NCBI GenBank assembly: GCA_050012255.1
Contig: JBEKHN010000001.1
Coordinates: 32,001-96,000 of the forward strand
From: Candidatus Bathyarchaeia archaeon
GTDB taxonomy: Archaea; Thermoproteota; Bathyarchaeia; Bathyarchaeales; Bathycorpusculaceae
Length of the DNA: 64,000 nt
Reading direction: 5' to 3'
A model generated the notes under the pieces. That model did not search any database, had not been told where the DNA came from, and saw only the letters and a list, made by a program, of their open reading frames with translations. Shown here piece after piece: positions 1 to 64,000 of this stretch. Every line of letters begins with the position of its first letter. The stretch's first letter is position 1. A program made the translations under genes and the position numbers.

Positions 1-349
1 CTGTAGCTTCGATCGAGATGGCGTAGGCAACTGCAACAGAGAGGAATATTGCATTTCTGAAGGGAACTATTATTGGTTGAGTGAAGGTTGGGGTCAGCTC
101 GATATTTTTGTCGCAGAGTGCAGTTACTCCAGTAAATATATCTTTCAAACAGCTTATATCGATGATCTTGATTGGGATGTCGAGCCTCTCAGCGATGAGA
201 TTTGCATATTTGGCTTCTTTTTCTGCTATCTGACCGTATTTGAACGTCAAAGCATGAACTTTGTAGCCTTGCTTTTTTGCCCAATATGCAACGACTGCGG
301 AATCTGGTCCTCCACTTAGTACAACAATGCACTTGTTTGCCTTAGTCAA
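1..349 (-). CDS. queC: 7-cyano-7-deazaguanine (preQ0) synthase QueC, truncated by window edge
   Basis: Not in the ORF track. Manual translation from TTG at 349 gives (M)TKANKCIVVLSGGPDSAVVAYWAKKQGYKVHALTFKYGQ...IIVPFRNAIFLSVA, with SGGxDS PP-loop, F-x-YGQ and VPxRN motifs; directly downstream of queT. Confidence 0.9.
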   Translation of the reverse strand, partial: MTKANKCIVVLSGGPDSAVVAYWAKKQGYKVHALTFKYGQIAEKEAKYANLIAERLDIPIKIIDISCLKDIFTGVTALCDKNIELTPTFTQPIIVPFRNAIFLSVAVAYAISIEAT

Positions 350-352
350 AGC

Positions 353-832
353 TTACTCCCACCATTTGAACCTTAACTCAATCATTTTGAAGACAAATGC
401 ACCCATCAAGCATACCAATTGTTCACTTATCAGAAGGTAAGGAAACGTTGCCATCCAGGGTAGATCGAAAAGCTGGTTTAGCATCCAACTGACGCCTACG
501 GGTACTATCACTGCGATGATTGCGCCTTCGATGAAGTAGTTTTTGCTGAATCTTTTGGCGACGACAAAGCCTATGATTCCCGCAGCTAGACTTACTAGTG
601 GCATGAAGACGAGTTCATATGGTCCAGAAAACGGACTGAAGAGATTCCCCACGACTACTCCAAATGCATAGCCTATGCTCAGGATCCATTTCTTGGCAAT
701 CGCCGGTCTTAGCACACCCGCAACCCTGAATTGCAACGCGTAAAAAGACAATGGAGCAAAGAAATAGACCAATACTGCGTATAAAGATGCAAAGACGCTT
801 GCCAACGCTACGTCCTTAGTCTTTATTCTCAA
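353..832 (-). CDS. queT: QueT-family queuosine/archaeosine precursor transporter (ECF S-component-like)
   Basis: Hydrophobic 159 aa; ASLYAVL...APLSFYALQFRVA...GVVVGNLFSPF pattern typical of QueT; GGAGGT SD before TTG; upstream of queC. Confidence 0.8.
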   Translation of the reverse strand: MRIKTKDVALASVFASLYAVLVYFFAPLSFYALQFRVAGVLRPAIAKKWILSIGYAFGVVVGNLFSPFSGPYELVFMPLVSLAAGIIGFVVAKRFSKNYFIEGAIIAVIVPVGVSWMLNQLFDLPWMATFPYLLISEQLVCLMGAFVFKMIELRFKWWE

Positions 833-897
833 TTTTCAACCTCCTACACCGGGGTTTATGTTGGCGGAACGGGTGGAGGCCCACTCACCCGCCATTC
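833..897 (-). promoter_or_regulatory. Structured 5' leader of queT-queC (candidate preQ0/preQ1 riboswitch)
   Basis: UGGCGG/CCGCCA stem, A-rich tail AACAUAAAC, anti-SD CCUCC versus SD GGAGG; TATA-like TTTTAAG at about 921-927. Confidence 0.5.
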
Positions 898-1216
898 TGC
901 TTCGCATATTCGAGATTACTCTTAAAAGCCTTTGGGGCGCGGGCTAACCCTGTTGAGACTTTGCCCTCCGATCTACTCAAGGCATTTTGCCAACAGTCAG
1001 AGCTTGCTTGGCCACAACACTGAATAGCATTAGGCTGAACGATCCTACGGAGCAGGACCCTTCAACGTTGACATAGCATGGCATCGTTTGTCCAATCTGC
1101 CATGTCTTGGATATATCGCGCATTATTTTTCTTGGTAGTCGTGTGCACTGGAACGTGATAGGAGAAAACTTAAATCTGTCCCATAATTGTGTTCATTATC
1201 CTATTGTCGTGATGAT

Positions 1217-2125
1217 ATGAGAGTAACGAAAGAGATCATCGAAGAGAAAGGAACTGATAGGTTGAAGAGAGGATTCGCCAAGATGTGCAAGGGTGGAGTG
1301 ATAATGGACGTCGTAAACGGAGAACAGGCAAAGATTGCCGAAGACGCTGGAGCTGTCTCTGTTATGGCTTTGGAGGCAGTGCCCGCAGACATACGCGCCA
1401 AGGGCGGAGTGGCAAGGATGGCTGACCCGCAGAAAATCAAAGAAATAATAAATGCTGTCACGATTCCTGTTATGGCCAAGTGTAGGATAGGTCATTTTGC
1501 AGAAGCGCAGGTAATCGAAGCTCTAGGAGTGGATATGGCTGACGAGAGTGAAGTGTTAACTCCTGCAGATGAAGAAGATCATATCGACAAGAGAAAGTTT
1601 ACAATTCCGTTTGTTTGTGGGGCAAGAAACTTGGGTGAAGCCCTAAGAAGAATAAACGAGGGTGCGGCGATGATAAGGACGAAAGGTGAACCCGGGACTG
1701 GAAATGTGGTTGAAGCTGTGAGGCACATGAAACTTGTGAATCGAGAGATAGCTGAATTGGGAAAGATGGCAGAGCCACGACTGAAGGAAAAAGCGGAGGA
1801 GTATCGTGTGCCGTTGAAACTGGTTATAGAAACGAGGGATTTAGGAAGGTTGCCCGTAGTGAATTTCGCTGCAGGAGGCATTTCAACTCCGTCCGATGCA
1901 GCTTTGATGATGCGATTGGGCGCAGACGGCATATTTGTCGGTTCAGGAGTGTTCAAATCTAAGAATCCAAGAGCGTATGCTAAGGCAATCGTTGAAGCTA
2001 CTATGCATTATGACGATCCGAAGACTCTGGCAAGAGTTTCTGAAGGCTTAGGTGAACCGATGGAAGGAATCGACACTTCAAGAATGGATGAAAAACAGAA
2101 AATGCAGACACGGGGAACCAATTGA
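1217..2125 (+). CDS. pdxS: Pyridoxal 5'-phosphate synthase lyase subunit
   Basis: [39 protein letters not shown] and FAAGGISTP motifs. Confidence 0.97.
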
Positions 2126-2721
2126 AGATTGGAGTCATAGCCGTACAAGGCACTATTTCTGAACACGTTGAAGCCCTAAGAAAAGCGATGGAAAAATCAA
2201 AAATCGACGGTAGTGTTGTGTACGTAAGAAGCCTGAAAGATCTTAATGATGTTTCAGGTATTGTTGTGCCAGGCGGTGAATCAACAACAATAAGCAAACT
2301 CATACTGAGCGCAGGAATGCACGAAAAAATAGCTGAACTCGCAAGAAAAGGAGCGCCAATCCTTGGAACCTGCGCTGGTACAATTCTGTTAGCTAAGGAA
2401 GGCGATGAAGAGGTCAGGAAGACCTGTACAAAATTGCTGGGTTTGTTAGACATGAAAGTCCTCAGAAATGCTTATGGCAGACAGGTAGACTCCTTCGAGG
2501 CTGATGTAAACATACCTGAGATTGGAGACAAACCTTTCAGGGCAGTGTTCATCCGTGCGCCAACGATAGAAAGAGTTTGGAACGGCACCAGAGTGTGGGC
2601 TGAACATAAAGGTACGATTATAGGAACAAAAAAGGAAAACATCTTGGCTTTGACTTTTCATCCCGAGCTAAGTGATGATCTAAGAATTCACGAATACTTT
2701 CTTACAATGACGACAGGATAG
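2122..2721 (+). CDS. pdxT: PLP synthase glutaminase subunit
   Basis: [28 protein letters not shown] and FHPEL motifs; overlaps the pdxS stop. Confidence 0.97.
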
Positions 2722-2775
2722 CTCGCTGCCTTGTCCCTAAATTATAGGCGGCAAGATCTACAGGCTTCTTTTAAT

Positions 2776-3114
2776 TTAACGGTTTTTGAGGTTCAAAACG
2801 TTCCGCAAGGCCAAAAGAATTGGAACACCGACGACGAGGGTGATTAACACGACAAGGGCATCTTCAATGAAAGAGTCAACCCCACTGCCCACAAACCCAA
2901 CTGCGGTAGCTGCCGGAGATAAGCCCAGAACACTGCTGTACAGCCCAGCTGGTATGAACAGGAAAACTCGAGTTAGACCGTCTGTAGCGACTGTTATGAA
3001 CGACACTATGACTAGGGATACGGGAAGAAGCTTCACTTTCTCATTGAACAAGTTTTTGCTCAACTTGGCAGCAGGATATACCAAGCAAACGGCAACGATG
3101 GTGTCGAGCATCAC
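2776..3114 (-). pseudogene. Probable C-terminal remnant of a membrane (transporter-like) protein
   Basis: Three hydrophobic helices; ORF starts mid-helix and abuts another fragment. Confidence 0.35.
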
Positions 3115-3248
3115 TTCGGAAGCAAAGAGTCTCCAGTTCCAACTAAATCGAGGCCTTTGAGTTTTGTGAATTTGGCAAGGTTTTCCAACGTCAGGTCCTT
3201 TGATGCCCCAGGATAACAGGAGAAGTGTATATGCAGATCAACGTACAT
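3111..3248 (-). pseudogene. N-terminal remnant of a PHP-domain (EndoQ/TIGR00375-like) protein
   Basis: MYVDLHIH...ASKDLTLENLAKFTKLKGLDLVGTGD matches the EndoQ-like N-terminus but stops after about 45 aa. Confidence 0.6.
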
Positions 3249-3536
3249 GTTCTCTAATACATTCTCGCACTTATTCGTATAAATATTATATTGATTTGCA
3301 TGTGTGGAGTCCTCGTAGGTAATCAAGCAAGATGAAAGGTGACATCGAGGCAATTCTGAAAACTTCAGATATATCCGGAAGACAACACACAATCATCTGA
3401 GTTTTCCCACCGTCCAGCGCGGAAGCGGTTCAAACCCCAGAGTAAAATCAAGGGAAATTAAAGAAACAAACTCGTAGATTTTCAGTTAGAATTCTAAAAT
3501 AGTCGCAGACTAGGCCTTATTTAAGAATTGGGGATG

Positions 3537-3638
3537 TGCCGAGGGCCGGGTTTGAACCGGCGACAACTCGGTCTTCAGCTTCGCCCTCGCTGTTTAAGCT
3601 AGCGAGACGAGCGCTCTCCCAGGCTGAGCTACCTCGGC
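3537..3638 (-). tRNA. tRNA-Phe(GAA) with a 28-nt intron at 30/31 (3580-3607)
   Basis: GCCGAGG/CCUCGGC acceptor; GGUUCAAAC T-loop; spliced anticodon arm CUCGG-CUGAAGA-CCGAG; full BHB (CGCU/GGCG central helix, bulges CG|U and AA|G). Confidence 0.93.
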
Positions 3639-3875
3639 ACTGACAACCAAAAAGTGGCAGGGTGTGTTTTTAAGTTTTCTGAGCGTTATGCTGGAAATTG
3701 GGGCGCAAGCACGATTTCAGCTTATGGGAGATTAAGCCAAAAGGAGAAGAGAGAATGGATAAATCTCCAGGCTTGCACCCCGACTTCAATGCGTATGGCA
3801 CCCCCAAAAAAGCTTTGTGGAACAAAGTTTCACAACCAATCAGACTGGAAGCTTAACTCGCGACGCCGACGACGG

Positions 3876-3995
3876 TCAGAGCAGATGAACTACAACATAG
3901 CCAACAAAAGCAGATGCTAAGAAAAGCACGACCATCAAGACCTCATCGATCTGCTTTTCCTCTTTGAAACGGCCATCATCCTTGGTACCGCGCAA
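3876..3995 (-). CDS. Putative 39-aa single-TM microprotein
   Basis: Manual ORF (M)RGTKDDGRFKEEKQIDEVLMVVLFLASAFVGYVVVHLL: charged N-terminus plus C-terminal hydrophobic helix. Confidence 0.35.
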   Translation of the reverse strand: MRGTKDDGRFKEEKQIDEVLMVVLFLASAFVGYVVVHLL

Positions 3996-4102
3996 CTTGG
4001 CTCATCTCTACTCTTTCTTGGACCTCCTTTACGGGAAAGGCTTTATGAAGCTGAAACAAGTATTCCAAATCTTAGGCGAGGAAAAACAAGTTTGGACAAA
4101 TA

Positions 4103-4206
4103 GGGCTCGTAGTCTAGTTTGGTAGGACGTCGCCCTCACAAGGCAGACTCGCGCGCGCCTGAGGAGGCGGCGAAGATCCCCGGTTCGAGTCCGGGCGGGC
4201 CCACCA
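4103..4206 (+). tRNA. tRNA-Val(CAC) with a 27-nt intron, best placed at 36/37 (4140-4166); CCA encoded
   Basis: GGGCUCG/CGGGCCC-ACCA acceptor; GGUUCGAGU T-loop; UCGCC/GGCGA anticodon stem; BHB central helix CCUC/GAGG and inner helix AGGC/GCCU. Confidence 0.9.
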
Positions 4207-4602
4207 TCCATGATTATGATTATCAATCTTTTCTTGAGTAGGTTCGATGTTTCCGTTGAAGGCAAACATGTTGGGTCGTATAACAACTTTGGATGAGGAG
4301 AATGGTAGTGGGGAGAAAGGAGACGAGGAAGAAGCAGCCATTCTCCTCAAGGCATACGCCTTCATAATATGTCTTTTCACGTCCAATTCTTAAGCTTGTC
4401 GTTTAATTCGCCTCTGGCCGCATGGTTTTGTCATGCGAAAATAGCTTGTCAATAGTTGACTCAGATGAAACTCTTGCGAGGAGAAAAGGGTATACCGGAG
4501 TGTACAATTCGAAGAATAGCCGAGCCTTCCAAGTGTCTTTTCGTTCAACATGTATCCGAAAAGGTTTATTAAATATTAACATGTCAGATATGGACTTAAG
4601 CT

Positions 4603-4986
4603 GTGATGACGATGCAAACAGATATGAGCTCTGGGAAACTGGAGCATGATTGTCCAAAGACGATTAGCCATACTGGCCTCACGTGTGACAAGTGCGGCAA
4701 AGCGTTGCAAAAACCAATTCTGGCAAGGGTGTTAACAGGCGTTAGCGTACAGACGTACCCTGCATGTCCACATTGCATGACAAGAATACGCGGCACCGAA
4801 GCCTTGAAAGAGGAAGACAGAAAACCCGAGGTTCTACGGAAAGGATCGAGCGAACTCGGTGGTCAGCCAGTGAGCGACTTCACGTGCGGACACTTCTTCG
4901 GGTATCTGAACAAACGCCAGAAGGGAACTCCGATTCCGGAACCTTGCTTGGTCTGCACAAAGATGGTTGAATGTTTGTGCGGGTAG
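4603..4986 (+). CDS. Small Cys-rich zinc-finger protein
   Basis: CDKC, CPHC, CGHFFGYL and C-terminal CLVC...C motifs. Confidence 0.7.
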   Translation: MMTMQTDMSSGKLEHDCPKTISHTGLTCDKCGKALQKPILARVLTGVSVQTYPACPHCMTRIRGTEALKEEDRKPEVLRKGSSELGGQPVSDFTCGHFFGYLNKRQKGTPIPEPCLVCTKMVECLCG

Positions 4987-5061
4987 GAAAACTGACCGAC
5001 TCGCGGGTTTGTTAAAGGATAAATATTCTGCCGAGCCATATTCAGTATCGGTTGTCAGCAC

Positions 5062-5784
5062 TTGTTTCCGATCAAAGACTTGAATCGAACTCCAGTGACG
5101 CCGCACATCAATCGCTTGTTGCTGACTATTAATATCCTCATCTTTGCGGTCTATGCGCTGTCAAGCCAGGGAGTCTTCTTTCAAAGCAGCTTGGCAGGGT
5201 ATTTTGAAACGCACTTCGTCATGGTTCCAAACGACATCCTCCATGGAACGATGCTCTACACCTTGCTGACGTCAATGTTCATGCATGCAACGTTGCTTCA
5301 CCTGCTCGGGAACATGCTCTTCCTCTACGTGTTCGGCGACAACATCGAAGCCGTTTTCGGCCACGCTGGCTACCTAGTCTTCTATCTCGCAGCCGGGTTG
5401 GCCGCGGCCCTCGCCTACATTGCCGCGAATGTGTATGCTCCTGCGATAAGCAACATTTTCGGTGTCACAATCCCTTCGGATTTGACGGTAGGCGTCCTCG
5501 GAGCCTCTGGGGCGATTTCAGGAGTACTAGGCGCTTACCTAGTGCTCTTTCCCAAAGCTAAGATTCTCACGATTTTCTTCTACGTCATAATACCTTTGCC
5601 AGCGGTCTTGTTTCTGGGCTTCTGGTTTGGTATGCAATGGCTCCTAGGATTCTATGACGTGGCAAGCGGAGTCGCTTACTTTGCCCACATAGGCGGCTTC
5701 ATCGCAGGAATGATTCTCGCTCTGGTTTTCGGACTGAAAAGGAAAAAGGCGCTCAAAACACGACTACACTCGCAAGCCGTGTGA
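5062..5784 (+). CDS. Rhomboid intramembrane serine protease
   Basis: TSMFMH...HLLGNM, GASGAISG and AHIGGF motifs. Confidence 0.95.
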   Translation: MFPIKDLNRTPVTPHINRLLLTINILIFAVYALSSQGVFFQSSLAGYFETHFVMVPNDILHGTMLYTLLTSMFMHATLLHLLGNMLFLYVFGDNIEAVFGHAGYLVFYLAAGLAAALAYIAANVYAPAISNIFGVTIPSDLTVGVLGASGAISGVLGAYLVLFPKAKILTIFFYVIIPLPAVLFLGFWFGMQWLLGFYDVASGVAYFAHIGGFIAGMILALVFGLKRKKALKTRLHSQAV

Positions 5785-5789
5785 GTGTT

Positions 5790-5852
5790 GGGGTCTGTCC
5801 GTCATAAGCTCTTCATCTCGACAATCAGACTGGGACGGCGACATCATCCCCC
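5790..5852 (-). ncRNA. Box C/D guide sRNA (predicted to guide 23S Gm2251)
   Basis: GGGG-G-AUGAUGU-[12 nt]-CUGA-8 nt-AUGAAGA-[12 nt]-CAGA-CCCC; the D' guide is antisense to the 23S P-loop ACUGGGGCGGC. Confidence 0.8.
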
Positions 5853-5994
5853 AGTTCAAGCATGTGTAACCAAATAATAGGGTTTTTGGCTGTGACAGCC
5901 GGTGTCAAGCGAACCTGATTAAACATCATGCATTAGAGAAAGACTTGGCAAAGGAAAGAACAAGCTGAGTCTGGTCGCCTATTTCCGCATTGAT

Positions 5995-6336
5995 CTACGG
6001 CAAACGTTTCAAGGGCGGTTGTTTTAGACTCTTGTTAAGGGCCTTTATTGTGCCTGAAACTGTCGAGATTTGCACGGCTGCAGGCATGTCCCTAATCCGC
6101 GTTATTGAAGCTATTGCGGTTCGAACCATATCGACCGTTGTGTGCCCGGTGCGCAGGACGACACTCTTGTTTTTTTCGTCAAAGTTGATTAGACTCAGGC
6201 TCGTTTGACTTGCGCCGTATTCGCCGTAAAGCCTAGAGATGGCTTCCCAGACGGCGTCCATAAACTCCTTCGAACTGAGTGTCCCGCAGGAATCTATCTC
6301 CAAGGCTAGGTAACGTCTCTTCACTTTTTTCAGCAA
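5995..6336 (-). CDS. rnp2: Ribonuclease P protein Pop5/Rpp14
   Basis: KRRYLALEI...LYGEYG...VSGTIKAL; follows Rpp30. Confidence 0.9.
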   Translation of the reverse strand: MLKKVKRRYLALEIDSCGTLSSKEFMDAVWEAISRLYGEYGASQTSLSLINFDEKNKSVVLRTGHTTVDMVRTAIASITRIRDMPAAVQISTVSGTIKALNKSLKQPPLKRLP

Positions 6337-6338
6337 TC

Positions 6339-7064
6339 CTATCCTCTCCGGATGACCCGTATCCCAGGCGCGATGAATCGCGAGCTTAGCTTTTCCCTGT
6401 TCCTTCTGACGATTGCCATGGGGTTTTTGGAAACCGCTTCCATAGCAACGTCTTTGTCCAAGCCTATCAGAAACGAGAGGGCTGCTAGGTCCAATGGTCT
6501 TCGTATCAGAAGCTCTTCTGAAACCCCACTTGAAAGAACTATTGGAACGTGAAACTCCTTGGCCGTCTGAACTTCCCTCCGCAGGAGGGAAAGAAGCCTC
6601 ACCCTTGCTGCTCCCTCTTGGGTGAGCAACGGTCTTATGTCCACTTCAAGAGAAGCCAAGCATGCTGAAGCCAGTTCAGCTTCAGCCGAATCGAAAAATG
6701 CCCTCCTGAAGTCCGGCTGGGGAAAGTTCAGAAGGTCGACGCGTCGGTCTTTCGCCGCTTGCCTCGCAACAGCCTTCGACTCACACATGACGGCAACTAG
6801 CTCGAACCTTCGTCTTAACTTCCTCACGTCCTTCAGCAACTCTTCGGGTGTGTGGGGCTTCAGGTCGACGCGGGATGCAAATCCTATGGCTACTTCTTCA
6901 CAGACTCTCTGCACTTGCTGAAGCTGGTGTTCAGGAGTCCATGGTGAAAGGGGTACGGCCACTAGGCGGTATCCAAGAGTCGAAGCCTTGCTTATCAAAC
7001 GTGAAACGTGTGACGAATCGCTGATGTTTGCACGCAAGTGCAGGTCAGCGTAGGCTCTTTTCAT
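6339..7064 (-). CDS. rnp3: Ribonuclease P protein Rpp30
   Basis: YADLHL, RQAAKDRRVDLL, PIVLSSG and SKNP motifs; start trimmed to MKRAY. Confidence 0.9.
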   Translation of the reverse strand: MKRAYADLHLRANISDSSHVSRLISKASTLGYRLVAVPLSPWTPEHQLQQVQRVCEEVAIGFASRVDLKPHTPEELLKDVRKLRRRFELVAVMCESKAVARQAAKDRRVDLLNFPQPDFRRAFFDSAEAELASACLASLEVDIRPLLTQEGAARVRLLSLLRREVQTAKEFHVPIVLSSGVSEELLIRRPLDLAALSFLIGLDKDVAMEAVSKNPMAIVRRNREKLSSRFIAPGIRVIRRG

Positions 7065-7528
7065 GGTAGCAACCCGGATTTTCTGCAGACGGCAACGACT
7101 TCTTCTGCACTGTGCTTCTTGAAGTGTATTCGCAGATGAATAGGGTCTGTTGAACTTAGCTTGAGTTCGTTGAGGTAGGCAGACTGCTTGTCCAATCGCA
7201 CGTAAAGGTTTCCTTTGTCCAGATGCTGGTCGACCTCGCTTGCCAAGATTTCTTTGTCCAAAACGCTTAAGCCCGAACACAACTTCTCGAAGGCGGCTTG
7301 AACTAGCTTCTTCTCCTTGATTTTTGTTTCATAAAGAATTATGGGGTTACCGTGATGACCAGTCAAGTTGGCCTTCTTGAAGGTTACAGTGTCGATTGAT
7401 TCTCTGGGCAATGTATTGCGTGTTGCGGTCAGAACTCTCTCCTGGTCCTCGGTTGCATGAGCAAAGACCCTTATGTCAATGTAGCCGACTTGAACCTTAG
7501 ATGACAAGACCGCATCACTAGTCGTCAT
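7061..7528 (-). CDS. Exosome-operon RNA-binding protein (DUF54-like)
   Basis: FAHATED, GHHGNPI and LYVRLDKQ motifs. Confidence 0.85.
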   Translation of the reverse strand: MTTSDAVLSSKVQVGYIDIRVFAHATEDQERVLTATRNTLPRESIDTVTFKKANLTGHHGNPIILYETKIKEKKLVQAAFEKLCSGLSVLDKEILASEVDQHLDKGNLYVRLDKQSAYLNELKLSSTDPIHLRIHFKKHSAEEVVAVCRKSGLLP

Positions 7529-7538
7529 TAGCGCGGCC

Positions 7539-7781
7539 CTAACTTTTAGATTTTCTCTTAGGCTTCTTTCTCTTTGCCACGGCTTTCCTTTCTTCCAGAA
7601 AAGTCTTAATGGCCTCGACGTTTTCCTCATGAGCCGTCTTTCTTCTCGGGTCGACTGCAACGTGAAGCTTCACGGCTTCGCTCATGCTGAGGCCTGCCTT
7701 CTTCAGCTCTCCTGAGCTGTAACCTTTCCCCAGGCTTCGCCGTCCACGCTTCTCAGATACTTTGGGTCTCTTGACCATCAT
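7539..7781 (-). CDS. rpl13e: 50S ribosomal protein L13e (short archaeal form)
   Basis: GKGYSSGELKKAGL...VDPRRKT...EENV. Confidence 0.9.
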   Translation of the reverse strand: MMVKRPKVSEKRGRRSLGKGYSSGELKKAGLSMSEAVKLHVAVDPRRKTAHEENVEAIKTFLEERKAVAKRKKPKRKSKS

Positions 7782-7785
7782 CCGG

Positions 7786-8364
7786 CTATTTTCCTCCCGC
7801 GCCAGCTTTCAAGCTTGGTCTAAACTTCTCTGCGCCACGTCCTCTCCTTCGCAGGCTTCTGACCTTCTTGCCTGCGCTAGTTAAGCTTCTGAAAACTCGT
7901 CCGCGGTGCTGTTTCTGGCATATCCAGTTGATGTTCTTGTCGGCTCTTATTGACGGATGTTGCGGGTCAACCATTATCACTTCCCACCATTTTGAAACAC
8001 CGTCTTCACCGACCCAGTAGGAGTTCAAGACCTCGAGGTTCGGAAACTTTCTACCGACCCTTTCTTCAGCGATCAGTCGCATGCTCTTGGACAGCTTGAA
8101 CTTTTCGACACCCATCCTCTTCGGTCTTCTACCAGAGGTCGGCCTCTGCTTTCTGAAGCCTCCTCTCCTGACGCGCACACGAGCCAGCACAAAGCCTTGC
8201 TTGGCCTTGTACCCTAGCTTTCTCGCCCTGTCCAATCGCGTCGGTCTCTCTATACGAGTTATCACTGGTTGCCTGCGCCACTCTATCAACCTGCTGCGCA
8301 TCAGTTCATGCACAAAGGATTTCTCTGGTTTCGACCATGCCTCAGCAATATACTTGTAGGCCAT
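7786..8364 (-). CDS. rpl15e: 50S ribosomal protein L15e
   Basis: [18 protein letters not shown] and [13 protein letters not shown] motifs. Confidence 0.98.
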
Positions 8365-8384
8365 TCAATTCACCTTAGTCTCTG

Positions 8385-8434
8385 GTTTGCGGTTCAGCCT
8401 TCACGGCTACATCCCAGCGGATGTCTGATCCGCC
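8385..8434 (-). promoter_or_regulatory. Structured rpl15e leader (eL15 r-leader-like)
   Basis: GCGG-AUCAG...CUGA-ACCGC outer stem enclosing ACAUCC/GGAUGU and AGCC/GGCU hairpins. Confidence 0.55.
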
Positions 8435-8566
8435 ATTGATTTTGAATCATAGCAATAGGCAACGAAATAAACCTTTCCAGACTTTTCCGTTGGGAACAGC
8501 GACGCGAGTTGAAACCACCATCCGAGCTTTTGCAAGTGTCAGGGGGTGACAGACATGTGCTGTTCC

Positions 8567-9940
8567 TTACTTCATTATTTTGGAGGCAGCCTCTTTGAAC
8601 AGGGCTCCTGTTCGCACGCGCCACTTTTCAAAGTCTTTAGGGGTCTCCGGGTATTCTTTGTAGTGGGCTTTGACCTGATTCATGTACTTGACCGTCAGGC
8701 GAAGCTTGTTCAAGAAGCTTATTCTCTTCAATCCTCTGAAGACTCTCCTGCTGGTTTCAGTGATGTTCAGATGAAACTCGTCGCCCAACCCTGCTTTTAG
8801 CACATCTTCCTCTGTCAAGAGGTGATACCTCATTCCGTAGTTCAGGTCTTCATCCCGAGAGGACAGGAGCAGCATTCGAAAGATGTCCAGTCTGGCCTGT
8901 TTGGCTCCGTACGCCTCGTCGTACCTTAAGCTGTAAGGCCACAGAGATTCCTGGCTGACGTCTCCTTTTTCAAGGGCTTCGACGATGGTCTTGCCTGCAA
9001 GCTGACCGCTCAGCATCGATGGCCCTATTCCTCCGCCGTGTATCGGGTTAACCAAGCAGGCCACGTCACCGGTGATCACAACGCCGTTTCCAACCATGCA
9101 ATCTAGGGGCCTTCGAGTCGGGTCGTACCACGCTCCTCCGTTCAGAAGCAGAGAACCATCAAAAGCAGGCTTGGTGAGAATGTGCTTGTAGAACTGGTCC
9201 TTGGGGTTTGGAAACTTGTTGCGCATGCAGATTCCCAGGCCTGCGTTGACTCTTGCCCCGCCCTTCGGGAAAATCCATGCGTAGCCTCCTGGAGTCGCCT
9301 TCTGGTTGAGGTAGATTTCGCAGTAGTCCGTGTTTTCGGTTTCCTGCTTGAGCTGGCGGATCTCGCGGTAGCAGGCTTCAACGTCCTCGTTTGCAACCTC
9401 GTTTTGAATGCCCATCTCCTTGGGCAGCTTCTTCCTTACAGCCGCTACGAAACCGCTCGCGTCAACAGTCACCTTGCCTCTCAACTCCATCTCCTCGCCA
9501 GTTTTCAAGTTCTTGACCAACACGCCTGCCACAAAACCCTTGTCGACCAGCGGACCCAAGCATTGCGTTGAATCCAGAAGGCGTGCACCCTTATCTATTG
9601 CCTTCCTGAGCAGCCACTGCCCGAAGAGTCGCCTGTTGAGCAGGTAGCCAACGAAGTCCTCGTGTTCAACGGTAAACGTCGTGTCCATGTCTGGAGAATA
9701 GATCCTGATGCCCTCGATCCTCTTCTCAAGTTCGCCGCCCTGCGGCTTTTGCAAGCCTAAGGTTTTCAAGTGATGCTCCCCAAGGGCGTCCCCGCAGATT
9801 TTTTCGCCGACCTCTTCTCTCTTCTTTCTCTCGATGAGGCACACTTTCAAACCTGCTCCGGCTGCTGTTTCCGCGGCCAGGCACCCTGCTGTTCCGGCTC
9901 CAACGACTAGTAAGTCGAACTTCTCCAACCCAGACACCAT
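8567..9940 (-). CDS. Geranylgeranyl reductase family (DGGGPL reductase-like)
   Basis: VVGAGTAG, KICGDAL, PGGYAWIFP and GD...VNPIHGGGI motifs. Confidence 0.9.
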   Translation of the reverse strand: MVSGLEKFDLLVVGAGTAGCLAAETAAGAGLKVCLIERKKREEVGEKICGDALGEHHLKTLGLQKPQGGELEKRIEGIRIYSPDMDTTFTVEHEDFVGYLLNRRLFGQWLLRKAIDKGARLLDSTQCLGPLVDKGFVAGVLVKNLKTGEEMELRGKVTVDASGFVAAVRKKLPKEMGIQNEVANEDVEACYREIRQLKQETENTDYCEIYLNQKATPGGYAWIFPKGGARVNAGLGICMRNKFPNPKDQFYKHILTKPAFDGSLLLNGGAWYDPTRRPLDCMVGNGVVITGDVACLVNPIHGGGIGPSMLSGQLAGKTIVEALEKGDVSQESLWPYSLRYDEAYGAKQARLDIFRMLLLSSRDEDLNYGMRYHLLTEEDVLKAGLGDEFHLNITETSRRVFRGLKRISFLNKLRLTVKYMNQVKAHYKEYPETPKDFEKWRVRTGALFKEAASKIMK

Positions 9941-10158
9941 AAGAGGCTTTGCCTTCTACTCGTTTGTCATAACTCATAACCTTTACTGAACCCATCTCAC
10001 AGCGCCCATCGGTTGTTTCGTCCCATTGTACATCGAAAAGCTTTTCATTAACTATGCGAAAACTTACGAGTAATACTGATTGGTGATTCATAATAGTTAA
10101 TTATATTCTGGGCCAACGATGGAAAACAGTTAGACTGATTGAAAAGGTGTGTTGAAAA

Positions 10159-10407
10159 ATGATGAAGAAAGCAGAAATCAAGAAAGGCATGGCGTACAAG
10201 GTTGACCTGACAAAGATCGATGGCGACGGGGCTTTTCCATGTCCAAAGTGCGGGTCCATAATATCTCCTGACGACGAATCAGAGGAGAACTACCAGATCG
10301 TTGATACTAAGGTGAGGAACGACGAGCTTGCAGAATTGGTTGTGATGTGCAAGAAATGCGGAATCACGATCAAGCTTGTAGGCTTTGTACCGCAGACGCA
10401 AAACTAG
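10159..10407 (+). CDS. Small zinc-ribbon protein
   Basis: FPCPKCG...CKKCG. Confidence 0.8.
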   Translation: MMKKAEIKKGMAYKVDLTKIDGDGAFPCPKCGSIISPDDESEENYQIVDTKVRNDELAELVVMCKKCGITIKLVGFVPQTQN

Positions 10408-10429
10408 ATTAGGCGGCTGGCAAGCCAAC

Positions 10430-10642
10430 CTATTTTTCTTGTGTAAGTCTCCGGCTCACAGCGATGAAGATCAGCCACAGCGCGACGCTGTAAAGGACCC
10501 CGTTGAAAAGCGCGCTTACGACAGCAGTGTACTGACTGACCGATGCTCCGATCAGAGTGCAGAGGACATTTCCCGGAAACATCGGCGATGGAATCAGCAG
10601 AGACGCAGCTGTAAACAATACGAAGAAGACCATCAGGATCAT
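10430..10642 (-). CDS. Small membrane protein
   Basis: Two hydrophobic helices and a basic tail. Confidence 0.55.
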   Translation of the reverse strand: MILMVFFVLFTAASLLIPSPMFPGNVLCTLIGASVSQYTAVVSALFNGVLYSVALWLIFIAVSRRLTQEK

Positions 10643-10825
10643 TGTTCCCTTCGTTGCTGATCGCTCCGCTTTGATTTTGACTCGTCTTCTAGTCGGGTTA
10701 CAGCCTCGACAGTGTCTAGCATCGCAATATTTAATAAACCTTGCCGTACAGCCGTAGGACAGAAATACACCAGGGGTTTGCGAGTCCTAAAGACCAAGAA
10801 GATTCAGCAAGTATAGCATGTAGTA

Positions 10826-11911
10826 TTAGAATAAGGAACAGAGAATGAAAATTGCCACCAGCCCGATTGCCACCAGCTTCCTCCCGTTTGACAAGCCAGA
10901 AACATCGTCTAAGGGCCCCGGATGCCTATACATGGACATTAAGACGACAAAGAAAGCCATCGGCCAGAATCCTTCGATCACCAACAACAGAACGGACAGA
11001 ATGGTTAACACCGTTCGTGCTTTTTCGCCTAGCACGGACCTGGCTGCGTGGCCGCCGTCGAGCTGTCCAGCGGGCAACAGGTTGAGCATTGTGACTAGCA
11101 TGCCGGCCCAGCCAGCGAAGGCAACAGGGTGCAGTAACACATAGTAATTTGCTGGAAGTTTTATGAGAAAAGTGGCAAACAGGTCGAAGATTAGAGGTGA
11201 AGGAAGGAAGCTTTCGCCGCCTGTGATCGGAAGAATTGGAGAGAGCATTAGCCCAACGACGGTTGCTATCAAGGCCACTATGAACCCGACGATTGGGCCA
11301 CTGGACCCCACGTCGAACAGGGCATCTCTGTTGGGTGGAAGAGACTTCTGCATTATCACTGCACCAAAAGTGCCGATGCCCAAGACATCCCCTATGGGAG
11401 GTGGACCTGGAATAAAATAGGGCGGCGTTGCTTCTACCCCGCTTCTGTTAGCCATGAGCTTATGGCCCATCTCGTGGGTCCCAAGTATGGCCATAATGGC
11501 TACTGTGAACGCTCCGGCTCCTATCAGTGGGCTGCGCATCACTCCCGTACCAACAAGATCGGCTGAAAGCAAGTAGCCTGTAGCGAACGTCGTGCCTATC
11601 GTGGCGAAAAACAACGCCCAGTTCACGAGTATGTTGCTCTTCTTCACAGGCGGCTTTGGACCAACTCTCAAGACCACCTTCCCATCAACCTTGCGCAGGA
11701 ACGCAATTAGGTTCATTGACTCCAAGTTCTTCAGAAGTTTGAGAAAGGCCTGCTTTGTTTCCTGAGGCTGTTTCAAGTAGTACGTTGGAATGCCGTGCTC
11801 CAGCAGAGACTCCTCAGCCTGGAAATGTGCAGAAACTAGCTGGGTTATCTTCTCAAAGTCCGTTTGCTGAACGAGAGGTGCTTGAGCCGTCTCGCTTGGT
11901 TCTTCAGTCAT
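10826..11911 (-). CDS. Site-2 protease (M50 metalloprotease)
   Basis: HEMGH and NLLPAGQLDGGH motifs. Confidence 0.95.
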   Translation of the reverse strand: MTEEPSETAQAPLVQQTDFEKITQLVSAHFQAEESLLEHGIPTYYLKQPQETKQAFLKLLKNLESMNLIAFLRKVDGKVVLRVGPKPPVKKSNILVNWALFFATIGTTFATGYLLSADLVGTGVMRSPLIGAGAFTVAIMAILGTHEMGHKLMANRSGVEATPPYFIPGPPPIGDVLGIGTFGAVIMQKSLPPNRDALFDVGSSGPIVGFIVALIATVVGLMLSPILPITGGESFLPSPLIFDLFATFLIKLPANYYVLLHPVAFAGWAGMLVTMLNLLPAGQLDGGHAARSVLGEKARTVLTILSVLLLVIEGFWPMAFFVVLMSMYRHPGPLDDVSGLSNGRKLVAIGLVAIFILCSLF

Positions 11912-12159
11912 TACGTTCCTGCCCTTTCACGATTGCCGTACTAGAATTCTCAGGCAATAGAAAAGTCTATTGGAATTGTTTTCTCACTCTTGTTCACGTC
12001 ATCCTGAGCATTTCCAGCTGTTTTGCTTAAACCGTAAGTTTTGTTGATGTTACAGTTAACCAACTTTTTCAGTTTGTCGAAAGTATTAAGAAAAGAGAAC
12101 AAGCTTAGTCTGTATTGATCTCGGAAGTTGAAACAGACGAATTTTGTCCGCGCGCTATC

Positions 12160-12207
12160 TTATGGTCTCTGTTATGGTCTCTGTTATGGTCTCTGTTATG
12201 GTCTCTG
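12160..12207. repeat. Perfect tandem repeat (TTATGGTCTCTG)x4
   Basis: Four exact 12-bp units in the intergenic region upstream of wecB. Confidence 0.95.
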
Positions 12208-12295
12208 CACACGGTGATGCTGGAAAAGACTTTAAGGAACTGGTTTATAGCATTCGAACACCTTATTCGAGTGTTTTGAAGGCGATCAGCCGGTC

Positions 12296-13390
12296 ATGAG
12301 AATCTGTGTCGTGCTGGGAACTAGACCTGAAATCATCAAAATGTCTCCTGTTATTCGAGAATGTGAACGTTTAGACTCGGATTTTTTCATCTTGCACACT
12401 GGTCAACATTGTTCTTACGCTATGGATGGGGTGTTTTTTGAACAACTCGCATTGCCTAAGGCGCGGTATAATCTTCAAGTTAATTCACGAAGCCATGCCC
12501 AACAGACTGGCAGGATGCTCATGGGCATCGAGCACGTTCTCAAACATGAGAAGCCCAATATTGTGCTCGTTGAAGGCGACACAAACACGGTTCTTGCAGG
12601 CGCTCTGGCCTCAGTCAAGTTGAGGATCAAGGTTGGACATGTTGAGGCTGGACTGAGAAGCTATGACAGAGAGATGCCTGAGGAAATAAACAGGGTCGTG
12701 GCTGATCATTGTTCAGACCTGTTGTTTGCGCCAACGGAAGAATCAAAGAAGGTGCTCCTGAACGAAGGCATTCCTGAAGGCCGGGTTTTTGTCACGGGAA
12801 ACACTATTGTGGATGCCCTTTTTCAGAACTTGGAGATTGCAAAGAAGAGAAATGTGGATCTAAGTCGCCTCGGGGTTGATGAGGAGGCCTACTTTTTGGC
12901 AACTGTTCACAGACAGGAAAATGTTGATAGTAAGGAGCGATTTAACGGAATCTTGCATGGGCTTAGAGAAGTGCACAGAAAATACAAGTTGCCAGTCATT
13001 TATCCTATTCATCCAAGGGCAAGAAAACGATTCAAGACATTCAAGCTGAACGCAGAAGAAATATCGCTCATTGATCCATTGGATTATTTGACTTTTCTGC
13101 GGCTTGAAAGCAACGCCAGACTTGTGTTAACCGATTCCGGCGGGGTGCAAGAAGAAACTTGCATCCTCAAAGTTCCTTGTGTCACCTTGAGATGCAACAC
13201 TGAGAGACCTGAAACGTTGCGGGTTGGCTCTAATCTCTTGGCTGGGACAGACCCAGACAGCATAGTTGAAAAAACAGCTGCGATGCTCGAGAGGTCTGCT
13301 TCTTGGGAAAATCCCTTCGGCGATGGAAGAGCAGGGCAAAGGATTATTGAAATAATAGAGCGCACTAGTGCCGGCTCAATTAAGGGCTGA
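12296..13390 (+). CDS. wecB: UDP-N-acetylglucosamine 2-epimerase (non-hydrolysing)
   Basis: GTRPEIIK, HVEAGLRS, PEEINR, TDSGGVQEE and TERPE motifs. Confidence 0.96.
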   Translation: MRICVVLGTRPEIIKMSPVIRECERLDSDFFILHTGQHCSYAMDGVFFEQLALPKARYNLQVNSRSHAQQTGRMLMGIEHVLKHEKPNIVLVEGDTNTVLAGALASVKLRIKVGHVEAGLRSYDREMPEEINRVVADHCSDLLFAPTEESKKVLLNEGIPEGRVFVTGNTIVDALFQNLEIAKKRNVDLSRLGVDEEAYFLATVHRQENVDSKERFNGILHGLREVHRKYKLPVIYPIHPRARKRFKTFKLNAEEISLIDPLDYLTFLRLESNARLVLTDSGGVQEETCILKVPCVTLRCNTERPETLRVGSNLLAGTDPDSIVEKTAAMLERSASWENPFGDGRAGQRIIEIIERTSAGSIKG

Positions 13391-13587
13391 GAAAAGAGCG
13401 ACCTTTCATTTATAGCTTATTCTTCGATTCGTCGACAACGTTATAAAAAGAGAATAGGTCTAGCTTATATGAGGTTCAAGACGTCCGAAAGAGTGAATCC
13501 AACCTTGATTTATAAGACAGTAGCGCACACGGATCTACATAGGTGACCGCAGGTGGCTAATCATTGTTTGCGAAGGATTTGAAATAT

Positions 13588-14577
13588 ATGGCCACGCAAA
13601 GTACAGCAGTTGACTTGGAGAATGATAATGGATACAGTCAACTAGCACTGTTGACTATCAGTATTGGTATTTGCGCGTATAATGAACAGGAAAATATTGA
13701 AACTTTGCTTAACAACCTCTTGGCTGAACAGGATCTGCCGCAGAAATCAGAAATCATCGTTGTCTGCTCAGGATGTACGGACAGAACCCCAGAGATCGTT
13801 AAGGACTTCGCTAGAAAAGACGAGAGAGTAAAACTGATTCTCGAAGCAGAGAGGAGAGGGAAAGCTCCGGCACTGAACCGTCTGCTTGGCATCTATCGCG
13901 GAGAAATATTTGTCCATCTTGATGCGGACCACATTCCGAAGCCTGGAGCTATCAACATGTTATTGAAGAATTTCAGTAACACCGAGGTTGGGGGTGTCTC
14001 TGGGCATCAGATACCTATAAAGGCTGACAGTTTTATGGGAAAGATATGTGAGGTCATTTGGGGTCTGCACAGTGAAACCCAACGCTATTACCATTTAAGA
14101 GGCAAGGCCCAGCATCTGGGAGGAGTCTTGTTCGCAGTCAGGCGAGGGATATGCGACAACATCCCTGAAGACATAGTGAATGATGATGCATACATAGGGG
14201 TACTGTGCAGGATGAAGAGTTACAAAGTCTCATTTGAGGAAAAGGCAATCGCCCTTTTTCGGGGACCCGCAACCGTATCAGATTACGTAAATCAAAGAAG
14301 GAGAGTCGTTTATGGACATTTAAAGGTGAAAAGGGAAACGAAAATAGCTCCTGTGGTCTTGGAATCCAGCCCTTTGAATGTTGAGACTAGCATAATACTG
14401 CACTGGCTGGAAAAGAACCCTAACATGGTTGGTTCCTTTTTGGCATCATGTCTTTTGGAAGGTGTTGTAAACATTTTAGCCAGAATAGACCTTTGGAGAG
14501 GCAACAACAATCACAAAGTGTGGAAAGTCGCAACAACGACCAAGAAAGCAATCCCAAAGTCTGTGTCAACATTTTAG
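13588..14577 (+). CDS. Glycosyltransferase family 2
   Basis: AYNE, DAD, DD and QRRR motifs. Confidence 0.9.
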   Translation: MATQSTAVDLENDNGYSQLALLTISIGICAYNEQENIETLLNNLLAEQDLPQKSEIIVVCSGCTDRTPEIVKDFARKDERVKLILEAERRGKAPALNRLLGIYRGEIFVHLDADHIPKPGAINMLLKNFSNTEVGGVSGHQIPIKADSFMGKICEVIWGLHSETQRYYHLRGKAQHLGGVLFAVRRGICDNIPEDIVNDDAYIGVLCRMKSYKVSFEEKAIALFRGPATVSDYVNQRRRVVYGHLKVKRETKIAPVVLESSPLNVETSIILHWLEKNPNMVGSFLASCLLEGVVNILARIDLWRGNNNHKVWKVATTTKKAIPKSVSTF

Positions 14578-14629
14578 CGCGAGCTAGTTTTTTAGAAGGA
14601 TAACATTTTCCATTAATTTCGCTAGCTCT

Positions 14630-15010
14630 TCACGCCGCGCGACTTATCAAGTATATGGCTACAAGACCGATGATGACCCCGACCCAAACGGTAAAAGGAT
14701 ACCTAGTTTTGAGGACGGCAGTGTCCAACACAGCTGTGAAGACCAAGGATAGTACGGTGATAGCTGTGACGAGTTGAGTGATGCCCATGTAACCAGTTGG
14801 CACTATGCTTGCGAAACGTCCGACAAACATGAGGAAAAGTGCAGTAAACACCAGTGGAGTGAACAGAGTCTGCAAATCCCACTTAATGTCTAGAAGATTC
14901 TTCCATGAAATTTGTCCCATGTTATTGCTGGCTACTTTCCATAGTATGTTACCGATAGATCCGATCAAGGAAACAATGACTAGGAGAACCCATACAATCC
15001 ACTCATCCAT
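14630..15010 (-). CDS. Small 4-TM SMR/EamA-like protein (possible lipid-sugar flippase)
   Basis: 126 aa, four TM helices, GNILWK...WVGVIIG pattern resembling ArnE/ArnF; lies within the GT cluster. Confidence 0.6.
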   Translation of the reverse strand: MDEWIVWVLLVIVSLIGSIGNILWKVASNNMGQISWKNLLDIKWDLQTLFTPLVFTALFLMFVGRFASIVPTGYMGITQLVTAITVLSLVFTAVLDTAVLKTRYPFTVWVGVIIGLVAIYLISRAA

Positions 15011-15201
15011 TTTTGCAGCCTCTATTTTCTATGGCCTCTGAATAATCTTTTAACTTTTGCGTTCAAACTTGTTCTACCTGTCCTTTCGACAGCAGTCTTA
15101 ATATCTTATCTTCTTACGGCGGGAAATACTCAACCTCTCTTGTTTCTTTTAGGCTGTAGTCTAGGATGATCCAAGTTCCACGAGCGCGCGCTAACGTTCT
15201 A

Positions 15202-15984
15202 TCAACGTCTTTGCGCATTTTCAAACGTCTGGTTCAGGTAGCGGTTTCTAAAAGTGCTCGCCCAAGATCTGCTTTTCACCAATAATGCAACGTATCTCCT
15301 GATGGTTGGAAACAGCCGCATCTTACTTCTACTTCTTTTTTTCCCGTAATCTAGCGTAATTGGCACTTCTTTGATAGTTGAATCGCACCAGTAAGCTTTC
15401 GCAAGTATCTCAAGCGAGGCCTCGAACCCTCTTGATTCAATAAGGTTGTGCTTTGAGATCAGATCCAGCTTCTGAAGTGTTGATGCCTTGAAGCATCGGT
15501 ATCCGCTAGTCGCGTCTTTAGCAGGTAGCTTCATCACCTTTGCAATTAGAAAATTCACAGTCTTGCTTAGCATCACACGGTAAAAAGGAACATTTAGCTG
15601 TCTTCCCTTCTCTACATAGCGCGAACCGATCACTATGTCCGCATGCTTCGAAGCATTTATCATGTCGATGATGAACTGAGGGTTGTGTGTATTATCTGCG
15701 TCCATCGTGAAAACGAGATCTTCATCCTTAGAAAACTGAATAGCGTAACCTAGACCAGTCTTAAGTGCCGCCGCGAGTCCCTTGTTAGTTTCATGTTCCA
15801 GCATGTGAATAGGATACTTTTTGGAGGACTCTTTCAAGAGCGCCCTTGTGCTATCCCTACTGCCGTCGTTGACAGCAACTATCTCATACGACATGTGAGG
15901 GCTGAAAGCATTATTCAATGTGCAGACCAAGGGCTCGATGTTGTCTTCCTCGTTATAACAAGGCAATACTACAAAGCACTTCAT
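15202..15984 (-). CDS. DPM1-like polyprenol-phosphate glycosyltransferase (GT2)
   Basis: PCYNEE, VNDGSRD, MDADNTH, GSRY and DATSGYR motifs. Confidence 0.92.
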   Translation of the reverse strand: MKCFVVLPCYNEEDNIEPLVCTLNNAFSPHMSYEIVAVNDGSRDSTRALLKESSKKYPIHMLEHETNKGLAAALKTGLGYAIQFSKDEDLVFTMDADNTHNPQFIIDMINASKHADIVIGSRYVEKGRQLNVPFYRVMLSKTVNFLIAKVMKLPAKDATSGYRCFKASTLQKLDLISKHNLIESRGFEASLEILAKAYWCDSTIKEVPITLDYGKKRSRSKMRLFPTIRRYVALLVKSRSWASTFRNRYLNQTFENAQRR

Positions 15985-16142
15985 GCACTTTCTCCATTAG
16001 TCACAATTTGCCCACACTTGGTAAGGGAAGTGTATGTCAATTTATCGCTTTTAAAGTTTTAAATATTGAAGGCTACAACCAGTTACGACCACGTCAAAGG
16101 CCATTTCGCCTTTGATCGTATGTCTAGAAGCAAAGGATCGTC

Positions 16143-17258
16143 ATGTCGACTGGTTTGCGCAAGACTCTGTTCAAAAGCTCCGCGGGAGCTTTCATTTTCA
16201 TCGTCTTGTTAGCATTCATTCTTAGAGTTAACGTCTATTCTTTGGGGCCATACGTTGACGAGGAAACTTATGATTGGCTGGCTTTCAACCTGTCCCAAGG
16301 GAAGCTTAGAACGGGTTCGTCTTTCACAGATGTCTATGCACGCTATGGAGCTACTACTCCAGATCAACAGGTTGAGCCCTGGCTCGACCATCCTGTGCTG
16401 TATCCTTCAATTTTAGGAATAGTTAAAGCCTTCTTCCGCTTTGCCTTCAGATCAGACTTGGCCTTCTATGGGTCGAGGTTGACCTCGATACTTGTTTTTT
16501 GTCTCCCTACAATCTACCTTGTAATGATTGTGTGCAAGAAGAGATATGGAAACGGACCTGCGGTGATTGCAGGTTTGACCTATGCTGTCGCGCCTTCAAT
16601 AGTGCTCATGCAGCAAATGATATTTTTAGACCAAGGCGTAGCCTTTTTTTCAATGCTATCGTTCTTCGCTCTTACGAAGCACCTCGACGAAGGCGGGCCC
16701 AAGTGGTTAGTCTTGTCTTCGATTTTTGCAGGCTCTGCATCTCTGTGCAAAGGCACGGGGGTATTTGCAATCCCTGCCGTGGCGCTGACAGTAATTTTCA
16801 GCAAAGGATTCACAATCAAGAAAAAGGTATCCAAGAGTCTTCTGACGTTGGTCATTGGAGGGGCACTATTCTTGATCTATCCCTTGTACGGGTATCTTCT
16901 AAATTCACAGCTTTTCCAAGCAATCTCGTCGACGCAGTTGTCTAGCCATTCGATCATTGTTGATTGGCTGATTAGATCAATGGTAGAGTATCCGTGGAAC
17001 TATCAGCATGCTTATGATTTATTTCTGCTGCTCGGCTGGATTGCCGTCGCATACATGCTCGTTAAGGGGCTGGAACACCACCAAGTTGAGGCCCCCTTGA
17101 TCTGGTTAGCTTGTTACATAGGAGTCCTTGTTTTTGTATCGAGGAATGCCTATTTCTATTCACAAATCGTGCTTTACCCATTTCTTTCAATCGCAATTGG
17201 CAAGATGCTTTTCGACTTGTTGGTTCTTGTGAAGGATTTCAGAAATAGACAAGTTTGA
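16143..17258 (+). CDS. GT-C fold glycosyltransferase (ArnT/PMT-like)
   Basis: DE motif after the first TM, DHP motif, multi-TM. Confidence 0.85.
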   Translation: MSTGLRKTLFKSSAGAFIFIVLLAFILRVNVYSLGPYVDEETYDWLAFNLSQGKLRTGSSFTDVYARYGATTPDQQVEPWLDHPVLYPSILGIVKAFFRFAFRSDLAFYGSRLTSILVFCLPTIYLVMIVCKKRYGNGPAVIAGLTYAVAPSIVLMQQMIFLDQGVAFFSMLSFFALTKHLDEGGPKWLVLSSIFAGSASLCKGTGVFAIPAVALTVIFSKGFTIKKKVSKSLLTLVIGGALFLIYPLYGYLLNSQLFQAISSTQLSSHSIIVDWLIRSMVEYPWNYQHAYDLFLLLGWIAVAYMLVKGLEHHQVEAPLIWLACYIGVLVFVSRNAYFYSQIVLYPFLSIAIGKMLFDLLVLVKDFRNRQV

Positions 17259-17796
17259 AATACCCTGATTAGACAGGCCTGCTCAACCTTGAGCGCGCTT
17301 CCGTTCCGTAAACGGCTGTGTTAGTTGAAGGACCCGCTACGCTAGTGGAGTTTATCGAGAAAAGAGAACCACTGTGATAGGTCACTATTAGATCGAAGAA
17401 ATAGCAGACATTGAGCCAACCGCTACAGGCGCCACGGCGCTAGAGATCGCCTTTCTCGATGAGTACTTACAGAGGAAATTCGAACTCGAGGAATTCGAGA
17501 TTAACCGAAGATTCTTGCAGTCTTCTTTTAAAACTCTTGGCTCAAAACTTCCGCAACAATCAAAACTCTAGAAAGAGAGACACAAATCTAAAATGGAAAC
17601 AAGGAGGGGACCAACGAGTTTCAAACGAATTTTCATTCATTGTTGGCTCTCCTTTTATCCTTCGCCTGCGCTTCCCATAGGAAATATTGAACAATGTTCT
17701 TTGCACTTTTCCATCGCTTCGGTACGTAGTCTTTTGAACGAATTCAATAAGGGTCTTGATCGAAACGAAAATGTCAGACATTCTTTATGGCATCTG

Positions 17797-19224
17797 CTAT
17801 TGCTTTTTGTTCGGTTTCCCTGTGGCGAGTTTGATTCCCAGTGCGTAGATAATGATAACTATTAAAGGCTGAATCAGAAGATACACTGGAATTCTGGCTT
17901 CAGGGGGCGTCAGAGAAATATAGGGAGATATGAAATACGAAAGATCATAACGATACATGATGTCCAAGATGAAGAATCCACTTATAGCCCAGTAGAAGTG
18001 TCTGAGGTTCACGCTGTTCTTTTTCGCGGCTAAGACCAGAATCAGCGGCAGCACCCATATTAGATATTGCTCATTGACGACGCTGTAGGTGAGGTAAGTG
18101 ACAAAGTGTGCAACGACCGCATACGCTATGATCTCTTGGTCCTGCAACGGTTTGCTTCTGAGAATCTGGAAAGCAAGAAAGATCAGAGCGATGCCCATCA
18201 AGAGAGGCGAAATCGGAATGTTCATGCTCACGTGTAGATCCTTAAATATCTCATTGAGGAACGTGAGCGGTGTGAGGTTTTGAAAGAGGTTCTGGCCTCC
18301 CCAATCGGGAGAGGCTCGCTTGTAGAACAGGTTCACTATTAGTTGAGTTGATAGGGACAATGGATCTTGACCGGCGAGAGAAGCCGCGATAGCATAGGCC
18401 GTGAATGTTGCTATCAGAACGACAAGCGTTGAAAGTAGGAAATATCTCAGTGCTTTGACTTTTTCCCCTCTCTTGTAGATAATAAGAAACATTATTGGGA
18501 TGAGTATGATTGCGTATAGCTTGAACAGCACAGAGACTGCCAAGAGTATGGCGGAGGATCTGTATTTTCTCGCTATCAAGAGATAAACCGATAATAGCAC
18601 GAGAAGCGCTGGGATTGCGTCAAACATGCCCCATACGGATGAGATCCAGATGACGTAGGGATTGAAGAGCCATGCAAGAAGAGCATAGTAGGCATGCTTT
18701 GGAGACTCTCGCTTGATAAGTTCATACAGGACCAAGGCGATTAGAAGGTCAGCCACTATGATAGGTGTCTTGTCAATCAAATCTAATATGGGAAGTCCGG
18801 CTGGGACGAATGAGCGGTAGATTTCAAAGAGGTTACCCGTCTCTGCCCATTTGCGCCACAAAACAGTGATGCTGGCTGGTAATTGAGGAAAGTAGAAAAG
18901 TGAGTAGACCGGATAGATTGCTAAGAGCGTTAGAAGCCACATGGGAGGATATGACCAAGCAAGTTCAAGAGGAACTCCAGATTGAGGCCAGAAAGGGTTA
19001 ACATGATAATTGTAGACCAGTACTTGCTCTATCCTCCAAACGTACATGTCCCACCTTTGCTCCATGAAGGGAGCGAAGGCAAAACGTATAGCCGCTCCTA
19101 GAACGAACGGATAGAGAATCTTCGGAGAGTGCAGGTTCTTGCCCAATTGCGCAAGTCTAGCAGTCCATTCCTGGATGGCACCAGTTGTACTCGCTAAAGC
19201 CCTCTTGACACTATTTTTTGTCAA
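17797..19224 (-). CDS. GT-C glycosyltransferase (GT87/PIG-M-like)
   Basis: WD, YPP, K-x-P..AD, FNP...WGMFD, KLY and EQYLIW motifs; multi-TM. Confidence 0.8.
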   Translation of the reverse strand: MTKNSVKRALASTTGAIQEWTARLAQLGKNLHSPKILYPFVLGAAIRFAFAPFMEQRWDMYVWRIEQVLVYNYHVNPFWPQSGVPLELAWSYPPMWLLTLLAIYPVYSLFYFPQLPASITVLWRKWAETGNLFEIYRSFVPAGLPILDLIDKTPIIVADLLIALVLYELIKRESPKHAYYALLAWLFNPYVIWISSVWGMFDAIPALLVLLSVYLLIARKYRSSAILLAVSVLFKLYAIILIPIMFLIIYKRGEKVKALRYFLLSTLVVLIATFTAYAIAASLAGQDPLSLSTQLIVNLFYKRASPDWGGQNLFQNLTPLTFLNEIFKDLHVSMNIPISPLLMGIALIFLAFQILRSKPLQDQEIIAYAVVAHFVTYLTYSVVNEQYLIWVLPLILVLAAKKNSVNLRHFYWAISGFFILDIMYRYDLSYFISPYISLTPPEARIPVYLLIQPLIVIIIYALGIKLATGKPNKKQ

Positions 19225-19283
19225 TACACGCCTCCGTCAACCTTGTGCACAGCCTTCGAAGTACGTGCAGTGTAGAAGCCTTG

Positions 19284-20138
19284 TCAGTGATGCTGAACGT
19301 GAGCATGCATCTGCATCAACCATTCGTACATTCTTCGAATTATGAATGTTGGAAGCATAAAAAATCTTTCTTTGCCATAGAACTTCTTCAGATAGTTTCT
19401 ATGGTTTCTGACCACGTAGTACTCGTACAGCGACCTTTTCTCCCCGACGTTTGACCACTGGCCCCCCCTTGTCAGACTTTTTTGGCAGTAGATTTTTGCT
19501 TTAGGCTGGTAATACAGTTTGTAACCTTTGCGCTTGAACCGTAACCAAAGGTCCGTTTCCTCCCGCCAGTAATTGCCAGTGTACGTTCGTTCATCAAACC
19601 CGCCGACATCCAGAAATGCGCTTTTCCGAATCATGGAGTAGCCATGCAAGATCGGGACTTCCACGACTTCTTTCGCTTCCACGTCGAAAGAGCCAGCTAC
19701 GTCGCCGCTCCATGGTTCGATGTGAGCATACGCTCCAGCATTTCCTACAGCGGAACTGTGCACGTTGAGAGTGTACACCAGCCTCGGCGCAACGGCTCCA
19801 AACGTCTTCGCGTCGACTCTGTCGAGAGCCGCGGCAAGCGCGCTCAGGCAATGCGAGTCGACTACGACGTCGTCGCCACTGAGAAAGACAAATTCTTCTC
19901 TTGCTTCGTTCACGCCCAGGTTCCATGCGAAAGGTGTTCCCCTGTGCGGAGTTCTCGTGTACCTGATCGTTCTGCCCACGTACGGTTCGACTGACTCTTT
20001 TGTTCTGTCAACAGAACCGTCGTCGACCACGATCACTTCGAAATCTTTGTGTGTCTGCGTCAAAAGTGAATCCAGAGTCCTCGTGACCAATGAGCATCGG
20101 TTGAAAGTCGGAATCACCACTGAAACGCGCAAATCCAC
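19284..20138 (-). CDS. Glycosyltransferase family 2
   Basis: VSVVIPTFNR, VVDDGS, GGFDE and EETDL motifs. Confidence 0.92.
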   Translation of the reverse strand: MDLRVSVVIPTFNRCSLVTRTLDSLLTQTHKDFEVIVVDDGSVDRTKESVEPYVGRTIRYTRTPHRGTPFAWNLGVNEAREEFVFLSGDDVVVDSHCLSALAAALDRVDAKTFGAVAPRLVYTLNVHSSAVGNAGAYAHIEPWSGDVAGSFDVEAKEVVEVPILHGYSMIRKSAFLDVGGFDERTYTGNYWREETDLWLRFKRKGYKLYYQPKAKIYCQKSLTRGGQWSNVGEKRSLYEYYVVRNHRNYLKKFYGKERFFMLPTFIIRRMYEWLMQMHAHVQHH

Positions 20139-20187
20139 TGTCCTCTGAGTGTGATTAGTGAGTTTACAGATATCTAAAGAAAATGGG

Positions 20188-20200
20188 AAAAATAAAAAAA
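20188..20200 (-). terminator. Oligo-T terminator after the S-layer-like gene
   Basis: TTTTTTTATTTTT about 14 nt past the stop codon. Confidence 0.55.
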
Positions 20201-20213
20201 GAGGTTTTAGGGT

Positions 20214-23200
20214 TTATGGATCAGGGTGTATCGGCAACTTCTCACTTATCGTGCCCAAGTGTTCAACGATGCTGAACGCTGGGTGCTTCGGGTCCGTGAA
20301 GTCCATCTTCAGAATGATGCCCGTGACGCCGCAGTTGACCTGTTGCAGATATCGTATTCCCGAGTAGTACCAATAGTATTCAGTGGTTCCGTCGTTCGCG
20401 TAGTACGTAGTCACCGGATTCCTTACCACGTCTCCTGCTAGCCACTGGCAAGCGTAGAAGGTGTCTCTTCCCCACACGCCCCACACGTTGAAGATCTCCG
20501 TTCCGTTGATATCCAAGTATGTGCTGATTACTGCATAGCCCGTCGTGTTGCTTGAGAAGTAGGCGTTCTTGCTCCAGCATGTTAGAGCATCGACGGCTCC
20601 GTTCCATGGGCCGTAGGGTGTGTACCATGAAATTCCGTAGAGTGCAGGTTCGTAATCGTTGGTGTAGTATGTCAGCATGTTTGCCAATGGGCCACCGACC
20701 GAGATCAGGTTTGACGTACTAACTGGCCAATACGTGCACCAGTCGTCCGATAAGCCTGTTCTGTTCCCTGGTACCGTCGTGTCGCCGCTCATGTAATAGT
20801 CTGCCCAAGAGCTGCCTGACCCAGACTTGCTCATGATGTTCGGTGCGCTCTGCACGCCGCTTTCAGTGAATATCATGTCCAGTCCCGCGTTTCCTACCTC
20901 CACCTGCTTGTCCTTGAAGGCCGCTGTAACTAGGGATGTGCCGATCGAATCGATGGGCTTTGAGTCTCTTCCGACAGTCGCCCACTCGTAGCGTCCGCCT
21001 ATTTCTTCGTTGTACAGATAGTACTGGGAGTTCGTAATCTCCACGTACCATGTCATGTTGTAGTGTGTTCCGTTCGAAACCGCAGCTGCGTAAACGTGTA
21101 TCTGTGGGTCGAAATAGTGAACGTGGACCGTGTCATTACCGTAGGGTTCGGACACGCTGTAGGTTATTGGGTCGGTGATTGTTGCTGTCAAGTTGAAATT
21201 AGCACTGGCTGAATTGTTCATAGTTGCAGGGAAGTTTTCGTAGTTTGTCAGAATTGCCGTGTTCTCAAAGAACACTTTGAATTCGTTGTAGTAACTCGAT
21301 GGGGTGAACCATATGTTGGCAGCCTCAGGGGTGCTGAATGAGTTCGTTGTCTTGTTCTGGAAACTCACTGCGAGATTATGTAAGTCAGCCGCCCATTTCA
21401 CTCCAAGCGTGTCGGTGATGTAGCCGTATTCTTCTTTAGAAAAGAGCGATATCGGGCTACCGGTTAGCGCTTGGTTAGTCACTGAGTTGATGTCAAGCAA
21501 AATGTAGCTGCCAAGCCAGTAGTCGTTGGTCGAATACAGTACTTTGTAGTGCAGACTTGCGTTGAGGCCCGAGATGGTGGCGATCCCAGTGTATGAGTCA
21601 ACAGAGAAACTGTAGTCTTTCAGGCTGCCATGCACGGGGTCAAGTGCGTATCTGTGCAGCAGTTTACCTGTCTCTAGGCACTCGACTCTCTCAGTGAACT
21701 CTGCGTACTGGTCCCAATAGTTGTCGTCAACCTTAACGACTGGCGTGTGTTTCAACGCGTAGGACGTGTATCCATAGAGGAATTCGACCCAGCTTCTTGT
21801 GTCCTTCTTCTCAACTGCAGACACTAGGTCCCACGGGTTGAACACTTCGTTCAGTTGGAAGAGAGCTTCTCTGTCTGGAGTATTATGGTGGGTTCCACCC
21901 AATAATGCGGCCATTTCCGTATCGTCTGCATCGTGATGGTCCACTAGGCCGATGACTGATACGCCTCTGAACTGTTTCCCGTAGCCCTGAGCCGTAGTGT
22001 AGTCCAGCATGAAATCCCATTGTCCAATGATGAACGGTATGTCCGGTTCCTTAGATGCGGGCACCATGTCAGGGTCGCTTGTGTTGTAAATCGGAAGCAA
22101 CGCAGTAGTCCATCCGTCTGGTGTGTAGTCGCTCAAGATGGGCCAGAAGGCTTCAAAGCCTACGCTCGAGTTGTCTCTTGCTATCACTTGCGCTAGGTCA
22201 TATCTTCCAGGTGTAGTGTAGGATACTGTGTAGGCGTCGTTATATTCGTTCGGTTTTCTGTAGAGTTTGAAGTAGATTTCAACGCCTGAGCCAGTCGCTG
22301 GCACGGTGAGCCACGTTAGCTGGCCCGTGTTGTAGTCTAGCGTGTAGTTCTTTCCGTTCTTTTGCCACAGACCGTTCACGTAGACGAATTCGGAGAATGA
22401 AACCACTGGCGGACCATACCACGGATGACCACCGATGTCGTTCACCAGGTTCAGACCTGTGTAGGCGCTGTTCCAAGAAGTGTTCGAGTATACGTATTCT
22501 CTTGTGATGTTCAGGGCAAGCGTGTAGTCTACATCATATGGCGTTGTGAGCAATGGAGTGTCATGCCAGAAGTGTACGTAGCTCTTCCAGTCTGGTGAAG
22601 GCCCAAGGTCCCATTCACCGCGGTTGCTGAACATCACGTCTACGGGTCCACTTAAGATTTTTTCGTCCATCGTCAATTTGATGTCTTTGAGCACAGTGAC
22701 TTCTTTCTTGTCTTTCTCGAAGATTATGGTGAATACGACGTCAAGTACTCTCCAGCTCGTTCCCAATGTTGTGTCATTGAGGTGCGTTGTCAACTGTGCA
22801 ACAAATTCTCTAGGTCCATTGTAGAGCACTATTATGGGATCGGTTGTTGCAATTCCACTGGTTTTTCGCCCTCCGTACGGCGCACCGTACGGATTAGTCG
22901 CCATGTTAACCCAGTCTCCTCCGGTCTGTATCAAGTCGGAGAATTCTGCGAACGCCCATAGGTTCCGTCCACCGTAGACTCTGTGAACATAACGCGCGTT
23001 TAGTTCCCATCCTTGAACCCAGTATTGCTGTAGAACGCCTTCGTTGGCGAATGGATCTTTGCCAGAATAGTTCATGCCATTGCCAGTGTATGGGTTTGTC
23101 ATCTCGCCGTATTTGGAGAAACCTATAGTCATGTTACTGTTCGTATATGGATAGAGCAAGTAGGTGTCGGTGTTAAGCACTCCTTGAACTTGTAAGTAGT

Positions 23201-23300
23201 CGCTAGAAGTGTCTCCTTTAACATTGAGTATGAACGCTGCTCCTAAGAGAGATGTTACGATCATCGCAGATACTAGAAGTCCGATCAAATACTTTTTCAT
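20214..23300 (-). CDS. Probable S-layer glycoprotein
   Basis: Sec signal MKKYLIGLLV...; C-terminal NLISVGGPLAN resembles the archaeal S-layer NLILVGGPxAN motif; many NxS/T sequons; strong TAC/AAC codon preference. Confidence 0.7.
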   Translation of the reverse strand: MKKYLIGLLVSAMIVTSLLGAAFILNVKGDTSSDYLQVQGVLNTDTYLLYPYTNSNMTIGFSKYGEMTNPYTGNGMNYSGKDPFANEGVLQQYWVQGWELNARYVHRVYGGRNLWAFAEFSDLIQTGGDWVNMATNPYGAPYGGRKTSGIATTDPIIVLYNGPREFVAQLTTHLNDTTLGTSWRVLDVVFTIIFEKDKKEVTVLKDIKLTMDEKILSGPVDVMFSNRGEWDLGPSPDWKSYVHFWHDTPLLTTPYDVDYTLALNITREYVYSNTSWNSAYTGLNLVNDIGGHPWYGPPVVSFSEFVYVNGLWQKNGKNYTLDYNTGQLTWLTVPATGSGVEIYFKLYRKPNEYNDAYTVSYTTPGRYDLAQVIARDNSSVGFEAFWPILSDYTPDGWTTALLPIYNTSDPDMVPASKEPDIPFIIGQWDFMLDYTTAQGYGKQFRGVSVIGLVDHHDADDTEMAALLGGTHHNTPDREALFQLNEVFNPWDLVSAVEKKDTRSWVEFLYGYTSYALKHTPVVKVDDNYWDQYAEFTERVECLETGKLLHRYALDPVHGSLKDYSFSVDSYTGIATISGLNASLHYKVLYSTNDYWLGSYILLDINSVTNQALTGSPISLFSKEEYGYITDTLGVKWAADLHNLAVSFQNKTTNSFSTPEAANIWFTPSSYYNEFKVFFENTAILTNYENFPATMNNSASANFNLTATITDPITYSVSEPYGNDTVHVHYFDPQIHVYAAAVSNGTHYNMTWYVEITNSQYYLYNEEIGGRYEWATVGRDSKPIDSIGTSLVTAAFKDKQVEVGNAGLDMIFTESGVQSAPNIMSKSGSGSSWADYYMSGDTTVPGNRTGLSDDWCTYWPVSTSNLISVGGPLANMLTYYTNDYEPALYGISWYTPYGPWNGAVDALTCWSKNAYFSSNTTGYAVISTYLDINGTEIFNVWGVWGRDTFYACQWLAGDVVRNPVTTYYANDGTTEYYWYYSGIRYLQQVNCGVTGIILKMDFTDPKHPAFSIVEHLGTISEKLPIHPDP

Positions 23301-23568
23301 TTTTCTTTCCTCATTTAAATTGTTCTTTCTATAGTTTGTAATCATTCGATTTAAAAGGTTTTCCATCCAAGAAAAGGGGAACAGAGAGAAGCAAAATTCA
23401 AAAATTCACGGTGTTTTGAAACACAAAGAGGAATATTAGGATTTTTCTCAAGACGTGCCGAGAAGCTGAGCTTACCGCCAAGACTGCACAACAAAGTTGA
23501 GCTGAAGTATTACCCAGGATACCCACCGACAACGACACATTGCGAAAAAGAGCGTGACAGCCTGAGTC

Positions 23569-24342
23569 TCACAGGACACCGCTGAAGAGGTCTTCGCTAC
23601 GAGAGATGCTCAACTCACTTGCGGCGCACTTGTCGCAGAACTCAACAGGACCGCTCATGCCCCTCAAAACGACAACGGGCCTAGCTTCCTTCCCTTGTCC
23701 CATGAGCAACTCCGCCGCAGCAGCAACCTCATCCAACACAGCAACATTCTTAACCTTCAAAACCTGACCGAACAAGTCACGCGTCCCGCGATAATCCCTG
23801 AACGGGTTGATTCCAGCAGCTCCTATCGCAAAGTTCACCTGCCCACGCCTGAAAGGACGACTAAAAGTGTCGCAAACGACGACGGCCACGTTCACGCCTG
23901 TCAGTTTCTTCATCTCCGAGCGGCACTCTTTCGCGGACTCATCAGGGTTCTCGGGCAACAACGCAAAGTTTCCCGTCCCCTCAACGTTCGACTTGTCTAT
24001 TCCAGCGTTTATACATATCAAACCGCGCTTGTCCTCGACCAGCAGCACTTCATGAGAAGCCTTGAGCACGTTCGCAGCCTCCCTCAAAACAAGCTCCACG
24101 AACCTCGGACTCTTCCCGGTCGTCTTGGCAAGCTCTTGGGCTCTTCTTGAAGGAACAACTTCTCTTAGTCTGGACAAACGATTTTCAGCCTTCGAGAAGA
24201 CCTTCTGCGCAACAACGATCACGTCGCCTTCCTGAACCCTAAAACCGTTCTTTTCACAAGTCTCAACGATGATTCTTGCAACATTGTCTCCTGGCTTCAC
24301 AAGCGGAAAATCTTCCAGAGCGAACGCAGTGAAACTTCTCAA
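23569..24342 (-). CDS. cofE: Coenzyme F420-0:L-glutamate ligase
   Basis: KVFSKAE, NAGIDKSN, LLPENPD, DTFSRPFRRG, DYRG and LLMGQ motifs; start at TTG with a GGAGG SD. Confidence 0.93.
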   Translation of the reverse strand: MRSFTAFALEDFPLVKPGDNVARIIVETCEKNGFRVQEGDVIVVAQKVFSKAENRLSRLREVVPSRRAQELAKTTGKSPRFVELVLREAANVLKASHEVLLVEDKRGLICINAGIDKSNVEGTGNFALLPENPDESAKECRSEMKKLTGVNVAVVVCDTFSRPFRRGQVNFAIGAAGINPFRDYRGTRDLFGQVLKVKNVAVLDEVAAAAELLMGQGKEARPVVVLRGMSGPVEFCDKCAASELSISRSEDLFSGVL

Positions 24343-24524
24343 GCGGCCTCCCCTCAACTGTGGATTAGGTTGTTCTTGCACTTCGTTAAATCTCTTGCCC
24401 AACCAGGCACAACCAGAAAACCATGTAGCTCAAGATTCTAAAGTTTTATCCTGAATTCATAACGCTTAAGCCAATTCGGACAAGAGGAATAGCACAAGCT
24501 CGACTACAAAGTGGATGCTTCCCC

Positions 24525-27500
24525 ATGAAAAAACAGTTCACGTTAATACTATTCCTATTCACCATAGTATTTGGTTCTCTCAACATCGTGTACAAAACCC
24601 TGCCCACCGTCAAGGCGACATACGTTGAAGGCGTGATCACCCAAGACACCATATGGACCTTGGTGGACAGCCCGATCGTTCTTTCTAACAACGTGACCGT
24701 TAACCCGGGTGCAACACTCACGATCGAGCCTGGCGTTGAGGTCAGGTTTGGAGGGGACTTTTCGCTGATAGTGAACGGAAGAATCTTGGCAAACGGAACA
24801 AAAGAGCGGAACATTCATTTCACAACCAACGACCCGTCCAGCACTGTCGCTTGGGAGACAATCGAAATCAATGGAACACAATCGTCATTGTTCTTGAACT
24901 GTATCATGGAATACGGAAGAAACGGGATAACAATGGATAACGGTTCCCTAGACGTTCAAAACAGTGCGATACGCTCGAACTCTGAGAACGGAATCACGTT
25001 GAATGGAGGTACTCTAACCATCCGGAATAGCGAGATAGCTAACAACAGCGCAAGCGCCATCAACGTAGCCGGTGGGGACCTTGTTTCAATAGAAAACGAC
25101 ATCATAGATTCAAACGGAAACGGCGTCCTCATAGCCGCCGTTGACCAAGTGGACGTGCACAACAACGTCATCGCATCAAACGGAAACGGTTTGCTCATAA
25201 CTGGTCAATTAAACGGAACAATGGACATCAGACAAAACGATATCTCTTCCAGCAAACAAAACGGAATACTCTTAGAAGCGAACACCCTCGGCAACACGGT
25301 CATAACTGAGAACAACGTCACATCAAACAACTGTGGGCTTCTTATCTCAGCCAACGTGAGCACGTACGTCACCCGCAACTACATTTCAAACAACACCGTC
25401 GGGATACAATACGATGGCTTCGCAAGTCATCAAGTCTACTTCAACGACATATACGAGAACGGCCAAGGCGTCGAACTAGCCCCCTCATACGCCGGCACCG
25501 TTAACGCAGCACACAACTACTGGGGCCAGAAGACTGGCCCGAAACATGACTCGTTGAACCCGTATGGAAAAGGAAACAGCGTCGGAGGCGACGGCACAAA
25601 CCTCGTTTTCATACCGTTCTTAACGCACCCATTTGCATACAACAACTTGCCTCCAACGGCAGTTCTCTGGACAGACAAGCTCCTAGTGGCACCGGGTCAA
25701 GCCGTCATGCTCGTGGGAACAGACTCACAGGATGATGGAAGCGTTTACCAATACTTTTTCGACTTCAATGACACTGGAAACAGCGGTTGGACGACACTGT
25801 CACTTTTCAATCACAGCTACTCTTCAACCGGAACCTACGTCGCGAGCCTGACCGTAGAGGACGATTTCGGAAGCAGGAGCGCCCCTGCTTTCACGACGGT
25901 AACCGTCGCAAACCTTCCTCAGCTGGGAGCATCAGTCACTCTGAGCAATTCTACTGTTGCCTACAACGGACAGACATCGGTTACGGTTTATGTGTCAGCC
26001 GGAGGCAGCGGAGCTGCTAACGCCAACGTCACACTGCTCTCCGTAAGGGGCGGAGTATTCTCACCCCAGTCAGGGGTCACGGACGCTAATGGGTACTTCA
26101 CAGCGAACTTTACAGCACCAAATATCACGGAGACAACGGATGTAAGAATAATCGCAAGAGCCTCAATGAACGGGTACACAGACGGTTCCGACTACAAGTA
26201 CATCAGAGTTCTTCCACCCCTCAGAGTTCAGGTGATCCCCGTACCTTCGACGATAATGTCTGAAGAAACGACAGCATTGACTGTTTACGTGACAGATCCC
26301 TCTGGACAACCCGTGACCGGGGCTAACCTCGCATTATCGTGCAGCAGCGGCACACTTTCAGCTAATGCTGGAGCAACAGGCTCAAACGGTTCAGCAGCAT
26401 TTACACTAACGGCCCCGCAGACACTGAGTCAAGTCAACGTCACCGTGACAGCCACAGCCAGTAAACTGCAATACGCTGACGGACAGGGACAAGTAACCGT
26501 AAGCGTTGAACCTCGAAGACTCGTCTTGAAAGTGACCTCCAGCCCCGACGTAATTCTTTCGGAAGAAACAGCAATCATAACTGCGCAGGTGACTCTTGAC
26601 TCGAACCCGGTTGCGAATGCAACGGTCACTGTGACCTCAGACGCTGGCGGAAACTTCTCGACGACAACGCAGCTAACAGACGCAACAGGCATCTCAGGAT
26701 TTGCCTTCACAGCCCCTCAAACTTCATCGAGCGACGGACTCAACGTCACTATAACTGCGACAGCAGCCAAGAGCGGATACGTAGACGCTGAGAGTCAAAC
26801 GGTAGTCGCCGTAAGGCCCAAGGTTCTTTCAGTCAACATCATTTCAGATTCATCCATCATCTATTCCGAAGGGAAATCAAACGTCGTGGTTCACGTGGGA
26901 TACGGAAACACTCCGATTCAAGGGGCAAACGTCACGATCACGACAGCCAACGGAAGCTTCACCCAGACGACAGGAGTGACAGACGGCTTTGGCAACGTGA
27001 CATTCGCCTTCACTGCACCCCTAGTTAATGCAGCCACGAATCTCACGTTTTCAGCAACAGCTTCAAAAACGGGATACCTTGACAACGCAGGTCAGCTGAA
27101 CATCACAGTGAACCCTAGGACGTTTGGCTTTCAGACAACCCCAGTGACACTCAGGTCAGGCCAAACAGAAACGGTGTCGATACACGTGACATGCAAGGAA
27201 GACGGCACATCAGTGGCCGGTGCAACAGTCACGATGTCATACGGCTACGGAGGCCCACTGACAAACGTCACAGACTCAACTGGAACTTGCACATTCATCA
27301 TAAACGCTCCACAAGCCCCAGTAGACACGCTGAACATAACGGTTACGTTAGCAAAAAGCGGATATCAGCAGAGACAGTCAAACGTGACATTGATCGTTGC
27401 TCCTGAAGAACAAGGCTTCCCGTTGTTAACAGTGCTTCTCGTTGCGATTCCAATAGTTGCTGCGGTCCTAGTCCTTGTCCTGATCAAGATGAAGCTCATC

Positions 27501-27536
27501 GTTGTTTCAACCAAGGAAGAGACGGAAGGGCAGTAA
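24525..27536 (+). CDS. Large membrane-anchored surface adhesin (beta-helix + PKD + Ig/invasin-like repeats)
   Basis: Signal peptide; Asn-rich beta-helix ending NYWG; PKD motif (HSYSSTGTYVASLTVEDD); five TDxxG/FTAP-like Big-1 repeats; C-terminal TM. Confidence 0.85.
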   Translation: MKKQFTLILFLFTIVFGSLNIVYKTLPTVKATYVEGVITQDTIWTLVDSPIVLSNNVTVNPGATLTIEPGVEVRFGGDFSLIVNGRILANGTKERNIHFTTNDPSSTVAWETIEINGTQSSLFLNCIMEYGRNGITMDNGSLDVQNSAIRSNSENGITLNGGTLTIRNSEIANNSASAINVAGGDLVSIENDIIDSNGNGVLIAAVDQVDVHNNVIASNGNGLLITGQLNGTMDIRQNDISSSKQNGILLEANTLGNTVITENNVTSNNCGLLISANVSTYVTRNYISNNTVGIQYDGFASHQVYFNDIYENGQGVELAPSYAGTVNAAHNYWGQKTGPKHDSLNPYGKGNSVGGDGTNLVFIPFLTHPFAYNNLPPTAVLWTDKLLVAPGQAVMLVGTDSQDDGSVYQYFFDFNDTGNSGWTTLSLFNHSYSSTGTYVASLTVEDDFGSRSAPAFTTVTVANLPQLGASVTLSNSTVAYNGQTSVTVYVSAGGSGAANANVTLLSVRGGVFSPQSGVTDANGYFTANFTAPNITETTDVRIIARASMNGYTDGSDYKYIRVLPPLRVQVIPVPSTIMSEETTALTVYVTDPSGQPVTGANLALSCSSGTLSANAGATGSNGSAAFTLTAPQTLSQVNVTVTATASKLQYADGQGQVTVSVEPRRLVLKVTSSPDVILSEETAIITAQVTLDSNPVANATVTVTSDAGGNFSTTTQLTDATGISGFAFTAPQTSSSDGLNVTITATAAKSGYVDAESQTVVAVRPKVLSVNIISDSSIIYSEGKSNVVVHVGYGNTPIQGANVTITTANGSFTQTTGVTDGFGNVTFAFTAPLVNAATNLTFSATASKTGYLDNAGQLNITVNPRTFGFQTTPVTLRSGQTETVSIHVTCKEDGTSVAGATVTMSYGYGGPLTNVTDSTGTCTFIINAPQAPVDTLNITVTLAKSGYQQRQSNVTLIVAPEEQGFPLLTVLLVAIPIVAAVLVLVLIKMKLIVVSTKEETEGQ

Positions 27537-27602
27537 GGTCTCGTGAGACGTAATATTTAATAGACCGTCCACATATGAACAGTATAGAACAGGAGAACAA
27601 CA

Positions 27603-29231
27603 ATGACACAGTTGCGGCTCAAAGGGAAACTGGCAAAGCTGAAGACAGTGCAGATCAAACTCAACTTTAAAAAGCGCCAGGCGGCAACCCTCCCTCCTCC
27701 AACGCCTAAACCAGTGCCCAGAGGGCACAAGGTCGTGGAAAAATACCCGCTCTACGAACCTTTCGCCCACGTGGCCATCGCACAAAACCCAAAAACCGGG
27801 GAGCACAAGTACATTCTAGACGAGTTGCAGCTCGATCCGCTGGAGAGAAGCGTCTACAACCGCATCCTAGAAATACTCCTCGCAGAGATCGAGTCCCCAA
27901 AAGAAGAAATTCTAGACCCCAGAAGATTCTTTGCAGACGAGGCAAAGAAGATCGTTGACAAATACCGCATAAGCCTCGGCTGGTTGCCCGACGTGTCGTG
28001 GTACAAGATTCTCTACCACGCGGAAAGAGACCTTGTAGGGTTCGGTCAGATCGACCCGTTGATGCGAGACCCGAACATTGAAGATATTTCATGTGACGGT
28101 GTGAACAAATCCGTCTACATTTGGCACCGAACGTATGAGAGCATCGAAACGAACATCGCGTTTCAGACGGACGAAGAACTTGACAACATTGTTGTTAAGC
28201 TCGTGCACATGGCTGGAAAACACGTGAGCTCAGCCTTCCCGATCGTCGATGCCTCGCTGCCTGGTAAGCACAGGCTTTCGGTGTGCTACAGACGCGAAGT
28301 CACGCCTTTCGGCACCGCTTTCACCATAAGGAAGTTCAGAGAAGACCCATATTCAATCATAGACCTCATAAACATAGGCACTTTCTCGGAGGAGATGGCC
28401 GCCTACCTCTGGCAATGCCTTGAACACAGAGCCTCCATCATGGTTCTAGGTGGAACAGCAGCAGGAAAAACAACAGCTCTAAACGCTCTGGCCTGCCTGA
28501 TCAAGCCTGGAAGCAAAGTCATAACAATAGAAGAAACAGCTGAGCTTAATCTGCCTCACGAAAACTGGGTTTCACTAATCGCCAGACAAAGCTATGGCCT
28601 GGGCGGAGACAGCACGGGAGAAGTTGCACTTTTCGACTTGGTGAAAACTTCGATGAGGCACCGTCCAGACATACTCATAGTGGGAGAGGTGAGAGGACAA
28701 GAAGCTTACGTGCTCTTCCAAGCCTTGGCCACGGGCCACGGTGGAATGTGCACCATGCACGCTGAAAACCTGGATTCAGCGATTAAACGACTGACTTCTA
28801 AACCCATGGACATCTCTCCAGCATACATTCCGTTGATGAACATAGTGCTGTCGGTTCAAAGAGTCCACCTGATCAAGAACACCGAGCGAAAAGCGTACAG
28901 GCGTATACTGAACGTCAACGAGATCGCGGACTACGAGGACTACAGGACAGTGTTCAAATGGTACCCGAACAAGGACGAACACATACAAGCATTTGACAAG
29001 AGCGTGATGCTTGCAGGGATCTCCGAGCGAATGGGCATGAGCAAGAAAGACCTCATCGCAGAAATTGAGAAACGCAGAGTCGTACTCCACTGGATGCGAG
29101 AACACGACATCAGAAGCTACAAGGACGTGGCCGCAATAATAGCAGAGTATTCTGCCAAGCCAAAGCAGATCTATGAGAAGGTTCTCGCAGGGGAGGAGGT
29201 TAAGGCAGTTGCCGTTTCTAGATACCCTTGA
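27603..29231 (+). CDS. Type IV pilus assembly ATPase (VirB11/ArlI family)
   Basis: GGTAAGKTT, TIRKF, IEETAEL, RHRPD...VGEVRG and TGH...TMHA motifs. Confidence 0.96.
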   Translation: MTQLRLKGKLAKLKTVQIKLNFKKRQAATLPPPTPKPVPRGHKVVEKYPLYEPFAHVAIAQNPKTGEHKYILDELQLDPLERSVYNRILEILLAEIESPKEEILDPRRFFADEAKKIVDKYRISLGWLPDVSWYKILYHAERDLVGFGQIDPLMRDPNIEDISCDGVNKSVYIWHRTYESIETNIAFQTDEELDNIVVKLVHMAGKHVSSAFPIVDASLPGKHRLSVCYRREVTPFGTAFTIRKFREDPYSIIDLINIGTFSEEMAAYLWQCLEHRASIMVLGGTAAGKTTALNALACLIKPGSKVITIEETAELNLPHENWVSLIARQSYGLGGDSTGEVALFDLVKTSMRHRPDILIVGEVRGQEAYVLFQALATGHGGMCTMHAENLDSAIKRLTSKPMDISPAYIPLMNIVLSVQRVHLIKNTERKAYRRILNVNEIADYEDYRTVFKWYPNKDEHIQAFDKSVMLAGISERMGMSKKDLIAEIEKRRVVLHWMREHDIRSYKDVAAIIAEYSAKPKQIYEKVLAGEEVKAVAVSRYP

Positions 29232-30888
29232 GGCGTGGTCTTTCCGCATCTTTGGAAGAACGGCGCCCTCTTTTCTGAAACATGTCGTAGAGTTTAAAGA
29301 CTACTTGGAAAAAGCAAGGATCAAGATTTACCCTGAAACCTACGTGTCGTTAATGTTTTTTATGGCCGTCTTAACGATTCCAGTATCGGCAGTCAGCACA
29401 GTTATCATGCTTCTCTACGGCTTCATCCCAGTCATTTTCCTGATTCCTCTTCCGCTCTTCGTAATGATCGGGTTTTTCCTAGTTCCAATGTCCAGGGCCG
29501 GTGAGAGAGCAGCCAACTTGGAAAGAGAGATGCCGTTCGCTTCATCTTACATCAGCGTAATGGCCTCTGGAGGCATAGCACCGTACAGCAGCTTCAAAAG
29601 ACTTTCCGAAGTCGAGCTGCTGCCAGGAATGAAGAGCGAGGCAAGAGAAATCATAAAAGACGTTGAGATCTTCGGCATAGACCCGCTTACTGCAATTGAA
29701 AACGCTGCAAAGAAAAACCCCCTCGACATTTTCAAAGATTTCTTGTCGGGGTACGCGTCGACGGTAATCATCGGCGGCGACATCGGACACTTCCTTGAAA
29801 GAAAAGCCGAAGACATCTTCAAAGCAAGAGCACTGCGTGTCAGAGCCGCCGCTGAAAGACTTGGAATGCTCCTAGAGACTTTCATAATTGTGAACGTCAT
29901 GATGTCCCTCTGCTTCTACATCATGTTCAGCGTTGAAAACATCGGCGGCGGCGTAGGCGGCGGAGGGTCCACTTCAATGATAATCCTCTACACATACGTG
30001 CTCAGTCCTATGCTTTCAATGATGTTCATCTACTTGGCACACAGCATGCAACCCAAGACTCCTGTCACCGAGATGCGTCCCTACAAGGTGTTTGGACTCT
30101 GCGGCATCATAGGCGCAGTGCTGTTCCTGTTGCTCTACGTTTTCAAAATCTTTGGCTCACTAGTCGACCTGCCCGTGGCCACCGCCGTATCGTTGTTTGT
30201 TGCCACGGCGCCCGCCGCGATACTGCACAGCAAACTCTCAACCCATAAGACGCAGACTGAACAGGGCATAAACAGTTTTCTTAGAGACTTGACAGAAGTC
30301 AGAAAAACTGGCCTGTCGCCAGAAAAATGCATTGAAAGTCTTTCACGTCGCGACTACGGTGTATTCAGCAAAGAACTACGCAAGATAAGCTCAGAAATCT
30401 CCTGGGGAATTCCTGTCCGAAAAGTGATAATGGATTTTATCAAGAGAACTCGAAGCTGGATGTCTCAGATTGTCATGTTCTTGCTCGTTGAAACTGTCGA
30501 TGTGGGCGGCGGCACAATCGCAATGATAGAATCGCTTGCTCGCTTTAACAACTTAACGCAAGAAGTTGAAAAACAAAAGAAGTCGGAAACCCGTCCGTAC
30601 ATAATGATGCCCTATTTCTGCGCTCTTCTTCTTGTGATAACAACAACCATGATGTTAAGCTTCACTTCAGGTACTTTTGGGATATCCGGAGGAACGCCGC
30701 CGCAAGACATGGGCTGGATAGTAGCCATATTCAACACATCATGCATTTTCTCCAGTTATCTGATAGGTATAGTAGCAGGTAAGATAAGCGAGGAATCAAT
30801 TGCGGCAGGCTTCAAGCATGCAGCAATTCTTGTGGTAATATCGGTGTTGGCTGCGAAACTAATGCCGATATTCGTGAAATTTGCGTAG
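29209..30888 (+). CDS. Type IV pilus membrane platform (TadC/ArlJ, two GspF domains)
   Basis: Duplicated T2SSF domains, multi-TM; TTG start with a GGAGGAGGT SD. Confidence 0.92.
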   Translation: MPFLDTLEAWSFRIFGRTAPSFLKHVVEFKDYLEKARIKIYPETYVSLMFFMAVLTIPVSAVSTVIMLLYGFIPVIFLIPLPLFVMIGFFLVPMSRAGERAANLEREMPFASSYISVMASGGIAPYSSFKRLSEVELLPGMKSEAREIIKDVEIFGIDPLTAIENAAKKNPLDIFKDFLSGYASTVIIGGDIGHFLERKAEDIFKARALRVRAAAERLGMLLETFIIVNVMMSLCFYIMFSVENIGGGVGGGGSTSMIILYTYVLSPMLSMMFIYLAHSMQPKTPVTEMRPYKVFGLCGIIGAVLFLLLYVFKIFGSLVDLPVATAVSLFVATAPAAILHSKLSTHKTQTEQGINSFLRDLTEVRKTGLSPEKCIESLSRRDYGVFSKELRKISSEISWGIPVRKVIMDFIKRTRSWMSQIVMFLLVETVDVGGGTIAMIESLARFNNLTQEVEKQKKSETRPYIMMPYFCALLLVITTTMMLSFTSGTFGISGGTPPQDMGWIVAIFNTSCIFSSYLIGIVAGKISEESIAAGFKHAAILVVISVLAAKLMPIFVKFA

Positions 30889-30919
30889 GAAAAAGGATCA
30901 AGGAAGAACGAAGATTAAC

Positions 30920-31765
30920 ATGCTACATCGGCTCAGAAACGATAAAAAGGCGGTTAGCCCAGCCATTTCCACCGCAATAATCACGAGCGCCATAGTGGTG
31001 ATGCTCCTAGTTACTGTCGTCTTCGCAAACAACTACTTGAACGCACGAATGGCAGAAAACGAGTTCAGCGCAATGAAACAGTTCATGCAGACAGTCGGTC
31101 TCCAAATAGACGACGTAGCATGGACTATTGGACGCACGCAAACAATGCGTTACGCAAGCAAGTTTGGTCAAATCACCTTTCAATCCGTCGCATTGAACTA
31201 CACTCTTTACGTAAAATACGTAAATAGTACAAATTACACGCGGATCGCCAGCTTCAGCACAGGCGCCCTCTTTTTCAACATGCCCACAAACACTTATAAC
31301 ATTGCCAACAACTACAAGGAACTCATATCTCCCACATCAAATAGTTCCTTTCTCTTACAGGGCACTTCGGCACCAGTAAGTAATGTTTTCGTGATCGAAA
31401 GAGTTCCAATGAATGATGGCAATTACATAAGAGTAGTCGTTGCCCCTTCAATAAGGATGCTGAATTCGACGATAGCAAATACGGGCTACTATAACTGCTT
31501 TTTGCCCATCCTTCAACCGTCAGGAAAAGACCTGCACCTTTCACAATCCGTTACACTTATGGCAACAGCATTCAACGTTAATCAAACACAAAATATCAAC
31601 AAGATCAAGATAACCGTTGACTTTCCACAATCAGCTTTAGGGTTCGACTCAACCTTTTTCAATTTCAACAGTTCATTTAAAGAGGTGCTAGTCCCAGCAG
31701 GCCAGCAGGCTTCATTGGAGTTCTTTACTGGAAATGTGACCGTTTCTCTGGGAGTGTATGCTTAG
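30920..31765 (+). CDS. Minor pilin with class III signal peptide
   Basis: KKA|VSPAISTAIITSAIVVMLLV. Confidence 0.8.
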   Translation: MLHRLRNDKKAVSPAISTAIITSAIVVMLLVTVVFANNYLNARMAENEFSAMKQFMQTVGLQIDDVAWTIGRTQTMRYASKFGQITFQSVALNYTLYVKYVNSTNYTRIASFSTGALFFNMPTNTYNIANNYKELISPTSNSSFLLQGTSAPVSNVFVIERVPMNDGNYIRVVVAPSIRMLNSTIANTGYYNCFLPILQPSGKDLHLSQSVTLMATAFNVNQTQNINKIKITVDFPQSALGFDSTFFNFNSSFKEVLVPAGQQASLEFFTGNVTVSLGVYA

Positions 31766-31784
31766 CCACTTTTGAGGAATATGA

Positions 31785-32264
31785 ATGCCACACGTGACAA
31801 TCGAGTACGTGATTCTGATGCCGGTGTTGATACTTCAGATCTTTCTTTTTCCCATTTTTGCAAATTGGCTCATGAACACGTGGGTAGATTCGCGAAGAAC
31901 ACTTGCTCTCCAAGATGTTGCAGGTCACTTGGGAAGCGCGGTGCAGCAACTGTATTTCTCCCTGAATCACGACACGATACCTACAGGAACAGTAACCTAT
32001 TCCCCAGGACTTCCACCGTTCATTGAGAGCGCTTACTACATGGGAAACGCAACTCTGTCCTCGAGCACAAACCCTGGGTCAAATCCATCCTTCCTACAAT
32101 TAACAGTAAAATTGGTTGGAACCTCAAACTCAGTGACAACCACGGTTATCTTAGGATCCAATGTTCTTTGGCAGCAATCCATCTTCGTGAGCAATTCAAC
32201 GAACGCATGCGTCAGCGCCCAAAAGTTTTCGAATGGAACAATATTGCTAAAGTTCGGAGGATAG
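31785..32264 (+). CDS. Pilin-like accessory protein
   Basis: MPHVTIEY followed by a hydrophobic helix; inside the pilus operon. Confidence 0.7.
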   Translation: MPHVTIEYVILMPVLILQIFLFPIFANWLMNTWVDSRRTLALQDVAGHLGSAVQQLYFSLNHDTIPTGTVTYSPGLPPFIESAYYMGNATLSSSTNPGSNPSFLQLTVKLVGTSNSVTTTVILGSNVLWQQSIFVSNSTNACVSAQKFSNGTILLKFGG

Positions 32265-32274
32265 GAGGACAAAA

Positions 32275-33492
32275 ATGACTGGCGCAACGATCGATCACAT
32301 TGTTTCCCTCACAGTTTTGCTAGGAGCAATACTTCTTTTCGTGAGTCTTTTCAACCAGACCATACAAACTGCAATTCTGTACCAGAGCCACAGAAATCTC
32401 GCAACCAAATGCAGTGACCTGCTCGATAACATGCTTCTCAACCCTGGCAGTCCACTTGACTCGGCAAACACGACGTTCTGGGGAACAACAAACAGCATCC
32501 CCACGACTTTCGGCCTACAAGACCCAGAATTCACGCAGTACGCGCTCAGCCCATTTTCACTCATGCGACTCAACTATTCGTCGGCAAACCCGCTGTACTA
32601 TCCCATGACCAAAATGTACTACAGCAACCTTACTGTTGGATTCGGAAAATCGCTACTTGTGCCTTTCAACGAAGTCGTCAACTACTCAACCGTGGCAGGA
32701 CTACTTGGAATAAACGGAACCTACGGGTTTAGCCTTACCATAACTCCGATACTAACAGTTAGCATAAGTCGAGCGTCGGATACTCCATTAAACCTAATCG
32801 TTAGCGTAACCGGAAACGGTTACCCCCTTGCTAACGCCAACGTGAGCTACTGTCTCGTCAACGTCACAGGTCAGGCCCAATATCCATCCTACAACATCAC
32901 TAGTGGCACTGGTGTGACGAATAGCCAAGGTCAGGCTTTCCTGAGTTTTTCAGGCTTCGATGGAACAAACACCTCATACGCCATAATCGCGTATGCCCGC
33001 TCAAGCGGACTGGTCGGAGCCGGAGATTACGAACACATTTTCTACAACAACAATTATCCAATACCTTATCCAGTACCCCTCATTGCTGATTTCAGCAACG
33101 GAAGCGTGCTTCTCGCTAACAGTGCAGACTTCCCGTACGGAGGAAATAACCAAACAATCGCTTACAACGCAACTTTTGTTCTGCTAGCCCAAGACTTCAC
33201 CTTACGCGAAATGCCTCTTTCCAATCGCACCGGAAACATCAGTCCAGGCGCTTACAGCAATATCGTAGTCCCAACAAACAACACCGGCATTCTAGCCATC
33301 ACGTACAACAATTCTGGCATCGTGTTGATGCCGTGGGGAGTAAGCTCCATGTCTTTTCCAGTGGTTTTCGGAGCGAACCCGCTTGCAAAAGACTGGGTTG
33401 CCACAGACACACGTCTAGTCACAGTCGGCGGCGTCTCCTATCAGGCAAAACTTGCATTGTGGAGTCTGCAGGGTTATCAGGTGGTGAGCTAG
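32275..33492 (+). CDS. Pilin-like/adhesin accessory protein
   Basis: MTGATIDH plus hydrophobic helix; LLNPGSP...WG motif; Ig-like insert. Confidence 0.7.
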   Translation: MTGATIDHIVSLTVLLGAILLFVSLFNQTIQTAILYQSHRNLATKCSDLLDNMLLNPGSPLDSANTTFWGTTNSIPTTFGLQDPEFTQYALSPFSLMRLNYSSANPLYYPMTKMYYSNLTVGFGKSLLVPFNEVVNYSTVAGLLGINGTYGFSLTITPILTVSISRASDTPLNLIVSVTGNGYPLANANVSYCLVNVTGQAQYPSYNITSGTGVTNSQGQAFLSFSGFDGTNTSYAIIAYARSSGLVGAGDYEHIFYNNNYPIPYPVPLIADFSNGSVLLANSADFPYGGNNQTIAYNATFVLLAQDFTLREMPLSNRTGNISPGAYSNIVVPTNNTGILAITYNNSGIVLMPWGVSSMSFPVVFGANPLAKDWVATDTRLVTVGGVSYQAKLALWSLQGYQVVS

Positions 33493-33493
33493 A

Positions 33494-34837
33494 ATGATGC
33501 GAACCATAGAGGTTCTGCTCGTAATCGTCATCATCACAGGAGCCTCAATAATAGCTTCGTTCTTTGCGTTCCTGCCTCAGCCACAGCAAGTTTCACCGAT
33601 AAATCTCCGAAGACTAGCATTGACGACGCTCGAAATGTTAGACTCTGACCATGACCTCAGCCAAACAGTCTTCACGGCACTTAATGACCCATCATGGGGC
33701 CAACTTCAAACTGCGCTTTCCGCCAGCCTGCCCCCAAACATCGTCTACAATTTAACCGTCTACGACGCGTCAACCGGAGGAACCCAGCTCTACAGCATGG
33801 TCAATTCGATCTCGAACGCGCAGAGCTTGGGCATAAGCTCCGACGTTGCTACTTACCTGGTTGCTTCCTCAAACGCGACTTTCAATTCCACCCCCGAGAA
33901 AATCGGTGAACATGGAGGCGGAGGAACACTCTACATATTGAATTGCAGCGACTCTAACGGATGGTGGATCACAGGATACACAGCGCAAACGTTGGCTCAA
34001 GACTTATACAACCTACTTTCACCGTATTTTCAGGTGACAATAATGGTCCAAAACACGACCCAGCTTGGACAAATATTGAATGGAACGAAGATATCCGCCT
34101 CACCCTACGAAAACATTACCAGCGCAGTGGTGGTAAACACGAATGGAGAAGCAGTGCCAATTCCCTCTGGCTTCTACGCGACGGCAGGTTATGACACGGT
34201 ACACAGTTCATATGCAAAATACTCATTCATGTTGGGAAACGCGACTAACTACTACAACTGGACATGGGTAAGCATAGTGGGGTATCCACTGTATTATGTG
34301 AGTAATACAGGTCTATTTCCGAATAATCAGAACGGTTGGGGAATCTATGGAATGATGGGCGTTGGCGCTTCGGGGTTGAATGCCTTTCTTGAAGGGCTAA
34401 ACAAGTCGTCGTATAGCTACGACGATACATGGATCACTAATGACAGCGACCATGTCCCAGGATTAGCGAACGTCTGGCTTTCATCAGAAGCATCGTATTA
34501 CTGCAACTACTACGGCATTTATCCTTCCCCCTACCAGACTGCAACAAGAGCCTTGCCAGTTTCGATACTGAACAAATACAATCTGACCGTGACATCATAC
34601 ATTCTGCAGCAGGTAGGCACATGGCTTCCTGGGGCATTCTACAAGCATGTCGATCCCAACTCAGGTGCTTTCTCAGGTGCTTTCTTAGCTCTAGGCTTGG
34701 CGAGGACACCTGATATTAGGCTAACGGCTCTTGGACTTCTCTGCAGTTACAAGCCCAGGCTCTTTCCTTCTCAGTACGGTGCCAGTGGAACCTCAAGGCT
34801 CGTAGTCTTGCAACTCGGGCAAGTTGGAGGAGTTTAG
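33494..34837 (+). CDS. Pilin-like accessory protein
   Basis: MMRTIEVLLVIVII N-terminus; LPPNIVYNL motif; operonic. Confidence 0.7.
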   Translation: MMRTIEVLLVIVIITGASIIASFFAFLPQPQQVSPINLRRLALTTLEMLDSDHDLSQTVFTALNDPSWGQLQTALSASLPPNIVYNLTVYDASTGGTQLYSMVNSISNAQSLGISSDVATYLVASSNATFNSTPEKIGEHGGGGTLYILNCSDSNGWWITGYTAQTLAQDLYNLLSPYFQVTIMVQNTTQLGQILNGTKISASPYENITSAVVVNTNGEAVPIPSGFYATAGYDTVHSSYAKYSFMLGNATNYYNWTWVSIVGYPLYYVSNTGLFPNNQNGWGIYGMMGVGASGLNAFLEGLNKSSYSYDDTWITNDSDHVPGLANVWLSSEASYYCNYYGIYPSPYQTATRALPVSILNKYNLTVTSYILQQVGTWLPGAFYKHVDPNSGAFSGAFLALGLARTPDIRLTALGLLCSYKPRLFPSQYGASGTSRLVVLQLGQVGGV

Positions 34838-34838
34838 C

Positions 34839-37800
34839 ATGAACAACAAAGGCCAGTTCTCAATAATCGCGGCTTTGCTTGTGGCAGTAATCCTCATCAC
34901 AACAGTCATAGTCACTTACTCCACAATTCGCAGCAGTCCAGTCCAAAATCAGCCACCGATCCTAAACGCGATAGACGAAACAAATCTTGCAATCAAACAA
35001 ATTCTGGGTTTCACAGTAGGCTACTACGGCTCTGTTCTACAAATCACTGGAAACGTGTCATACGCAAACGCTTCAGCAACAAATTACCTTCAATCCGGAC
35101 TGCAAAACATAGCAAATATGCATCCTGAATGGGGAACGTCACTCAACTTAAGCAGGTCTGCACTTCAAGCGTATTGGTTCGCGAGCACAAGCTACAGCAG
35201 CGGAAACTTAACTGTAAACTACGACTTGCCAGGGCTTGGAATTCTAGGTGTAAACTACCAGACTTCTTGCAAACTAGGCGTCCAGACCATCAACATCACT
35301 ACAGGGCAAGCATGCCTGAACATAACCCAAGACCAGAATCAACCTCTGGTAACCCTTGGAAAACAGAACTTCAACTTTTATCACTACAACAACGCTAGTT
35401 CAACTTGGGAACTCGTAAATCCAAACACAGAACCAACAGCGTACGCAAATGGCACATATTACGTTGACGTGCCATTTGGAATAAACCCTTACTCCTACGT
35501 TGTTCAAGTTCAAGACCAAAGAGGAATCATTGTTGTGGCCTCTTCATTCAACAGTTACACTGCCGCATTGACATGGAACTCCACATCAGCCGCTTCGACT
35601 CAAACACTCTATGCACATCAAGAGACGACAACAATCGGCGGCTCAAGCTACTATCTGTTGAAAAATAGTAGTGCTGACGCTTCTGGAATAACGCTCAACG
35701 CCAGCGCAGGAAGCACAGGAAGGAAACTGATGGGCAAATTTGTTTATCCGCTAACAGGCGTTTCCTCTGTACCCGCAAGCACGTGGACAACCTACTATCA
35801 AGCCTACACCACGGCCTCCAACATGTATTCTCTTGATGCCACTGGAGGGTACATGAAAATTGGAAATGGAACACCTAATTGGGGCTCGACAGCTGGTACC
35901 ATTTCATTCTGGGTTAAATGGAACACCGTCGCCAACAGACCGTGGGGTCAAGCCGACAATATGGAAACCAAGATACCTGGATCAAACTTGGTTCTTGACT
36001 GGGGAGCCACGGCCTCAATCACGAGCACGACCAGTTTCGTTGCAGGTAAATGGTATTTTATCGCCATCGTATGGAACGAAACCGCGCACACCCTCCTCCT
36101 ATACGTTGGAGACCAAAACAGCATCCCTGCACTAGACACTCAAAACACCTCCTGGACAACCAAAGTATCGACAGCAGGTGTCACAGAAAACGATTTTATG
36201 GCGTCAAAAGGGGGTAATCAACCCCTAAATGGGTACGGAGACGACTTAAGGTACTGGAACGTTGATAGAAGCCTGGCATCGATTCAAGGCGATTACAAAG
36301 CCGAACTCACCGGCTCTGAACCAAACCTCAAGTCATACTTCAAGCTAAACAACAATTTCACCGACACGGGACCGAACCACAACAATGGTTCTGGTTCAGG
36401 AAGCTACTCGTTCTCCTCCGATGTACCATTCACCACTTCGTCAGCAGTGCATGCCAACGTAGACATCTTGATCAAGGCATCAAATGGGACGGTCAGACAA
36501 ACAGTAGCTCAATACGTAGCAAACTCAAGCAATCTCGCAGGTTCATGGTCTACGCTCTCAGGAACCTACTCTTGGTCAAATTACACAGTTGTTAATCAGA
36601 CTGACTACCTAGAAATTGACTATTACGTAGACGTTACATCAGCAGGAGGAGGAACAGCCTATCTCAGGATAGATGACGCAACCCTAGCACTAAGTAATCA
36701 AACAAGAACAACCAATATACTCCTGCCACTAAACCTGTACTCTTTGTCACGACAAGAAACGATCGTCGTAGAGCTACTGCAAGACGGGACGATGCGGTGG
36801 CTTGGACAAAACCTAGTACTCACGAATTCTAATTCAACGTTGCCCTTTCCTCCTGTGCCTGTAAAATCGATCCACGTTAACGAGACCATAAACGGCGTGA
36901 ACCGCGAGGTTCCGTTCCAAATAGAAGATTGGTCTTCGGCATATCATGTTCCACTCGGCCTTACGAGTAACATGAGCCTTTTCAGCGGTAGGACAATGCT
37001 CGTCTTCCTCGCGACTCCAAGTGCTTCAAAAGTCATGATATGGTGGAATGGAAGCGACACGGCCACTCAGACGCCTTATGCTTACACGAACAGATATTTC
37101 AGCGATTCGCCTAGTTCCGGAAGACTCTCAAACGGCCTCACAACGCTTCAGTTTCAGAGTAACTTCGTCGTGACTTCCACAGTCGGAAGCTCATCAAGTA
37201 CGGCCAACTTCATGCGAATCAACACAAATTCAAGCGGATATGGATCACCTTTATCATACGTAATAACTAGTGGAACGGTAAGAGATATAGTCCATCAGGA
37301 AGCCGAATGGTCCAATGGTGTCACCAACCCTAATTGCTCAGACATTTATTCTGATATTGTGTTAACTCTGCCAGCTAATGCAACGTACTATACGTATCAG
37401 CTGAGTTTGATGTTCGTACAGTCGCAGCAGAACAGAACGATCAACTACTTATGCCCAGTCTGGTTGACTTCGCTGACCGGTCAAGTGCAAACCGAGAATG
37501 GAACTACAAACGGCTTGCCGAATGTTTCAAACGCGTCAGATCTGTTCTACAACTACTCAGCCTCAGCTTGGGCCCATCATTGGAGCCAGTCAATCTCGGG
37601 AACAAATGGCACAGGAATAATGTTCACCGACAATGCCAATCAGAACCTTTACCTCTTCGATAACATTAAAGGAAACCAGACAGGCGCCTTAGGAGCAAAC
37701 TCCACACCCCAGACAATTCAGCTATTGCCGGTGACAAGGACCACGGTGAGCTTCAACCAAACATTAGATCCCCGCATGCAAGACATCATATGGTACGGTG

Positions 37801-37925
37801 CAATCGCAACATTCAACGCCACAACGACCCCGATCTACAACAATACCGATCAAACAGGCCTGTGGATAATCGTCGAGTACCCACCAACAGTTGCAGTAAC
37901 AGGAGAGAACAATCAGCTATCATAG
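34839..37925 (+). CDS. Giant minor pilin/adhesin with class III signal peptide and LamG-like domain
   Basis: NKG|QFSIIAALLVAVILI; LamG-like GTISFWVK...GKWYFIAIVW...LYV...DDLRYWN. Confidence 0.8.
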   Translation: MNNKGQFSIIAALLVAVILITTVIVTYSTIRSSPVQNQPPILNAIDETNLAIKQILGFTVGYYGSVLQITGNVSYANASATNYLQSGLQNIANMHPEWGTSLNLSRSALQAYWFASTSYSSGNLTVNYDLPGLGILGVNYQTSCKLGVQTINITTGQACLNITQDQNQPLVTLGKQNFNFYHYNNASSTWELVNPNTEPTAYANGTYYVDVPFGINPYSYVVQVQDQRGIIVVASSFNSYTAALTWNSTSAASTQTLYAHQETTTIGGSSYYLLKNSSADASGITLNASAGSTGRKLMGKFVYPLTGVSSVPASTWTTYYQAYTTASNMYSLDATGGYMKIGNGTPNWGSTAGTISFWVKWNTVANRPWGQADNMETKIPGSNLVLDWGATASITSTTSFVAGKWYFIAIVWNETAHTLLLYVGDQNSIPALDTQNTSWTTKVSTAGVTENDFMASKGGNQPLNGYGDDLRYWNVDRSLASIQGDYKAELTGSEPNLKSYFKLNNNFTDTGPNHNNGSGSGSYSFSSDVPFTTSSAVHANVDILIKASNGTVRQTVAQYVANSSNLAGSWSTLSGTYSWSNYTVVNQTDYLEIDYYVDVTSAGGGTAYLRIDDATLALSNQTRTTNILLPLNLYSLSRQETIVVELLQDGTMRWLGQNLVLTNSNSTLPFPPVPVKSIHVNETINGVNREVPFQIEDWSSAYHVPLGLTSNMSLFSGRTMLVFLATPSASKVMIWWNGSDTATQTPYAYTNRYFSDSPSSGRLSNGLTTLQFQSNFVVTSTVGSSSSTANFMRINTNSSGYGSPLSYVITSGTVRDIVHQEAEWSNGVTNPNCSDIYSDIVLTLPANATYYTYQLSLMFVQSQQNRTINYLCPVWLTSLTGQVQTENGTTNGLPNVSNASDLFYNYSASAWAHHWSQSISGTNGTGIMFTDNANQNLYLFDNIKGNQTGALGANSTPQTIQLLPVTRTTVSFNQTLDPRMQDIIWYGAIATFNATTTPIYNNTDQTGLWIIVEYPPTVAVTGENNQLS

Positions 37926-38378
37926 CACGCTTGTTCCTCTACGCGCTGACGACGGATTTCAAGTTCTAGTGCGTGTGTGCCTTTCCAAATTCCCCTTTTT
38001 CAAACGCGATAAAGTGAGCCTGAGCAAGCAAGCCTGCTTAACGTTGAATCGTATTTGGATCATATATTAGACCCGGGGGAGGGAGAGTCAGAGCACACGC
38101 AAACCGGAAACCCGAGAAACTCGAATTGCATGTATGCACTTTCCCCAATTGCCCTTTTCAACTGTGATAGAGTTGAAGCCGCGTCACGCCCTCTAAGCGA
38201 TGCTTGTCCGATCCAATACAAATCATCGTCCGCATGCTCAGCAATGCTAGAAAAACAAACTGCCTCACAGACGAATTTGGGAACATGCATGCGCGCTTCA
38301 CAGTTATTTCGAATGTGGATTCCGAGTTCATACGAGTTAAATAATGAATAGCGAGATTTGCTATACACACAAGGGTGA

Positions 38379-38822
38379 ATGTGTTTGACAGCTAAAACGG
38401 CGAAGTCGAAAAGAGCCATATCACCAATACTTGCGACTCTGCTACTGGTAGTCATAGCGGTGGCGGCGATAGTCGTAACATACGCTTGGATCATGACTTA
38501 CATGAACAGCGCTGCAAACCGGGCAGGTGTCATACTGACCTCGGCAAACGTCAATTTCTACGGAACCTTAAATGACAAAATAGATATTGACATAGAAAAC
38601 GCAGGAACTTCTGACGCACATATAATCCAAGTCTACGTTGGGACATCATCCTCAAGGTTGCAGAACCTAACGAGCTTATCTCTTCCGGTAACGTGCGCGG
38701 CAGGCCACGTAGAGAGAATTACGGTAGACTATAACTGGACATCAGGCGCAACATATTACTTCAAAGTCATAGCTCAAGAGCAGATCCTAGGACCATGGGC
38801 ACAGCAAGAACAAGCCTCTTAG
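38379..38822 (+). CDS. Archaeal type IV pilin (probable major pilin)
   Basis: KRA|ISPILATLLLVVIAVAAIVVTYAWI. Confidence 0.9.
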   Translation: MCLTAKTAKSKRAISPILATLLLVVIAVAAIVVTYAWIMTYMNSAANRAGVILTSANVNFYGTLNDKIDIDIENAGTSDAHIIQVYVGTSSSRLQNLTSLSLPVTCAAGHVERITVDYNWTSGATYYFKVIAQEQILGPWAQQEQAS

Positions 38823-38930
38823 AAAAACCGAAAACTCCGCCAAAAAGATTCGCAACGCTTCTTATGCCGACACATCCTAATTATTAAATATCCAGAGCAA
38901 TAACGACAGAAGGTCCGCAACGGTGTCGCT

Positions 38931-39740
38931 GTGCAAATGATAATTGACTTAGCAAGATCAACGACAGTTTTGCTCTTTCTGCTTTATGCTTCTTGGAGTG
39001 ACTACAAATCCCGCGAAGTAAGCGACAGCGTTTGGCTGTTGCTGGCCCCTTTATCTTTCGCACTCACATCTGCAGAACTCTTTCTCTATGAACCGTCACA
39101 GCTGATCGCATATGGTACATGCTTCGGTTTAACCGCCGCCTTCGCAATAGTGCTCTATTACTCAGGCGGCTTCGGAGGGGCAGACGCAAAAGCCCTCATG
39201 TGCCTGGCGCTCGCCTTGCCCTTCTATCCTGAGAACCTGCTGACACCGTTAGCAGGTCAGCCTTCACCGATCTCAAGAACCTTCTTCCCAATAACCGTTT
39301 TCAGCAACTCGGTACTGTTCGCCGCACTGACGGCAATAGCAATCCTGCTCTACAATGTGTCTTCACGCCTTAGAACTCGACAACCCCTGTTTGAAGGAGA
39401 CCACAAGAATGAATCTCTTGGAAAGAAGATCCTGGTCTTAATCACAGGGTACAAAGTTTCCATCAACAAGTTGAAAGAGAAGTGGCACGTGTATCCCATG
39501 GAGGACGTGGAAGAAAACGCAGAGAGAAGCTTCAAGAGAAAACTGATCATCTTACCTAAGGACGAGGGTAGAAACGAGATCATTGAAAGATTGGATAAAG
39601 CCATCGAGGCTGGAAGTATGAGAGATAAGGTTTGGGCTACCCCGGGCCTCCCCATGCTCATATTCGTCACAGCAGGTCTGATAGTAGCCTTGTTTGGGGG
39701 TGACATCGTCTGGGTGTGCATACGCCTCATTCTCGGCTAA
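38931..39740 (+). CDS. Prepilin/prearchaellin peptidase (A24, PibD/ArlK family)
   Basis: ASWSDYKSREV, FGGADAK and VWATPGLP motifs. Confidence 0.92.
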   Translation: MQMIIDLARSTTVLLFLLYASWSDYKSREVSDSVWLLLAPLSFALTSAELFLYEPSQLIAYGTCFGLTAAFAIVLYYSGGFGGADAKALMCLALALPFYPENLLTPLAGQPSPISRTFFPITVFSNSVLFAALTAIAILLYNVSSRLRTRQPLFEGDHKNESLGKKILVLITGYKVSINKLKEKWHVYPMEDVEENAERSFKRKLIILPKDEGRNEIIERLDKAIEAGSMRDKVWATPGLPMLIFVTAGLIVALFGGDIVWVCIRLILG

Positions 39741-39865
39741 TAACGACCGACAACAGGCACCACACCTTTAAGCGCCGTGGAAGATGTTGGAATGTCGCCT
39801 AATTTTTAAAGGAGCAGGTCCTCTTCATCAATGGATCAGTTCGATACTTCAGGTGACGTTGAAGC

Positions 39866-41227
39866 TTGCCAAAATTGTTCGGCAGCTCAGGGGTGCGCGG
39901 CCTAGTTAACGTCGACCTCACACCAGTCCTGGCAGCCCAGATAGGCATGGCTATTGCAGCGTTTTCCAAGGCAAACAAGGTACTTGTTGCTCGGGACACA
40001 AGAAACTCAGGCCCAATGCTTGCAAACGCCTTGGTTTCTGGCCTTCTGTCAGGGGGAGCCAACGTCAAAGACATGGGAATCCTGCCGACCCCAGTGTTGG
40101 CTTTTCTAACTCACAGAATGGACGCAGGCGTGGGCGTGATGATTACGGCTTCACACAACCCACCTCAGTACAATGGCATAAAGATCTTCCACCGTGATAG
40201 CATGGCCTACGGTGAGCAGAGTCAGAACGCGATCGAAAAAATCATCCAAGATAAGCGCTTCAATCTGAAAGATTGGCGAGACATCGGCGACACTCAATCC
40301 GCAGACCAGTCACGCCTGTACGTTGAAATGATACGCAATGCCGTGAAACTCCGCAAAAAACGGCATTTGATAGTAGATTCAGGCTGCGGAGCAACATTCA
40401 GCCTGGCCCCCACAGTTCTAGCGTCTTTAGGCTGCAAAGTTACGGCCTTGAACTCCCAGCCAGACGAGTTTTTTCCCGCCAGAAGCCCTGAACCAAACAA
40501 AGAGTCTCTGACGTCTTTTGCCAGGACTGTCGTGGAACTGGGCGCAGATTTAGGCGTGGCTTACGACGGCGACGGTGACCGAGTGGCTTTCATAGACGAA
40601 GAGGGAAACCTAGCAGACTTTGACCGTGCACTGGCCGCTTATGCCGCGTACGTCACAAAGGAGAAGAAGGGTGGAATCGTCGTAACAAACGTTGAGGCTT
40701 CGATGTGCGTTGAAAAAATGGTAGAGCCGCATGGCGGCAAGGTTCTGAGGACAAAAGTCGGCGACATCTACCTCTCGGAAGCAATAAAAAAACAGAACGC
40801 CATTTTCGGAGGAGAACCGTGCGGAGCATGGATACATCCTCAATTCCACTACTGTCCAGACGGAATACTTTCTTCAGCCCTGCTTCTGAAAGCCCTAGAT
40901 GAAGAAGACAAGAAGTTAACAGAACTAATCTCCGAAACACCCAAGTACGAAACCCTGAGAAAAAACATGACATGCAACAATGAAGCAAAATACAGAGTCG
41001 TGAAGAAAATCGGCGAAGACTTTAGGCAGGTCTTTCCAGGAAACACCGAGCTGTCAAGAGTTGACGGTGTCCGCTTATCCTTAGAAGACGGATGGATCCT
41101 TATCAGGGCATCCGGCACCGAGCCTGTGATAAGGCTGACGGTTGAGGGTGAATCGTTAAGAACAGCAAAGAAGATAATGGAAAAAGGCGTTATGCTTGTC
41201 GAGCAGTCCGCTGGGAAAGTGAAGTAG
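39866..41227 (+). CDS. glmM: Phosphoglucosamine mutase / phosphohexomutase
   Basis: TASHNP, DGDGDR and IRASGTEP motifs; adjacent to glmU. Confidence 0.85.
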   Translation: MPKLFGSSGVRGLVNVDLTPVLAAQIGMAIAAFSKANKVLVARDTRNSGPMLANALVSGLLSGGANVKDMGILPTPVLAFLTHRMDAGVGVMITASHNPPQYNGIKIFHRDSMAYGEQSQNAIEKIIQDKRFNLKDWRDIGDTQSADQSRLYVEMIRNAVKLRKKRHLIVDSGCGATFSLAPTVLASLGCKVTALNSQPDEFFPARSPEPNKESLTSFARTVVELGADLGVAYDGDGDRVAFIDEEGNLADFDRALAAYAAYVTKEKKGGIVVTNVEASMCVEKMVEPHGGKVLRTKVGDIYLSEAIKKQNAIFGGEPCGAWIHPQFHYCPDGILSSALLLKALDEEDKKLTELISETPKYETLRKNMTCNNEAKYRVVKKIGEDFRQVFPGNTELSRVDGVRLSLEDGWILIRASGTEPVIRLTVEGESLRTAKKIMEKGVMLVEQSAGKVK

Positions 41228-42496
41228 ATGAAAGCTGCGATCTTGGCCGCTGGAGAAGGAGTAAGGCTTCAGCCCATAACGGCAACCAGGCCGAAGCATC
41301 TGATAAAGGTCGGTGGAAAACCAATACTCGAACACTGCATAAACGCTTTGAAGGCTTCCGGAGTAAATGAAGCGGTCATAGTCGTCTATTACATGGCAGA
41401 TGCCATACGCGCGTATTTTGGCGACGGTAAAAAGTTTGGGTTGAAGATCGAATACGTCGAGCAAGAGGCCGTGCTTGGAACAGGCAACGCCGTAAGCGTG
41501 GTCGAACCATTTGTGCAGGAAGATTTCCTGCTCGTTAACGGAGACCTGCTCTTCGACGCTGAGGCCGTTAGGACCGTTGTCGACTTGCATCAAAAAGAAA
41601 AGCCGAAGGCCACCATGGCTGTCGTTCCTGTTGAAAATCCAGAGAACTACGGGATAGTGGAACTTGAGAATGGAGGAAGGGTAAGGCGAATAATCGAGAA
41701 ACCTGCCCGCGAAGAATCCCCATCAAACTTGGCTAACGCAGGAATCTATGTTTTTTCAACAGAGATTTTTGGTAAGCTCAAGCAGATTTCTGCTTCGGCT
41801 AGAGGTGAGATGGAAATCCCGGATGCGCTCTCACTGCTCATCAACGAGAAGACGGTGTTGGCTGCCCAGATTGCCGGCGAGCAGTGGCTTGACGTGGGAA
41901 GACCTTGGGACCTGCTGGAGGCAAACCGTTGGGCGTTGATGCGGATGAAACACAAGATAAGCGGGTTCATCGAGAATGGTGCCCACCTGATCGGACAAGT
42001 AACCGTTGCAGAAACTGCTCGCGTGCGCTCAGGAGCATACGTTGAAGGCCCAGCCTACATCGATGAAGAGAGCGATGTGGGACCAAACTGTTACATACGA
42101 CCATGCACGAGCGTCGGTAAGAGGGTGCGGGTGGGAAACGCCTGCGAGGTTAAGAACAGCATCGTGATGGACGGCACGCACATAGGCCACTTGTCATACG
42201 TTGGTGACAGCGTAATCGGTGAAAAGTGCAACATCGCTGCTGGCACGATAACCGCCAATTATCGGCTTGACGCCAAAACGGTCAGGATGATGGTGAAAGA
42301 CAAGGTTGTGGACACCGGAAGAACAAAGCTTGGAGTAGTCTTCGGAGACAACGTGAAGACCGGGATAAACGCGCTTTTCATGCCAGGCGTAAAGGTTGGA
42401 CACGACAGCTGGATCGGCCCGAACGTTCTGGTCTCACGGGACCTGCCGCCAAAAAGCGTTGTGTTGCTGAAGCAAGACTTGGAAAAAAGGACATGA
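41228..42496 (+). CDS. glmU: Bifunctional sugar-1-phosphate nucleotidyltransferase/acetyltransferase
   Basis: LAAGEGVRL...RPK, hexapeptide repeats, HLSYVGDS. Confidence 0.88.
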   Translation: MKAAILAAGEGVRLQPITATRPKHLIKVGGKPILEHCINALKASGVNEAVIVVYYMADAIRAYFGDGKKFGLKIEYVEQEAVLGTGNAVSVVEPFVQEDFLLVNGDLLFDAEAVRTVVDLHQKEKPKATMAVVPVENPENYGIVELENGGRVRRIIEKPAREESPSNLANAGIYVFSTEIFGKLKQISASARGEMEIPDALSLLINEKTVLAAQIAGEQWLDVGRPWDLLEANRWALMRMKHKISGFIENGAHLIGQVTVAETARVRSGAYVEGPAYIDEESDVGPNCYIRPCTSVGKRVRVGNACEVKNSIVMDGTHIGHLSYVGDSVIGEKCNIAAGTITANYRLDAKTVRMMVKDKVVDTGRTKLGVVFGDNVKTGINALFMPGVKVGHDSWIGPNVLVSRDLPPKSVVLLKQDLEKRT

Positions 42497-42568
42497 ATCA
42501 GCGAGACCTTCGGCAGCGTGCGCCGAAAACGATAAAAGCTTTGCAGACTGTTTTTCGTTCGAAGAAGC

Positions 42569-43069
42569 ATGAAAGAAGAGAAAATGGACAAGCTCCTGCG
42601 CGAGCTGATCCGAGATTCAAGGAGAAGCGACAGGGAACTGGCCCGAGCAATCGGGACGTCTCAGCCGACTGTGACGAGGAACAGAAAGCTGCTGGAAGAC
42701 TACATCAGAAGCTACACGATCGTCCCCGAGTTCCACAAGATTGGCTACGAAATCCTAGCCATAACGTTTGCAAAGACGAAGACATACGGAAAAGAAGAGG
42801 TTGAAAGGAAGCTTGACTTGGCAAAGAAATGGACGACGCAGCATCCCAACATTCTTTTCGCCTCCGACGGAGAAGGCTTGGGAAAGGATGCGGTCATGGT
42901 GTCGGTTCACAGGGACTACTCGAAATACGCAGATTTCATGAGAGACTACACGGTCAAGTTTTCAGACTTCATAACGGATGTTCAGTCATTTATCGTGAGC
43001 TTGAAAACGGGGATAATGATTAAACCATTCGACCTCGCTTACCTTTCAGAAGACATCAGCATCGAGTAG
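42569..43069 (+). CDS. Lrp/AsnC-family transcriptional regulator
   Basis: DSRRSDRELARAIGTSQPTVTR HTH; P...KIGY linker. Confidence 0.9.
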   Translation: MKEEKMDKLLRELIRDSRRSDRELARAIGTSQPTVTRNRKLLEDYIRSYTIVPEFHKIGYEILAITFAKTKTYGKEEVERKLDLAKKWTTQHPNILFASDGEGLGKDAVMVSVHRDYSKYADFMRDYTVKFSDFITDVQSFIVSLKTGIMIKPFDLAYLSEDISIE

Positions 43070-43114
43070 CGGCTGCACGGATCTTTTCGCGTTCTGCCCA
43101 GAATTAGAAACGCT

Positions 43115-43162
43115 ACATCCCTGTATTCGCGTTTTCACCCCCTGTATTTGACCTACCCCCTC
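43115..43162. repeat. Dispersed intergenic element, copy 1
   Basis: ACATCCCTGT.TTCGCGTTTTCAC-N13-CCTACCCCCTC; matches 51829-51876. Confidence 0.7.
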
Positions 43163-43262
43163 CCCCCTAGGGTACTAGTACTACACACAGGCATTGGAGA
43201 AGGCCCTACTGACTTGGGGCGGGCATGAAGCAAGGCCCACGGTGAGGACTTAGGAGAGAGTC

Positions 43263-43364
43263 TCTGCAAGGGAGCACTTTTCAATGCACTATACGTCACC
43301 GCATCTTGTGATTTCGTCTGCCTTGGCCACCTCATGGAATGCGTCAGACTTTCAGCCTTGCAGA
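43263..43364 (-). ncRNA. Candidate structured RNA (four-way junction)
   Basis: 9-bp closing stem plus three internal hairpins, one with a GAAA tetraloop. Confidence 0.4.
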
Positions 43365-43456
43365 CAGCCTGCAACGAGAGAAAGGGACTAAAGTGCGCCG
43401 CAAGTCAACAGTTCTATAGATCTTAAATAGACCTTTCACAGATTCACCTTGGTAAG

Positions 43457-43897
43457 GTGTGTTCAGAATTGTCAGTGGCGCAGAGAAAATTTTTCACTGA
43501 AGTGTCAGCGTTGGCAGACAAGAACGTGATAGTTGTGACCGCGAGTGGAAAGAAGTTCAGCGGCAATTTGATAGGCATCAACCCAGATACTCTTAGCCTG
43601 TGCCTTTCAGGGGCAAAGGATGAAGAAGGAAGGATACTTCACAGAGTTTTTGTCAACGGGAACACCGTGTCTCAGATATTGACTGTTGAAAAGCCTTTTG
43701 ACATGAAGGCGCTGGCCGATCGCCTTGAAAAAGTGTTTCCAACGATGGTTAGGCTTTACGAAGACAAGGGTTTCATCTGGGTTATGGACAAGGTTAAGAT
43801 AACTGAGAAAGGCGTTGTGGAAGGTTCAGGTCCGGCTGCTGAGCGTGTACAAAAGGTCTACGAGCAGTTCATGGGTGAAGCTAAGGGCAAGAGCTAG
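43457..43897 (+). CDS. Sm-like protein with C-terminal extension (SmAP3 type)
   Basis: Sm fold (GKKFSGNLIG...LSLCL...FVNG) plus Lsm_C-like tail (V.EKGV.EGSGPAAERV). Confidence 0.88.
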   Translation: MCSELSVAQRKFFTEVSALADKNVIVVTASGKKFSGNLIGINPDTLSLCLSGAKDEEGRILHRVFVNGNTVSQILTVEKPFDMKALADRLEKVFPTMVRLYEDKGFIWVMDKVKITEKGVVEGSGPAAERVQKVYEQFMGEAKGKS

Positions 43898-44646
43898 ATA
43901 AACCAGCGGAACCGCTGTTCCTCTCTCTTCTTTTCTTCTCCAACATTTCTGATCAGGCCGAAGGATTCCAGTATCTTCTCAGTCTCTTCTGCAGCCGTGT
44001 CTAGCCTTGAAAGGTCAATGTTCATGCTCAAAAACTTGTTCAAAGCTGACAGCAAGGTGCGCGTCGCATTCACATCAGGATGCGTGCCCAAAGTGTCCAC
44101 GAGAAGCGAAAAACTCTTCACGCCTCGAAGCTTGGCCAACCCCACCATGATGCCAGCGATTCCGAATATTTCCCCAACCATTATTTTGGTCCCGAGGGCT
44201 AAGGCTTCTTCGAGAGTTTCATGGTCGGACGCAGCACAGTACATCTGCGGAGGCGTCTTGACTTCTTCTTGCCTGTACCCACCGAGAGTTATCACGTACT
44301 TGCAGTTCAACTCTTTGGCAACATCCAGAACACGACCACAAAGTTCATACTGCCCCGAAGTTGTCAAGGCCTGAGTGTTGCCATACCAAACGATGATGTC
44401 ACGCTCACCGTTCTTGCCCTTGTAATAGTAAAGTTCGTTTACAGGAGACCGTATCCTCCCATTCTCAATAGTGACTGCGAGATCTTGAAACGCCGAAGAA
44501 TGAATCTCGGCGAAGCGTTCAGCCTTCAACTCATGGATCAAATGCAGACCCGCGATGTTGGCCACAAAACCTATCCCTGGCAACCCTTCGATCAACACTG
44601 GATCTCGAAGCTTCGGTTTCTCGAAGACCTCAACCACGCAGACCAT
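43894..44646 (-). CDS. PAC2-family proteasome assembly chaperone
   Basis: LIEGLPGIGFVA, ITLGGY and HPD motifs. Confidence 0.9.
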   Translation of the reverse strand: MVCVVEVFEKPKLRDPVLIEGLPGIGFVANIAGLHLIHELKAERFAEIHSSAFQDLAVTIENGRIRSPVNELYYYKGKNGERDIIVWYGNTQALTTSGQYELCGRVLDVAKELNCKYVITLGGYRQEEVKTPPQMYCAASDHETLEEALALGTKIMVGEIFGIAGIMVGLAKLRGVKSFSLLVDTLGTHPDVNATRTLLSALNKFLSMNIDLSRLDTAAEETEKILESFGLIRNVGEEKKREEQRFRWFI

Positions 44647-44735
44647 CTGATCATATCCTCGGTGCTCACGTGAACGCGTAGTAGATGAAGAATAACGGTA
44701 TAAGTGTGTTTTGATAAAAGCAAGACGGTCTGTGA

Positions 44736-46784
44736 CTATTGGAAGGCGACGAGGCTCATCTTTTCTAGGTCTCGCAGAAACTTCAACACGTATTCTGGAT
44801 TGGTCTCACTGTATTCGGCTGATACAGCATTTAGAATTTCGTGTAAGCTTCGTTTTCCATTCATGAAGTTTAGAATTTCAGCTGCTTTCCTGTGGAATTC
44901 GCTGTCTTTCTCGTCGATTTCCCGGTACCACTCAAACTCTTTTTCGCTCAAGCCTTTTCTTACGGCTTCGAAATCAAGCGTTCCCTTGAACAGTCTCTTG
45001 GGAACTAACTTCCTCAGCTCATTCTTCGTGTCCCCTGCTTCAACCGTGACCGGAAGTGTCAATGCCCAGGTTTTGGCAACGAAGTTCAAGGCTTGAAGAA
45101 GCCTCGCAACTTCCTTTTTGCCGAAATCTGCAGTGTCTTTGCAGTATTCGTCTAGAAGGGCTTTCAACTCTTGGGTCTGTCCAACCCGCGTCACCGACTT
45201 GACCGCTTGCTGCTCGCGCCAGACAATATGGTCTATCTTGTTCTCGTAGCGCTGCGCCGTTTTCACCAGTTCCTTAGCCAGTTCCTCTGGCTTATCTTTG
45301 AGCTTCTGATCTCTTTTCTTTTCGAACAGCGTTTCAACTGCTTCTCGTCCAGCTTCTTCGATTCTCCCGATGCCTCTTGAGGCGGTCTGGGTTGCCAACA
45401 GAAACGCTTCTTCCGCTTCAGCGCTTGCGAGTGTCAGGGCTGCAACCGTTGCGATCCATCCAACACGTTTCAGACTGTCAGGACTGACCTTGTCGATAGT
45501 GTCCATGCTTGTGTGGTAGTAGAGGTCGGGCCATTGCAACAGCATGATGCACGGCACGCCTATGGTGGAGTCGGTGAATTCTGCGTGATCGCTTCCCCCG
45601 CTGAAAGCACCCGTAGCGTAGCGAAACGTGGATGTTGAACCGAAGGCCGATGATGAATCGAATTCTTTCACCGATTCTTCCATGAGGCTGAAAACGAAGT
45701 CGTTCAGGTATGAAGGCAGAGAGTCTGGAGTGCGGTCAAGGTTAAGCGTGGATTTGCACAACTCTTGGTTTTGACCGACCATGTCCAAGTTTATCCCCGC
45801 AACCAGCTTCGGCGGCAAGTCTTCATGGCCATGAAGATAGGCTATTGAGCCGAAAGTCTCAGGAACCCAGATGAAGCGTATCGTCCTGGCTGGCCTTTCA
45901 ATCTTGCCTTTGGCAATCAAGGCTATAATGGTTCTGGCAACTTCGAGAAGGAGGCCGCTGCCGGAAGCGTTATCGTTAGCGCTGGGCTTCGGATGGCACA
46001 GGTGTGCAATCAAGAATACCTCTTCGTCTGGCTTTGACATGCCAGGAATTGTAGCGGTTACAACGTCCAAGTTGCTGGGGAACAGCTGCGCTTCGACGTT
46101 TGCTTTCAGCTTGACTGGTTTGCCGCCTTTGAGCAGGGCCCTAAGATGATTTCCCTGTCGTTTACTCAGGGAGAAACCAAATCTCACCTTTGGAAGTTCG
46201 TCTGCGCTTGGCCAGATCGATTGATACGCGTGCGCGTCGGGTACGTCTACGCTTTCTCTGACGTCTGGCATTTCGAAGGTTATCGTGTCAGTAATAACGC
46301 CAGCGGCATCGTGCTTGTAGACGGCTAGCTCATGTACTCGTCTGGCTCTGCCTGTTGCCAGCACGAATTTTCCTTTCACATCTTTTCCTTCGTAGTCTGC
46401 CGGCTTAGTTCCTGCTCCAACGTCAACGAGCTCCGCCGTGACCCCTTCCGGCGGTGTCGCGCTGCTGCAGGTGTGTAAGCATTGGGGAACATCCTCATAT
46501 GTCGCAATCAGCTTTTCTTGAGGCTCGATGAGGCGAAGTTCAGCACTTTTGACCGTCCAGCCGACTGGTGAAGTGTACGTCCAGTATTTCTTCTTTCCAT
46601 CAGCAGGAAACTGTTCGATAGTGGCATCGTTCAAGCCCATGCTTACCAATTCGCTCTTCACGTACTCTGCGGCTTCATGAAACATGGTGGAAGCCTGAAT
46701 CCTGTGGAAACGCGAGATCTGCGCCACAAACGACTTGGCCACGTTCCCGGAAATCTCTTCCTTGACAACCTTGTTCAGACTCAT
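44736..46784 (-). CDS. M28-like aminopeptidase with PA domain (DUF4910-like)
   Basis: AHLCHP, ANDNASG, PE, NLDMVG, GSDH and YHTSMD motifs; start trimmed to MSLNK. Confidence 0.88.
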   Translation of the reverse strand: MSLNKVVKEEISGNVAKSFVAQISRFHRIQASTMFHEAAEYVKSELVSMGLNDATIEQFPADGKKKYWTYTSPVGWTVKSAELRLIEPQEKLIATYEDVPQCLHTCSSATPPEGVTAELVDVGAGTKPADYEGKDVKGKFVLATGRARRVHELAVYKHDAAGVITDTITFEMPDVRESVDVPDAHAYQSIWPSADELPKVRFGFSLSKRQGNHLRALLKGGKPVKLKANVEAQLFPSNLDVVTATIPGMSKPDEEVFLIAHLCHPKPSANDNASGSGLLLEVARTIIALIAKGKIERPARTIRFIWVPETFGSIAYLHGHEDLPPKLVAGINLDMVGQNQELCKSTLNLDRTPDSLPSYLNDFVFSLMEESVKEFDSSSAFGSTSTFRYATGAFSGGSDHAEFTDSTIGVPCIMLLQWPDLYYHTSMDTIDKVSPDSLKRVGWIATVAALTLASAEAEEAFLLATQTASRGIGRIEEAGREAVETLFEKKRDQKLKDKPEELAKELVKTAQRYENKIDHIVWREQQAVKSVTRVGQTQELKALLDEYCKDTADFGKKEVARLLQALNFVAKTWALTLPVTVEAGDTKNELRKLVPKRLFKGTLDFEAVRKGLSEKEFEWYREIDEKDSEFHRKAAEILNFMNGKRSLHEILNAVSAEYSETNPEYVLKFLRDLEKMSLVAFQ

Positions 46785-46866
46785 ACTCAAACCACACAGC
46801 CTAAGCGGTAATGGTATGTGGTGAATGTTTTTTATATTTGTGCTTGTCAGTCTTGTGTAAGGTCTG

Positions 46867-48483
46867 ATGATGTCCTTTGAAATCAGAGAAAAAGCTTTGC
46901 TTGCAAGGGTTGGCCGACTCAGAACAAAGAGCGGAACCGTCGAGACTCCCCTGTTTTTTCCGGTGGTAAACCCGACAGTCCAGCCGATCTCTCCGAGAAA
47001 GATCCGTGAAGAGTTTGGCTTTGAGGCCCTGATAACCAACGCTTACATACTGAAAAAACACTTACAGAACCAGCCTGCACAAAACGGTTTGCACGACTTT
47101 CTGGATTTCAAAGGAGCGGTGATGACTGATTCTGGGGCGTACCAGATCCTGGTCTACGGAGACGTGGAAGTAACCCCGAAGGAAATTGTTGAGTATCAGG
47201 AGATGATAGGTTCAGACATCGCCACGATACTGGACATACCGACAGGTTGGAAGGTGACGGAAGAAGGTGCAAGCGAGACCGTGATGGAAACGTTGAAGCG
47301 TGCAAGGGACTTTTTCAAACAGAGAACTAGAGACGACATTCTTTGGGTCGGCCCAGTTCAAGGAGGAAGATACCTGGACCTTGTGGCCAAATCGGCCAAA
47401 GCAATGGGAAAGCTGCCGTTCGAGATAAACGCGCTGGGAAGCCCCACTGAAGTTATGGAACGCTACAGGTTTGATGTTTTGGTTGACATGATAATGGCTG
47501 CGAAGATGAACTTACCCGTTGAGCGGCCCCTGCACCTTTTCGGGGCAGGGCACCCCTTCATGTTCGCTCTGGCAGTGGCTCTCGGATGCGACTTCTTCGA
47601 CTCGGCAGCCTACTCCCTGTTCGCAAAAGAAAATCGTTACATGACGGAGACTGGTACGGCAAGGCTGGGTGACCTGGAGTATTTCCCATGTGCGTGTCCA
47701 AGATGCACCAGAACAACCCCAAAAGAAGCATTCGAGATGCCTTCAACCGACAGGCAGGTGTTCCTTGCGGAACACAACCTCTATGTCTGCGCCGCCGAGA
47801 TGAAGCGCGTGAAGCAGGCAATAAAGGACGGCAGACTTTGGGAACATCTGCAGATGCGCGCGCACGGACACCCGTCGCTCCTTCAGGCACTCAGAAGACT
47901 GGGAAAATACCAAGATTTCATCGAAAAGAATGATCCTGTGGTGAAAAACAGCGGACTCTTCTTCTTCGACTCTGTCGACTTGACCCGACCAGAAGTTGTT
48001 CGCCACAGGAAGAGACTCGCAGGAAGATACGCTCCTCCGGCCGCAAGCATTCTGCTGCTTGTACCCCAAACCAGAATGAAGCCTTTTCACAAGTCCAGAG
48101 ATTTCAGAAAACTTGGAAGTCAACTGTCCGAAAAGCTCGGGGCGGAGCAAAGCAAGATCCACGCGTGCTTCTACGCTGCTCCCTTCGGCATAGTTCCACA
48201 CGAGCTCGACGAGGTCTATCCGCTTTCGCAGTATGAGACCGTTCTTCCTCCTGACGCGGAAACGGTGAGTTACGTTGCAGACCAAGTAGCCGAGTATATT
48301 GCACACAATAGTTATGAAATGGTCATACTGCTCAACGATTCCATAAATTGGGGAAGATCGATCCTGAAAGCGTCCAGAAAAGCCTGCTTGAAAAGCAAAG
48401 TGAGTTTTCAATGCTTCAACACTGATGAAAAGCAAGAAGAGGCCCTGCTGACGCTCTTAGGGAAAATTCTGCGCAGAAATTGA
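46867..48483 (+). CDS. tgtA: Archaeosine tRNA-guanine(15) transglycosylase
   Basis: MTDSGAYQ, LDIPT, PVQGG, HLFGAGHP, FDSAAY, CxCxxC and HNL motifs. Confidence 0.95.
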   Translation: MMSFEIREKALLARVGRLRTKSGTVETPLFFPVVNPTVQPISPRKIREEFGFEALITNAYILKKHLQNQPAQNGLHDFLDFKGAVMTDSGAYQILVYGDVEVTPKEIVEYQEMIGSDIATILDIPTGWKVTEEGASETVMETLKRARDFFKQRTRDDILWVGPVQGGRYLDLVAKSAKAMGKLPFEINALGSPTEVMERYRFDVLVDMIMAAKMNLPVERPLHLFGAGHPFMFALAVALGCDFFDSAAYSLFAKENRYMTETGTARLGDLEYFPCACPRCTRTTPKEAFEMPSTDRQVFLAEHNLYVCAAEMKRVKQAIKDGRLWEHLQMRAHGHPSLLQALRRLGKYQDFIEKNDPVVKNSGLFFFDSVDLTRPEVVRHRKRLAGRYAPPAASILLLVPQTRMKPFHKSRDFRKLGSQLSEKLGAEQSKIHACFYAAPFGIVPHELDEVYPLSQYETVLPPDAETVSYVADQVAEYIAHNSYEMVILLNDSINWGRSILKASRKACLKSKVSFQCFNTDEKQEEALLTLLGKILRRN

Positions 48484-48493
48484 GGAAACAAGC

Positions 48494-49099
48494 TTGATCC
48501 AAGCCGACCTGCATATACATACAAAATACTCATTTGATTCCTCAATAAACCCGAAGTCGCTGGTAGACCAGCTTTACTCTCACCAATCAATCAAAGTAAT
48601 AGCCATAACTGATCACAACACGGTCGAAGGCTATCATAAAGTCCGAGAATTGGCCTCTGCATATTCGGACATTCTTGTGATTCCGGGGATTGAAATAGGC
48701 ACACCACTGGGCGACTTAATAGTCTTGGGCACAGATGAAGCTCCTCCCAAACCCTGGGACGTGAATGGCGTGATCAGTTTTGCTGAGGAAAAAGACGGTG
48801 TGGTCATTGTTCCACACCCGTATAGAGAGTACGGCCTGGGAAGCTCGGCCAAGCTCTACGCTGTCGACGCCATAGAGACTCTGAACGGCTCAACATCGCT
48901 TCACATGAATAAGCTGGCTGAAAACTTGGCTAAAGAAATGGGCCTTCCCGGCGTTGCTGGCAGCGACGCTCACAACGTCGATGAACTGTGGACTGTCCGT
49001 AATGAAATTCAAGCTTCTTTAGATGTTGATGAGGTTCTCAAGGCCATTAAGAAGGGTTTGGTGAAACCTTTTTCGACTGGAAAGTCAATACATTTTTAA
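48494..49099 (+). CDS. PHP-domain phosphoesterase
   Basis: DLHIHT, ITDHN, HP and GSDAH motifs. Confidence 0.92.
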   Translation: MIQADLHIHTKYSFDSSINPKSLVDQLYSHQSIKVIAITDHNTVEGYHKVRELASAYSDILVIPGIEIGTPLGDLIVLGTDEAPPKPWDVNGVISFAEEKDGVVIVPHPYREYGLGSSAKLYAVDAIETLNGSTSLHMNKLAENLAKEMGLPGVAGSDAHNVDELWTVRNEIQASLDVDEVLKAIKKGLVKPFSTGKSIHF

Positions 49100-49141
49100 A
49101 ACAGCGCAGGGCATGTTTACTGAAACAGCGGTTGAAAAGAA

Positions 49142-50407
49142 ATGGGACAGCTGCAAGTTGGATTTCTGGGTGGCACCCAAGAAGTTGGCAGGATAGCAAT
49201 AACGGTTAAGACCGAAAAAACTCAGGTTTTGCTTGACTACGGGGCCATGTTGGACCATGAACCTGGGTTTCCCAGGCATATACCGCCGAAGGATGTTGAT
49301 GGAATAATTCTGTCCCACAGTCATCTGGACCATTCAGGTGCTATTCCGATATTCTACATTCAGGGAAAGAAACCGCTCTACACAAACAGGCTGACCATGG
49401 AGCTGAATCAGCTATTGATATCAGACTTCATCCACCTGTCCAGCTATTACCTGCCGTTTGAATTCTTGGAACTCAAGTCGATGATGCAGAACAGCAAGCA
49501 CGTCGACTTCGACGTCGAACAGAAAGTCGGAGACATGGCATTCCAGTTTAAGAACGCCGGACACATCCCAGGGAGCACGCAGACGCTTATCGAAGCTGAA
49601 GGTAAGAGGCTGCTTTACACCGGCGACTTCAACATCATGAACACGAGACTGCTTGAGGGTGCGAAAATGAACTACGGAGACCTTGATGCGGTGATAATCG
49701 AGAGCACGTATGCGAACGAAGACCACACGGAACGCTCGGAGCTGGAAAAACGATTCGTGGACTCGTGCACAGAAGTCGTGGAAAAAGGCGGCGTAGTCTT
49801 GGTTCCAGCCTTCGGAGTCGGCAGGTCGCAGGAGCTGGCCTGCGTTTTGGCAGCTCATCACTTTGAACACCCAGTCACGATCGACGGGATGGCCCGTGAA
49901 GTGAGCAGGGTGATGATGAATTACTCGCAGTTTCTCAGGGACGAGAGAGCCTTTTCTGATGCCATACACGCGACCAACTGGGTTGAGGGGTGGAGAGACC
50001 GGAGAAAAGCCGCGAGAATGCCCGGCGTCATCATCTCGCCCGCTGGCATGCTTAAAGGTGGCCCTGCTGTCTTTTACACTTCAAAGGTCGGGAAGAGGTC
50101 AGAGAACGCGGTGTTTCTGGTCAGCTACCAGATTCCGGGAACACCTGGAAAGGAGCTGCTTGAGAAGCGTATATGCGTCATCGACGGGAAGATGAGGAAG
50201 ATCAAAGCTCGCGTTGAACACTTTGATTTTTCATCCCATTGCGGAGCAAGCGAGCTTCGAGAAGCCCTGAAGAGACTCGGCGGAAAACCGAAGGTCTTCG
50301 TGGTTCACGGGGCAGAGGGGAACTGTGAACTCTTGGCAAAATGGGCACGGAGCGAAATGGGACTCGAAGCCACGGCGCCGAAGACCGGCGAGACATTCAA
50401 GGTCTAG
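49142..50407 (+). CDS. Beta-CASP metallo-beta-lactamase ribonuclease (aCPSF2-like)
   Basis: SHSHLDHSG, AGHIPGS, TGD, ESTY, FSSH and VHG motifs; no KH domains. Confidence 0.92.
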   Translation: MGQLQVGFLGGTQEVGRIAITVKTEKTQVLLDYGAMLDHEPGFPRHIPPKDVDGIILSHSHLDHSGAIPIFYIQGKKPLYTNRLTMELNQLLISDFIHLSSYYLPFEFLELKSMMQNSKHVDFDVEQKVGDMAFQFKNAGHIPGSTQTLIEAEGKRLLYTGDFNIMNTRLLEGAKMNYGDLDAVIIESTYANEDHTERSELEKRFVDSCTEVVEKGGVVLVPAFGVGRSQELACVLAAHHFEHPVTIDGMAREVSRVMMNYSQFLRDERAFSDAIHATNWVEGWRDRRKAARMPGVIISPAGMLKGGPAVFYTSKVGKRSENAVFLVSYQIPGTPGKELLEKRICVIDGKMRKIKARVEHFDFSSHCGASELREALKRLGGKPKVFVVHGAEGNCELLAKWARSEMGLEATAPKTGETFKV

Positions 50408-50421
50408 AGAGAACAGGAAAG

Positions 50422-50991
50422 ATGAAGATCGGAGTCTTGCGCATCGGCCAGGTTGATTCTGACACCACAAAAAGGATTCAGGAGAGCATCAGCACGATTT
50501 TCACGCAGACAAAGTGCATAGTAATCGATGAGGAAATTCCATTGCCCGAAGAAGCGTTCAACAAGGCGAGAAAACAACACCGTTCGGAGGTTATTCTGAG
50601 AAAAGTGAGAAGCTACGCTGAGAAGAGTCACTTCGACCGGGTTCTCGGGATTGCCGACATTGACGTTTTCGTACCAACGTTGAACTTTGTCTTCGGACAA
50701 GCAGACTACGATGGAAGAGCAGCGTTGATCTCGCTCTGGCGACTCAGACCAGAGTACTACGGAGACCTCCCAAACGAGCAACTGTTTGATGAGAGAAGCG
50801 TGAAAGAGGCGGTTCACGAGCTTGGACACACTTTGGGTTTAGAGCACTGTTCCAACGTGTTCTGCGTCATGCACTTTTCCAGCTCTATCTATGAAACAGA
50901 CGTAAAACACAGCTTGTTCTGCGACAAATGCTCAATCAAAATAGAAGCAGCCATAACCGGACTTGGTAAGAACCATGAAGGACAAGTTTAG
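50422..50991 (+). CDS. Archaemetzincin (M54 Zn protease)
   Basis: KEAVHELGHTLGLEHC...CVM...CDKC. Confidence 0.93.
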   Translation: MKIGVLRIGQVDSDTTKRIQESISTIFTQTKCIVIDEEIPLPEEAFNKARKQHRSEVILRKVRSYAEKSHFDRVLGIADIDVFVPTLNFVFGQADYDGRAALISLWRLRPEYYGDLPNEQLFDERSVKEAVHELGHTLGLEHCSNVFCVMHFSSSIYETDVKHSLFCDKCSIKIEAAITGLGKNHEGQV

Positions 50992-51796
50992 AGCCGAACC
51001 CATTCACTTGCTACCAGTAGTGGCAAGCCTACTCGTCGGAGTCTTCTGCGCCTCAATAGTCCTGGTCGCACCGGTTAACCTCTACGCGGTCACGCCTTTT
51101 CCAGAGAGCACTGCAGGCTCACTAGGCAACGGACTTTACTTCGTCGTACTCGCAGCAGTCGGCGCCTCTCTGCTATATCTGCTGCTGAGACGCAGGAACC
51201 TCAAGTTGGTCACGCTGATAACGGGCTTCGCCATCACAGCCGCAGCCTTCTTGCTTTCCGTGGTATATCTCTACGCTGCATTATCGATCTTCGACATTCC
51301 CTACACCACTGTGCTAGTTTTAGTCCTAGCAGTGCCCATCACTGTGTTAGCCGACCTAGCAATCTTTCGAGCACGTGGCAGAGGCTACCGCTTGGCAATA
51401 TTGCTGCTCGGCGGAGCTCTGGGCGCCTTCCTAGGAATGTCAATTCCCATTCTGAGTGCAGTTTTGATTCTGAGTTTTCTGGCCGTGTACGACGTTTTCG
51501 CTGTCTACCGTGGACCAGTGGGAAAAATAGCTCAGGCTGGGCTCGAACGGCTCCGCGGCCTAAGCGTGTCTTTCAAGGATGTCCAAATCGGGCTGGGTGA
51601 CTTGACCTTTTATTCTATGCTCACGGCTCTGGTTCTAACCAATGCAGGTCCTGCCCTCTGTGTTGTCTCGATCATAGGCGTGCTCATCGGAGCATTTTTA
51701 GCCCTAAAGATGCTGGAAAGAAGGGGAATATTTCCCGGTTTGCCCTTCCCAGTGGCTTTAGGCCTTGCGCCTCTGATCGTATTGCTTTTCCACTAG
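50975..51796 (+). CDS. Presenilin/SPP-like GxGD intramembrane aspartyl protease
   Basis: AVYD, IGLGDL and PGLP motifs; multi-TM. Confidence 0.88.
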   Translation: MKDKFRAEPIHLLPVVASLLVGVFCASIVLVAPVNLYAVTPFPESTAGSLGNGLYFVVLAAVGASLLYLLLRRRNLKLVTLITGFAITAAAFLLSVVYLYAALSIFDIPYTTVLVLVLAVPITVLADLAIFRARGRGYRLAILLLGGALGAFLGMSIPILSAVLILSFLAVYDVFAVYRGPVGKIAQAGLERLRGLSVSFKDVQIGLGDLTFYSMLTALVLTNAGPALCVVSIIGVLIGAFLALKMLERRGIFPGLPFPVALGLAPLIVLLFH

Positions 51797-51828
51797 TCGA
51801 CAGTGCAAAACAAGACTTGAGAGCAACA

Positions 51829-51876
51829 ACATCCCCTGTTTCGCGTTTTCACTCGTCCAACACGCCTACCCCCCTC
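51829..51876. repeat. Dispersed intergenic element, copy 2
   Basis: ACATCCCCTGTTTCGCGTTTTCAC-N12-CCTACCCCCCTC; matches 43115-43162. Confidence 0.7.
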
Positions 51877-51919
51877 GGTTTTCTTCGCGCGCGTGCGAGG
51901 TTTAAATATGCACTTGTGT

Positions 51920-52756
51920 TCAGCCTGCTTTCTTAGTGACGTCCGATTTGAGAAGCCTGAAGGCTGCCATCACGATGAACACGATGGCGTAGACTGCTAT
52001 AATCAGTGCTGCTTGGTAAAGATCCCCGAGGTCACCTACGGAAAAAACTGTACTTGGCACGGTTATCAGTTTGCTCATGAGAAACGACGGAAAGTTTGTT
52101 GCCGCCCACGTTGGAAGGCCTTTGCTCAAGTAAAGGTATGATTGTTGATTCGTCATGCTGTAAAGGCTGGATAAGATCGGGCTTATGACTGATGAAGCGA
52201 TGAGTACTCCGAAGGCACCTAACATCGCGAGGGTGCTTCCTCTAAAGACTTCGCTGAACATGAATGATAAGCTGAAGAATATGAGAGAAGAATACACGAT
52301 CGCCAAAAACATTAACGGAGCAAATTGGAGACCGCTCTGCGCACCGAAGAACCAGAGTGATAAGACAACTCCTACAAAGGTTATCAAGGCTTCAACCGTT
52401 GCCAACAAAGAGAACCCGCCTAACAGCTTACCCCACATGTACTCAACTCGCCTAACGGGTTTCGAGAGCAATATGTCAGCCGTACCGTGCTCATACTCTT
52501 CAGCCATCGAACCACCAGCAACTATGATGGCTATCAACGGGAAAAACAAGCCTTGACCCTCGGAAACGCCGACAATCCAGATGAGGGACCTAAATTCAAC
52601 AGTAAAGAACGCACCGACTACAAGCTGAGAAAAGACAACCATTATCAACGTTTGAAATGCTATGGCCAATATTATGAGAGCGAGGACTTTCTTCTTAGCT
52701 AAGGCTCTCCTCCATTCGTACCCAGCAATCACACCAACTCTTCTAAGGGCACCCAT
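51920..52756 (-). CDS. ABC-2 type exporter permease
   Basis: EYEHGT..LLSKPVRR..GK motif; six TM helices. Confidence 0.92.
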   Translation of the reverse strand: MGALRRVGVIAGYEWRRALAKKKVLALIILAIAFQTLIMVVFSQLVVGAFFTVEFRSLIWIVGVSEGQGLFFPLIAIIVAGGSMAEEYEHGTADILLSKPVRRVEYMWGKLLGGFSLLATVEALITFVGVVLSLWFFGAQSGLQFAPLMFLAIVYSSLIFFSLSFMFSEVFRGSTLAMLGAFGVLIASSVISPILSSLYSMTNQQSYLYLSKGLPTWAATNFPSFLMSKLITVPSTVFSVGDLGDLYQAALIIAVYAIVFIVMAAFRLLKSDVTKKAG

Positions 52757-52757
52757 G

Positions 52758-53696
52758 CTATTGACCCCCTTTTAGAGCTTGGAGATAAGCGTCTTCCAAC
52801 GTAATCTTGTGGAGGTTCAGGCTCAGTAGCACACCTTTTTGTCTGAAGATTTCTGAAGAAATCTCGCCTCTCACATCTTTCTTCTCCTTCAGCTCTATCA
52901 CTAGTCTGTTTCCGTCCACCTTCACATCGCTCACAGACTCAAAAGCCTTAAGGCTTGAAACTATGCTTTCGGTTACTTTTTCAAGCTCGGCTTCCACCAC
53001 CCATTGCTGAGTGAAGGCTTCCAAGACCTGTTCAATTGGACCGCTGAAAACGATCTTTCCCTTGTTTATCATTCCGATGTGAGTGCAGATTCGTTGAACC
53101 TCGTCTAGTAGGTGAGATGATATAAAGATGGTTTTGCCCTCCTTTGCAAGATTCATGAAAAGGCTTCTGAAATGAACTGAAGCCTCTGGATCCATACCTA
53201 TAGTGGGCTCGTCCATAATCAGAACCATCGGATCGTTTATAAGTGCAAGAGCGACAGACAGCCTCTGAACCATTCCCTTGCTGTAGGTTCCAATCTTCTT
53301 TTTACCCCACTCTTTCAAACCGACAAGGTCAAGGAGCTGCCGAGTCTTTTCCTTCCTAGTCTGCGTGGGCAACTCAAACATTTTACCCATAAAGTCAAGC
53401 AACTGCTCTGCAGTGAAGAAAGTTTGAAGCGTTGGAAGTTCCGAAGCGTACCCAACAGACCGGAACGCCTGAACAGGGTCTTTGGATGGATTTGCACCAG
53501 TTATCTGAACTTCTCCTTGATTTGGCTTGAGGAGACCCAGCATAATTCTTATAGTAGTTGTTTTGCCGGCCCCGTTTGGTCCGAGATAGCCGTACACCCA
53601 GCCTTTGTCTACAGAGAAAGAAACAGAGTCCAAAGCCTTGAACTTTCCGTAATACTTTGTCACGTTCGAAATGTTCAAGACCGGATGAGACGCCAA
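52758..53696 (-). CDS. ABC exporter ATP-binding protein
   Basis: GPNGAGKTT, YSKGM, DEPT and SSH motifs. Confidence 0.96.
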   Translation of the reverse strand: MASHPVLNISNVTKYYGKFKALDSVSFSVDKGWVYGYLGPNGAGKTTTIRIMLGLLKPNQGEVQITGANPSKDPVQAFRSVGYASELPTLQTFFTAEQLLDFMGKMFELPTQTRKEKTRQLLDLVGLKEWGKKKIGTYSKGMVQRLSVALALINDPMVLIMDEPTIGMDPEASVHFRSLFMNLAKEGKTIFISSHLLDEVQRICTHIGMINKGKIVFSGPIEQVLEAFTQQWVVEAELEKVTESIVSSLKAFESVSDVKVDGNRLVIELKEKKDVRGEISSEIFRQKGVLLSLNLHKITLEDAYLQALKGGQ

Positions 53697-54104
53697 AACG
53701 GGTACCTAATGCGAAGATATTTCGCATGAGCCCTAATAACACTTGGGGTAACAACCTATTAGTTATCATGTCCACAGCCATTTCATCGGCCGACTTGCCT
53801 GCTTCATAGCAAAAACACGTGAATCGCCCCTTTTCTCAATCTCAAGATTCAAAACCTCAATCCTCAACCGGCTGCAAGGACCAATGGTTCGAAAGGGTTT
53901 GAACGATGGCAGGAGACTTGTGGAGCATAAGGGAATACTACCTCAAGGAGGACAGGAAGAAAAGGTAAATGTTCCCAGTCTATTCAACAAGTACACACAG
54001 TTTCGTTTGAGAGCATCTTTTGGGCTAAGAAGCTGGTTCTCTGACGCGACGAAAGTAATAAATAGTGTTCAGTTGAACCAAGTCTATTAAGGGAAGGCGC
54101 GAGT

Positions 54105-56060
54105 TTGCGCAAATGTCTATTTGCACTTTTCAGCATCATTTCCGTGCTAGTTGTTGTAGTGGCGGCCGTTCTAGTCATAGGACGCTTGAGCATGAATAAC
54201 AGTCCACAATGGAGAAACCAGCAGCAAGGTGCGCTAATAATACCGCAAGGTGGATACGTCACCTTGCAAGCAGACGGGATGGACACGTCTTCCCTGCAAA
54301 AGGCTGTTCTTTCAACTAATGAAACAGGAACTTGGAGAAATGAGACAACGAGCGCACTTCTGTGGGTACAGAACGCTGTCTTCGGGTTTGACAACTTCGG
54401 CACAGCGACCTACAAGGACGGCGTTCTCTACGCTCCTTCTAAAGGAGACAACAGACTTTACGCAGTGAACGCCACGAACGGCGCGATAATTTGGAATACT
54501 ACTGTAAGGCAATGCGACGGGTCTCCCTGCATAGATGGTGACGTTGTTTATGTTGGAGAATGTATGGGAGTGTACGGAGAACCCACGCCCTTGGCAAGAG
54601 CTATGGCACTCAACAGGACCAACGGAGAAGAGATATGGGATTTCGTGGATCCAAACGACAACACTTGGGTTGGTTCGCCGCTGGTTAACGGCGAGTATGT
54701 ATACTGCACAACGTTCCACCCCACGTCTTACACCTCTGGTTCCGGAGTCTATGCTTTGAACAAGACCAATGGACACGTGCTGTGGCGCAAAGACATTGGA
54801 AACATCGTGGGCTCCGTAGCCTATGACAGCGGCATGGTTTTCATTTCAGTTTACAACCAATCTGGTCAGTACGCTTTCAACGCAACAACAGGAGACCAGA
54901 TCTGGAATCAAAACTATGGAGCGTCGTGGGACACGTCACCTGTAATCTACGATGGAATGATCGTTCAGGTTGCGTACAACAGAACTGATGGACTCTGGTC
55001 AACCTATGTTCTAAATGAGACGAATGGAGAGTTCATACGAAGGTTTGAGGGAAAAGGAAGCACGGGAACTCCGCTGGTTCATGATGGCAAAGTGTTCATT
55101 CCCAGCAACGATTGGACGATGTGGGCTTTCGACCTAGCAACAGGAACCGAACTTTGGCAGACTGTACCTCTCCACAACGGAACCCTGCAAAACTATATGT
55201 ACTGCAGCCCAGCATCGGCCGGCGGTGCCATCTACTGTCAAGCCCTGAACGGAACGTTCTACGCAATAAACGAGACTGACGGCGGAGTGCTCTGGTCCTA
55301 CACATTGAACAGTACTGGCTTTGGCAGTCCCAGCATCGGCGACGGATGCGTGTTCATCACTAACGATGGAGGCCTTTACGCTTTTGAGATAGGCCCAGGT
55401 TCGGGTGATTGGCCCATGTTCTGCCATAACAACTTTCACAGCAGTTTTTCAGAGCACGGAGTGGAATACGTCAGATGGCCGCTGACACAACCGCAGTACC
55501 TTGGAGAAGTTTCAAACACCTGGGTGACGGCGAAGTTCACCTGGTGCAACGAGACGATCGCTTATGCCGAAATAGCCTGGAGAATATACTTCTTCGACAG
55601 TCTGGGAAACGCGAACGCGACAGACGTGAAAATCTTCTCTGTAAGAACTCACAATGTAGCCGTAGTCGACATAGTGCCAGAAGAAACGCTCATACAACTC
55701 CAAGTAATATTTGTCAACGTGACAGCAACCAACATGGGCAACTACACGGAAACATTCAACGTAACGCTCTATTATGATTCTGTCGAAATAGGCTTGCAGA
55801 CTGTGGCTTTGAATACAGGCGAGTCACGCGTACTTACCTTTGCATGGAATACGGCAGGAGTCTTCCTTGGCAACCACACGCTGAAGGCAACAGCAAGCAT
55901 AGTTCCATACGAAGTTAGCACAGATGACAACATGGTTACCCTGCAGTCTCCAGTAACAGTCGTTCCTGAATTCCCATTCATAACTACTTTGACTGCAGCA
56001 GTCATCGCTTCCACGATAACTGTTACAATGCTGACCAGAAGAAAACGAACAAGGACCTAA
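54105..56060 (+). CDS. PQQ-like beta-propeller surface protein with CARDB domain and PEF-CTERM sorting signal
   Basis: Repeated A.N..(T/N)G...W blades; CARDB-like domain; VVPEF + TM + RRKR tail. Confidence 0.88.
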   Translation: MRKCLFALFSIISVLVVVVAAVLVIGRLSMNNSPQWRNQQQGALIIPQGGYVTLQADGMDTSSLQKAVLSTNETGTWRNETTSALLWVQNAVFGFDNFGTATYKDGVLYAPSKGDNRLYAVNATNGAIIWNTTVRQCDGSPCIDGDVVYVGECMGVYGEPTPLARAMALNRTNGEEIWDFVDPNDNTWVGSPLVNGEYVYCTTFHPTSYTSGSGVYALNKTNGHVLWRKDIGNIVGSVAYDSGMVFISVYNQSGQYAFNATTGDQIWNQNYGASWDTSPVIYDGMIVQVAYNRTDGLWSTYVLNETNGEFIRRFEGKGSTGTPLVHDGKVFIPSNDWTMWAFDLATGTELWQTVPLHNGTLQNYMYCSPASAGGAIYCQALNGTFYAINETDGGVLWSYTLNSTGFGSPSIGDGCVFITNDGGLYAFEIGPGSGDWPMFCHNNFHSSFSEHGVEYVRWPLTQPQYLGEVSNTWVTAKFTWCNETIAYAEIAWRIYFFDSLGNANATDVKIFSVRTHNVAVVDIVPEETLIQLQVIFVNVTATNMGNYTETFNVTLYYDSVEIGLQTVALNTGESRVLTFAWNTAGVFLGNHTLKATASIVPYEVSTDDNMVTLQSPVTVVPEFPFITTLTAAVIASTITVTMLTRRKRTRT

Positions 56061-56136
56061 CGCTCAGAATTGCAGTATTCGCCTCAGAAAAACTGAATTT
56101 GGCCACAGTTTCCTCCTTGGTATTGGGAGCACAGAC

Positions 56137-56943
56137 TTACCTTGGCATACTCAGTTTCAAAGTGAAAAACTGCTCAAAGTTGCCGGCCATCTTCTCAGCA
56201 ACACTCTGTACGCCAGTCTCTTTGATTTTTGCGATCGCCCTCACAACTTCAGGGATAAAAGCGGGCGTTGTCCTTTTCCCTTTGAAAGGCGGTTTGTAGA
56301 AATGTACAGGCCCGTCGGTTTCAGTCAGTAGGTTCATTATTGGGACTTTTCTCACGACTTCACGTATGCTTTCGGAGTACACAGCCGCAGGTCCCTCTGA
56401 GACGTAATAACCATTTTCAATAGCCTTGGACAACGCATCAACTGGCCCGGTGAAAAAGTGAAGCAGAACTCTCACCAAGTTGTATGATGGAAGCCTATCT
56501 ATCACCTGATCAGCAGTACCCCTTGAATGGACTATGACAGGCAATCTCATTCTTTCAGCGCAGTGCAGCATTTCATCAAAAACCCTCAGCTGATCATTCC
56601 AAGTGCTCATATGATTTGAGTCCAAACCTATCTCGCCAATGGCAACCATTGCTTTGTTCATCTTTTGCTTCGAAATCAAGTTCAGCGTTCTTTCAAGCTC
56701 CTCCTCAGCCAGGTGCTCAACGCTTGCAGGCTGGATTCCCAGTGCAGCATAGACCAGGCCAGCATATTTTTCGGCCAACTCTAGGCTTTTGATGCTAGTT
56801 TCTAGGTCAACAGAATTGGACACCAATGCAACAACATTTGCCATTCGAGCTTCCTGGGCGATTTCGTCGATGCATTCTGCATATTCTTTGTCTGAGAGAT
56901 GGAGGTGTGCATCAACGAACCTCGGAAATATCTCTCCGTTCAT
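56137..56943 (-). CDS. tatD: TatD-family hydrolase
   Basis: VDAHLHL, AIGEIGLD, VHSRG and LTETDGP motifs. Confidence 0.92.
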   Translation of the reverse strand: MNGEIFPRFVDAHLHLSDKEYAECIDEIAQEARMANVVALVSNSVDLETSIKSLELAEKYAGLVYAALGIQPASVEHLAEEELERTLNLISKQKMNKAMVAIGEIGLDSNHMSTWNDQLRVFDEMLHCAERMRLPVIVHSRGTADQVIDRLPSYNLVRVLLHFFTGPVDALSKAIENGYYVSEGPAAVYSESIREVVRKVPIMNLLTETDGPVHFYKPPFKGKRTTPAFIPEVVRAIAKIKETGVQSVAEKMAGNFEQFFTLKLSMPR

Positions 56944-57202
56944 GCGTGCTTGATCAGCAGCTGCGTTCATCCTTTCTCGCCCCACGATACGTTCTATTTC
57001 CTCTTCGACATATTCACAGCCAGTTCTTAGCTGTTTTGACAACGTGACTTCACACTGCACGTTGATTAGTTTGTCCGAGTTTATCGAGTAACATTTATCT
57101 GTATTGGCCTACTCAGGTATCAAACTTCTTGAAGCGATCCGAGGTTGAGCGGCCGAACTGTCACCACTATTGACCTACCAAGTCGGTTCTAGGAGAGTTG
57201 AA

Positions 57203-58423
57203 ATGACCGAAAATCCGAGTGAAAAGATGCAGATGGAAGCAAGCGTAAGAATAAGTGATGCCAATTGTGGGCGGTGCATGATTTGCCCATCCGTCTGTCC
57301 CTTCGACGCCATATCGTTCGAAGAAAAAGCTGGCGAAGTCAAGTTAAACATCGAAAAGTGCCAAGTTTGCGGCATCTGTTCCAGCGCTTGCCCAGCTTCG
57401 GCGATAGAGACGATCTATTACAATGCTGATTCACTATTAAGCTACGTTAGGAAAACCGTGCACAAGACAGGCTCAGACAAGCTACTTCTGACGTGTCGTG
57501 GTACTGGTTCCTCTGAGAAAGTGACTGCGGACGAGTTAGACAAGCGGCACTTTGACAATTTCGTCTCGGTAATTTTGCCATGCGTCGGACGCGTGCCACC
57601 GGAATTTTTGTTCAAAGCACTAGCATCAGGAATAGACAAACTGGCGATAATGCCCTGCGAAGACAAATATTGCCGGTTCAAAGATGGAAGCATGATTGGC
57701 ACGCGCAGACTTGTGCTGGTTCAGAGCCTCTTAAGTGAGCTAGGTTTTAAGCCAGACACTTTGACTATAACGAAACGGTCAATAAAAGCGCACATCGACA
57801 GCGACCGATGTATTGGCTGTGGAAACTGCCACTACGTCTGCCCATACAGCGCGATAAAAATGGAAGCCTCGAAAGTGCCGCAGCTAGATTTGAAGAGTTG
57901 TTCAGGCTGCGGAGCCTGTGTGGCAGTCTGTCCAGCGCTTGCCATCAAGCTGGACGGTTTCGAGTACGAAACTATCTCCCAGCAGATTCGCAATTATCGC
58001 TCGCTGATTCCGAGAATGAGACAGAAGAACAAGAAACCGGTCATCCTGGTTTTGGGTTGCCATTGGAGCGAGTTTTCCAACCTCGACCTGCCCCGGAAAA
58101 CCGCTGTCAAAAACGTTGTGTTTGAAGGACTTCCGTGTGCGGGCAGAGTGGACACGTTGCACATACTCGAGGCGTTCCATCTGGGTTTCGACGGCGTTCT
58201 CGTTGCAGCCTGCAAGAAGGACGAGTGCAAACTAGAAAAAGGGAACGAGGAAGCTGAACAGCGCATCGCTTCGCTGAAAAAACTGCTAGCCGAAGTCAAC
58301 CTTGGAGAAAGACTTGAAATGTGCTTCGTGTCCCCGAAAAGCGCCGGAGATCTGGACGGTCACGTTAAGTCATTTATGGAAAAGATAGATTCATCATCTA
58401 TGAGAGGAGCTATAAAAGAATGA
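57203..58423 (+). CDS. Tandem (2[4Fe-4S] ferredoxin + MvhD/FlpD-like) x2 protein
   Basis: Four CxxCxxCxxxCP motifs; two LPCxGRV...A...G.D...C....C MvhD-like domains. Confidence 0.88.
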   Translation: MTENPSEKMQMEASVRISDANCGRCMICPSVCPFDAISFEEKAGEVKLNIEKCQVCGICSSACPASAIETIYYNADSLLSYVRKTVHKTGSDKLLLTCRGTGSSEKVTADELDKRHFDNFVSVILPCVGRVPPEFLFKALASGIDKLAIMPCEDKYCRFKDGSMIGTRRLVLVQSLLSELGFKPDTLTITKRSIKAHIDSDRCIGCGNCHYVCPYSAIKMEASKVPQLDLKSCSGCGACVAVCPALAIKLDGFEYETISQQIRNYRSLIPRMRQKNKKPVILVLGCHWSEFSNLDLPRKTAVKNVVFEGLPCAGRVDTLHILEAFHLGFDGVLVAACKKDECKLEKGNEEAEQRIASLKKLLAEVNLGERLEMCFVSPKSAGDLDGHVKSFMEKIDSSSMRGAIKE

Positions 58424-60039
58424 TAGTGACAAAAGAGAAAGCTCTGGAGGAAATATTGCGTCTGCTAGCACCGTACAAGAGGGTTCTGGTCGTGGGCTGC
58501 GATGGCTGTACGACTCCTCCGAGAGGGTTACGAGAGGCTAAGACTTTCACTATGCTTGTTGAAATGGGTGGAAAACTCAAGAACAAAGAATTCAAGTGCA
58601 CACCAACGACGATGGGCAAACAGTGTGACAATTATGAAGTCAACACAACCCTAACACCCCAAGTTAAGGACATCGACGCCGTACTGTCTCTGGCATGCGG
58701 CGTCGGAGTGCAAACCTTAGCAGAAGTTTTTCCGAACATTCCAGTTTATCCTGCCCAAGACACGGTTTTCCTCGGGTCGCAAGATCGCGATAGCGCAGCC
58801 ATGCATGAGAGGTGCAGAGGATGCGGAGAATGCCTCCTAGGCGAAACAGGCTCCATATGTCCGATAACTCGGTGCGCCAAAAGTCTTCTCAACGGACCAT
58901 GTGGGGGACAGGTGAAGGGAAAATGCGAGGCAGGAGGCTGGAAGAACGACTGTGCATGGGTTCTGATCTACAGCAGGCTGAGAGAAAGAAACGAGCTGGA
59001 ACTCTTCAAGAAATTCAGGATACCTAAGGACTACAGAATCTCCGAACATCCACGAGAGCTGGCCATGGAAACGATTACAGAGAAGACGAAGACAGAGATG
59101 AAAGAGGAACCTGTGAAAACCGTGACGAGGGAAGCTTACGGTGAGTTGATGAAGCAACTCGAAGAGGGCAGGTTCGTGTTCACAGGCGAACTTGAACCGA
59201 TGAAAACGACAAATCTGCACGAAGTCATTGAAAGCGCAAAGATCTTGAAAGGTCATGTTGCCGCGATCAACGTGACGGACAATCCTACAGCCTTCGGGTT
59301 TTTCAACGGGCTTGTTTCATCTTATCTCGTCCAGAGAGAAGCGTGCGTAGAAGCCGTTTTTCAGATAACCACAAGGGATAGGAACCGCATAGCACTGCTT
59401 TCTGACGTGTTAGCCGCTGGCACTCTGGGAATAAAGAACATTTTGGCCATAACAGGCGACTACACGACGGTCGGCGATATGCCACAGGCTAAACCAGTCT
59501 TTGACCTGGACTCGGCAACACTGGTTTACATGCTGAGAAAAGTGGTCGACGAGGGCTTAGACCTGAGCGGGAACAAAATAGAAGACCCACCTAAATTTAA
59601 CATCGGAATCGGAGCATCACCCAACGCTGACCCCTTAGAACCCGAAATTCTGAAAATCGAAAGAAAGGTCAAACTCGGAGTCGACTTCATACAAACCCAA
59701 TGCGTCTACAGCGTAGAACAAGCCGAAAACTTCATGAAAGCAGTGTCTTATCTCAAAACGCCTGTCCTGCTTGGAATCGCACCCTTCAAATCGCAAGCCA
59801 TGATGAATTGGATGATCAAGTTCGTCCCAGGAATAAAGGTCCCACCCGACTTGGAGCAACGCCTCCGGAAGGCAAGAGAAAGAAGCAAGGAAGCGTTTTT
59901 GGAAGAAAACATTGAAGCCTTCGCTGACCTGATCCGCGAAATCCGCAGAACAGCTAATGCTTCAGGGCTCCACTTGATGGCTGTCGGTTTTGAATGGGTC
60001 CTGCCGAAAATCATTGAAAAGAGTGGAATAAGGCCATAA
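58420..60039 (+). CDS. MetV-MetF fusion methylenetetrahydrofolate reductase
   Basis: N-terminal MetV (GCDGC, ACGVGVQ, CRGCGEC, CPITRCAKSLLNGPCGG, CAW) plus C-terminal MetF (NVTDNP, RDRNR, TGD, PVFDLDS, FIQTQ). Confidence 0.9.
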   Translation: MIVTKEKALEEILRLLAPYKRVLVVGCDGCTTPPRGLREAKTFTMLVEMGGKLKNKEFKCTPTTMGKQCDNYEVNTTLTPQVKDIDAVLSLACGVGVQTLAEVFPNIPVYPAQDTVFLGSQDRDSAAMHERCRGCGECLLGETGSICPITRCAKSLLNGPCGGQVKGKCEAGGWKNDCAWVLIYSRLRERNELELFKKFRIPKDYRISEHPRELAMETITEKTKTEMKEEPVKTVTREAYGELMKQLEEGRFVFTGELEPMKTTNLHEVIESAKILKGHVAAINVTDNPTAFGFFNGLVSSYLVQREACVEAVFQITTRDRNRIALLSDVLAAGTLGIKNILAITGDYTTVGDMPQAKPVFDLDSATLVYMLRKVVDEGLDLSGNKIEDPPKFNIGIGASPNADPLEPEILKIERKVKLGVDFIQTQCVYSVEQAENFMKAVSYLKTPVLLGIAPFKSQAMMNWMIKFVPGIKVPPDLEQRLRKARERSKEAFLEENIEAFADLIREIRRTANASGLHLMAVGFEWVLPKIIEKSGIRP

Positions 60040-60133
60040 CTGAAAAACATAGCACACTTCTCTGCAATTCCATTTTCGAAATCAAGAGAGAACGACGCTT
60101 ATTCAAAAGCATATGCCGCCCGGTACGGGCGAC

Positions 60134-60313
60134 TCAGAGACGCGATAGGACCAGCCGCGTCGAGGTTACGTCAACTTCTGTGATCCTACAGTTGCCAAAT
60201 TGCAGAGATTCTCCAAGCACATCACGCAGGATTACCTTGCCGCCTTCCATCTTAGCGTAAACCACGTCTTTGAACACTTCTTTTCCGTCGAGAATCACGG
60301 TGAATTCACACAT
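60134..60313 (-). CDS. CooT-family nickel-binding protein
   Basis: 59 aa, MCE N-terminus, DVLGE; near the cdh genes. Confidence 0.8.
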   Translation of the reverse strand: MCEFTVILDGKEVFKDVVYAKMEGGKVILRDVLGESLQFGNCRITEVDVTSTRLVLSRL

Positions 60314-60538
60314 TCTAAAGCCCAACCAGCACTTAGACAAAAACATGTGGGTCGGTTATAAACTTCATCCTAAGAAATGGAGACCTTCGCGAGGGATAAG
60401 CCCTGTTTAATCTGATTCTGAGACATTCTTTTCCTCTCGGCTTTGATTTTGGTTCTCGGTTGCATATTTAGGATAAGTAGTTATAATTCACGATGATTAT
60501 ACATCTCAAATGCCATACATGGTCGAAAGAGGAAACAA

Positions 60539-64000: not shown

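Follow-up and report, generated by a model that had tools for sequence, protein, structure and literature searches.

A widespread structured leader RNA of archaeal queT genes that may represent an undescribed riboswitch-like class of the preQ0 pathway

Background

To our knowledge, few riboswitch classes are documented in archaea, as was also remarked in the original prediction for the locus studied here, which had been made from the letters of a 64,000-nt stretch of a Candidatus Bathyarchaeia archaeon contig (hereafter the window). The closest described systems are the preQ1 riboswitches, of which class I (RF00522) is about 34 nt in size, binds preQ1 and more weakly also preQ0, and has its ligand pocket at the junction of its two helices. 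The specificity cytosine of this class, as part of a UC or AC, immediately precedes the 3' strand of P1, as outlined in a review of the field (PMC11625349). Following the same account, class II (RF01054) precedes queT (COG4708), has its whole SD in the pseudoknot helix and controls translation only (PMC11625349). Class III (RF02680), described from Ruminococcaceae and metagenomes (PMC11625349), also stands before queT and pairs its SD with an anti-SD in a hairpin loop (PMC11602147), which is a feature of the archaeal leader as well. All three classes are described in the review from bacteria only, and archaea are mentioned nowhere in it (PMC11625349). Archaea insert preQ0 into their tRNA according to what is outlined in PMC4770233. 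Our full-text search, which covered the main texts of papers outside subscription journals, found no description of an archaeal or Bathyarchaeia leader RNA of queT or preQ0.

Comparison with the known preQ1 riboswitches

The leader upstream of queT in the window shares several features with preQ1-I riboswitches, which likewise stand before queT/queC-type genes. The H-type topology is common to both (P1 and the tail-to-loop helix both covary in the archaeal leader), both have SD bases in the second helix with translational control expected, and P1 is likewise followed by an A-rich loop 3, with AAA before CCC in nearly all of the 190 unique rows of our structural dataset. Compared to class I, however, the leader is larger (about 58 nt vs about 34 nt), its second helix is a much longer anti-SD:SD duplex of 5 to 8 bp, its loops are long and include an internal competitor hairpin, its hosts are archaea, and its expected ligand is preQ0 instead of preQ1. 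Directly before the P1 3' strand it has G-U in 181 of the 190 rows and no specificity cytosine. Given this missing cytosine and no match to RF00522 at E <= 10, membership in preQ1-I was not borne out.

The other two classes are larger HLout pseudoknots. PreQ1-II, known only from Bacillota, contains four pairing regions, while preQ1-III is about 100 nt long and has four helices, with its pocket distant from the SD. Instead of the HLout arrangement with P1 to P4 of preQ1-II and preQ1-III, the archaeal leader shows P1, P2, and one pseudoknot helix. Rfam searches at E <= 10 found no family, including preQ1-I, II, and III, in positions 700 to 1250 of the window (551 nt), and none in 18 diverse representative loci.

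The leader of the queT-queC locus

On the minus strand between positions 897 and 830, the window has in this order P1, the nested P2 hairpin, an A-rich tail, CCCCGG, the SD GGAGG, and the TTG start codon of QueT, which is followed by QueC (Table 1). The leader comprises about 58 to 60 nt, and every leader element named in the original prediction is found on this strand where it had been placed. The letters of the GUGG at 884-881 are identical to those of the SD-proximal GU(A)GG. A single-sequence fold forms P1 and P2 with an MFE of -24 kcal/mol, which is unexceptional for the window leader (z-score -1.21; 24 of 200 shuffles fold equally well), so that this one sequence by itself proves nothing. 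The genes pdxS (SOR_SNZ) and pdxT (SNO) lie on the plus strand at 1187-2721, divergent from the queT promoter region.

Table 1. Positions of the leader elements and of associated genes in the window
Feature	Position or length	Strand	Remarks
BRE/TATA-like promoter element CCAAAGGCTTTTAAG	921..934	-	TTTTAAG at 927-921, CCAAAGG just before
Spacer, TATA-like box to P1	about 26 nt	-	
Leader GAAUGGCGGG	from 897	-	read from window sequence
P1 5' strand UGGCGGG	888..894	-	partner 862-868
L1 including strand b, UGA-GUGG	881..887	-	GUGG 884-881 is the P2 5' strand, partner CCAC 876-873
Anti-SD strand c GCCUCCAC	873..880	-	P2 loop and 3' strand, or pseudoknot 5' strand with SD
CCUCC core of anti-SD	879-875	-	complement of GGAGG 844-840
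L2 CCGU	869..872	-	unpaired, nearly invariant
P1 3' strand UCCGCCA	862..868	-	partner 888-894
L3	845..861	-	ACAUAAA 861-855, CCCC 854-851, GG 850-849, UGUA 848-845
SD GGAGG(U), pseudoknot 3' strand c'	839..844	-	UGAAAA next, then TTG start
queT, 159 aa	353..832	-	TTG start 832-830; Pfam QueT 7.3e-17
queC	2..349	-	Pfam QueC; cut by window edge, 218-219 aa in genome
Archaeal-type TGT	46903-47874	+	

In archaea, transcription usually starts about 26 nt downstream of the TATA box. The 188 unique upstream regions that we examined have an AT-rich peak (aaaaatttttta) 27 to 36 nt before P1, and 82 of them contain a TTTWAW hexamer, whose 3' end lies 26 to 31 nt upstream of P1 in 62 of these 82. From the TATA spacing, the transcript is predicted to begin a few bases before P1, which agrees with the original prediction.

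Conservation and distribution

A search with the QueT protein covered 61 related genomes and gave matches in 40 of them. Among the ten closest loci, 38 of 61 columns of the leader are invariant at 84% mean identity, while the QueT proteins encoded there are 54% to 94% identical. In these loci, the roughly 60 nt before the start codon are near-invariant, and the sequence farther upstream is unalignable. The motif is present in 29 of the 30 QueT loci retrieved by this search. The single locus without it (L014, 1385-1500, plus strand) has a longer leader of another kind, in which a P1-like hairpin and UUUACCCC come first and CCUCCGC and GUGGGGGUGA farther on. This leader may be an expanded variant of the motif.

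A covariance model of the leader (R1; best E-values down to 1e-24) matched 90 of 151 genomes of the class to which the window belongs, among them 70 of the 94 high-quality ones. In a phylum-wide sample, 35 of 151 genomes had matches, and a second class (that of genome G203) had them in 22 of 62 genomes. An exact-pattern scan with one genome per species yielded at least 120 stretches; we examined 80 loci among the matches listed, and R1 confirmed all 80 of these. Judged by the titles of these 80 listed loci, nearly all belong to Candidatus Bathyarchaeia or Bathyarchaeota, with two Methanomethylicota and a few carrying Nitrososphaerota labels. The genome of the window itself has a second copy of the motif (C7:77086-77141, minus strand; L073:1501-1556) that precedes a QueT paralogue without QueC.

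The degree of column conservation, the R1 E-values, and the presence at 29 of 30 loci place the conservation of this leader far beyond chance. The original prediction of a structured RNA leader ahead of queT and queC is thus upheld, with conservation as well as covariation clearly present in orthologous leaders, and from these comparisons the leader is almost certainly a real, widespread, structured RNA.

A second subtype of the leader, for which the separate model R3 was built, is found in 13 of the 151 genomes of the class, with a concentration in one family (5 of 14 genomes; loci L018/L283, L124/L285, L128/L284, L263, and L286-L288). Its L1 reads UGGUUG or UUGGUU and its tail AAACCCC-AAAA-GGGAGG or GGGGG, which makes a CCCC-AAAA-GGGG hairpin possible, and it has no obvious P2-like hairpin.

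A few matches were rejected. Two R1 hits with E about 1e-4 (L126:1501-1550 and L127:1501-1549) are false positives that fall within a conserved ORF of about 200 aa that is Hsp20-like; their sequences deceptively resemble a mini preQ1-I fold. Five pattern matches on viral contigs are due to chance, as they are without the anti-SD and have a QueT-family ORF downstream in 0 of 5 cases.

Covariation of the leader helices

For structural counts we pooled 224 model hits, of which 209 could be parsed to anchors and gave the 190 unique rows; the 15 excluded hits are two good ones with small deviations (L053 and L085), a degenerate one (L125), the two false positives L126 and L127, and weak ones (L264-L270 plus three with E~1). 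P1 is a stem of 6 to 7 bp that is supported by covariation. Its core is GCGG/CCGC in 170 and GCGC/GCGC in 20 of the 190 rows, with no mismatches and never mixed, and the outer pair varies among G-C (140 rows), A-U (26), G-U (10), U-A (5), and C-G (3) with 6 non-pairs. Pair 7-45 of a 96-row alignment is GC in 83 and CG in 13 rows, and G888 stands opposite U868 in 189 of 190 rows (opposite C in the remaining one).

Among the three helices, the strongest covariation signal comes from the pseudoknot in which the loop CCUCC(C) pairs with the SD. A contiguous loop-to-tail helix of at least 5 bp can be formed in 186 of the 190 rows, and its strands vary together as CCUCC:GGAGG, CCUCCC:GGGAGG, CCUUCC:GGAAGG, CCACC:GGUGG, CACCUC:GAGGUG, CCCUCU:AGAGGG, and GCCCCCU:AGGGGGC. 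The pairing is also kept in versions that are not SD-like (UUCCGAC:GUCGGAA, ACAUCUC:GAGAUGU, and GUCUC:GAGAC). Over the 96-row alignment, which was built with the pseudoknot model R2 and is hence fitted to structure, P1 and the pseudoknot have 94.6% of cells paired (84.8% when shuffled), 11 of 15 pairs changed on both sides, and a covariation of 0.274 (0.115 when shuffled) that is reached by 0 of 500 shuffles and compares to at most 0.067 in slid controls, with part of this signal (pairs 30-89 and 33-88) stemming from the different registers of CCUCC and CCUCCC.

Because this alignment leans toward the structure and contains the register artefact, the test was repeated independently of it by anchoring only on CUCC:GGAG, which is possible in 152 of the 190 rows. 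The second outer flank is then GU in 48, AU in 28, GC in 17, UA in 11, and UG in 7 rows (73.7% paired vs 58.4%), and the first inner flank is CG in 78, UA in 10, UG in 5, and AU in 4 rows (64.2% paired vs 43.2%). For both flanks, 0 of 2,000 shuffles reach the observed pairing. Shuffle counts such as this one and those above overstate significance since the genomes are related; the variety of pair types is nonetheless large. Masking of the SD by the loop CCUCC, as originally predicted, is therefore the best-supported pairing of the leader.

Other pairings that had been suggested along with it fared differently. An H-type pseudoknot between the tail CCC and the loop GGG shows no covariation (0.024 vs 0.021, with 146 of 500 shuffles as high), and it is impossible in six rows without GGG (L206, L112, L116, L096, L165, and L021); no partner could be demonstrated for the invariant CCCC(GG) when its covariation with the loop GGG was tested. 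The suggested CGGGUG/CACCCG alternative, too, is disrupted wherever P1 is of the GCGC type (20 rows). Pairing of the tail CCCC with the SD (AACC-CC/GG-A-GGUU), the second proposed way of masking, is present in the MFE structure, and RNAalifold retains only two invariant pairs of it.

The competing P2 hairpin with its 5' strand GUGG(G) is also supported by covariation. Its pair U883:A874 is UA in 152, GC in 19, and CG in 4 of the 190 rows and unpaired in 15, while the helix as a whole is weakly supported on alignment A7 (88.8% paired vs 87.5% shuffled). In divergent rows the P2 5' strand again mimics the SD, as in L206, where GAGA and GAGAC both face GUCUC. P2 and the pseudoknot are mutually exclusive because the anti-SD strand CCUCC(C)AC is common to both. 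By a rough estimate for the leader in the window, P2 has an energy of -6.9 kcal/mol and the pseudoknot duplex on its own one of -9.0 kcal/mol, close enough that a ligand could decide between the two folds.

Several unpaired segments are conserved along with the helices. The loop ends with the five bases CCCGU in 153, UCCGU in 17, and ACCGU in 8 of the 190 rows, and AAA[C/U]CCC(C)GG in L3 is nearly invariant in them. Constant in both subtypes are the G-U-G after P1, the CCGU before the P1 3' strand, and the AAACCCC that ends the A-rich loop. With helices that covary and unpaired bases that are conserved, in a 5' leader that is itself structured and conserved, the motif has what characterizes riboswitches in general.

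Downstream genes and the archaeosine pathway

Out of 100 R1 hits, 91 are followed by an ORF of at least 100 aa that starts within about 45 nt, and this ORF matches Pfam QueT in 86 of the 91 loci. When these 91 sequences were themselves used to build an HMM, which makes it circular as evidence, 90 of them matched, with a frame error in the one missed. The 9 hits without a called ORF comprise the two Hsp20-like false positives, one contig end, one degenerate case, and five without a canonical start, of which at least two (L061 and L120) resemble QueT N-termini by eye. Likewise, a QueT-family ORF lies downstream in 69 of 74 testable loci among the listed matches of the pattern scan.

A close ORF on the same strand follows QueT in 58 of the 91 loci and is QueC in 30 of these 58; in 7 of the 58, QueT is followed by a DUF998 membrane protein (alignment A8). 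At two loci (L152 and L145) the gene immediately behind the motif encodes a radical-SAM protein. All five QueE models of NCBIfam are its best hits, with alignments that cover most or all of each model and scores below the curated cut-offs. QueC comes after this QueE-like gene in L152, and in L183 the motif stands before QueC and then QueT. The leader is thus common to three gene families of the preQ0 pathway (QueT, QueC, and QueE-like), and its association with one metabolic pathway across lineages is another general characteristic of riboswitches.

The genome of the window is 98.5% complete and encodes TGT (Table 1) and one true QueC. Neither QueF nor PTPS/QueD was found in this genome, and a search for QueE gave sub-threshold radical-SAM matches only. 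The presence of TGT and QueC without QueD and QueF hints at salvage of a 7-deazaguanine precursor, and if QueD is indeed absent, what is transported or sensed could be an intermediate from earlier in the pathway, for instance CDG. No conserved regulator gene adjoining the motif was seen in the ORFs examined.

A possible switching mechanism and its alternatives

Taken together, the sequence comparisons make it very probable that the leader is a riboswitch belonging to the 7-deazaguanine pathway and that it falls outside of the three known preQ1 classes. Our preferred reading, to which we assign a probability of about 60%, is that it represents an undescribed riboswitch-like class that occurs in Bathyarchaeia and in one more class of their phylum, and that a base of the preQ0 pathway blocks translation via the SD-masking pseudoknot of this RNA. 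P1 and the pseudoknot would together form an H-type pseudoknot in which the constant unpaired bases (G-U-G, CCGU, and AAACCCC) would meet at the helix junction, and we therefore propose that they form a pocket there. The ligand bound in this pocket would be a free 7-deazaguanine from the archaeosine pathway, with preQ0 as the most likely one, and would stabilize the pseudoknot, with the guanine-like face of the 7-deazapurine pairing with one conserved cytosine to lock it. The locked pseudoknot would hide the ribosome-binding site of queT (or of queC or queE in some loci) and thereby turn translation off, while without ligand the anti-SD would be held by P2 and the SD would be free. Since subtype 2 has no obvious P2, the step that involves the competitor hairpin would not be universal, and ligand-dependent docking alone would have to act there. 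The pocket and the OFF direction are both proposals by analogy. As for the ligand, gene context (QueT, QueC, QueE-like, and no QueF found in the genome of the window) fits preQ0 rather than preQ1, and we favour preQ0 because archaea insert it into tRNA, QueF was not found, and the regulated genes make or import preQ0 precursors.

The alternatives include another effector or the opposite sign. The same SD-masking RNA might respond to CDG, preQ1, queuine, the archaeosine base, or guanine, or it might work as an ON switch in which the P1-P2 fold frees the SD and a substrate induces its transporter. Either conformer might be the one that binds the ligand, and with PTPS/QueD not found in the 98.5%-complete genome, the queT-queC operon fits salvage of a precursor that is converted by QueC; for their part, bacterial QueT leaders sense preQ1 as reviewed in PMC11625349. 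We nevertheless consider these variants unlikely, since QueF as the maker of preQ1 was not found in this genome and the position of the motif before QueE-like and QueC genes is a pattern of end-product feedback, not of substrate induction. Furthermore, preQ1 binding to known classes, in the review's description of them, occludes the SD or favours a terminator and thus lowers expression (PMC11625349).

It also seems improbable that the leader is operated by a protein or works independently of any ligand, e.g., with a repressor site in the conserved loops or with a pseudoknot that merely sets low constitutive translation of a membrane protein. SD-masking structures can work without ligands, and the mostly weak start codons (TTG in 74 of 150) are consistent with low expression. 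What argues against such a leader is that the two mutually exclusive helices both covary, that two classes have some 20 unpaired bases in common that do not vary, and that the genes associated with the motif come from three families that all belong to a single small-molecule pathway; moreover, no conserved regulator gene adjoined the motif in the ORFs examined. A divergent member of preQ1 class I, II, or III would share the queT family downstream with the known classes, and the H-type topology and A-rich loop 3 with class I, but its length of about 58 nt would fit neither the about 34 nt of class I nor the about 100 nt of class III, and Rfam gave nothing at E <= 10 for the 551-nt region and 18 loci. 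Pairing of a hairpin-loop anti-SD with the SD recalls class III (PMC11602147), yet the GU or UU before the P1 3' strand is not the UC or AC of class I, and the known classes are described from bacteria (PMC11625349). We regard this kinship as very improbable.

A more far-reaching version of the preferred reading, for which we see even odds, is that the leader represents the first archaeal class of 7-deazapurine riboswitches, i.e., a fourth, sequence-unrelated fold of the preQ family that is tuned to the archaeosine precursor preQ0 instead of preQ1 and operates by three-strand exchange (SD mimic, anti-SD, and SD) around an H-type pseudoknot in at least two classes of Thermoproteota. If true, a widespread class in archaea would place the supply of archaeosine precursors under RNA control and would provide a natural, probably preQ0-selective aptamer as well as a compact translational switch with both alternative helices visible by covariation. 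An RNA of 60 to 70 nt suffices for a direct test. The leader may also serve as a handle on SD-dependent initiation in the largely uncultured Bathyarchaeia.

Start codons behind the motif

The 150 canonical start codons behind the motif are TTG in 74, ATG in 51, and GTG in 25 cases. About 11 of 177 QueT genes have a near-cognate codon at the aligned start, 5 to 9 nt after the SD, in a survey where some of the 27 rows classified as having no start are frame errors. These codons are ATA (L073, L030, and L039), ACG (L026, L027, L025, L061, and L084), and CTG (L174, L167, and L251). The second motif copy in the genome of the window is one of the ATA cases, at a position where its relatives have TTG, ATG, or GTG.
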